Assembly: GCA_038858525.1 (NCBI GenBank)
Contig: JAWCFL010000005.1
Span: forward strand, 47,942 to 79,941
Reading direction: 5' to 3'
From: Candidatus Jordarchaeales archaeon
Lineage (GTDB): Archaea > Asgardarchaeota > Jordiarchaeia > Jordiarchaeales > Freyrarchaeaceae
Length of the DNA stretch: 32,000 bases
Within the stretch, counting starts at the first letter, position 1. Each line of letters begins with the position of its first letter. Of the stretch, positions 1 through 32,000 are shown piece after piece. The translations under genes and the position numbers were made by a program. The notes under the pieces were generated by a model. It was not told the origin of the DNA, searched no databases, and worked only from the letters and a program-made list of their open reading frames with translations.

Positions 1-20
1 TCGAACCTATCTCTCCTCAT
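1..20 (-). CDS. Possible 5' end of a gene running off the left edge (MRRDRF...)
   Basis: ATG at 20 on the minus strand, directly preceded by a G-rich SD-like GGGGGAGG and an AT-rich upstream region. Too short to identify. Confidence 0.3.
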
Positions 21-427
21 CCTCCCCCCCGCAGCTTCTTCAATAGTTAAATTTCATTTATTTTGCATAAACACTGCCTCACATATTTGACTTGCACTCA
101 ATGTTAAGCCTCCCGCTTAATTTTCCGTAAATTTATTTTAACTTCAAATTTTGGATCAAATAACGCTACACTTTATTGTTAATTTTATTTATGTTACGTC
201 GCCATTAACTTTTTTATATGTCTTTAATGGTGTTGATTTAATGGAGTTGATACCGTTGTATTAACTTTCCGTCCTGCGTATTCTTTCTCTAGCAAAAATT
301 ATGATGATCTTTGGTGTAGGGCGAAACTTGCTTGATTAACGTTTTTTCTTGAAGGTTTAAGGAAAGGTTTTTATCTCACTTGTTCGGGTTTTCTTTAGGT
401 TAACTGTTGGAAAGGGAGGAGTTAAAT

Positions 428-1021
428 GTGCGTTTATGGTTACTTGATATTCTTGCTTGTCCGGCTGATGGATGTAAGCATTATCCATTAAAGCTTTCGA
501 TATTCGAGTGGGAGGACGATAGCGCAAAACGAATATTAAATGCAGGTGAGTCCTACGCTAAGGGTGATGTTGGAAATATGAAGAAAGAGTTGAAAGGTAG
601 CGTTAAAGTTGATAAAGCTAAGGAAATAGTGGAGGATGAGTTAGCTAGGTCGTCTATGGAAGTAAATAAGTATATCTCTCTCTTTAAGGAGAAAGTGAAT
701 AGCATTTTTAGGAACGTAGTTGTAGATGAAACTGGGGCCTCTACTCAGTTAATAAACGCGATAATTAACTTCAACCCTCCTTCTAGCCTTGATGAGCCGT
801 TCGAGAAAGCTATATACCTCGCTAATTGGCTTGCCTTCAAGGTGAACGTGCAAAGCGGGATTTTAGTTTGCGAGAAATGCGGCCGCTTCTATCCGATAAT
901 AGAGACGATCCCCCATATGTTACCTGACGACTTGAGAGACAAAAAGGAGGATAAAGAGTTCCTTTCGAAGTGGCGGAAGTTTGTTCCAAAAAAGATACTA
1001 GAAGCGGAAGGCATCACGTAG
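428..1021 (+). CDS. trm112: Trm112-like methyltransferase activator with a large internal insertion
   Basis: N-terminal (M)RLWLLDILACP and C-terminal GILVCEKCGRFYPIIETIPHML are Trm112 hallmarks. GTG at 428 follows GGAGGAG; the ORF track starts at 407. Confidence 0.8.
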   Translation: MRLWLLDILACPADGCKHYPLKLSIFEWEDDSAKRILNAGESYAKGDVGNMKKELKGSVKVDKAKEIVEDELARSSMEVNKYISLFKEKVNSIFRNVVVDETGASTQLINAIINFNPPSSLDEPFEKAIYLANWLAFKVNVQSGILVCEKCGRFYPIIETIPHMLPDDLRDKKEDKEFLSKWRKFVPKKILEAEGIT

Positions 1022-1033
1022 CTTCACTCCCCA

Positions 1034-2194
1034 CTAAAATAACGGGGCATACTTTGAAACGGTCTCTTTCATCTTTTTCACGGTCTCCTTGACCACTGCG
1101 AGTATCCTTTCCCTTTCATGGGTTAATGGTGGCTTATCCTGATCATACATGGTGTCAGGGTCCTTTGGCACATCACCAAGCTCAAGCGCCATCTTGATAT
1201 AGAGCTCCCTCCACGATGAAGGTGTATACTCCGGAGGTTTAACTCCCAGTAATTTACATGTCATCAGGGTCCACGCCTTAGCAGTGCATCCTATTTCATA
1301 TCCTCCCCCGCCAAAAAGTATCAATTTTCCATCAGTAGCCTCATGTGCTAAGTTATGAAGTGTCTCCATTATTTTTTCGTAGCAATCTAGCGTGAGTGCT
1401 TCAGTCGTTAATGGATCCCTGAAGTGAGTGTCAACACCGCATTGCTGCATTATCATGTCAGGTTCGTATGACTCCACAAGTGGAGGAACCACCTCGTTGT
1501 ATGCATAAAGGTAAGCCTCGGTAAACGTTAGAGGCGGCAGAGGAACGTTCACACAGTATCCTTTACCTTCACCTTCACCGACCTCGTCTATGAACCCCGT
1601 ACCGGGATACAGGAATCGTCCGTCTTCATGGAAGGAAACCGTTAGTACGCTCGGGTCGTGATAAAATGTCTCCTGAGTCCCATCTCCATGGTGGCAATCT
1701 ATGTCTACTATCATTATCCTTTTCAAACCATACTTCTTCTGAAGATACCTTGCAGTTATGGCGACGTCATTAAAAACACAGAAGCCAGCCCCCCTATCCC
1801 TAGCAGCATGATGCAGTCCTCCACCCGGATTGAACGCGTGAATCGCCTCCCCCTCCATGACTAGCTCAGCAGCTTTCAGTGAGCCGCCTACAAGCATCGC
1901 TGACGCACTAAACATCCCCTTAAAAGCTGGTGTGTCACCGTAATCCAAGTATCCTACACCTTTTTCATCCAACCTCTTGACGCGTTGCAAATACTCTTCA
2001 CTGTGAACTAACTTTAGCTCCTCCTCGTTTGCCATCCTAGCCTCTGCAACATAAAGATCAGGGTGTTCTAGAATTCCTATTTCCCTCATGAGTTCCAGCA
2101 TAAGTGTTAGCCTCTGAGGGCGTAGCGGGTGCTCAGGGCCAAGGAAATATTTAAGGTATTCGTCCGAGTAGACAAGTGCTACTTTTCCACCCAA
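1034..2194 (-). CDS. Zn-dependent histone deacetylase / AcuC family protein
   Basis: Motifs HPLRP, GGGLHHA, GFCVFND, DIDCHHGDG, SFHEDG..YPGTG, QCGVD, GGGGY. Confidence 0.93.
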   Translation of the reverse strand: MGGKVALVYSDEYLKYFLGPEHPLRPQRLTLMLELMREIGILEHPDLYVAEARMANEEELKLVHSEEYLQRVKRLDEKGVGYLDYGDTPAFKGMFSASAMLVGGSLKAAELVMEGEAIHAFNPGGGLHHAARDRGAGFCVFNDVAITARYLQKKYGLKRIMIVDIDCHHGDGTQETFYHDPSVLTVSFHEDGRFLYPGTGFIDEVGEGEGKGYCVNVPLPPLTFTEAYLYAYNEVVPPLVESYEPDMIMQQCGVDTHFRDPLTTEALTLDCYEKIMETLHNLAHEATDGKLILFGGGGYEIGCTAKAWTLMTCKLLGVKPPEYTPSSWRELYIKMALELGDVPKDPDTMYDQDKPPLTHERERILAVVKETVKKMKETVSKYAPLF

Positions 2195-2403
2195 TATAGG
2201 AGACCTCCATTCCTCTCTTTAAACTCGAAATTTTCTCCTTAAAAACAATGCACAAATAGACTAAGCGATAAATAAACCATCCTCCTTTTAGAGGATGCAC
2301 TTGGGCTTTAGCTATTTACTTAAGTTTAACATTGTGACGAATGAAAGTTAAAAATTGTATGGGTGGATACAATGAAGGAACTGCGAAAGCATTCGGAGGT
2401 TGA

Positions 2404-2430
2404 TTTGTTGATATATGTTTGTTGATATAT
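2404..2430. repeat. 13-bp direct tandem repeat TTTGTTGATATAT x2
   Basis: Exact copies at 2404-2416 and 2418-2430 in an AT-rich intergenic region. Confidence 0.6.
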
Positions 2431-2528
2431 AATAGGAACAAGTTTTTGTCTCTCGCTAAAGTAGACGAGTAGAAAAATTACACAGAAAAATGGTTAAACT
2501 CACAATTTTAAAAGAGAAAAGAAGAGCA

Positions 2529-2963
2529 TTAATGGACAACAAGTACGTCCTTGTCACTCCAGCGCATTACTTTCTGAGTAGTGCTTCCGAGAACTACGCG
2601 TTTGACGCCAGTTAGCCCCCTCGTTCCTATGGCTATAAGGTCGACGTTTTCATTGTTGGCTTCGTCAACTATTTTTTCTGCTGGGTCTCCGAAGGCTACC
2701 TTCTTCACAACGTCCTCTACTCCCTTCTTCTTGGCTTTTTTCTCGGCTTCCACGAGCAGTTTTTCAGCTGTTTGTTCTAAGTGACTTTTGACAAGGGCAT
2801 ACGACGACTCAGAGTATTGCTTCACTAATTCAAGCTCCTCAGTTTTTATGACGTTCAACAAGATTATCTGAGAGTTAAATGCCTTAGCGAGGTTTATCGC
2901 TTTATCCAACGCCCTCTCAGAGTATTCTGATCCATCTAAGGCGACAAGTATCTTCTTGTACAA
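2529..2963 (-). CDS. Universal stress protein (UspA family)
   Basis: YKKILVALDGS start, GDPAEKI, DLIAIGTRGLTGVKRVVLGSTT. Confidence 0.93.
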   Translation of the reverse strand: MYKKILVALDGSEYSERALDKAINLAKAFNSQIILLNVIKTEELELVKQYSESSYALVKSHLEQTAEKLLVEAEKKAKKKGVEDVVKKVAFGDPAEKIVDEANNENVDLIAIGTRGLTGVKRVVLGSTTQKVMRWSDKDVLVVH

Positions 2964-3011
2964 GCAACCACCCCAAAGAAGTAAGATTAATCTTTTTTTA
3001 AAATCTTATTC

Positions 3012-3284
3012 TTAGCCACCATGGGTTACACTCAGCACAGTTACAACGTCTCCATCGTTCACCTTTGTATTTAGCCCCTCGAGCACCCTTACATCTCTTT
3101 CGTTAAGCAATACAAGCATTCCCGGAGCCACTCCTCCTCCATTGACAACCATGCAGTAAGCCTCTTTACTAAGAGCTGACGAGAGGACGTCTCTAACAGA
3201 CGTTCCGTTCTCCACTTTTACATTTAAACTTCTGGCTCCAACTACTCTTGCTAGCCTTAATGGAAGCTCAACCTTAACCTCCAT
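3012..3284 (-). CDS. Ubiquitin-like beta-grasp protein (MoaD/SAMP/Urm1-like)
   Basis: About 90 aa, GMLVLLNERDVRVLEG...DGDVVTV and C-terminal THGG. ATG at 3284 follows GGAGG; the ORF track start is 3299. Confidence 0.85.
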   Translation of the reverse strand: MEVKVELPLRLARVVGARSLNVKVENGTSVRDVLSSALSKEAYCMVVNGGGVAPGMLVLLNERDVRVLEGLNTKVNDGDVVTVLSVTHGG

Positions 3285-3320
3285 ATGCCTCCCCGTCACA
3301 GCGCCAAGAAGTCATATACC

Positions 3321-3390
3321 GTCATCAGAGGAGATGCATCTCCTCACAGCCGAGCTACGGCTCAGAGTAGGTCAATCTCCTCATCAATTA
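3321..3390 (-). ncRNA. Putative box C/D guide sRNA
   Basis: Minus strand reads UUGAUGA (C, 3387-3381), 15 nt, CUGA (D', 3365-3362), GCCG-UAGCU-CGGC hairpin, UGUGA (C'-like), 15 nt, CUGA (D, 3328-3325). It fills a gap between ORFs and has a TATA about 25 nt upstream. Confidence 0.65.
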
Positions 3391-3408
3391 TACCGATGAA
3401 CGCTCAAA

Positions 3409-3416
3409 TCTATAAA
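3409..3416 (-). promoter_or_regulatory. TATA box upstream of the putative C/D sRNA
   Basis: TTTATAGA on the minus strand. The implied start site (about 3387-3390) coincides with the C box. Confidence 0.5.
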
Positions 3417-3424
3417 GCTAGCGT

Positions 3425-4594
3425 TCACCTCAACACTGCCCTAACTCTTCTTAAGGCTACGAGGGGAAGCGCCTCAAGTATGACTCTTCTGCATCCCTTA
3501 CGGCCAACGAGAAGGTCTGAGACTAATCTTTGAAGCAATTTTGACGTCACATCTAAACTCTCTCCGCCTCTTCTTTTAAGGAAGAGATCCCTAAGCCAAA
3601 GGCTCCATTTTAACTCGCCTCCAATCTCCCTCCTAAGTCGCTCACCATACTTCGTCATACAATTCCATTCTTCCTCGTAAGATTCAATTATGGTTTCAGC
3701 GCCCATTCTCCCGCTTTCCATCGCAAAATACATGCCCTCACCAGTTATCGCCGAAACCGCTCCCGCAGCATCCCCAAGAGCAATCCATCTCTCCCCACAA
3801 ATAGTCTTTAGAAGGCCTGAAAGAGGAACTACTGCGGTCTCGAACTTTAGAATTCTCCCCCCTTTAAGCTTGGGCTTTACTAAGGGGTGGCCTCTAACTA
3901 AATGGTCTAAGTAATTCTTGAGTGGGACTTTAACTTTTGAGAGTAGCGCCCCCACACCGACCACCAACGAATTTCTTCTCGGAAAAATCCAAGCGTAGCC
4001 AAAAGGTGAGACCTCGCTACCATAGTAGAAGAAGTTTCTGTCTCCGAACAACATATCAATATTCCCTTCACTGACCTCTATAATATACTGGACGCATAAC
4101 CCCAGCTGGTCTCTCCTCCATTTCCACCCTGAACTTCTCCTTGAAAGCGAGAAGACTCCATCAGCAAACACGACTGCGTCGCACTCGTAACTTCCGTTTC
4201 CATGGCAGGAAACACCTTGACTACTAAACAAAACCTCGTTCACTTTCTCCCCTCTGACAATTACCCCTCCCTCTCCCTCTACTCTTTCAGCTAAGTAGAG
4301 TCCAAGCTTTGTTCTGTCGACGTTCATCCCCACTCGCTCGTGATAGTCAACATTAAACTGCTTGTCGCCTACGGAAACGGCGACGCCATACAGCTCTCTT
4401 TCGGCAACATCCAAGCTAATTCTGAATTTTTTAACGGCTCTCTCGGTAAGCATTCCTCCACAAGGCTTCTCCCTGTTCGGCGTCTCCCTCTTATCAGTGA
4501 CCACCACTCTCAAACCGGCTTTCGCCAAGTGTTCACCGCAAATTAATCCAGCAGGTCCACCTCCCACGATCACAACGTCGGCTCTCATTTTCAT
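3425..4594 (-). CDS. Geranylgeranyl reductase family FAD-dependent oxidoreductase
   Basis: DVVIVGGGPAG, KPCGG, GYAWIFP, LGDAAGAVSAITGEGMYFAMESG. Confidence 0.88.
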   Translation of the reverse strand: MKMRADVVIVGGGPAGLICGEHLAKAGLRVVVTDKRETPNREKPCGGMLTERAVKKFRISLDVAERELYGVAVSVGDKQFNVDYHERVGMNVDRTKLGLYLAERVEGEGGVIVRGEKVNEVLFSSQGVSCHGNGSYECDAVVFADGVFSLSRRSSGWKWRRDQLGLCVQYIIEVSEGNIDMLFGDRNFFYYGSEVSPFGYAWIFPRRNSLVVGVGALLSKVKVPLKNYLDHLVRGHPLVKPKLKGGRILKFETAVVPLSGLLKTICGERWIALGDAAGAVSAITGEGMYFAMESGRMGAETIIESYEEEWNCMTKYGERLRREIGGELKWSLWLRDLFLKRRGGESLDVTSKLLQRLVSDLLVGRKGCRRVILEALPLVALRRVRAVLR

Positions 4595-4601
4595 TAATCC
4601 C

Positions 4602-5366
4602 CTAAACCTCTAATTCGGAGAGCGCCTCAAGAGCGGTTTCAACGGCATGATCGAGTCCATCAATCACTTTTCTACCTAGGCAGTCAAAGAAATCTTTTCC
4701 TTCAATAGGCTTATCGCTTACCGCCACTATTGCACCGCACTTGACGCCATAAATAGAGCACACTGCAAACAATGCAGCTGTCTCCATGTCTATTCCAATG
4801 CAGCCGGCCTCAACCGCCCTCCGCAAATCTTCCATTTCTCTAAAGAAGACGTCGGTCGTCCAGATTGAACCCAAATGCGTCCTCCAACCTTTGCTTAACG
4901 CCGCACTGAAGAGAACACTCGTCACGTCACGGCTTCCCTCGACAATGGCTTCATTAATGTACCGCTTAGAAGTCCCGTCCCCTGTAAAAGCCCTCTCAGC
5001 TACTATAAGATCACCCAGTTTAATATTCTCCTTAACGGCGCCAGCGAAATCGCTTCTCACCACTACACGAACACCCGCCCTATGAAGTGCCTCCAGTGCC
5101 ACAGCAGTCGCTGGACACCCTATTCCAGTGTGCACAATGGAGATGGCGACGCCACCATAATACCCGTGAAAGGTCTCTCCCCTCCTCTCAGCTTTTTCGA
5201 GGAGCCGAACTGCTCTCCTGGTAGCTATCCTCGTTGCAGTTAAGAGGACACGCCTTTCCACTTTACCCGGTCTGCAGCCGAGAATAGCGTAGACTTCTCT
5301 CACTTGTTTAGGAACTGCCCTCAGAAGACTAGCGGCCGCCTTCAAACAACCCCTCCGGTAATTCAA
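4602..5366 (-). CDS. Nucleoside phosphorylase (PNP/UDP family 1, DeoD-like)
   Basis: LGCRPGKV, TGIGCPAT, GSIWTTDVFFRE, GIDMETAALF, VSD. Confidence 0.82.
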   Translation of the reverse strand: MNYRRGCLKAAASLLRAVPKQVREVYAILGCRPGKVERRVLLTATRIATRRAVRLLEKAERRGETFHGYYGGVAISIVHTGIGCPATAVALEALHRAGVRVVVRSDFAGAVKENIKLGDLIVAERAFTGDGTSKRYINEAIVEGSRDVTSVLFSAALSKGWRTHLGSIWTTDVFFREMEDLRRAVEAGCIGIDMETAALFAVCSIYGVKCGAIVAVSDKPIEGKDFFDCLGRKVIDGLDHAVETALEALSELEV

Positions 5367-5394
5367 GATGGAACATGAAGCACAAGATGCGAAA

Positions 5395-6258
5395 TTATGT
5401 CAAGAAAGTCAAGATAACTTTCGCTTCGTCACTGAAGGCTCCCGAGAAGAAAATAAATTGGCGAAGTATTCTACTGGGCTCTGAGGGCTGTGGCACCCTA
5501 CCAGTTAAGCCATGAAGAGCTACGCTTATCGGGTCAAAGAACATTGCCGCCAACAAGAGTATGCACGCAGCCGTCATTATGCTAGTTAGCAACATGAGAA
5601 GAATGAAAGGTCTCCTAGCAATGCTTCCTTTAAAGCGTGTTGCCAGAACCGAGGCCATTATGGCCGTAAGAATAAGCGCATATATGGCGTACTGCCCTTC
5701 AACTGTAGCCAGAGTGATTATCAAGGTGAACATAACCGACGAGATAGCTATAGCCGCGTAGTCCGTCACTGCCAACTTCTCCTCTTCTCTATGCCACGCC
5801 TCCAGTAGTATTCCTCCCACCATAAGTCCGAAGAACCCTGTGTAAACAAGCTGATGCCCCAGTATTTCGTCAAGGTAATATGTCGGAACATATATCGCAG
5901 AAAGGTAGACGAGCACTTCAGGGCTGGTGGCCACCCTCGAAGCCATGAAAAGCATAATTTCGTTCTCAGCCATTGTAACCTCAACTTTATTTGCGGCAAA
6001 GTGCAAACCGTAGCCGACAAAGAACAGCATGAGAGATAAAAGGAGTAAAACATCCAAGGATGTCCTTTTCCATCCTTCTCTGCAGACACCCTTCGAGAGA
6101 ACTCTATAGAAGCCATAGAACATGAAAGCCATGTAGGGCGCTTGAACAGCAAGCTCGAACCATTCACTGAACCCGCCAAAGTTAGCCACAAAAGAAACTA
6201 TGAAGAACGACCCTATAAGCACCAGAGACCACTTAGCCACCTTATTCAATGGGACCAC
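5395..6258 (-). CDS. Polytopic membrane protein of unknown function
   Basis: About 7-8 hydrophobic segments; polar intramembrane motifs GYGLHFAAN, LDEILGH and TVEG. Confidence 0.75.
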   Translation of the reverse strand: MVPLNKVAKWSLVLIGSFFIVSFVANFGGFSEWFELAVQAPYMAFMFYGFYRVLSKGVCREGWKRTSLDVLLLLSLMLFFVGYGLHFAANKVEVTMAENEIMLFMASRVATSPEVLVYLSAIYVPTYYLDEILGHQLVYTGFFGLMVGGILLEAWHREEEKLAVTDYAAIAISSVMFTLIITLATVEGQYAIYALILTAIMASVLATRFKGSIARRPFILLMLLTSIMTAACILLLAAMFFDPISVALHGLTGRVPQPSEPSRILRQFIFFSGAFSDEAKVILTFLT

Positions 6259-6357
6259 CTCTCTTTAAGAGAGGCTTGCATATAAATTAGAGTTTCGCTT
6301 ACTTAAACACGATAAACTAAAATCTCTGTGGCCCCTTCATTTTAGGAAGGTGAAAAA

Positions 6358-6939
6358 ATGGAAGAGACAAATACTCTTAAAGAAACCGTTAAAGAACTAG
6401 ACCAATCGGCAAAGCTGATAAGAGACCTCGTATCCAACCTTATAAAGCTGAGGCATAGCCTCCTAAAAGCATACTCGGGCCTCAGTAAACTCTTAGAGGA
6501 ACCCGAACTCATGAAGCCAGCAGCCCCCTCACCTACGCCTCTACCCGCGCCCCCCTCGCCTCCGACACCCACCCCTCAACAAGCCGAGGAAGCCCCTTCA
6601 ACTCCTCCCGCAACTGCAGTTCTCCCTGTACAGCCTCCAGTCGCTCCTCCCACGGCACCCCACGCAGTTGAGGAGGTTCTCGTTGAAGGAGAAATGGCTA
6701 ATTTCGTAACAGCTTTCTCGGGGTCAATAAAGTCTGACCCGCATGTTTCCAATGTCATCAAAAAACTAAATGAGTTTAAAGAGAAAATTGAGAAAAAATA
6801 CGTTTACCACCCTGTTCTTTCAGAGGTCAAGCTAGCTATTTCGAAGCTCCAAGGCATGCCTGGGGATAGCGTGCTGAGCGAGAGTGACGTGAATGAAATT
6901 CTGAGAAAACTTTCGAACTGGGTTTCCCGGCTTTCATAG
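6358..6939 (+). CDS. Hypothetical protein: N-terminal coiled-coil, Pro-rich linker, C-terminal helical domain
   Basis: ATG follows GAAGGTGA; amphipathic helix aa 1-48, P/T/A-rich aa 54-101, helical C-terminus ending NWVSRLS. Confidence 0.75.
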   Translation: MEETNTLKETVKELDQSAKLIRDLVSNLIKLRHSLLKAYSGLSKLLEEPELMKPAAPSPTPLPAPPSPPTPTPQQAEEAPSTPPATAVLPVQPPVAPPTAPHAVEEVLVEGEMANFVTAFSGSIKSDPHVSNVIKKLNEFKEKIEKKYVYHPVLSEVKLAISKLQGMPGDSVLSESDVNEILRKLSNWVSRLS

Positions 6940-8286
6940 TTTTTTAGTGACCACTCTTACCTCGGAGAACCTTACTGAGGGAGAAACTAGGTAAGCGTAT
7001 TTTCTCACGTCATCCGCGACTCCATCGACTCTTTTAAGCATCTCATAGAAGTTATCTGCTATCATTACTCCCTTGGCCGCCCCGAGCACCTCTCCGTTCT
7101 TGACCACCCAGCATGGGTTTGCAACAACACTTATTTCCCCCGATACCGAGTTACTTGAGTGAGCTCCCTGCACATCCCAAACGATTAATCCATCATCAAT
7201 TTCTTCGATGAGCTTTTCACGGCTAAGAAGCCCCTTCTCTACTACAAGGTTTGTCGCAGCTATGTGTGGAGTCGAAGAATAACTCCCCCTTCCAGCATTA
7301 CCCGTCGACTCGACACCTGCCACGCCGCCCCAATAGTTGTCAAACAAGAACCCCCTCAGAACCCCCCTATCGATTATTACCTTTCTTTGACTTGGAACCC
7401 CCTCACCGTCAAAGGGAAAAGTGTTGAGCCCCCCCTCAAGTGTCCCGTCATCCATGACGTGAAGCAAACTTGATGCCACCTGCTCTCCGAGCCTCTCAGT
7501 ATATGGGGACCTTTCCCTTATCACGTTGTCCCCCGATATGGCCTGCAGAAAAGTGTAGCCGATCAAAGCGTGGAGAGCAGGGTGGGAAAGGATCACCGTG
7601 CACTGTCCTTGTTTCGCCTCTGCTTTCCGTAGGGACTCAACGGCCAGCCTTGCAGCTTCCCTTCCAACTTTCTCTGGATTTATTCTTTTGCTTCTTTGGA
7701 AGTCAAACTCGCTGCACTCGGAAGACACTTCTTCGCCATCCTTAGCTACCGTTCCAAGGGCGCATCCCATCACCGTTCCCTTAGCATTTACGTTTAAGCC
7801 GTGAGTGTTCATCACGGCTACTTCACCCCACTCACTCACCGTCACCCCCCAGTATGCTGAAACCTTGCTACTATAATCCGTCGCAGCGTTAAGCATTGTT
7901 TTGGCGTGCTCAACGAGCTCCTCCTCAGTCGTCTCACAAACCCTATTGTCAAATATTCCTGAGACTACAGTTGGCTTCTTCGGTGATGGTAGCCCCCTCC
8001 ACTTTTCGTCGGGTTTACTCGCCTTCGCAGCTTTGACAGCCCTCACTACAACGTCTTCTAGTTTGCTTCTCTCTAAGCTATTCGAGAAGCTGAAGCCGAC
8101 CGATCCCTTCACAACGACCCTTAATCCAACTCCTTGTTCGTCTGAGAAATGGCAGGAGGAAACCTGACCAAGGTTAACTTCAACTCTCAGTTCCCTGCCG
8201 TAACTATAATACACTTCCGCCTCATCCGCCCCTTGCCTCTCAGCGTAGCCGAGAATCCACTCAACCAACCCGGCTCTCTCACTCAA
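6934..8286 (-). CDS. tldE: TldE/PmbA family protein
   Basis: GADEAEVY, GVGLRVVVKGSVGFS, FPFDGEGVP, GNAGRGSYSSTPHIAATNL; lacks HExxxH and overlaps tldD. Confidence 0.9.
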   Translation of the reverse strand: MSERAGLVEWILGYAERQGADEAEVYYSYGRELRVEVNLGQVSSCHFSDEQGVGLRVVVKGSVGFSFSNSLERSKLEDVVVRAVKAAKASKPDEKWRGLPSPKKPTVVSGIFDNRVCETTEEELVEHAKTMLNAATDYSSKVSAYWGVTVSEWGEVAVMNTHGLNVNAKGTVMGCALGTVAKDGEEVSSECSEFDFQRSKRINPEKVGREAARLAVESLRKAEAKQGQCTVILSHPALHALIGYTFLQAISGDNVIRERSPYTERLGEQVASSLLHVMDDGTLEGGLNTFPFDGEGVPSQRKVIIDRGVLRGFLFDNYWGGVAGVESTGNAGRGSYSSTPHIAATNLVVEKGLLSREKLIEEIDDGLIVWDVQGAHSSNSVSGEISVVANPCWVVKNGEVLGAAKGVMIADNFYEMLKRVDGVADDVRKYAYLVSPSVRFSEVRVVTKKL

Positions 8287-9715
8287 CTCTCATCCCTCCA
8301 ACGAGCATCCTACTACACCTTATGTGTGGCCCGCCATCCCCCACGTTTACTGTTTGGCCTTTGCCGCACCACCCAACGTTGAGCTTAAAGTCATTTCCAA
8401 CAGCATCAACGTGCATGAGCGTCTCAAGCGTGTTCCCGCTAATGGAAAGGTTCCTAACAGGCCTGCCCACCTCCCCGTTCACCACCTCGTAAGCCCTCTG
8501 GACGCCAACCTGAAATGTCCCGTCAAGGTTCGCCTGCCCACCTCTAAAGCTCTCAAGAAGATAACCGAATGATAAGTCCTCGATCATCTCTTCAAGCGTC
8601 CAGTCTCCGGGAGCTATACAAGTGTTCCTCATTCTCACAAGTGGAGGGACTCTAAAACTTTCAGCCCTAGCGTTCCCCGTAGGTTTAGTGTTAAACTCCT
8701 CATCCACCTTAAGGTGAAGCCTATCAACCATCTTTTGAATCTTGGCAGCGGTCTCCCTATCATACATCAACCCGACCACACGTCCCTCCTTCACTATCAC
8801 GCTTTTTTGCGCCTTCACCCCCTCATCATCATACCTGAAGCTTCCAAAGCCCCCCTCTATTGTCGCGTCGTCGAATATGTTCACCAGAGGTGAGGCAACT
8901 TTTTCTCCCAGCTTACAAAGAAGTAGTCCGCCTGCAAGCGCTGAGTCAGCTTCCGCAAGGTGTCCAAATGCTTCGTGAACCAGCACGCCCGTCACGTTCG
9001 GCCCCATTACTACAGGGAAAACACCCCCCTTCGGAGTGACCGCATCCAACTGTTCAAGGAGAGCACGTGAAATTCTCTCTGCAAGCTCATCGGGCGGATT
9101 CTCTCTCCAAACCTTGAATCCTTTAATTGACCCTAACTCCTCCCTGTAAGTGGCGTAAATGCTTCCTTCCTTTGCAGTAGCCACAGCCCTACCCCAAACA
9201 TACAGCACGTCCTGAACTATTCTCGCCCCATCGCTATTAAAGTACCATTTTTTTCCGTAAACGTCGCTGTAGCTGAAGTTGAAGCTTTTGATTCTGTCAC
9301 TAGAAGAAAATATGGCTCTTCCAAGCTTCAAAAACATCTCTATCTTGTCGTCTATTTCCACATCGGCAGGATTCTCGTCGGCCTTCACATACACCCTATC
9401 CACGGACGCCTCAACGTCAGCTAGCTCCACACTCTCCTTAACCGCCCGACTCGCCGCGGTAGCCAGCTTCACCGCGCTCGTACAAGCCTCCCTCAGCCTC
9501 TCAAGACTACTAGTGGATGCAAATCCCCATGCTCCACTTGATATTACACGTATGGAGAATCCACGGTCAACTCCCTGTTTCACTGCTCTAACGCGCTCAT
9601 CCTCTATCTCCAACGATGTTTCCATGAGCTCTTCTCCTCTGATTTCCACGTAGCTGGCCCCTAGACTAAGTCCGTAGTCAACTGTTCTTATCAGTTCATC
9701 CTCCATTGATGCCAC
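8279..9715 (-). CDS. tldD: TldD family metalloprotease
   Basis: HEAFGHLAEAD (HExxxH), RYDDEG, GNARA...RMRNT, GWCGKGQ..VGDGGPH. Confidence 0.92.
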   Translation of the reverse strand: MASMEDELIRTVDYGLSLGASYVEIRGEELMETSLEIEDERVRAVKQGVDRGFSIRVISSGAWGFASTSSLERLREACTSAVKLATAASRAVKESVELADVEASVDRVYVKADENPADVEIDDKIEMFLKLGRAIFSSSDRIKSFNFSYSDVYGKKWYFNSDGARIVQDVLYVWGRAVATAKEGSIYATYREELGSIKGFKVWRENPPDELAERISRALLEQLDAVTPKGGVFPVVMGPNVTGVLVHEAFGHLAEADSALAGGLLLCKLGEKVASPLVNIFDDATIEGGFGSFRYDDEGVKAQKSVIVKEGRVVGLMYDRETAAKIQKMVDRLHLKVDEEFNTKPTGNARAESFRVPPLVRMRNTCIAPGDWTLEEMIEDLSFGYLLESFRGGQANLDGTFQVGVQRAYEVVNGEVGRPVRNLSISGNTLETLMHVDAVGNDFKLNVGWCGKGQTVNVGDGGPHIRCSRMLVGGMRVE

Positions 9716-9797
9716 CTCTGGATAAGGAATATTAACCTAGAAATAAAGCTGTTTGTAGGCGTTTCAGTTAGGGCTTCACAGCTGGAGGTTCAAATGG

Positions 9798-10631
9798 TTG
9801 CGTGGCTCCATCACCGTAGCCGCCATTCAATTGAAGAAGGCTGACAACAAAGAGGAAAACTTCAGGAACGTTTCCAGACTTGTTAACGAAACTGTTAGAA
9901 GAGGAAACGTGGACCTTGTATGTCTTCCTGAGAAGTGGAACATCAAGGAGGGCAACCCTCTCACGGACTCTGAAAGCCCTGATGGTCCCAGCATAAGGCT
10001 CCTAGAGTCTATCGCTGAGGAGTATGGAGTCTACGTGCTCGGCGGCTCAGTGTGGGAGAAATGGAACGGGAAGGTCTACAACGTTTCCCGCCTCATGGAT
10101 AGGTCAGGCAGATGCATCGGTGTTCATCGGAAGATCCACCTTTACGGCATGGAGAAGCAGTTCTTCGAGCCGGGTAACAGCCTCGAGCCATGCGAAACAG
10201 AATTCGGTAAGGTGGGCCTAACGGTGTGCTTTGACCTAGCCTTCCCCGAAGTTGCAAGAATTCTCACCCTCAAAGGAGCTGATATCATATTGAACCCCGC
10301 CTTCATACCCTCAGACGGCGTGGAGAACTGGCATATTTACGTGAAGGCTAGAGCATTAGAGAACAGGGTTCCCGTTGTCGGAATAAATTCTGTAAGTTTC
10401 GAAAGGGGGGTCAGCTGGCCTGGGGAAAGCATAATAGTTGGCTTCCATGAAGGGTACGAGTCTCCAGCTAAATTAAATGTCCTCGTCGGGAAGAGGAGTG
10501 AAGAAGACATATTAATTCAGAAAGTCGACTTGGATTATCCGCGCCACATCAGGGCGATCCGTCTATCCGAAAGAGCAAAAATAATAGATGAGCTTTTAAG
10601 TCTCGCAGCGCGGAAACATTTTTTAGTTTAA
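9798..10631 (+). CDS. Carbon-nitrogen hydrolase (nitrilase superfamily)
   Basis: E-K-C triad in CLPE, HRKIHL and VCFDLAFPE; also ARALEN. Confidence 0.9.
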   Translation: MRGSITVAAIQLKKADNKEENFRNVSRLVNETVRRGNVDLVCLPEKWNIKEGNPLTDSESPDGPSIRLLESIAEEYGVYVLGGSVWEKWNGKVYNVSRLMDRSGRCIGVHRKIHLYGMEKQFFEPGNSLEPCETEFGKVGLTVCFDLAFPEVARILTLKGADIILNPAFIPSDGVENWHIYVKARALENRVPVVGINSVSFERGVSWPGESIIVGFHEGYESPAKLNVLVGKRSEEDILIQKVDLDYPRHIRAIRLSERAKIIDELLSLAARKHFLV

Positions 10632-10665
10632 GATAATATGATGAGCTGAAGCGGAGGCAAAAACT

Positions 10666-10938
10666 ATGGGCAAGAGAATGAAGCAACAGGAAAAGGTGGT
10701 CGAAAAGGAAGTGCGTAAAATACTGGTTGATGAAGCAACACTTGAATCTATTGAGAAAGAAGTTCCGAAAATGAAAGTCATAACGCCAAGTGAAGTATCT
10801 GACAAGTACGGCGTAAGGGTCAGCGTTGCAAAGTCAATCCTGAAACGCCTAGAAGAAAAAGGCCTCATAAAACTGGTGTCTTCCGACAGGAGGCTCAAAG
10901 TCTGGACTGGGGCAAGAGCTGAAGCAGCTGCAGGCTAA
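10666..10938 (+). CDS. rps25e: Ribosomal protein eS25
   Basis: KEVPKMKVITPSEVSDKYGVRVSVAKSILKRLEEKGLIK winged-helix signature. Confidence 0.9.
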   Translation: MGKRMKQQEKVVEKEVRKILVDEATLESIEKEVPKMKVITPSEVSDKYGVRVSVAKSILKRLEEKGLIKLVSSDRRLKVWTGARAEAAAG

Positions 10939-11489
10939 AGTTTGACTGTGGATAAAGCCTCATCAAACGCCCTCACTTGTTCCTCGCTTACATCACACAA
11001 AATCACTTTTTTCAGCTTTGTTCCCGAGTCAACATGCCGAAAAAGTGCCTTAACCATCCTCTTAGCAGCCTCGTCCTTCGGAACCCCTCCAACCCCTGTC
11101 CCTAAAGCAGGTACCGCTATAGACTCAACCTCCAGCTCCTCAGCGCACCTAAGCGCGGCTTCCATGGCCATCTCAACTTTCCTAGGTGTGGTAATCATGC
11201 CCGGCTCCTCCATTGTTGGTGCGTGGATCACGTACTTCGCCTTAAGTCTCCCTGCTGTTGAGGCCACGGCTTGGCCCACAGGTACAAAAGGTTCGCCTCT
11301 CTCGTTTTTTGGCGCCCTTCTTCGTGCGTCCTCCTCTATTTCGACGCCGCCAGCTCTCCTAATAGCTCCTGCTACCCCACCCCCCATCCACAAATGGCTG
11401 TTAGCGGCGTTAACTATCGCGTCTACCTCAAGCTTAGTTATGTCTCCTAAATAAGTTTCAATCCTTAAATTCTTATACTCATAATTCAA
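10935..11489 (-). CDS. Macro domain protein (ADP-ribose binding/hydrolase, Af1521-like)
   Basis: GDIT, DAIVNAAN...GGGVAGAI, VIHAPT, PALGTGVGG. Confidence 0.92.
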   Translation of the reverse strand: MNYEYKNLRIETYLGDITKLEVDAIVNAANSHLWMGGGVAGAIRRAGGVEIEEDARRRAPKNERGEPFVPVGQAVASTAGRLKAKYVIHAPTMEEPGMITTPRKVEMAMEAALRCAEELEVESIAVPALGTGVGGVPKDEAAKRMVKALFRHVDSGTKLKKVILCDVSEEQVRAFDEALSTVKL

Positions 11490-11505
11490 CTCCCTCTAAC
11501 CTCCT

Positions 11506-11985
11506 TCATACTTTTCTCTCCTCAACTTTCTTTTTTCTACTTTTTCTAAGCTCTCTGTTTTGAGAAGCTATTAAGAGAAGGAAGCTTATAACAATAAAGA
11601 AAGCACCCACCGCCTCCGGCATTGTTAACAACGAAGCAATAACCACAATTACTGGTTGCGCTAGGAGCGCATGGTAAATATACCTCCAAAACTTGTTCAC
11701 CTGCCACACCATAAACAAGTTAAAAGCCGTCAACCCTATGGAGAACACTGTTTGCGAGGTATAGAGCGGAAGCAGGCTGGAAGCTGAAGCGTAAACTAAG
11801 GAGATTAGTACCACTTCTTCCGGCGAACTGAATGCGGCACCTAACAGCAGCGCCTCTCCCCTTATCACACTTACACTCGAAAGCAGAGTATAAGCTGTGA
11901 AGGAAAAGAAAGCTGCATATGCTGCTTCAGCAACCAGGAGTAGCATAACTAGATTTAACACAGTTTTCCTCTCCAATTCAATCAC
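11506..11985 (-). CDS. Small membrane protein of unknown function
   Basis: Four to five hydrophobic segments and a basic C-terminal tail. Confidence 0.7.
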   Translation of the reverse strand: MIELERKTVLNLVMLLLVAEAAYAAFFSFTAYTLLSSVSVIRGEALLLGAAFSSPEEVVLISLVYASASSLLPLYTSQTVFSIGLTAFNLFMVWQVNKFWRYIYHALLAQPVIVVIASLLTMPEAVGAFFIVISFLLLIASQNRELRKSRKKKVEERKV

Positions 11986-12205
11986 CCTTTCTCCCTATTA
12001 ATCGTGGTTTCGCTTTCTGTATTTTCTCTACTTTCCTTAAAAACATACCTTCCGAGCGAAGGTATATAAGAGCACGTCACATAATGCTTCATCCCTCTTT
12101 CATTAGGAAGGTTTAAAAACACCAACAACTCCTTTCTTATTTAAGGAGTCTTCAAAGTGTTTCTGTTGGTTTTTAATGGTAAATGAAAAAGGGAGGGCGT
12201 TTCTA

Positions 12206-12523
12206 ATGGCGGCCAAACAAAAGGGAAAAGGTTCTGAGGAAAAAAGTTCTTCAACGGAAAATATGGTTTTTGTGGGTAAAAAGCCGACAATGAGTTATGT
12301 TTTGGCATGTGTGATGCAGCTTAGCCAAGGCGCCAACGAGGTGAGAGTCGTAGCGCGTGGCAGAGCAATATCTAAGGCAGTGGACGTAGTGGAAATTGTG
12401 AGGCAACGTTTCATGCCTGACTCTGTAAAGCTGGGCGAAATAAAAATTGGAACAGAGATCATAGGCTCAGGCGATGACCAGCGCAATGTCTCAACGATAG
12501 AGATCGAATTGAAAAAAGTATAG
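12206..12523 (+). CDS. albA: DNA/RNA-binding protein Alba
   Basis: [41 protein letters not shown] 12206 chosen; the ORF track starts at 12176. Confidence 0.93.
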
Positions 12524-12542
12524 TTCTCCGGGGAAAGATAGT

Positions 12543-12746
12543 TTGATAGTTGTCGAGAAGGTTAAACGGAATGACGTAAAGTGCGGATTGTGCGGCGCCC
12601 CCCTCACATTCACTCTTATTTGGGAAAACGGAAAATACGCTTGGATATACGAGTGCGAGAACTGCTCGCCTCATCATCAGCCAAAGAAGGACTTAGGGGA
12701 GGAAATAAGGGAGGAATTCGTTAATAGACTTGTGAGGTCATGGTGA
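12543..12746 (+). CDS. Small CxxC...CxxC zinc-ribbon protein
   Basis: CGLC and CENC pairs in 67 aa; fills the gap between Alba and the YkgJ gene. Confidence 0.65.
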   Translation: MIVVEKVKRNDVKCGLCGAPLTFTLIWENGKYAWIYECENCSPHHQPKKDLGEEIREEFVNRLVRSW

Positions 12747-12749
12747 CTC

Positions 12750-13331
12750 TTGAAGTTTGAGTGCTTGAAGTGCGGGCGTTGTTGTAAGGACGAAAAAACA
12801 ATAGTCACATTAACACACAGGGATTTGATTAGACTCGCCGAAGCCATAGAGATGGATGAAAAAGAACTCGTGAAACATGTTCTCGTTTTCTATCAAGTTA
12901 ATGAAGACACTGAAGCGTTTCTCGCCTTTCCCTCTATAGAGACTTATAGAGGGAAAGCGATCATGGGTTTAAGAAAGAGGAAGGATGGGTCATGCATCTT
13001 TCTAGAAGAAAACACTTGCAGCGTTTACCCGTCGCGTCCTATGACTTGTAGAACGTTTCCCTTCACGTTCTCCGTTCAAGATGGGTGGCTAAAGTATGGT
13101 GTGGCAACTAGGGCCAAAGACATATGCCCGGGAATAGGGAAAGGCATGGAGATAGATGAAAACCAACTAGCCGAAATAGGGTGGAAAGCGGTTACCGAGC
13201 TTAAAGAGTACTTTAGAATTGCTGCCTTGTGGAAGAGAGCTGTTCGGAGCGGCGTCCCGGCAATCCCCGAACTGCTAATTAAGCTTATACTCCAAAGTGG
13301 GGGCAAAGAGGAGGTCGCAATAAAGCGATAA
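12750..13331 (+). CDS. YkgJ/UPF0153 family cysteine-cluster protein
   Basis: FECLKCGRCC, CIFL...CSVYPSRPMTCRTFPF, CPG. Confidence 0.88.
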   Translation: MKFECLKCGRCCKDEKTIVTLTHRDLIRLAEAIEMDEKELVKHVLVFYQVNEDTEAFLAFPSIETYRGKAIMGLRKRKDGSCIFLEENTCSVYPSRPMTCRTFPFTFSVQDGWLKYGVATRAKDICPGIGKGMEIDENQLAEIGWKAVTELKEYFRIAALWKRAVRSGVPAIPELLIKLILQSGGKEEVAIKR

Positions 13332-13390
13332 CGCGCAGCACATGGAAAGCACCCGGAAACTCGAGCCAAATAATTATGGGAGACCATGTT

Positions 13391-13798
13391 CTACTCCGCT
13401 AGCTCTACCCGGATCTTTGTTCCCTGTTTTACTTGGCGGAAGAGCTCGAGTCCCTTAATTATTATTCCTACTGGATTCACCTCGGAGTATGGTTTGATCT
13501 TATCATAGAAGATGCAGAGTGCATCCCCCATTGGCCAGTAAGCTATTTCGCCCACTTCGATTTCCTTCCTTGCCTTTTCCGCTCCTTTTTTTATTCCAAC
13601 CGGGAAGTAAACTTCTTTCCCCTGCCATACACTTGCATTACTTGTTATTGGAAGGGCGCCGAGAAGTGCTTCCACAGTTATTGGTGCCTTCAGCCTGTTA
13701 AGCTCCCCCTCGGCTTCCCCCACCCCCTCTATAATAAAACGTACCCTAAACCTGCTTAGCTTGCTAGACACCTCGGATCCCCCCAAACGAATTCCCAT
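13391..13798 (-). CDS. Cyclophilin-like fold protein (DUF369/TM1367-like)
   Basis: APITVEAL, WQGKEVYF, GEIAYWPMGDALCIFY, VNPVG. The true start may lie a few codons downstream. Confidence 0.8.
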   Translation of the reverse strand: MGIRLGGSEVSSKLSRFRVRFIIEGVGEAEGELNRLKAPITVEALLGALPITSNASVWQGKEVYFPVGIKKGAEKARKEIEVGEIAYWPMGDALCIFYDKIKPYSEVNPVGIIIKGLELFRQVKQGTKIRVELAE

Positions 13799-13873
13799 TT
13801 CCTTTTAACAGTTTTTCCGCGAGTAGGCAAATCAAAAACAAAAATGGAAAGAAGTTAAGAGAAACCTACACTT

Positions 13874-15643
13874 TTACTTTTTGATCTTCTCTGTTAGCTT
13901 CTCGCACGGGACAACTGTAACCTTCCAGCCTGTGACCTTCTCAATTTTTTCTTTGATGGGAGCTGCTTCTTCCGGCACAATGAGTTCCCTGTGACTAACC
14001 TTCTTCTCTACGTCCTCTCTCTGCATGAAGGCCTTAACAGTTTCTTCAGTGAGTTTCTTCGCTTCTACAGCTTCCTTGACAGGTAACCCGTCGGCATCAA
14101 CTACCAGGATCCATGCACTTATGCCTTCATTCATAAGTGGTACCTTCACTCTGTAGAAATCTTTTATGTTGTTCGTAACCAGTATAACTGGCGATTTTTC
14201 ATCGGGGTCCCCAGTATATCTTATCCCGTCACGCGGCCTGTACTTGCTTTTAAGGAAGTCTGGTATTGAGCCCGAGTCCTTGGGTCCAACATAGACGTCC
14301 CATCCACTTGCGTCCTCGAGTTCACCCGCGAACCTCGCTGCGAGGCCAGGTATTATTAGCGCCCTATGTCTTACCTTCTCTGCGACCTTGTACTCATTAA
14401 TCGCATCAGCTATCTTAGCGGCATTCAGCTGGCCTCCGGCTGCGGATGCTTCAACTCCTATTCCCTCAGTATTTATTATCACGAGCCAAGCGTCGATCTT
14501 AGACTGCTCCAAGTCTGACCTCACAACTGAGGCTGTGGATGCATAGTTAGTTGTTATCATTACTGGGCTGTCCTCATTCGGGTTGCCTACTGCAAAGAGT
14601 CCAGGCTCGACTGCAGGATGTATTCTCGGGTCTGTGTAAATGTTCTGCCTTAACGTGGCTAACGTGAGGAACGTCCACAACTCCTTGGAGTTTATTATTA
14701 AGAGGTCGGCATACCTGCATATGAGCGCAGCCGCCAGAAACGTCTCTTTAAACGCCGTCTCCAGCTTCTCTCCTTCAGATGCCTCCTCCTTTCCTATCCA
14801 GAGGGTTGCCGGTACTCCGACTAGGGGCCAGCCTACGAGTTTATCTCCTCTTTCTATTGCAGCCCTTCTGAGCATTGTGAAGCTGTCTATGGTGTCCGCA
14901 AGAACTCCCTCACCCCATGCTGTTCCCGGGTCTAATGCAACCTGTATTCCGGCACTTGAGAGGGTAGCTGAAAGGGATTTGAGCGTATCAAGATCTCCCG
15001 GAGACGTCACCACGACAGGGCATCCTGCGTTAAGGGCAATTTCAGCCACTTCTCTCCAATTATCTCTAGTTGCTGCATAGAGTAGTGGCTTCCTGCCCTT
15101 CACCACTTCAACACCTGCCCTGAGGCAAGCTGGGTCGAGCGAGCAGAGTATTAACGGGAGCTTCGTGTTTTCAGCGACGAGCTTGACTGCTTTAGCGAAC
15201 TTAGCCGGGTCCCTTGAAACAGACTTTACAGCTACCGCGTCAAGTTTCAGGCTGGCACCGACCCTGAACACTGTCCATCCATCTATCAGCTTCACGTTTT
15301 TTATGAGCTCCTCCTCGGTCATCTCGTCATGGACACAGACAGCTATAGCGGTCGGGTTGAAGTAAGTTAGTTCATGCCTGTACATCACTTCTTCTCCGCC
15401 TATAGTCACCTCGTTCCCATCACCGCCAAATTTCACCGGCCTAACGGGGGGCGTGACGAGCTCCTTAAGATCTTTAAATGCTTTCTTAAGCTTCGGGTCA
15501 GTCGCCAAGGGTTTGCAGTCCTCTACCTCCAACTCGTGCTCGATCAACTTGTAGGCGAAAGCCATGCAGCTCTCCAAACCACACTCGCCACAATTAGTCT
15601 TAGGAAGATAGTTGTATATGTCTAATGGCTTTAGGCGCGCCAT
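13874..15643 (-). CDS. cdhE: ACDS gamma subunit (corrinoid Fe-S protein large subunit) with an extra C-terminal domain
   Basis: LPKTNCGECGLESCMAFA...C..L Fe-S motif, GGEEVMYRHE, YTDPR, SPVMITTN, GPKD. Confidence 0.93.
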   Translation of the reverse strand: MARLKPLDIYNYLPKTNCGECGLESCMAFAYKLIEHELEVEDCKPLATDPKLKKAFKDLKELVTPPVRPVKFGGDGNEVTIGGEEVMYRHELTYFNPTAIAVCVHDEMTEEELIKNVKLIDGWTVFRVGASLKLDAVAVKSVSRDPAKFAKAVKLVAENTKLPLILCSLDPACLRAGVEVVKGRKPLLYAATRDNWREVAEIALNAGCPVVVTSPGDLDTLKSLSATLSSAGIQVALDPGTAWGEGVLADTIDSFTMLRRAAIERGDKLVGWPLVGVPATLWIGKEEASEGEKLETAFKETFLAAALICRYADLLIINSKELWTFLTLATLRQNIYTDPRIHPAVEPGLFAVGNPNEDSPVMITTNYASTASVVRSDLEQSKIDAWLVIINTEGIGVEASAAGGQLNAAKIADAINEYKVAEKVRHRALIIPGLAARFAGELEDASGWDVYVGPKDSGSIPDFLKSKYRPRDGIRYTGDPDEKSPVILVTNNIKDFYRVKVPLMNEGISAWILVVDADGLPVKEAVEAKKLTEETVKAFMQREDVEKKVSHRELIVPEEAAPIKEKIEKVTGWKVTVVPCEKLTEKIKK

Positions 15644-15657
15644 AACAATCTCTCCCT

Positions 15658-16854
15658 CTAAACTCTAGCCGTAACCCAGTTGAGAAGCGGAGGGATCTCC
15701 TCCTTTTTTTGTGAGGAAAGATATTCTATGAATGTCTTGAAGATCTGTGCACTTGCAGGATGAATCATCATGAAAACATCGCAGCCCACTAGTGCCAGGG
15801 CTAAAGCCGTTACGGCTTCCCATATCGGCCCCCTGAACCTTTGCATGCCCCACTCGGCTCCCTTCTTCTTGTCGCTCATGAAGGCCTCCCTAGCACCCCA
15901 GGCGTTAGTGGTTCCGGAGGAGAGTGGCATCTGCAAGTCGGCATCGCCCCTTAACGCCGAGAGCCTGATCCTCTCATATATGCTAAATGAATACTCCAGC
16001 CCATAACCAAGCGCAGCAGTTGTGGCGTCCTGCACTATCCTGTTCTTAGGCAATCCAGCTTCTAGTATAAGCTTGTTAAGCTTCTTCTGGTTGTTCACGT
16101 CCAGCTGGGTCCAGGATAGAACGTTGTGACCATATTTCTTGGCTGCCTCAACTATTCGCTTCCAGTCAAGATTTAGCGACGCCGAGTTAAGCATTAGCCT
16201 CTCGCCCTCTGAAACCGCGGCGGCGGCCTCGAGAACCTCCGGGTCTTTGTCAGGGTTCCCTGAACCTCCTATGAGGATCGGCGTGTCAACGGCCTGAAGC
16301 ACATCCTCTATAACCTTAGCAGCCTCCTTAGCAGGAGTGTTTTTAATGTATGGGTCAGTACTTATGAGGTGCACCGTGACTAAGTCTGCACCGAACTCGT
16401 TGACCGCTTTCTTAGCCCAATCCGCCGGGTCACTCATGACGTCCTCGAAGTGCTCCGTTACAGGCTTCGGAAGGCTGATTGGCATGTCGAAAACGTCGAA
16501 AGTCACAACAGGTCTATTTGGGTTCATAAACTCAAACCTATAAAATGCGGGTGCCTTCTCGCCGCCAATCTTAACAACTTTTTTGCGGCTACCCCCCTCA
16601 GCTTTTGTGGCCCCAAACTGAACCTCAACTATCTCGCCTGGGTACTTCTCAATAGGGAGCTCGAACTTTTGCTCAATGAGGGAAGTGGGGATTCTAGCTT
16701 TAGCAGCAGGTGGAAGCGCCGCAGCGAGCATTCCCGGTATAACTCTAAAGACCAGCTCTTCAGCCTCTAATGTAACGTCCTCCAGCTCCAGCTCTTCGTA
16801 TTCCCCTAGAATTTCCAATATTCTTTTACCTAATGCTGTTTCGTCATCGACCAT
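15658..16854 (-). CDS. cdhD: ACDS delta subunit (corrinoid Fe-S protein small subunit)
   Basis: IGGEKAPAFYRFE, DPADWAK, GGSGNPDKDPEVLE, ALGYGLEYS, NAWGAREA. ATG 16854 follows GGAGCG. Confidence 0.93.
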   Translation of the reverse strand: MVDDETALGKRILEILGEYEELELEDVTLEAEELVFRVIPGMLAAALPPAAKARIPTSLIEQKFELPIEKYPGEIVEVQFGATKAEGGSRKKVVKIGGEKAPAFYRFEFMNPNRPVVTFDVFDMPISLPKPVTEHFEDVMSDPADWAKKAVNEFGADLVTVHLISTDPYIKNTPAKEAAKVIEDVLQAVDTPILIGGSGNPDKDPEVLEAAAAVSEGERLMLNSASLNLDWKRIVEAAKKYGHNVLSWTQLDVNNQKKLNKLILEAGLPKNRIVQDATTAALGYGLEYSFSIYERIRLSALRGDADLQMPLSSGTTNAWGAREAFMSDKKKGAEWGMQRFRGPIWEAVTALALALVGCDVFMMIHPASAQIFKTFIEYLSSQKKEEIPPLLNWVTARV

Positions 16855-16867
16855 TAACGCTCCCTTC

Positions 16868-18277
16868 TCACTTCTTACTTTTCTCAACTCTCTTAATGAT
16901 CAGCTTATCCGCTCTGATCTTCACGTTCTTGAAGATCAGCTGTATGCCGCCTCCAATAGCCGGCACACCCTCAACTGGAATGGCAAGCTCAGGCACAGTC
17001 ATCTCAGCCTCACCTTCAGCCGTGGCCTCAGCTGCAGCCGGTGCCTCGACAGCCTTCCAGTGTTCAACCACGGGGTGACCCTTCGCCTTGAGGAACTCCT
17101 TGAGTTCAGCTGTGCTTGAGACATCTTTCTCCGTCGCAATTTTATCCCTGAGGTTCTCAGGGATTGCGTCGAGAACTCTCTCCTTAACGTAGGATGGCAT
17201 CCACACAACCCTGTTCCAGCCACCATCGGCTTGCAGGAACTTAGGGCTCCTCATATACTCGATAGCGATACCGAGGAAGCCTTCAACCTGCTTGCCGCCA
17301 CCGGTCTGGTTAGCCATCGTCGAGAACGGCAGTCCATTAACTGCAGGACCCTGATAGTTTCTGTCAACAATCCCTACACCGTCAACCTCTGGAATGTAGA
17401 ATGCTATAGCCTCGAAGCAGCCACAGCTTGTATGTGGATGCCCAAACATACTGTAAAGGTAAACCCTCGTAACCTCACCTAGGCTCTTCTCCTTAGCCGC
17501 CGCATTGGCCCCACTATATTCTCCGACCACTGGGTCTAGTAGCTCACCCTTCTCAACCTTGAAGTTCGGACCCTTAGGGTCAACCCTAGCTGCGGCTCTA
17601 GCGTCAAACCAGTTAATGGAGCCGCAGAGTGACACCCTGTTAGGCGTAATAATGCATACGTGCGTCGGCGCAAAGCTCTGGCACAGTACGCATCCGTAGA
17701 ACTCCTCAACGTCCTCGTCCCTTAAACCTCTAGCCCTAGCGTCCCTAGCCTCGTAGATCTTCAACGCCTTTTCGTACATTTCCTTGACCTTTTCGGGGTC
17801 CGTAATGTATGTTACTTGGATCTTCTCGATTATTGGGAACTCTGCTTTGTAAAGCCTAGCCAAAACATTTCCAACATACTTAAGGCTGTTAAGACCCTTC
17901 TTAAATGAGGATTGAGAGACACGGATCCAAATGTCATAGCGCTGGTTAAGGTGCATAACGCCCTCTATATAATTCGTGAACTCATGTATGCGTCGTTCGA
18001 GCACTCCTTCCAGGTCTTTTTCTACCTGTGCCCCTGCGACTTCAACCAATATGCCGAGCGGGTAGGAACCACCCTGTTGCAGGTCCTTAATGTCAGGCCC
18101 AACCACGCTGACTTTTCCGTCTTCTATTTCTTTCGCGTCCCTCACTTGTACGAGCTCAAACTTGTACTTTACGTTTGGACCACCAAACTCTAACTGCATG
18201 TCCTTTCCACGTATTCTTTCGCCTTCATAAACCGGGCCAACGTCCACAGGGCATATGTCTTTAAACGAAGACGCCAT
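16868..18277 (-). CDS. cdhC: ACDS beta subunit (acetyl-CoA synthase)
   Basis: YEGERIR, CVLCQSFAPTHVC, LCGSINW and the A-cluster motif PHTSCGCFE. Confidence 0.95.
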   Translation of the reverse strand: MASSFKDICPVDVGPVYEGERIRGKDMQLEFGGPNVKYKFELVQVRDAKEIEDGKVSVVGPDIKDLQQGGSYPLGILVEVAGAQVEKDLEGVLERRIHEFTNYIEGVMHLNQRYDIWIRVSQSSFKKGLNSLKYVGNVLARLYKAEFPIIEKIQVTYITDPEKVKEMYEKALKIYEARDARARGLRDEDVEEFYGCVLCQSFAPTHVCIITPNRVSLCGSINWFDARAAARVDPKGPNFKVEKGELLDPVVGEYSGANAAAKEKSLGEVTRVYLYSMFGHPHTSCGCFEAIAFYIPEVDGVGIVDRNYQGPAVNGLPFSTMANQTGGGKQVEGFLGIAIEYMRSPKFLQADGGWNRVVWMPSYVKERVLDAIPENLRDKIATEKDVSSTAELKEFLKAKGHPVVEHWKAVEAPAAAEATAEGEAEMTVPELAIPVEGVPAIGGGIQLIFKNVKIRADKLIIKRVEKSKK

Positions 18278-18310
18278 AGGAACCGCTCCTCCTAAACGTT
18301 TTTCTAACAG

Positions 18311-18340
18311 CGATGAAACATCGAATCCGCTGATTTTTAA
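18311..18340 (-). promoter_or_regulatory. cdhCDE promoter: TATA plus downstream palindrome
   Basis: Minus strand AAAGG-TTAAAAA (BRE/TATA-like, TATA 18340-18334); palindrome CGATG-AAA-CATCG at 18311-18323. Confidence 0.45.
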
Positions 18341-18519
18341 CCTTTTTGTTTAGATTTACGAAAGTGGCTTCTTGAATGTCTTTTTGGCGGATTACGCGTT
18401 GAACCTTAGGCGTTCTACATCTATTTTCGCTGTCACATCCCCCCTTTACCTGTCATTATCCCCTGATTTTTGGTGAGCTTTTTAAGCGTGTTCGAAACCC
18501 TTTTATCTCTGGTGGTGCC

Positions 18520-19443
18520 GTGGCTAGGTATGATTTAACGGTCATTGGTCACTTAACATTAGACACTATTTCTTTTCAGGGCCAACGTTGGCTGATGGGC
18601 GGCTCGCCTTTTTATGGTGGACTAACTGCGTGCAAGCTGGGAGCTAAGGTTGCAGTTGTTTCAAAGGTGGCGTCGGGAAGTCACCGTTTGATGTTCTCGT
18701 CACTCCTCAATAGTGCTGGTGTTTCCGCCTTCATACTGGGTGGACGAGCGACTACTTGCTTCGAAATAAATTATGGTGCGAGTGGACGAAGGCTTAAATT
18801 GTTGTCTCGGGCGGATGACCTGTCATTCGGTGAGGTTCCACTGGAGGCGCTGGACGCTTCCGCCGTGTTACTCAGCCCTGTGGCCGGGGAGCTAAATCAC
18901 GAATTTGTTGAGAATACTTCAAGTCACTGTATGAGGCGAGGTAATCTGCTCGCCGCAGACCTTCAGGGATTCACTAGAACTTTCTCCGAGGACGGCGACA
19001 TGGCTTTCAAGCGACCTGAAAAACGTTTTTTAAGTTCTTTTGACGTTATTAAAGGGTCTGAAAGAGAAGTCAAGTCCATCGTTGAGTGTGACTACATTGA
19101 TGAAGCATTGATCCAAATCGCCCAGCTTGGTCCCAAGGTTGTCATAGCGACTTTAGGTGAGAAGGGTGCGCTAGCCTTCTATAAAGATGAGTTCTTCCGT
19201 GTTTACCCTTTGAAGCCCGTTATGGTCGTCGACCCTACAGGGGCTGGGGATGCTTTCATTGCGGCCTTTCTTATTGGGTACGCTTGGTCAATGAGCTTAG
19301 AAGACTGTCTGAAGCTGGCTTGCTCTGCTGCTACCTGTGTGGTGGAAAGAAAACTGCCTCTTGGTGATGCGAGCAAGGAATACATTTTGGAAAGAAGTAA
19401 AGAGGTCAGGATTGAAAGAACGAATAATTTCTCTAACCTGTAA
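18520..19443 (+). CDS. PfkB/ribokinase family carbohydrate kinase
   Basis: GGSPFYGG, ATLGEKGA, VDPTGAGDAFIAAF. Confidence 0.88.
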   Translation: MARYDLTVIGHLTLDTISFQGQRWLMGGSPFYGGLTACKLGAKVAVVSKVASGSHRLMFSSLLNSAGVSAFILGGRATTCFEINYGASGRRLKLLSRADDLSFGEVPLEALDASAVLLSPVAGELNHEFVENTSSHCMRRGNLLAADLQGFTRTFSEDGDMAFKRPEKRFLSSFDVIKGSEREVKSIVECDYIDEALIQIAQLGPKVVIATLGEKGALAFYKDEFFRVYPLKPVMVVDPTGAGDAFIAAFLIGYAWSMSLEDCLKLACSAATCVVERKLPLGDASKEYILERSKEVRIERTNNFSNL

Positions 19444-19527
19444 AATTAGTTATTTCACGTCTCAATTTTGCGTTATCAAAAATTTTTTGAGATTCAACTT
19501 TCAGCTTTGTTGTTGGAGGTGTTGTAT

Positions 19528-19818
19528 TTGATCTGCGTTGAGGAATTCTATGTTGAAGAAAAAGCTGTCCTAGGATTAAGAGTTAACTTGAAACCCGTGC
19601 CTTTTCTCATGATCATCTGTCTAAGAGGAATACTCGCGTGTGGCTACTTTAACTTGGAAGTCGCTGAAAGGTTCGGTGTAACTGCCGCTATAGTTAGGGG
19701 GGTCTCGTCCTTCGATGAAATGCTGGAGGCGAAAGTTGTAAATGTTACTTCGAAAGCTAGAGAGCTTGGTGTGACTGAAGGATGTAGTGGAAGAGACGCT
19801 GTCCTCCGCTTCTCATGA
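19528..19818 (+). CDS. YunC/DUF1805 family protein
   Basis: GILACGYFNLEVAE...AAIVRGVSSFDEML.AKV..VTSKARELGV. Start moved to TTG 19528 after GGAGGTG. Confidence 0.8.
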   Translation: MICVEEFYVEEKAVLGLRVNLKPVPFLMIICLRGILACGYFNLEVAERFGVTAAIVRGVSSFDEMLEAKVVNVTSKARELGVTEGCSGRDAVLRFS

Positions 19819-19954
19819 AAGCTTTCTTCATGGAATCTTTCCTAGTGGCGTTCTCCTACTTTTGGAGAACCGTCGCAGGAAACACTTAAAAATTGTTCTT
19901 CATTTCTCGTTAGAGCTGTAAGATGCCAGCTGGTCGTTAGAGAGGTGCTGTTTT

Positions 19955-21406
19955 TTGTCGGAGACCGATAAGACACCCCTGCCAAATAAATACGAAAATT
20001 TCAACGAATGGTATAATGAAATTCTACAGAAAGCTGAACTCATTGACTTGCGCTATGGGGTCAAGGGATTTATTGTTTATCGGCCGAACGCGGCTGTGAT
20101 AATGCGTCAAGTTTACCGCCTCTTTGAGGAGGAGCTGGACCGGCTGGGACATGCCCCCTGCATTTTCCCTGTCGTTATTCCGTTCGAGTTCTTTGAGAAG
20201 GAAGCCCAGCATATTAAGGGTTTTCTTGACGAGGTTTTTTGGGTTACGAAGGCGGGGCAGCACGAGCTCAACAAGCCGCTGTTACTGCGCCCGACGTCGG
20301 AGACAGCTATGTACCCTCTTTATGCGTTCTGGATTAGAAGCTACAAAGACCTCCCATTAAAGCTATACCAATCTAACTCGGTGTATCGCTACGAGACGAA
20401 AGCCACTAAGCCTCTCTTGAGGGGACGTGAGTTTTTCTGGATTGAGGCGCACTGCGCTCACAGGACGAAGGAAAATGCTGAACGTCAGGTGTTGGAAGAT
20501 ATGGAAGTTATGAGTAATGCGCTCCACGAGGTTCTAGGCGTCCCATTCCTGCTCTTAGAGCGCCCGCCTTGGGACAGGTTTGCAGGGGCTGAAAGAACCT
20601 ACGCGTTTGATGTGGTTTTTCCGGACAAGTCCGTGCTCCAGATAGCTACCACGCACATCCTTGGAGAAAACTTCTCCAGAGCTTTTGAAATAATGTACAA
20701 GGATGAGGATGGAGAACTTAAGTATGTTCAGCAGACATGCTTCGGTATAGGGATTTCGAGGATTCTCGCAACCCTGATAAGCGTTCACGGAGACGAATAC
20801 GGGCTGGTCCTACCCTTCGACATAGCTCCAACACAAATAGTCATAGTTCCCATACTGTTCAAAGAGGCCGGAGGAATTGTAATGGAGAAATGTAAAGCCA
20901 TCTTCGAGAAGCTATGCGAGAAAGGGTACAGAGTGATGCTGGACGACTCCGATGAGCGTCCAGGAGCCAAGTTTTACCGTTGGGAAACTTTAGGTGTTCC
21001 CGTGAGAATTGAAATAGGGCCAAGGGACGTCGAGAAGGGTGTAGTGACCGTTTTCAGGCGTGACACGAGAGAACGGATAGTTGTTAGGGAAAATGAGCTT
21101 GAAGAAAAAATAAAGGAGCTAAGAAAAGATATTCTAAGGGTTTTGAGAGAGCGGGGGGAGAAGTGGCTTGAAGCAAATTTGAGAGATGTCAAGAGTAAAG
21201 ATGATCTTATAATGCTGGCGAGGGAGGGCGGAATAGGTAGGATGGCTTTTTGCGGCAGGGAGGAGTGCGCCAGCGAGATAAAGGCGGAAACCGGCGGATT
21301 TGAGGTTAGAGGAGTCAGAGTGGGCGAAAAGTGGGAGAAATTAAGCGTTTGTGCTGCATGCGGAAAAGAAGCGAAAGAACTAGTGTACGTTGCTAAACCC
21401 TATTAA
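19955..21406 (+). CDS. proS: Prolyl-tRNA synthetase, archaeal/eukaryotic type
   Basis: LRPTSETAMY, RYETKATKPLLRGREF, anticodon domain GVPVRIEIGPRD, C-terminal AKPY. Confidence 0.96.
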   Translation: MSETDKTPLPNKYENFNEWYNEILQKAELIDLRYGVKGFIVYRPNAAVIMRQVYRLFEEELDRLGHAPCIFPVVIPFEFFEKEAQHIKGFLDEVFWVTKAGQHELNKPLLLRPTSETAMYPLYAFWIRSYKDLPLKLYQSNSVYRYETKATKPLLRGREFFWIEAHCAHRTKENAERQVLEDMEVMSNALHEVLGVPFLLLERPPWDRFAGAERTYAFDVVFPDKSVLQIATTHILGENFSRAFEIMYKDEDGELKYVQQTCFGIGISRILATLISVHGDEYGLVLPFDIAPTQIVIVPILFKEAGGIVMEKCKAIFEKLCEKGYRVMLDDSDERPGAKFYRWETLGVPVRIEIGPRDVEKGVVTVFRRDTRERIVVRENELEEKIKELRKDILRVLRERGEKWLEANLRDVKSKDDLIMLAREGGIGRMAFCGREECASEIKAETGGFEVRGVRVGEKWEKLSVCAACGKEAKELVYVAKPY

Positions 21407-21534
21407 CAAAAACCCAAAACTACTCCCCATCTCCGATGTTAATGGGAAACCTGCTAGTTATTTATTCGCTTTCACTTACTTTTATATGCTTTTTCGTTCT
21501 TCTTAATAGTAAGGTTTGCTGGGGAGGATGAAAC

Positions 21535-22872
21535 TTGCTTTTCTTCGCAGACCTTCACATTCATAGCAAGTATAGTAGGGGTAGTAGCTCGAACATGGAG
21601 CCTCATGTTCTCCGTTCTTTCGCCAGAGTGAAGGGACTTAACTTGCTGGGGACGGGTGACTTCTCCCATCCTAAATGGCTTACTGAGTTAAAAGATAAGC
21701 TCGAAGCTGTTGGGGACACGGGGTTTTACACTTTAAGAGAGGGTGGGAGTGATGTTTTCTTCGTTTTGACGAACGAAGTAAGCACCAGCTTTGAATCTGA
21801 AGGCGAAACGAAAAACGTTCATCACCTCCTACTTGTTGAAAGCTTTGAGGTTGTGGACCAAGTGAACGAGATCATAGCGAAATATGGGAATTTAGATGCT
21901 GACGGCAGACCAATGCTTGGATGCACTCCCGCAGAGCTCGTTGAGTTGCTTCTGCAAGTTGACCGAAACATTCTCGTGGTGCCCGCTCACCTCTGGACGA
22001 GCTGGTTTGGAGCGCTGGGTGAGCGGGGATTTAACAGCTTGGAAGAATGCTACGGCGATATGGTAGACCATATTCATGCCGTTGAGACAGGTCTTAGCTC
22101 AGACCCACCAATGAACTGGAGGCTTAGTAGCCTTGACAGGTATGTCTTGTTGAGCAACAGTGACTCTCACAGTCCCTGGCCTTGGAGGCTGGGAAGAGAA
22201 GCGAACGTCTTCAACCTTGATGAACCATCGTTCCGCGACCTCGTTGATGCAGTGAAGAAAAAGGATAAACGAAGGATTGTTATGACCATAGAGGTCGCCC
22301 CCGAATACGGAATCCCCCAGTAGAGAGGGGACGTAAAATATCATTACGATGGTCATCGGGGTGACCGGCAGGGGCATGGTGGTGTAGATGTCTGCATGCA
22401 CCCAAAGGAAGCAATGATGCGAGGAAATATTTGTCCCGTATGTGGAAAGAAAATGACGATAGGAGTGCAGCACAGGGTTGAAGAGCTGGCTGATAGGGAG
22501 GAAGGCTTCGTGCCAGACAACCCTATACCATTCAAGAGGCTGATCCCCCTTTCCGAGTTAATAGCGTCAGCTTTAAGAGTTGAGAATCTCCATGCGCAAC
22601 GCGTCAGAGAAGAGTACGATCGACTCATCAACAAGTTCGGGAACGAGTATGCTGTTCTGCTTGATCCCCCCTTGGAGAGCCTCCTAGAAGTTACTCATCA
22701 AAGAGTGGCTGAGCTTATAATACTTAACAGGGAGGGGCGCCTCAAAATAAAGCCGGGGTTTGACGGAGTATATGGAAAAATATCTTTTGATGAGCCTCAA
22801 GAGAAAGCTGTAGGTGTAGAGAGCCTTCCAAGAGTTGGGCAGCAGAGCCTTGATAGCTACTTTAAACGGTGA
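21535..22872 (+). CDS. Endonuclease Q family (PHP domain plus Zn finger) protein, interrupted by a 24-nt insert; 437 aa if the insert is removed
   Basis: ADLHIHSKYS, GTGDFSHP, ETGLSSDP, SNSDSHS, LGREAN, then EYG[insert]KYHYDGH, CPVCG, GVQHRVEELADR, PGFDGVYG. Both track ORFs (21535-22323 and 22396-22872) are in the same frame. Confidence 0.85.
22313..22336 (+). other. Candidate bulge-helix-bulge intron in the EndoQ-family mRNA
   Basis: Insert TCCCCCAGTAGAGAGGGGACGTAA carries the in-frame TAG and a CCCC/GGGG stem, with BHB geometry at the junctions. Removing it gives GAA TAC GGA AAA TAT CAT (EYGKYH). Confidence 0.7.
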
Positions 22873-22883
22873 CTTGTCTTTCC

Positions 22884-23915
22884 TTAGCATACACGGGGGA
22901 TAGGTTCGCCGTATGGCTCTTCTATTATTCGTTTTCCCCCGACGACTGTTTCCATTATGACGTATCCTGGTCTCTCCTTTCGAACCTCTCCTATAATGCT
23001 GGCGTTTCTACCATACTTTGTTGCTTTAACCTTTTCGAGGACCTCCTCCGCTCTTTCAGGTCTTACCGCTATTATCGCTTTTCCCTCACAGGTTACCTCG
23101 AGCGGGTCTATTCCAAGCATTTCTGATGCTGCAACTACTTCCTCCCGGATAGGTATGTCCTCCTCTTTGATCCATATGCTGACTCCATTTTTCTTAGCCC
23201 AGTCGTTTAGGGCTGCAGCGAGTCCTCCTCTTGTCGGATCCTTCATTGCCGTTACGCCGCCGACGCTTAAGGCTGCTTTGATCGTCTCATTGAGGGGAGC
23301 AACATCCGACTCCAGTTGTGTCCCGAAACTTATACCTTCTCGCGCGGCGAGGAGCGCTATTCCATGGTCGCCTACGGTTCCCGTAACTATTACCTTGTCG
23401 CCAACCTGTATGCCGCTATCGCAAATTACCTTTCCTTTGGCAATCCCGATCCCTGTGGTAGCCAGAACAATCTTGTCGAGGTGTCCTTTTGGCATCACCT
23501 TCGTGTCTCCTGCGATCAGGGCGACCCCGGCTTCGTTACACGTGTCGCTTATAGACCTAACTATCCGCTTCAAATCAGCTATGGGGAACCCTTCCTCCAA
23601 TATCATGGAGCACGTCACGGCTATAGGGTCTGCTCCCATCATAAGAACGTCGTTAACTGTACCCGAAATGGCAAGCCGTCCAAGGTCGCCTCCTGGGAAG
23701 AATATTGGATCTACAGTGTGTCCATCCGTGGTCACAACAATGTTATAGCCCCCTAAAGGTATAGTTGCTCCATCGTCTAGCTCGTCCAGCCCTATTCCCC
23801 CGCCAACCCTTCGCCTATCGATCAATGGAAGGATGACCTCCTTGATCAGCTTCCCCATGGCAGTTCCACCCGCTCCATGAGCTAGCTCAATGACCTCTTG
23901 AAGCTCCGTCGCCAT
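22884..23915 (-). CDS. hypE: Hydrogenase maturation carbamoyl dehydratase HypE
   Basis: LAHGAGG, TTDGHTVDPIFFPGGDLG, AGDTKV, MKDPTRGGL and C-terminal PRVC. Start placed at ATG 23915. Confidence 0.95.
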   Translation of the reverse strand: MATELQEVIELAHGAGGTAMGKLIKEVILPLIDRRRVGGGIGLDELDDGATIPLGGYNIVVTTDGHTVDPIFFPGGDLGRLAISGTVNDVLMMGADPIAVTCSMILEEGFPIADLKRIVRSISDTCNEAGVALIAGDTKVMPKGHLDKIVLATTGIGIAKGKVICDSGIQVGDKVIVTGTVGDHGIALLAAREGISFGTQLESDVAPLNETIKAALSVGGVTAMKDPTRGGLAAALNDWAKKNGVSIWIKEEDIPIREEVVAASEMLGIDPLEVTCEGKAIIAVRPERAEEVLEKVKATKYGRNASIIGEVRKERPGYVIMETVVGGKRIIEEPYGEPIPRVC

Positions 23916-24113
23916 CACCCCCTGCAACATACATCTAATTTGGCTCAAAAAATGTTTCCGCTCATCGAATAATGAACCTCAAAGTCACCGGTACGCGTCG
24001 CTTGCCTGCCGCTTGTTGGATGCTTAAAGCTGAGCTCTTCTAGTGTTTCATGTCCGATGGATTTATATCTCCTTTTCATGTTTTTTCTTTCTGAATTTTG
24101 CGGAGGATCCAAT

Positions 24114-24506
24114 ATGGGTGTATGGCATGGTAAGTCTAAGAGGAAGCCTAGTGGCGGCAAGCTCGGAATAGCTCGGGGTAAGAGAAAGTATGAGATGGGT
24201 CGCGAGCCCATCGAGACACAGCTTGGAGACGAAGAGAAAAGAAAGAAGGTTCGAGTGCGTGGCGGAAACCTGAAAATCAAGTTGCGGGTTGCATCATATG
24301 CAAATGTAACAGATGTCACTACGGGAAAAACTGTTAAAGTTAAGATCCTCGGTGTGGAGAAGAACCCGGCTAGTGTAGACTATTCACGTCGCAAAATAAT
24401 AACGAAAGGCGCCATTATAAAGACAGAGCTGGGGACGGCGCAAGTCACAAGCAGACCGGGCCAAGACGGAGTGGTAAACGCTGTATTAATAGAACAAAAA
24501 CAGTAA
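24114..24506 (+). CDS. rps8e: Ribosomal protein eS8
   Basis: [47 protein letters not shown] 24114 follows GGAGG. Confidence 0.95.
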
Positions 24507-24517
24507 CGAAAGCGATT

Positions 24518-24907
24518 TTATGCTGTTACTATTTGAATATTCTTCACTGTGCACTCCCTTCCGCCAACTATTTTTGTCGCACTACTTCCGCACTTCGGAC
24601 ATTTTAGCGATAATGAAAGTAGTTGAGGGACGTGGGGTGCTCCTTCGAAATCCTCTTTCTTTGCCTCGCCTTCATAGCCGCACTCTGAACAATAGATCAC
24701 TCCTGGCCTGATGGTTATGTTGACCTTCGCTCCCTCAGCCATTGTTCCCTCTGCGGCCACGTTTAAGCTGAACTTCAAGTAATCCGGGTTTAGAAGGGTG
24801 AATTCTCCTAGTTCTAAGTTTATTTCTGTTATGCGTGTTGCGTTGTTCTCCTTGGCTACCCTAATTACTGTGCTGATTATCATCTGGGCGGTGGAAAACT
24901 CATGCAT
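24518..24907 (-). CDS. hypA: Hydrogenase nickel metallochaperone HypA
   Basis: MHEFS start, CSEC and CPKC Zn sites, GGRECTVKNI. Confidence 0.93.
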   Translation of the reverse strand: MHEFSTAQMIISTVIRVAKENNATRITEINLELGEFTLLNPDYLKFSLNVAAEGTMAEGAKVNITIRPGVIYCSECGYEGEAKKEDFEGAPHVPQLLSLSLKCPKCGSSATKIVGGRECTVKNIQIVTA

Positions 24908-24918
24908 CCTAAATCCCT

Positions 24919-24947
24919 GACGAAACGTAGAATCTAAACGTTTAAAA
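24919..24947 (-). promoter_or_regulatory. hypA promoter: TATA plus a motif resembling the cdhC promoter motif
   Basis: TTTTAAA (24947-24941) on the minus strand; plus-strand GACGAAACGTAGAATC at 24919-24934. Confidence 0.4.
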
Positions 24948-24980
24948 GTGTTTTTTTAGAAGAGGACTTGAGGGTTAGGT

Positions 24981-25274
24981 TTGCGGAAGAGAAACATATT
25001 CATAGTTTACCCTGAGTACTTTGACTCCAAGTTGACGAGGCGTGAGGGGAGAAGAGTCCCTTTAAATCTCGCTGTTCCAAACCCGATGATAGATGAACTG
25101 GCATCTGTTGCTCGCAAGCTTGGGTGGCAGGTGAGCGTGGAGAAAGAGGTAGCATATCCGAGATGCTGGTGGAACAAGAAGGGCAGGCTCATCGTAGAGA
25201 AGTACGGAATGAAAAAGGGAAAAGCAATATTCACAATGGCAAGAAGCCTTAAGAGATTAAGAGAAAGCCAGTAA
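24981..25274 (+). CDS. srp19: Signal recognition particle 19 kDa protein
   Basis: IVYPEYFDSKLTRREGRRVP, YPRCWW...GR. Confidence 0.93.
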   Translation: MRKRNIFIVYPEYFDSKLTRREGRRVPLNLAVPNPMIDELASVARKLGWQVSVEKEVAYPRCWWNKKGRLIVEKYGMKKGKAIFTMARSLKRLRESQ

Positions 25275-25301
25275 GCGTGCACTTCCGCTAGGAGGGTTTG
25301 C

Positions 25302-25568
25302 TTGAAGCGCCTAGGAAAAGTTCTTCATGTTTCATCATCAGGCAATTTGGTCGTTCAAGCGAACATAGCTCCCGAGATCGGGAGCAAAGTCGTCGATGAA
25401 AAACTCAAAGAAGTGGGCTCCGTATACGATGTTATCGGTCCGGTCAATAGTCCATATGTAACTATTAGACCGATTGAGAGATCAGAAGCCGATAAGTACG
25501 TCGGAAAGCCTCTCTACATTCTAGATGGTAAGGGGCGCAGTCAGAGGAAGCAGTCAAAGCGCCGTTAA
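25302..25568 (+). CDS. gar1: H/ACA RNP subunit Gar1
   Basis: MKRLGKVLH, VGSVYDVIGPVNSPYV. Confidence 0.88.
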   Translation: MKRLGKVLHVSSSGNLVVQANIAPEIGSKVVDEKLKEVGSVYDVIGPVNSPYVTIRPIERSEADKYVGKPLYILDGKGRSQRKQSKRR

Positions 25569-25583
25569 GCCTTCGAGGAAGCA

Positions 25584-26783
25584 TTAGACGAACTCCCTGA
25601 GCAATGCGAGCAGCTTCATGGGGGGAGCGTCCGTCTTGACGGAGATTGCGCTGAAGTGTGTTCTGAAGGCTGAAAACCCCATCCCCCTTAAAGCTTCAAT
25701 CACTTTCTCGATGGGTGGACATGGAACACGGGCAGCTGAGCACATCCTGTGTATTTCGTAGTATAAAGGTGGTGCATTAGCCTCCTCTAGAAGTTGCGCC
25801 AGAAGCTCCAACGTCTCCTCTTTCTCTATTTTCCTTTCCGCAACCTTAACCACCCTCCTCAGAAAATCTTCATTCTGAAGCGGGCCACACCATACTGGAC
25901 CAGCTATCCTTGTTTCTTTCCCGCACTCGGGACAACGCCTTGTAATATCAGGTGCTGGGAGCCCCCTGATCAGTCTTCTGGATAAGCAATGGTCGCAGTG
26001 AACAAGGTATCCTATCTTCTCCAGTTTCTCGTCCGCCATTTTGGCTCCAAGTCTCCCCTTAAAGTAAACTCTCACATGATGCCCGAAGTAGTAGGAAAGC
26101 GCTGGTTGTAGAGCATAATCGTGCTTTGCAGCCACGGAAACCGCATGTGCTATCAGTATGCGTAGAGCGACTTCATGGCAATACTCCCCTTTAAAGGGCA
26201 TACTTCCATACCGCCTAAGGCAAGCTCTCGGCTGAGACCCACATAGAAGTGGTAGGTCGGTCGCCGTAATGCAAAGCATGGCGCTTTTAGGCTTTAATGC
26301 CCGTACAGCTGATTCTAAGAACGGTGCAGGAGAGCCGAAGGGGTCTAGGTCCACTAGGTCGAACCTATCTCCTTTAGAAGCGAAAGATGAAAGAAGAGTA
26401 TTTGCATCCTCACAACATATAAAAGCTCTATCTTTTAACCCATGCAGTTCAAAGTTTTTCTTTATCAAGGAGAAAGCAGCTGGGTTTATGTCGTTCACCA
26501 CAATGCTCTCAACGCTGTCCGTCTCAAGCATGAATCTCAATGCTCTTACTCCGCAACCAGCCATAGGAACGCATACCCTCAGCTTTCTGCCAGCCTCCTC
26601 AGAGTATGCCTGAAGGACGCAGACAGTCACATCCCTGTTTAGGGACATTTTAGGATTATAAAAGACCGGAGCTTTAGAAGGAATATAGCTTCCCCTCTCA
26701 GAGTAAAGGCTGACGTCTGGAGCATAAAACACAGTTGCTCCTTCCCTATAGCTTTGGACCGGGAAACTGGACAAGCACCTCAC
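25584..26783 (-). CDS. trm1: tRNA (guanine26-N2)-dimethyltransferase
   Basis: VFYNPKMSLNRD, GCGVRALR, DLDPFGSP, TATD, CDHC/CPEC, GPVWCG, RTHF. Confidence 0.94.
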   Translation of the reverse strand: MRCLSSFPVQSYREGATVFYAPDVSLYSERGSYIPSKAPVFYNPKMSLNRDVTVCVLQAYSEEAGRKLRVCVPMAGCGVRALRFMLETDSVESIVVNDINPAAFSLIKKNFELHGLKDRAFICCEDANTLLSSFASKGDRFDLVDLDPFGSPAPFLESAVRALKPKSAMLCITATDLPLLCGSQPRACLRRYGSMPFKGEYCHEVALRILIAHAVSVAAKHDYALQPALSYYFGHHVRVYFKGRLGAKMADEKLEKIGYLVHCDHCLSRRLIRGLPAPDITRRCPECGKETRIAGPVWCGPLQNEDFLRRVVKVAERKIEKEETLELLAQLLEEANAPPLYYEIHRMCSAARVPCPPIEKVIEALRGMGFSAFRTHFSAISVKTDAPPMKLLALLREFV

Positions 26784-26859
26784 CCAGTTAACCTTTTTTT
26801 AAGGAAACGTGAAAGACCTTATTTACTCTAATTGCTCTTTAACTCCCTGGTGAAAGTCG

Positions 26860-27504
26860 TTGCTTGTGGCGGGAGTGGACGAGGCAGGAAGAGGCCCGGT
26901 TATAGGTCCCATGATAGTGGCCGGTGTTCTCGTTGATGATTCATCCATTTGCATACTTGAGCAAGCAGGAGTCACGGATTCTAAGCGTCTTACGCCGCAA
27001 CGGAGAGTGAAGCTTTTCCAGTGTGTGCTTGAAGTCGCTAAGAGCGTCGTGTTCTTGGAAGTTTCCCCGAGCGAGATAGATGAAGCTGTCCGTTCTGGCG
27101 TAGGGTTAAATGAGCTTGAAGCCTGCAAGATGGCTGAGGTCGTAGACAGGTTACAGCCTGATGTAGCTTACTTGGATGCCACGGATCCTCACCCGAGCAA
27201 GTTTGAGGGAAGAGTTAGAAGGTACCTTGCGTGTAGCACTAGGCTAATTGCTGAGCATAATGCAGATGAAAAATACGTGATTGTAGGGGCTGCCTCCATA
27301 GTGGCCAAAGTTATCCGTGACGTGAAGGTTGAGGAGCTTAGGGCTTACGGTGACGTCGGCTCAGGATACCCGCATGATCCACGAACCATAAATTTTTTGA
27401 GGTGCTGGGTGAGGGAGAAAGGCTGTCTGCCCCCGTTTACTCGACAAACTTGGAAAACCGCGAGGAGAATACTTGACGAAGTCCTCCAGAAAAAACTAGT
27501 TTGA
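26860..27504 (+). CDS. rnhB: Ribonuclease HII
   Basis: AGVDEAGRGPVIGPM, DSKRLT, AASIVAKV.RD, GSGYPHDP. Confidence 0.95.
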   Translation: MLVAGVDEAGRGPVIGPMIVAGVLVDDSSICILEQAGVTDSKRLTPQRRVKLFQCVLEVAKSVVFLEVSPSEIDEAVRSGVGLNELEACKMAEVVDRLQPDVAYLDATDPHPSKFEGRVRRYLACSTRLIAEHNADEKYVIVGAASIVAKVIRDVKVEELRAYGDVGSGYPHDPRTINFLRCWVREKGCLPPFTRQTWKTARRILDEVLQKKLV

Positions 27505-28458
27505 CTCTTGCAGCTTCATTATTAACTCCTCTGGCCCCTCCATAGCCTCTATTTCCTCTTTACTAAAAACTGGCACTCGAGTTCTCTTAATTTTCTTTTC
27601 CTTGTCCGTCACAAACATGGCCATCTTCTGCGCAACCCATGAAAGCCTATCAAGAACCATTATTTTCCTTTCAATAGTCCTATCACAAGCCCTTCCAACT
27701 CCGGTGACGACTAAACGTTCCTCCTTCTGGTCTGCTGCAAGAGCGTCGAAGGGCGCTCTTCTAGCAAGTATGACTTTAAATCCTAAATCTGATAACGCCT
27801 CGAAGATCTCCCTCTCCAACTCATCCTCCCACTCTTGAGCCCTCACCTCTTCCTCTTCTTCTTGTTCATAGATCAAATGCCACTCGTTTAAATCCACGGG
27901 CGTTATGATATCGGCATCCAGCTCCTCCTCTATTTTCAAGGCTGTTTCTAGCGTTGCGTCCATCTCGTTTCTCTCATACTCGTAAATCGCCTTCCGGGAA
28001 ACTCCAACCTTCTCCGCCAGGTCCCCGAGGGATAGCCCCCTTTCCTCCCTTGCCCTTCTTAAAGCCTCGCCATTGATCTTTATGTAGAGGCCTCCACGCC
28101 TAGCAAGAGCTATTGGGCGAGCGTCCTCCAAGACGAAGCGTTTGAACGTCGAAAAATTAATCGTCGGCACCCCACACCTTCCATAGATAACGCCGTCAAG
28201 CATTTCGCTCCTCCTAGTTCTCTCTCCTACTACGAGAGGGATCGCTGACATAAGCCTTGCCAGCATTCTCAGCTCTCTTCCCTGATCATCCTTTAGACCA
28301 TCAACGTTGGCGAGAACCTTAAGAAGTATCAGGAAATCCTTCTTCCTCGCCACTAGGTCAAAGCAGCTCTTAGAGGGAAGATTGTTGGCAACCTGAAAAC
28401 CTGCCCTCTGAAGTAACCTTCCCACCTTCTCTATAGAGAGACTGGAGGACATCATCAC
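27496..28458 (-). CDS. Conserved archaeal Xre-family HTH transcriptional regulator (COG1395-like)
   Basis: SCFDLVAR..ILLKVLANVD, ARRGGLYIKING.ALRRARE, SLGDLAEKVGVSRKAIYEYE, APFDALA. Confidence 0.85.
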   Translation of the reverse strand: MMMSSSLSIEKVGRLLQRAGFQVANNLPSKSCFDLVARKKDFLILLKVLANVDGLKDDQGRELRMLARLMSAIPLVVGERTRRSEMLDGVIYGRCGVPTINFSTFKRFVLEDARPIALARRGGLYIKINGEALRRAREERGLSLGDLAEKVGVSRKAIYEYERNEMDATLETALKIEEELDADIITPVDLNEWHLIYEQEEEEEVRAQEWEDELEREIFEALSDLGFKVILARRAPFDALAADQKEERLVVTGVGRACDRTIERKIMVLDRLSWVAQKMAMFVTDKEKKIKRTRVPVFSKEEIEAMEGPEELIMKLQESN

Positions 28459-28518
28459 CCACCAATCTTCTTTCCACTAATAACTTGGAAAACACTAAGA
28501 TTTAAAAGTTAATCCGCT

Positions 28519-28749
28519 TCAGCCTGTTGAAATAAGAGTCATGCTCTTAATAACACCTCTAGTCCTCCTGATCTTCGTAACGAGTTCATCCAGCTCCTTT
28601 CCTAGTTCGCCTATTTCAACCCTGACCACTATGTCCCATTCGCCATAAGTTACGTGTGTCTCAGTTACGTGCTCCATCTTCGAGATCTTCTCGGCAACCT
28701 CGTGTTCCATCCCCGCCTCGGTCATTAAGAGTATATAAATTACTCTCAT
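28519..28749 (-). CDS. Stand-alone Lrp/AsnC ligand-binding (RAM) domain protein
   Basis: VYILL..EAGMEHEVAE, VTYGEWDIVVRVE, GVIKSMTLI; no HTH. ATG 28749. Confidence 0.85.
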   Translation of the reverse strand: MRVIYILLMTEAGMEHEVAEKISKMEHVTETHVTYGEWDIVVRVEIGELGKELDELVTKIRRTRGVIKSMTLISTG

Positions 28750-28809
28750 ACAATCACCCTTTAAGAACGCCACATAAATTTAAGAAAAATTTCCTCACTG
28801 AAAACCTTT

Positions 28810-31167
28810 ATGGTGAATTTTATGTATCTGCCAGAGCGTCTCTCTGGGCTCGAGGCTCTCAGCGGCGAGATACACTATTTCCGGATTCCGCACTCAAAGT
28901 GGCGTAGCCGGATATTGGACGCAAAGGAGGCTGGCCTCAATGCCATTTCAACGTACATACCGTGGAACTGGCACGAGGTCGAAGAGGGCTCATTTGATTT
29001 CTCAGGAAGCACTCATCCGCAAAGAAACTTGGAGCTTTTCCTTGAAATAGCAAAGGAAGAAGAAATGCTCGTGATAGCTAAGCCGGGGCCATATATCTGC
29101 GCCGAGTGGCTTTATGGTGGTGTCCCCTCCTGGCTTCTGGAGCGCTATCCTGAAGTGCGCGCCCTTAACTCTTTGGGTAAGCCGACGAAGTGGTTTTCGA
29201 AGAAGGCACCAGCCATAACCTATCTTCATCCCACCTACGTTAAGTTTGCAGAGAGATGGGTAAAGAAGGTCTCCGAAGTAATAAGGCGGTATGAGGCATC
29301 AAAAGGAGGCTGTGTCTTTATAGTTCAAGTGGATAACGAGTCATCTTATGGCTTTCACTTTTCTCCATTCGACGCCGATTACAATCCTGTAGTTGTAGGA
29401 GGAAATGGAAAGGAGGGGCTTTATCAGAAATGGCTTGAGTCAAAGTATTCATCAATCGCCCAGCTTAACAGGACCTATGGAACAAGTTACACCACGTTCT
29501 CAGAAGTTGAGCCCCCACGAGCACTTAAGGGAAAACGCAGCCTTCTGGTAGTGCTGGACTGGCTTGAATTTAAGGAGCATATGATCGCTGAATTCCTCCA
29601 CAGGATGGCTGAAGTTATTAGAGGAGCAGGGGTAAACGCACTCCTAGTTACGAACGAGTTCTTTATACCTTTCTTTTATCCTCCAGTCCAAGCGAAGAGC
29701 AAGTTTCTGGTCGACGCAGCAGATCTTTACCCTCACTACCTTGATGAAGACTCTTTTCTCGCAGCCGTAAACTACCTAGAATTTTTTAAAGGATGCCAGC
29801 CTGAAACCCCTCTTCTCGTTGCGGAGCTCCAGTCAGGTTGGTTCTCCTATAATACGTCGAGAAACACGCTGCACATTCTTGGAAGGCTCGCTCACGTGAA
29901 AGGTGCAAAACTGGTCAATTTCTACATGTTTTCCGGCGGAGTTAACCCTAAGGGGTTCGGCACAACAAGCAAACTTTACTTTAAGGATGCACCAGTCAGC
30001 CCAATGGGAGAAAGAACAGAGAAATATAATACGGTTAAACTTTTTGCATTAGCAACTAAGGCGTCGCGCCTCACAACGCCGGTCTATGACCTCCACGTCG
30101 CTTACTATCACAGGTATACGCTGGCAGAGATTACCGGAGGATGCGACATATTCGGGCGGAAATATCGATCTTTATCCTCATCCTTCCGACGCCTTCTGCT
30201 TTCTCTCGTAAAGAACGGTGTAAGTTACTCGGTGACCCCAATAAGTCTCACAGGCCAGCATCACTCCCCCCTCCTGTTTCACGAATTCGACTTTCTCGCC
30301 GGAGAAGAAGCCGACAGACTGATACGTCATGTCGAGAACGGTGGCACCCTCATCCTAATGCCCCAAATACCTCTTTTTGATGAGGAGAACAACAAGCTCG
30401 ACGACTTAGCGGAGACGTTAGGCGTAACTTGCCAAAAGGTAAGAAGCGGGGTGGTTCGCTCCGTAGACTTCAAGGAAAGAATGACCTCGGTCACAGTGTT
30501 TGACGTCAAGGACGCGGAGCCCCTGGCGTTCCTCGACAACGAGTACGTATGCGGCTTCAAAGTACAACTGGGAAAGGGAGAAGTGATCCAGCTGGGCTTT
30601 ACGCCACGTGAAGCGTTCCTTCTAAAGCGGTTAGCTCCAAGCTTGAAGCAAGCGTGCAGGGCGAGTGGAGTTTTAGCATGCCTCTCTAGAGGAGAGAACG
30701 GGTATGGGTTACTTGTCTGCAACCTTGAAAGAAAGGACGTTGAAGGTGTGGTTTCCCTGCGCTTGCCAGATTACGAATCAACATTCAGTTTTTCGTTTCC
30801 TGCCAGAGGTGGCGCTATTTGGCCCATAAGGCGTAAGCTAAGTTTCGGAGAGTTACTCTACGCGACTGCTGAGCTAGTTGAGGCAGAAGGAAACAAGCTT
30901 GTCCTCTGGTCATATAAAAATTCGCGGGGCGAAGTAAAGTTAAAACTAGACGCTCCCCCTCCACAATTACCTGAAAACTCGCACTGGGATGCTAAAGATA
31001 AAACGTTAAGCGTCAAGTTTCACGTTCAAATAGGAGAAAACGTGATAATTGAGACCCCCTTCAAAGTGTCTGTTATCGGAGTTAAGTATCCCGAACTTGA
31101 AGGAATTAAAGAACGTATGCTCACTAAGGCTAGAAATTGGATCTTCAAGAAATTCCTCGGATATTAA
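28810..31167 (+). CDS. GH35 family glycoside hydrolase (beta-galactosidase / exo-beta-glucosaminidase-like)
   Basis: GEIHYFR, GLNAISTYIPWNWHE, PGPYICAEW, QVDNE (acid/base), AELQSGWF (nucleophile), YMFSGG. Confidence 0.9.
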   Translation: MVNFMYLPERLSGLEALSGEIHYFRIPHSKWRSRILDAKEAGLNAISTYIPWNWHEVEEGSFDFSGSTHPQRNLELFLEIAKEEEMLVIAKPGPYICAEWLYGGVPSWLLERYPEVRALNSLGKPTKWFSKKAPAITYLHPTYVKFAERWVKKVSEVIRRYEASKGGCVFIVQVDNESSYGFHFSPFDADYNPVVVGGNGKEGLYQKWLESKYSSIAQLNRTYGTSYTTFSEVEPPRALKGKRSLLVVLDWLEFKEHMIAEFLHRMAEVIRGAGVNALLVTNEFFIPFFYPPVQAKSKFLVDAADLYPHYLDEDSFLAAVNYLEFFKGCQPETPLLVAELQSGWFSYNTSRNTLHILGRLAHVKGAKLVNFYMFSGGVNPKGFGTTSKLYFKDAPVSPMGERTEKYNTVKLFALATKASRLTTPVYDLHVAYYHRYTLAEITGGCDIFGRKYRSLSSSFRRLLLSLVKNGVSYSVTPISLTGQHHSPLLFHEFDFLAGEEADRLIRHVENGGTLILMPQIPLFDEENNKLDDLAETLGVTCQKVRSGVVRSVDFKERMTSVTVFDVKDAEPLAFLDNEYVCGFKVQLGKGEVIQLGFTPREAFLLKRLAPSLKQACRASGVLACLSRGENGYGLLVCNLERKDVEGVVSLRLPDYESTFSFSFPARGGAIWPIRRKLSFGELLYATAELVEAEGNKLVLWSYKNSRGEVKLKLDAPPPQLPENSHWDAKDKTLSVKFHVQIGENVIIETPFKVSVIGVKYPELEGIKERMLTKARNWIFKKFLGY

Positions 31168-31214
31168 AGCTCCTGATGCTTCATGCCGCAAAAATCAGGG
31201 GGGAATAAAAAAAG

Positions 31215-31730
31215 CTACTTCCCCTTCTTTTCCTTCAACAACAGTTTAGCTTCACTGATCCAGGAGGAAAGCTTCTGCACACTGATCCCGGTAGCCTCGG
31301 AGAGTACTTCCGCGTCCTCCTCTGCCAGCTCCTCGACGCTCTCCACACCTACCTCCTTAAGCTTCGCCTCGGTCTTTGGTCCTAAACCTTTAAGCACTGT
31401 GAGCGGCGTTCTCTCTACGGAAATAGCTTCACTCGGCGCCTCCTTTATCGCTTCCTTGCTTTCTTCTTTCTCCTTAGCGGTGGCTTCTCTCTCTTCTTTG
31501 ACCTTCTTTTTCTCGGCTTTCTGGAACTCCTTCAGGAAAGATTTTAGAGACTCAACGTTCTCCTTGTGGGCGCTTCTCCTCCTCAGATCCACTCTTAAAC
31601 CGATCCTCTTAGCATCATGCAGAGTTATGTTTGCTTCTTTAAGCTCACCTAAGCTAAAACCTCGCCCCACTCTCGTCTTTAGACTCTTCGGTACACGCAC
31701 AATAGGCTTCAAGTCGCTCACACATGACAC
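31215..31730 (-). CDS. rpl13e: Ribosomal protein eL13 fused to a C-terminal helix-hairpin-helix domain
   Basis: RVGRGFSLGELKEA, RVDLRRRSAHKENVESL (eL13); then LTVLKGLGPKT...LSEATGISVQKLSSWI (HhH). Confidence 0.85.
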   Translation of the reverse strand: MSCVSDLKPIVRVPKSLKTRVGRGFSLGELKEANITLHDAKRIGLRVDLRRRSAHKENVESLKSFLKEFQKAEKKKVKEEREATAKEKEESKEAIKEAPSEAISVERTPLTVLKGLGPKTEAKLKEVGVESVEELAEEDAEVLSEATGISVQKLSSWISEAKLLLKEKKGK

Positions 31731-31896
31731 CTCCTAGCAAGCCCAAGTAAAAACTTTTTATTAATGTTTCCTTGCTCTCTCTATCCCACTTGAAGCTTGT
31801 AAGCTATTTTTTTAAACTCTTCCTGAGGATCCTGTTCATGGGTTTGCAGCAGTTCCTGAATAGATAACTTTATATAACACTTCTTAACATTTTTGT

Positions 31897-32000
31897 ATGA
31901 TGATTGAGAGGTTGCTGACGCTCAGCGAAGCCTGCGAGAGATCAGGCATTCATCCAAATACGCCTAGAAAATGGATAAACAGGGGAAGATCAGAGTTGTT
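31897..32000 (+). mobile_element. 5' fragment of an IS607-type TnpA/MerR-like HTH gene, apparently degenerate and truncated by the window edge
   Basis: MMIERLLTLSEACERSGIHPNTPRKW resembles the IS607 serine-recombinase N-terminal HTH. The expected K-I-R-V-V continuation is in another frame (aag atc aga gtt gtt). Confidence 0.6.

Follow-up and report, generated by a model that had tools for sequence, protein, structure and literature searches.

A conserved box C/D sRNA of the Jordarchaeia with predicted guides to both strands of 16S rRNA helix 34

A short, unannotated element on the minus strand of a Jordarchaeial contig is confirmed, by comparison of related sequences, as a genuine and conserved archaeal box C/D sRNA whose features exceed those expected by chance. 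In the reading that we prefer, to which we give a probability of about 85%, it is a dual-guide sRNA with its own TATA promoter that would direct 2'-O-methylation on both strands of helix 34 of the 16S rRNA. The window, that is, the whole 32,000-nt stretch of DNA that was analysed, covers positions 47,942 to 79,941 of the forward strand of contig JAWCFL010000005.1 in assembly GCA_038858525.1 of a Candidatus Jordarchaeales archaeon, and the coordinates of the element below are those of the window. The finding adds an unannotated methylation guide to the small catalogue of Asgard archaeal non-coding RNAs and moves the predicted target from a tRNA to the decoding-region helix 34 of the 16S rRNA. 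The mechanism and the class of RNA are textbook, and the value of the finding lies in annotation and comparison, not in a new concept.

The genome (G000) is a 2.09-Mb assembly of 63 contigs with 47.5% G+C and a completeness of 92.7%. Near-identical loci are found in public records of Candidatus Jordarchaeum sp. LHC_1308 and Jordarchaeia archaeon QC4. The stretch is also present in hot-spring metagenomes, and the host is a hot-spring Asgard archaeon (Jordarchaeum). An exact-pattern scan of public genomes matched two Jordarchaeia records; one further match, in Acinetobacter, lies within a gene and is attributed to chance. The assembly also holds 43 runs of 92-100 N (~98). Because two of these runs (C3:85990-86087 and C8:42675-42772) have duplicated flanking sequence of about 120-130 nt, the runs look like unmerged scaffold joins or gaps and not like hidden genes.

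Anatomy and genomic setting of the element

The sRNA is predicted to be about 65 nt long and to occupy positions 3323-3389 of the minus strand, its ends being placed by the block bounded by boxes C and D, which is conserved in 11 genomes, and by weak matches to archaeal C/D families of Rfam. Box C (UUGAUGA, 3381-3387, minus strand, as are all the parts that follow) contains a GAUGA that is invariant in 11 of 11 genomes, and its looped-out position is U or G. It is followed by the C-D' spacer of 15 nt (GGAGAUUGACCUACU, 3366-3380), the last 11 nt of which (AUUGACCUACU, 3366-3376) constitute the D' guide, and by box D' (CUGA, 3362-3365), in which C-N-G-A is invariant. The linker between D' and C' forms a hairpin, GCCG-uagcu-CGGC (3349-3361), with a kept stem (3 bp conserved) and a variable loop. 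Box C' (GUGAGGA, 3341-3347) has an invariant UGA-N-GA, the variable N of which (G, A or U) pairs with position 2 of box D'. The C'-D spacer is the D guide itself (12 nt, GAUGCAUCUCCU, 3329-3340), and the element closes with box D (CUGA, 3325-3328), at which conservation stops and which reads CCGA in the sister genus (G004) and UUGA in the g3 genomes. The RNA thus possesses the terminal C and D boxes of the archaeal C/D class (consensus RUGAUGA and CUGA), with GAUGA and the final GA invariant in the 11 genomes, together with internal D' and C' boxes, in which position 2 of D' covaries with position 5 of C'. No obvious terminal stem was found in the sRNA of this genome.

A sequence-only reading of the same DNA had located the boxes, the hairpin, the TATA box and the flanking genes correctly, on the minus strand from about 3389 to 3323. 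It had also described two 15-nt spacers, of which the C-D' spacer stands at that length and the C'-D spacer shortens to 12 nt once box C' is aligned to its consensus. The spacers of archaeal C/D sRNAs are usually 10-12 nt long. The C-D' spacer exceeds this length both here (15 nt) and in all homologues (15-16 nt), and only its last 9-11 nt pair with the target.

The TATA box, TTTATA (3411-3416, minus strand), is embedded in a conserved motif, ACGCTAGCTTTATAG (3410-3425), which is kept in four of four genomes of the genus at about 25-28 nt upstream of box C; a similar motif is found in G004. Rfam returned no match in the window at gathering thresholds. A permissive scan with all families (E up to 10) gave seven weak matches, namely five archaeal C/D sRNAs and the plant C/D snoRNA snoR114, all six on this strand, and a microRNA; the best, sR42 (18.4 bits, E 0.027), lies below its gathering score. 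The proposal of a box C/D sRNA under its own promoter is supported by the conservation of the whole block in 11 genomes and by the archaeal C/D character of these weak matches. The genome also encodes fibrillarin (PF01269) and Nop5 (PF01798), in adjacent genes on contig C17, and two L7Ae-family proteins (PF01248).

None of the sequencing runs listed as containing the stretch is an RNA run. In three raw metatranscriptomes from the same study and one contig set, a single read (run X23) fits about 42 nt at 3333-3375 and then continues with at least 20 letters unlike the window; one read is no test of expression, and it could be a circular-junction or chimeric read or come from a relative.

Upstream of the sRNA lies a geranylgeranyl-reductase-like (GGR) gene (3425-4594, minus strand; Pfam GGR_cat and FAD-binding domains), and downstream a 90-residue Urm1/ThiS-like gene (3012-3284, minus strand; Pfam Urm1, E 3.9e-10, and ThiS). 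In every locus compared, the sRNA is found directly 3' of the GGR orthologue and on the same strand. Between box D and the Urm1-like gene there is, in this genus, neither a conserved second TATA box or promoter nor an oligo-T terminator, and co-transcription of the two is therefore possible within the genus. In the g3 homologues, a T6 run follows the sRNA and suggests an independent transcription unit there.

This arrangement raises an additional possibility, in which the RNA, besides guiding, would form a kink-turn that binds L7Ae in the leader of the Urm1-like mRNA, or would simply be processed from the 5' UTR of that mRNA. The start codon of the Urm1-like gene stands only 40 nt after box D, the intervening DNA is free of the terminator-like run seen after the g3 homologues, and binding of L7Ae to kink-turns of mRNAs is reported (PMC5539422). 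The adjacency of the Urm1-like gene, however, is confined to the genus, while the linkage of the sRNA to GGR is class-wide, and we consider a leader function, or processing from the leader, improbable. The GGR gene itself is irregular in two relatives: the orthologue in G003 (Ca. Jordarchaeum sp. LHC_1308; L050, about 1700-2750) aligns as short pieces in different frames, reflecting either a frameshifted or pseudogenised gene or indel errors of the assembly, and the orthologue in G002 (L053) likewise splits into two pieces.

Conservation and covariation in the Jordarchaeia

The element is 79-83% identical over the region in three other genomes of the genus. In the alignment within the genus, conservation sets in at the GAUGA of box C and ends at the CUGA of box D, and the flanks and the hairpin loop vary. 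A covariance model, R1, was built from the four sequences of the genus and, when searched against 11 Jordarchaeia genomes, found one clear homologue in each. Homologues of the genus itself score 90-99 bits, that of the sister genus 38 bits and those of the second family 30-35 bits, and the matches outside the genus (30-38 bits) have E values from 2e-7 to 5e-5. The boxes, whose conservation in relatives had been proposed as a check on the element, are accordingly kept in 11 of 11 genomes of the class. Invariant columns of the 11-sequence alignment comprise GAUGA, UGACCU, C-N-GA, the GC...GC of the linker stem, UGA-N-GA, the core of the D guide and the final GA; the first two letters of box D vary among the 11 genomes, and its GA is fixed.

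Several of the variable positions change in pairs. Where the U-U pair of a kink-turn lies, the second nucleotide of D' faces the fifth of C' as U.G, U-A, C-G or G.U. In the linker stem, family f1 has C-G as its third pair, four g3 genomes have U-A there, and in two the pair is broken (C/A). G6 of box C pairs with position 1 of box D as G-C or G-U, a pair that is retained by the UUGA of g3. The proposed pairs are formed in 96.7% of the alignment cells, as against 23-58% when the partners are slid, two of the pairs have changed on both sides, and a covariation score as high as that observed was reached in 2 of 500 shuffles. Given 10 distinct but related sequences, the covariation of boxes and stem lends support without being decisive. 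In the g3 homologues of the second family (L056-L059), the 3' tail, UCAUCC, exactly complements GGAUGA of box C and could form an alternative terminal helix with it.

The comparative data also bear on a perfect 18-nt palindrome over box C' and the D guide (3328-3345), which is present in the genome's own sequence. A perfect palindrome between two genes could be a protein-binding operator or a terminator hairpin, in which case the locus would contain no RNA gene. Changes without compensation interrupt the palindrome in G003 and G002, it is absent or broken in g3, and the parts that are conserved are the C/D boxes and the guide cores. An operator or terminator is thereby largely refuted by the comparison and is barely credible to us, and the palindrome looks incidental or genus-specific. 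The sides of box C and box C' also share a 9-mer, UGAGGAGAU, which is not conserved outside the genus and may reflect a duplication within the element.

The D guide of this genus is self-complementary, and its 3' half can also pair with GAGGAGAU after box C (3375-3382), at the C-proximal GGAGAU. The predicted fold (MFE -26.2 kcal/mol) has this pairing as an 8-bp internal helix, and self-pairing of this kind might hinder the use of the guide. In the RNAalifold consensus of the 11 sequences, the helix that joins the C-proximal spacer to the D guide is absent; the self-masking of the D guide is therefore taken as genus-specific.

Predicted targets in helix 34 of the 16S rRNA

[quoted passage not shown] The 16S rRNA of the genome is located on contig C12 and provides the best rRNA match of each guide. 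The last 11 nt of the D' spacer form contiguous pairs, nine Watson-Crick and two G-U, with 16S positions 1159-1169 (GGUAGGUCAGU), with a duplex energy of -15.7 kcal/mol. The N+5 nucleotide is G1163, and the earlier assignment of the modification to the first G of GG holds. The D guide forms 11 contiguous pairs, 10 Watson-Crick and one G-U, with 16S positions 1002-1012 (AGGAGGUGCAU) at -17.6 kcal/mol, and its N+5 nucleotide is G1006. A search for an rRNA or tRNA with at least 10 nt of complementarity, which the sequence-only reading had suggested, thus yields 11 contiguous pairs with the genome's own 16S rRNA. Both sites are in helix 34, where the D' guide matches the 3' strand and the D guide the 5' strand. 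We take G1163 to be equivalent to E. coli A1197 and G1006 to E. coli G1050 from an ungapped alignment by eye to the E. coli sequence; a BLAST comparison of the 16S stretch with E. coli genomes gave no match.

When shuffled guides or random genomic 12-mers are used, the 16S score of the D' guide is attained by chance in about 1-2% of cases and that of the D guide in 0.2-1%, and the joint chance of both matches is of the order of 1e-4, the coincidence of both sites in helix 34 not being counted. The few equally good matches of the guides genome-wide are in coding regions, as expected by chance. The 23S rRNA was not found in the assembly, where the 16S on C12 is not followed by one, and three GC-rich stretches that were considered as candidates were rejected as not being rRNA. 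The 23S rRNA of the congener G002, scanned with both guides, contains no match comparable to those in 16S. Because its own 23S is missing from the assembly, the genome may hold a better target there.

The strongest evidence for a 16S target is comparative, as the D' guide and its target have changed together across genera. In this genus, the 16S rRNA reads GGUAGG and the D' guide ends in CCUACU. The 16S rRNAs of the sister genus (G004) and of the second-family genome G006 read GGCAGG, and their guides end in CCUGGA and CCUGCA, respectively. The other two genera have the D' guide ACUGACCUG(G/C)A and the 16S sequence GGCAGGUCAGU. Position 3 of the guide is A with a U in the 16S of this genome and of G002, and G with a C in the 16S of G004 and G006, and position 10 forms a G-U wobble in this genus that becomes a G-C pair in the other genera. 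The 16S rRNA of G006 (L062:1501-3122) is itself unusual, since its match spans 1622 nt as compared with about 1496 nt in other Jordarchaeia and its helix 34 is shifted by about 94 nt; it contains an insertion upstream of position 1000, possibly an rRNA intron.

The sequence-only reading had instead assigned the D' guide to a tRNA D-loop (AGUAGGUCAAUCUCC-like) and to the formation of Gm18. The assignment draws on the resemblance of AGUAGG to A14-G19 of the D-loop, and the genome's tRNA genes are difficult to find (5-11 by aragorn and five by Rfam), so that the tRNA search is incomplete. No tRNA-like site stands among the matches of the guide in the genome, which is 92.7% complete and in which most of the intron-rich tRNAs escape aragorn and Infernal. 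The proposed 15-mer, which was sought in the entire assembly, has no site with two or fewer mismatches besides the sRNA gene, and the best G-U-tolerant matches outside 16S are in open reading frames or are devoid of a D-stem context. Pairing with a tRNA would require the 5' part of the spacer (GGAG with CUCC), which is unconserved and reads GGGAAAC or GAAAAC elsewhere, and the implied D-stem (A10, G11:C24) would be atypical for a tRNA. Because the guide covaries with 16S, its core tracking the rRNA with a compensatory change included, a tRNA target is very improbable, and helix 34 is the target that we retain for the D' guide.

The D guide is less uniform. Its core, AUGCAUCUCC, is invariant in family f1 and fits 16S over 10-11 bp; in G004, the same 16S site is matched with 10 pairs, and in G005 and G006 we read eight Watson-Crick pairs and two more past one mismatch. 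In four g3 genomes (G007-G010), the guide has drifted and matches the 16S site weakly. The sRNA could thus be real with only the D' guide at work and the D guide either sequestered in this genus, by the palindrome or by pairing with GGAGAU, or decaying. Its degeneracy in G007-G010 points in that direction, as do the palindrome and the 8-bp internal helix, and many archaeal sRNAs have one orphan guide and many guides are without a predicted target (PMC4644070). Against this stand the invariance and fit of the core in f1, the lack of conservation of the palindrome, and catalogued guides of Sulfolobus and Methanopyrus that reach the same nucleotide. A nonfunctional D guide is unlikely on balance, though it deserves some weight, and a guide function on both strands is favoured.

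From the observed anatomy, conservation, covariation of boxes and stem, 16S complementarity, covariation of the D' guide with its target, and protein genes, we infer the following course of transcription, RNP assembly and methylation. A TATA promoter of its own in the 3' flank of GGR would drive the transcription of an sRNA of about 65 nt. L7Ae would bind the C/D kink-turn and the C'/D' motif, after which Nop5 and fibrillarin would assemble. The D' guide would then pair with the 3' strand of helix 34 and specify 2'-O-methylation of 16S G1163, and the D guide would pair with the 5' strand and specify methylation of G1006.

Comparison with archaeal and eukaryotic guides

Beyond the class, 268 Asgard genomes were scanned with an exact pattern of box C and the GGCAGG-type guide. 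All six genomes of the second family were matched, along with two more, G110 and G181, and the control pattern gave no match. G110 and G181 belong to other Asgard families, and both contain a box C and a 16-nt spacer ending in ACUGACCUGCU-CUGA, which is the same helix 34 guide. In G110 (L064:1495-1590), it is part of a complete dual-guide sRNA with a 5-bp terminal stem, GGCGC/GCGCC, whose D guide, GCGUGCACUACU, might reach the exact equivalent of yeast Gm1271. In G181 (L071:1495-1530), a C-guide-D unit is followed by a T-rich run. Their own 16S rRNAs are absent from the G110 and G181 assemblies, and the two candidate helix 34 sRNAs are leads. A phylum-wide scan for the genus-specific guide gave G366 as its sole extra match, which has no C' or D boxes and is consistent with chance.

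Archaeal guides to both helix 34 sites are already catalogued in the supplement of Dennis et al. 2015 (PMC4644070). The D guide of Pyrobaculum calidifontis sR32, UACUGACCUGCG, is assigned there to 16S G1184 (PMC4644070). It is nearly the same as the D' guide of the Jordarchaeia (ACUGACCUGCA in g3, AUUGACCUACU here) and has the same register, with N+5 on the same G of helix 34. Unlike the Jordarchaeial guide, it occupies the D position and not D', and it is accompanied by a guide to 16S C1205 in place of one to the 5' strand of helix 34. The boxes of sR32 are variants (AUGAUUG and AUGA), and no homology outside the guide is shown. For the other strand, Sulfolobus acidocaldarius sR6 (AAUGCACCUCAA) and Methanopyrus kandleri sR120 (GAUGCACCUCCG) are assigned to 16S G1026, the G in GGAG*GUGCAU (PMC4644070). 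Together with P. calidifontis sR49 (AAUGCACCUAAC), whose assignment to 16S G1026 is our own reading of the sequence and lies outside the table of PMC4644070, these guides match the D guide GAUGCAUCUCCU and its g3 version, AAUGCACCUAUU. All three have other partner guides, and none has a 3'-strand helix 34 guide as well. What seems particular to the Jordarchaeial RNA is the presence of two helix 34 guides in one sRNA, the D' spacer of 15-16 nt and the stable linkage to GGR.

In eukaryotes, the yeast 18S rRNA reads TAACAGGTCTGTGATGCCCTT at 1423-1443, with G1428 as the first G of AGGUC, and TGGTGGTGCATGGCC... at 1266-1290, with G1270 and G1271 as the two Gs directly 5' of UGCAUGG (PMC3940700). 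Gm1428, guided by snR56, corresponds to human Gm1490 and Arabidopsis Gm1431, and Gm1271, guided by snR40, to human Gm1328; both are in helix 34 of the decoding centre (PMC2794176). The predicted G1163 is the same nucleotide as yeast Gm1428, the target of snR56 and its counterpart U25/SNORD25, being the first G of AGGUC in the homologous stretch. G1006 is on the same strand of helix 34 as the target of snR40 and U32 and aligns with yeast G1270, one nucleotide 5' of Gm1271. In the all-family Rfam scan (E up to 10), neither SNORD25 nor snR56 matched the element. Most eukaryotic snoRNAs carry a single guide. A similar layout in human U25 is not counted here as evidence.

It is conceivable that snR56/SNORD25 is orthologous to the sRNA of the Jordarchaeia and to the related sRNAs of at least two further Asgard families, all being descended from an ancestral dual guide for both strands of helix 34 that was later split into snR56/U25 and snR40/U32. 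Common descent with SNORD25/snR56 is not shown, and we regard this history as speculative and give it only a slim chance. One of the two predicted sites nevertheless coincides with a 2'-O-methylguanosine of yeast, human and plant 18S rRNA and with a predicted site of Pyrobaculum, and this shared site agrees with the idea that rRNA methylation close to the A site is, at some positions, very ancient.

Follow-up and report, generated by a model that had tools for sequence, protein, structure and literature searches.

A BHB intron in the cbf5 pre-mRNA of Crenarchaeota has reportedly been described by Watanabe in 2002 and Yoshinari in 2006. This intron adopts a BHB or relaxed BHB form with predicted cuts between bulge residues 2 and 3 (PMC2738675), is conserved across orders with a lineage-specific distribution and occurs in hosts with a hetero-oligomeric splicing endonuclease, EndA (Yokobori 2009, PMC2738675), while introns in other protein genes were predicted and unconfirmed as of 2009 (PMC2738675). 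A later study described a BHB intron in the HVO_1309 5' UTR of Haloferax volcanii and called cbf5 the only other reported mRNA case (Schwarz et al. 2020, PMC7714728). The tRNA genes of Jordarchaeia, Freyarchaeia and Atabeyarchaeia carry on average more than two intervening sequences each (PMC11291895; bioRxiv 10.64898/2026.10.13.758758), and an (alpha-beta)2 EndA, tied to a broad substrate range, has been reported for Asgard and TACK archaea (PMC5829648). In the literature that we searched, protein-coding archaeal BHB introns amount to one confirmed gene (cbf5 of Crenarchaeota) and the 5'-UTR case of Haloferax, and the reports for Asgard, Jordarchaeia, Freyarchaeia and Atabeyarchaeia concern tRNA introns only, with no mRNA introns among them.

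Comparative evidence indicates that an EndoQ-family gene in the window, by which we mean the whole stretch of 32,000 nucleotides analysed, its DNA originating from a hot-spring metagenome, very probably holds a 24-nt archaeal BHB intron (22313–22336) that is spliced from the mRNA. Similar to the cbf5 intron of Crenarchaeota, this would be a short coding-sequence intron, with motif type, cut rule and a hetero-oligomeric EndA in common; it differs in lying in a DNA-repair gene of the Asgard class Jordarchaeia, in its length of 24–32 nt and in a 13-bp distal helix. For cbf5, cDNA and cleavage in vitro have demonstrated splicing, whereas that of EndoQ is predicted from sequence. HVO_1309 resembles the EndoQ case as an EndA substrate within an mRNA (predicted for EndoQ), but its intron sits in an untranslated leader and leaves the codons intact, and its host is a euryarchaeon with a homodimeric alpha'2 EndA. 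The tRNA introns of Jordarchaeia, Freyarchaeia and Atabeyarchaeia belong to the same lineages, share the BHB architecture and are presumably handled by the same EndA and RtcB; the papers describing them, however, treat tRNA genes only ('mRNA' occurs 0 times in the 2026 preprint), whereas the EndoQ intron is placed in an open reading frame and is frame-constrained. The intron type is known, and what is new is the host gene EndoQ together with the Asgard phylum and conservation at the level of a class.

The EndoQ-family gene spans 21535–22872 on the plus strand as a single frame of 445 codons, with a tentative TTG start codon at 21535, a stop codon at 22870–22872 and a sole internal TAG at 22321–22323 (Table 1). 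The ORFs 21535..22323 and 22396..22872, callable as products of 262 and 158 amino acids, share this frame and, as the earlier note proposed, are one gene with that TAG alone between them; the first in-frame start past the intron is the ATG at 22396, 20 codons on, with none ahead of it. The read-through protein aligns with Pyrococcus furiosus EndoQ (HMMER against 5zb8, E 3.7e-55, query residues 3–425 and chain residues 3–389), a full-length match to an enzyme represented by PDB entries 5zb8 and 7k30–7k33 and encoded in P. furiosus by an uninterrupted gene. The matched region includes the motifs DLHIHS, SNSDSHSP and GKYH and a CPxCG zinc finger, so that full length, PHP metal-binding motifs and zinc finger are all present in the window protein. 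TIGR00375 matches over profile positions 2–374 of 374 (E 7e-54) with 183.6 bits, below its curated cut-off of 326.6. These two matches confirm the earlier assignment of the host gene to EndoQ, a gene other than cbf5, and by homology the Jordarchaeia protein would be expected to incise 5' of deaminated bases. Pfam returned no family for either half of the gene or for the read-through protein.

The insert splits the EYGKYH motif of EndoQ precisely between G and KYH. The 5zb8 alignment has a single clean indel at this point, the eight-residue insert IPQ*RGDV between these same residues, equal to 24 nt, and deletion of 22313–22336 yields GAA TAC GGA AAA TAT CAT (EYGKYH), bearing out the claim that removal of these nucleotides restores the motif.

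Table 1. Features of the EndoQ locus and two further predicted introns of the same genome (window positions except where a prefix is given)
Feature	Position	Strand	Description
EndoQ exon 1 (predicted)	21535..22312	+	PHP-domain part; ends ...GAA TAC GGA A, past nucleotide 2 of the 5' bulge; from ORF list and homology
Putative BHB intron	22313..22336	+	24 nt; in-frame TAG 22321-22323 in hairpin loop
EndoQ exon 2 (predicted)	22337..22872	+	Starts AA TAT CAT (finishes K, then YH...); Zn-finger and C-terminal part
Outer helix h, 5' strand	22305..22306	+	AU; pairs A22305:U22339, U22306:A22338
Central helix H, 5' strand	22307..22310	+	ACGG in exon 1; partner 22331-22334
5' bulge AA/U	22311..22313	+	Predicted cut past 22312, from geometry
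Intron hairpin h'	22314..22330	+	Stem C22314-17:G22327-30; 9-nt loop with UAG
Central helix H, 3' strand	22331..22334	+	ACGU in intron
3' bulge AA/A	22335..22337	+	Predicted cut past 22336, from geometry
Proposed distal exon-exon clamp, 5' strand	22283..22295	+	RNAalifold A1 columns 1-13; pairs 22343-22355
Proposed distal exon-exon clamp, 3' strand	22343..22355	+	RNAalifold A1 columns 69-81
Alternative exon-exon helix	22293..22304 : 22356-22366	+	Window MFE fold; genus-specific, GC-rich
EF-2 intron (predicted)	C4:81118-81146		29 nt; canonical BHB; excision restores DTPGHVDF
cbf5 intron (predicted)	C1:177182-177211		30 nt; canonical BHB; excision restores GHAGTLDPKVTG (GTLDPKV, GTLDPKVTG)

All coordinates, pairs and bulges of the fold described in the earlier note are present in the sequence. 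Two three-nucleotide bulges lie on opposite strands with a four-position helix between them, the arrangement of a BHB. The central pairs are A22307:U22334, C22308:G22333 and G22309:C22332, and G22310.A22331 is a mismatch; this state of three base pairs plus a G.A mismatch adjoining the 5' bulge is found in the window and its three congeners, while the 10 sequences from the other two genera have the perfect motif, a central helix of ACGG:CCGU or AUGG:CCAU with AAA bulges on both sides. Both flanking helices are present, h' with 4–6 bp and h with only 2 bp, the latter placing the EndoQ intron closer to the relaxed HBh' form. Cutting past the second nucleotide of each bulge and joining the ends gives EYGKYH or AYGKYH in frame in 14 of 14 sequences. 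The single-sequence fold has a minimum free energy of -31.8 kcal/mol (z = -1.70) and is equalled by 14 of 200 shuffles, so that the window fold taken alone is no better than chance and the significance of the structure comes from the comparative data.

A search of species-representative genomes, extended by the metagenome contigs L069, L070 and L080, revealed that each of the 11 species genomes of Jordarchaeia, like each of the three contigs, has an insert at one and the same codon. The 11 genomes are that of the window (genus Ca. Jordarchaeum), three congeners, one from another genus of the family and six Freyarchaeia. The window insert is 24 nt long and those of its three congeners are 29 nt; the second genus shares a length of 28 nt with most Freyarchaeia, and two Freyarchaeia have 32 nt. 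The frame of exon 2 therefore differs among species and unspliced messages would be frameshifted in most of them, while excision by a single cut rule gives TAY GGA AAA TAY CAY in 14/14 sequences. In all intron-bearers the insert is directly followed by KYH[YF]DGHR, which no start codon precedes. Outside the class, 33 distinct homologues (other Asgard, further archaea and bacteria) carry GKY[HYF] without interruption, and among species representatives the other Asgard genomes with EndoQ are uninterrupted across this site. The orthologue alignment suggested in the earlier note thus separates 14 class sequences with the insert, and with covarying stems, from 33 homologues that lack it, and a single gain on the stem of Jordarchaeia is the most likely origin of the intron. 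Purifying selection acts on both EndoQ exons, with dN/dS values against the two congeners nearest to the window of 0.05 (exon 1) and 0.10–0.12 (exon 2) at dS of ~0.75–1.5, the opposite of the relaxed selection that the earlier note named as a sign of a pseudogene.

The insert-bearing DNA is real, as seen in independent contigs. All 131 sampled 31-mers of the EndoQ gene were found in eight runs from four studies, and contigs of four runs, each from a different study, span at least 22293–22356 without a single difference, gap or intronless joint. An assembly artefact, which the earlier note had listed as a possible source of the 24 nt, is countered by this unchanged insert in the DNA contigs of four runs from four studies. 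No RNA run was found to contain the EndoQ gene of the window or its Freyarchaeia orthologue L034, and the metatranscriptome runs of the wetland studies contained next to none of the sequence words of L034.

Covariation was assessed in an alignment (A1) of the 14 inserts, each taken with 30 nt of exon on both sides, covering 12 pairs in three helices (h, columns 23–24/64–65; H, 25–28/57–60; h', 32–37/51–56). Standard pairs fill 91.6% of the pair cells, compared to 21–42% with the 3' partners slid by 1–3 columns, and 0 of 500 shuffles match either the observed covariation score or the percentage paired. Changes on both sides of a pair occur in five pairs; since the 14 sequences form one clade, counts of compensatory cells exceed the number of independent events. 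In the central helix the columns read AU in 14/14, CG in 10 and UA in four (compensatory), GC in 14/14, and GC in 10 with G.A in four, these last four being the window's own genus. The CG to UA change pairs a synonymous TAC>TAT in exon 1 with a G>A in the intron. Four of the six h' pairs are changed on both sides, and the h columns are UA in 14/14 and AU in nine, GU in three and unpaired in two. RNAalifold recovers H and h' with no structure supplied.

The class consensus fold also places a longer exon-exon helix, the distal clamp, outside the BHB. Across its 13 bp, complementarity is 10–13/13 in the 14 intron-bearers compared to 5–10/13 in the 33 intronless homologues, and the mean duplex energies are -18.4 and -7.1 kcal/mol respectively, although the intronless homologues encode much the same amino acids at these positions and yet pair less. 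This suggests that the clamp may hold the exons and present the BHB, and that the exons may have co-evolved for it; because the intron-bearers form one clade, this role is suggestive rather than proven. A different exon-exon helix, 22293–22304:22356–22366, had been proposed to close the structure. It does appear in the minimum free energy fold of the window but is missing from the RNAalifold class consensus, where the conserved helix is 22283–22295:22343–22355, and the two are mutually exclusive.

We propose that in the pre-mRNA the ACGG of exon 1 (22307–10) pairs with the ACGU of the intron (22331–34) to form the central helix, and that the resulting BHB would be flanked by the intron hairpin, the 2-bp outer helix and the longer distal helix holding the exons. 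A heterotetrameric (alpha-beta)2 EndA would then cut past nucleotide 2 of each bulge and RtcB would join the exons into ...GAA UAC GGA AAA UAU CAU..., giving a full-length enzyme of 437 amino acids and freeing the 24-nt intron, probably as a circle. Unspliced mRNA would yield only a 262-aa PHP fragment. The anatomy and conservation of the insert, the covariation, the selection on the exons and the enzyme genes are direct observations, while cutting, ligation and a circular intron in vivo are inferred.

The interruption could alternatively mark a decaying gene, the 24 nt being a disabling insertion; an in-frame TAG inside a conserved motif and a TIGR00375 score (183.6 bits) that falls short of the curated 326.6 would fit such a pseudogene. 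It is nevertheless extremely improbable given that the break is kept at one codon in 11/11 species of the class, that neither exon holds further stops, that dN/dS is 0.05–0.12 in both exons at dS ~0.75–1.5, and that pairing within the insert is preserved via compensatory changes. A functional gene might instead be split, with the 262-aa PHP polypeptide and a C-terminal part translated from ATG 22396 assembling without any joining of RNA, as two callable ORFs and an ATG 24 codons past the TAG would allow. The 20 codons between intron and ATG (KYHYDGHRGDRQGH..VDVC), however, hold the family motif, show protein-level conservation with synonymous changes across species and have no start codon ahead of them, and a plain intergenic spacer has no need of covariation in BHB geometry, making a split gene very improbable. 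Recoding, either by read-through of the TAG, with pyrrolysine as one example, or by a ribosomal bypass of the 24 nt as in phage T4 gene 60, is favoured by the in-frame length of the window insert, its single TAG and a take-off codon that would be GGA as in gene 60, but we give it next to no credence. Read-through is contradicted by orthologous inserts of 28, 29 and 32 nt that shift the frame and by the eight inserted residues being missing from all homologues; pyrrolysine by a search of the window's genome that found no PylS (best PylS_Cterm match 32.5 bits, cut-off 178) and by orthologous inserts that are out of frame; and bypass by the lack of a GGA landing codon right before AAA UAU, where the window has GUA and its relatives RUA. 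A BHB intron in the EndoQ mRNA, as the earlier note supposed, is the only reading that fits the comparative data, and is supported by the shared site, varied lengths, covariation, selection and the presence of EndA and RtcB genes.

Within the window's genus, a BHB intron raises a further alternative, namely that splicing proceeds via a competing register (M) shifted by one nucleotide, with H = UACG:CGUA, bulges GA/A and AA/A and an intron stem extended by U22313:A22331. Cutting in this register removes 26 nt (22312–22337) and frameshifts the message, so that the product would be truncated and EndoQ output either low or governed by which register is used. In the four genus-level sequences register M forms a perfect hBHBh' and is ~2.5 kcal/mol more stable than the productive register by nearest-neighbour energies; its extra pair arises jointly from two changes specific to the genus, A>U at 22313 and C>A at 22331. 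We nonetheless regard its use as the main route as very improbable: the register M frame meets a stop after ~11 codons, whereas purifying selection on exon 2 within the genus fits only the frame left by removal of 24 or 29 nt, which implies at least sufficient use of the productive register. Of the 10 sequences from the other two genera, eight favour the productive register by ~3.7–4.0 kcal/mol (~3.7 kcal/mol in most of them), and G006 and mg_L080 slightly favour the alternative register, by ~1.8 kcal/mol. The predicted junctions are UACGGAAAAUAU for the productive register compared to UACGGAAUAU for register M, or in longer readings TACGGAAAATATCAT (24 nt shorter than the genomic sequence) compared to TACGGAATATCAT for the 26-nt register. 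The productive and frameshifting registers of this genus thereby offer a concrete case for the choice of sites by EndA.

The window's genome encodes both a splicing endonuclease and an RtcB-type ligase. EndA alpha (191 aa) has the catalytic Tyr-His-Lys context and EndA beta (198 aa) is without the catalytic His, both matching PF01974 and PF02778 and each carrying N- and C-terminal endonuclease domains, and RtcB scores 601 bits. The two subunit genes lie at C3 81514-82089 (minus strand) and C43 5666-6262 (plus strand), and the pair corresponds to the (alpha-beta)2 architecture of Asgard and TACK archaea (PMC5829648). The same genome holds predicted introns in EF-2 and cbf5 (Table 1), for which the cut rule, past bulge nucleotide 2, is identical to that of EndoQ; EF-2 of the Freyarchaeia genome G006 has no intron. 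A de novo genome scan for BHB motifs whose excision merges long frames gave ~1,680 hits with true cuts and ~1,680 with shifted cuts and was rejected as uninformative, such loose scans being dominated by chance motifs at gene boundaries on the same strand. A strict scan (4/4 central pairs, intron stem of at least 6 bp, A-rich bulges, at most 45 nt) returned 7 sites compared to ~1 in each shifted-cut control, an enrichment that stands beside the EF-2 and cbf5 cases. Furthermore, two complete 2.8-Mb genomes of another Asgard family encode EndoQ with a different BHB intron after GTGD, of 54 and 41 nt.

The EndoQ intron would accordingly belong to a group of several BHB introns that moved out of tRNA genes and into protein-coding genes of the lineage. 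More broadly, we lean towards the view that in Jordarchaeia, and independently in the Atabeyarchaeia-like family, BHB introns have spread to many protein genes and mRNA splicing by EndA and RtcB is routine, with EndoQ representing an old case whose exons carry a co-evolved clamp. The suggestion that this intron makes repair of deaminated bases depend on the tRNA splicing machinery is trivially true if EndoQ is spliced, but a regulatory role is not needed to explain it, as EF-2 and cbf5 carry the same kind of intron; for this reason neutral intron spread is the simpler reading. Together, the introns of EndoQ, EF-2 and cbf5 and the second, independent EndoQ intron would demonstrate that, among prokaryotes, the nearest relatives of eukaryotes have interrupted protein genes and rely on tRNA-splicing enzymes to express them. 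Such genes are split or truncated by gene callers (here into 262-aa and 158-aa products), and the annotations and metabolic reconstructions of these lineages consequently contain systematic errors at these loci. In this genome the cbf5 intron lies at the same codon position as the crenarchaeal cbf5 intron, which hints at either a very ancient origin or preferred insertion sites.

The BHB-type insert of EndoQ has counterparts elsewhere in the same genome, including a canonical one in cbf5. Its bulges are AG|A and AA|A (the bar marks the predicted cut), its intron stem is 10 bp long, and it contains a TGA in frame. The insert splits the codon of the catalytic Asp (GTL-D-PKV) between its first and second letters, the same position as that of the crenarchaeal cbf5 intron (PMC2738675). 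The EF-2 gene is likewise split, and excision of the insert restores DTPGHVDF; because EF-2 of the complete Freyarchaeia genome G006 is uninterrupted and carries no insert, the distribution of this intron is narrower than that of the EndoQ intron. Five further candidate inserts of 24–31 nt would each join long open frames upon excision, among them an isoaspartyl-methyltransferase-like frame (...GQTISAPHM|CVLM...) and another reading ...NATSDVYAKGA.... A strict motif scan of this genome returned 7 matches, versus approximately 1 per shifted-cut control.

EndoQ is also interrupted in two complete Asgard genomes, each of 2.8 Mb, that belong to a different family (probably Atabeyarchaeia); canonical cuts there restore GTGDFT.PRWL. 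This intron, located after GTGD, differs from the BHB intron described here and looks like an independent gain within the same gene.

Features surrounding or resembling the EndoQ intron
Feature	Location	Strand	Details
High-quality BHB insert	C1:145116-145146	-	
High-quality BHB insert	C2:6357-6386	+	
High-quality BHB insert	C2:68773-68802	+	
High-quality BHB insert	C3:105835-105865	+	
High-quality BHB insert	C13:45688-45711	+	
cbf5 BHB insert	C1:177182-177211 (L062, outside window)		30 nt; central helix CACU:GGUG
EF-2 BHB insert	C4:81118-81146 (L088/L089)		29 nt
EndoQ BHB intron	L011 (G021)	reverse	54 nt; directly 3' of LLGTGD codons
EndoQ BHB intron	L012 (G031)	reverse	41 nt; directly 3' of LLGTGD codons
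Archaeal-type prolyl-tRNA synthetase-like ORF	window 19955-21406		
HypE/PurM-like ORF	window 22884-23948	-	
Ribosomal protein S8e-like ORF	window 24057-24506		

ARAGORN detected no tRNA genes in the 32-kb window, and the neighbours of EndoQ are, as judged from sequence features, ordinary housekeeping genes. In the single-sequence MFE fold, CGUAA at the 3' end of the EndoQ intron (22332-36) pairs with UUACG in exon 2 (22344-48). UACG occurs in both exons, and this predicted local hairpin (22332-22348) would therefore compete with the BHB central helix.
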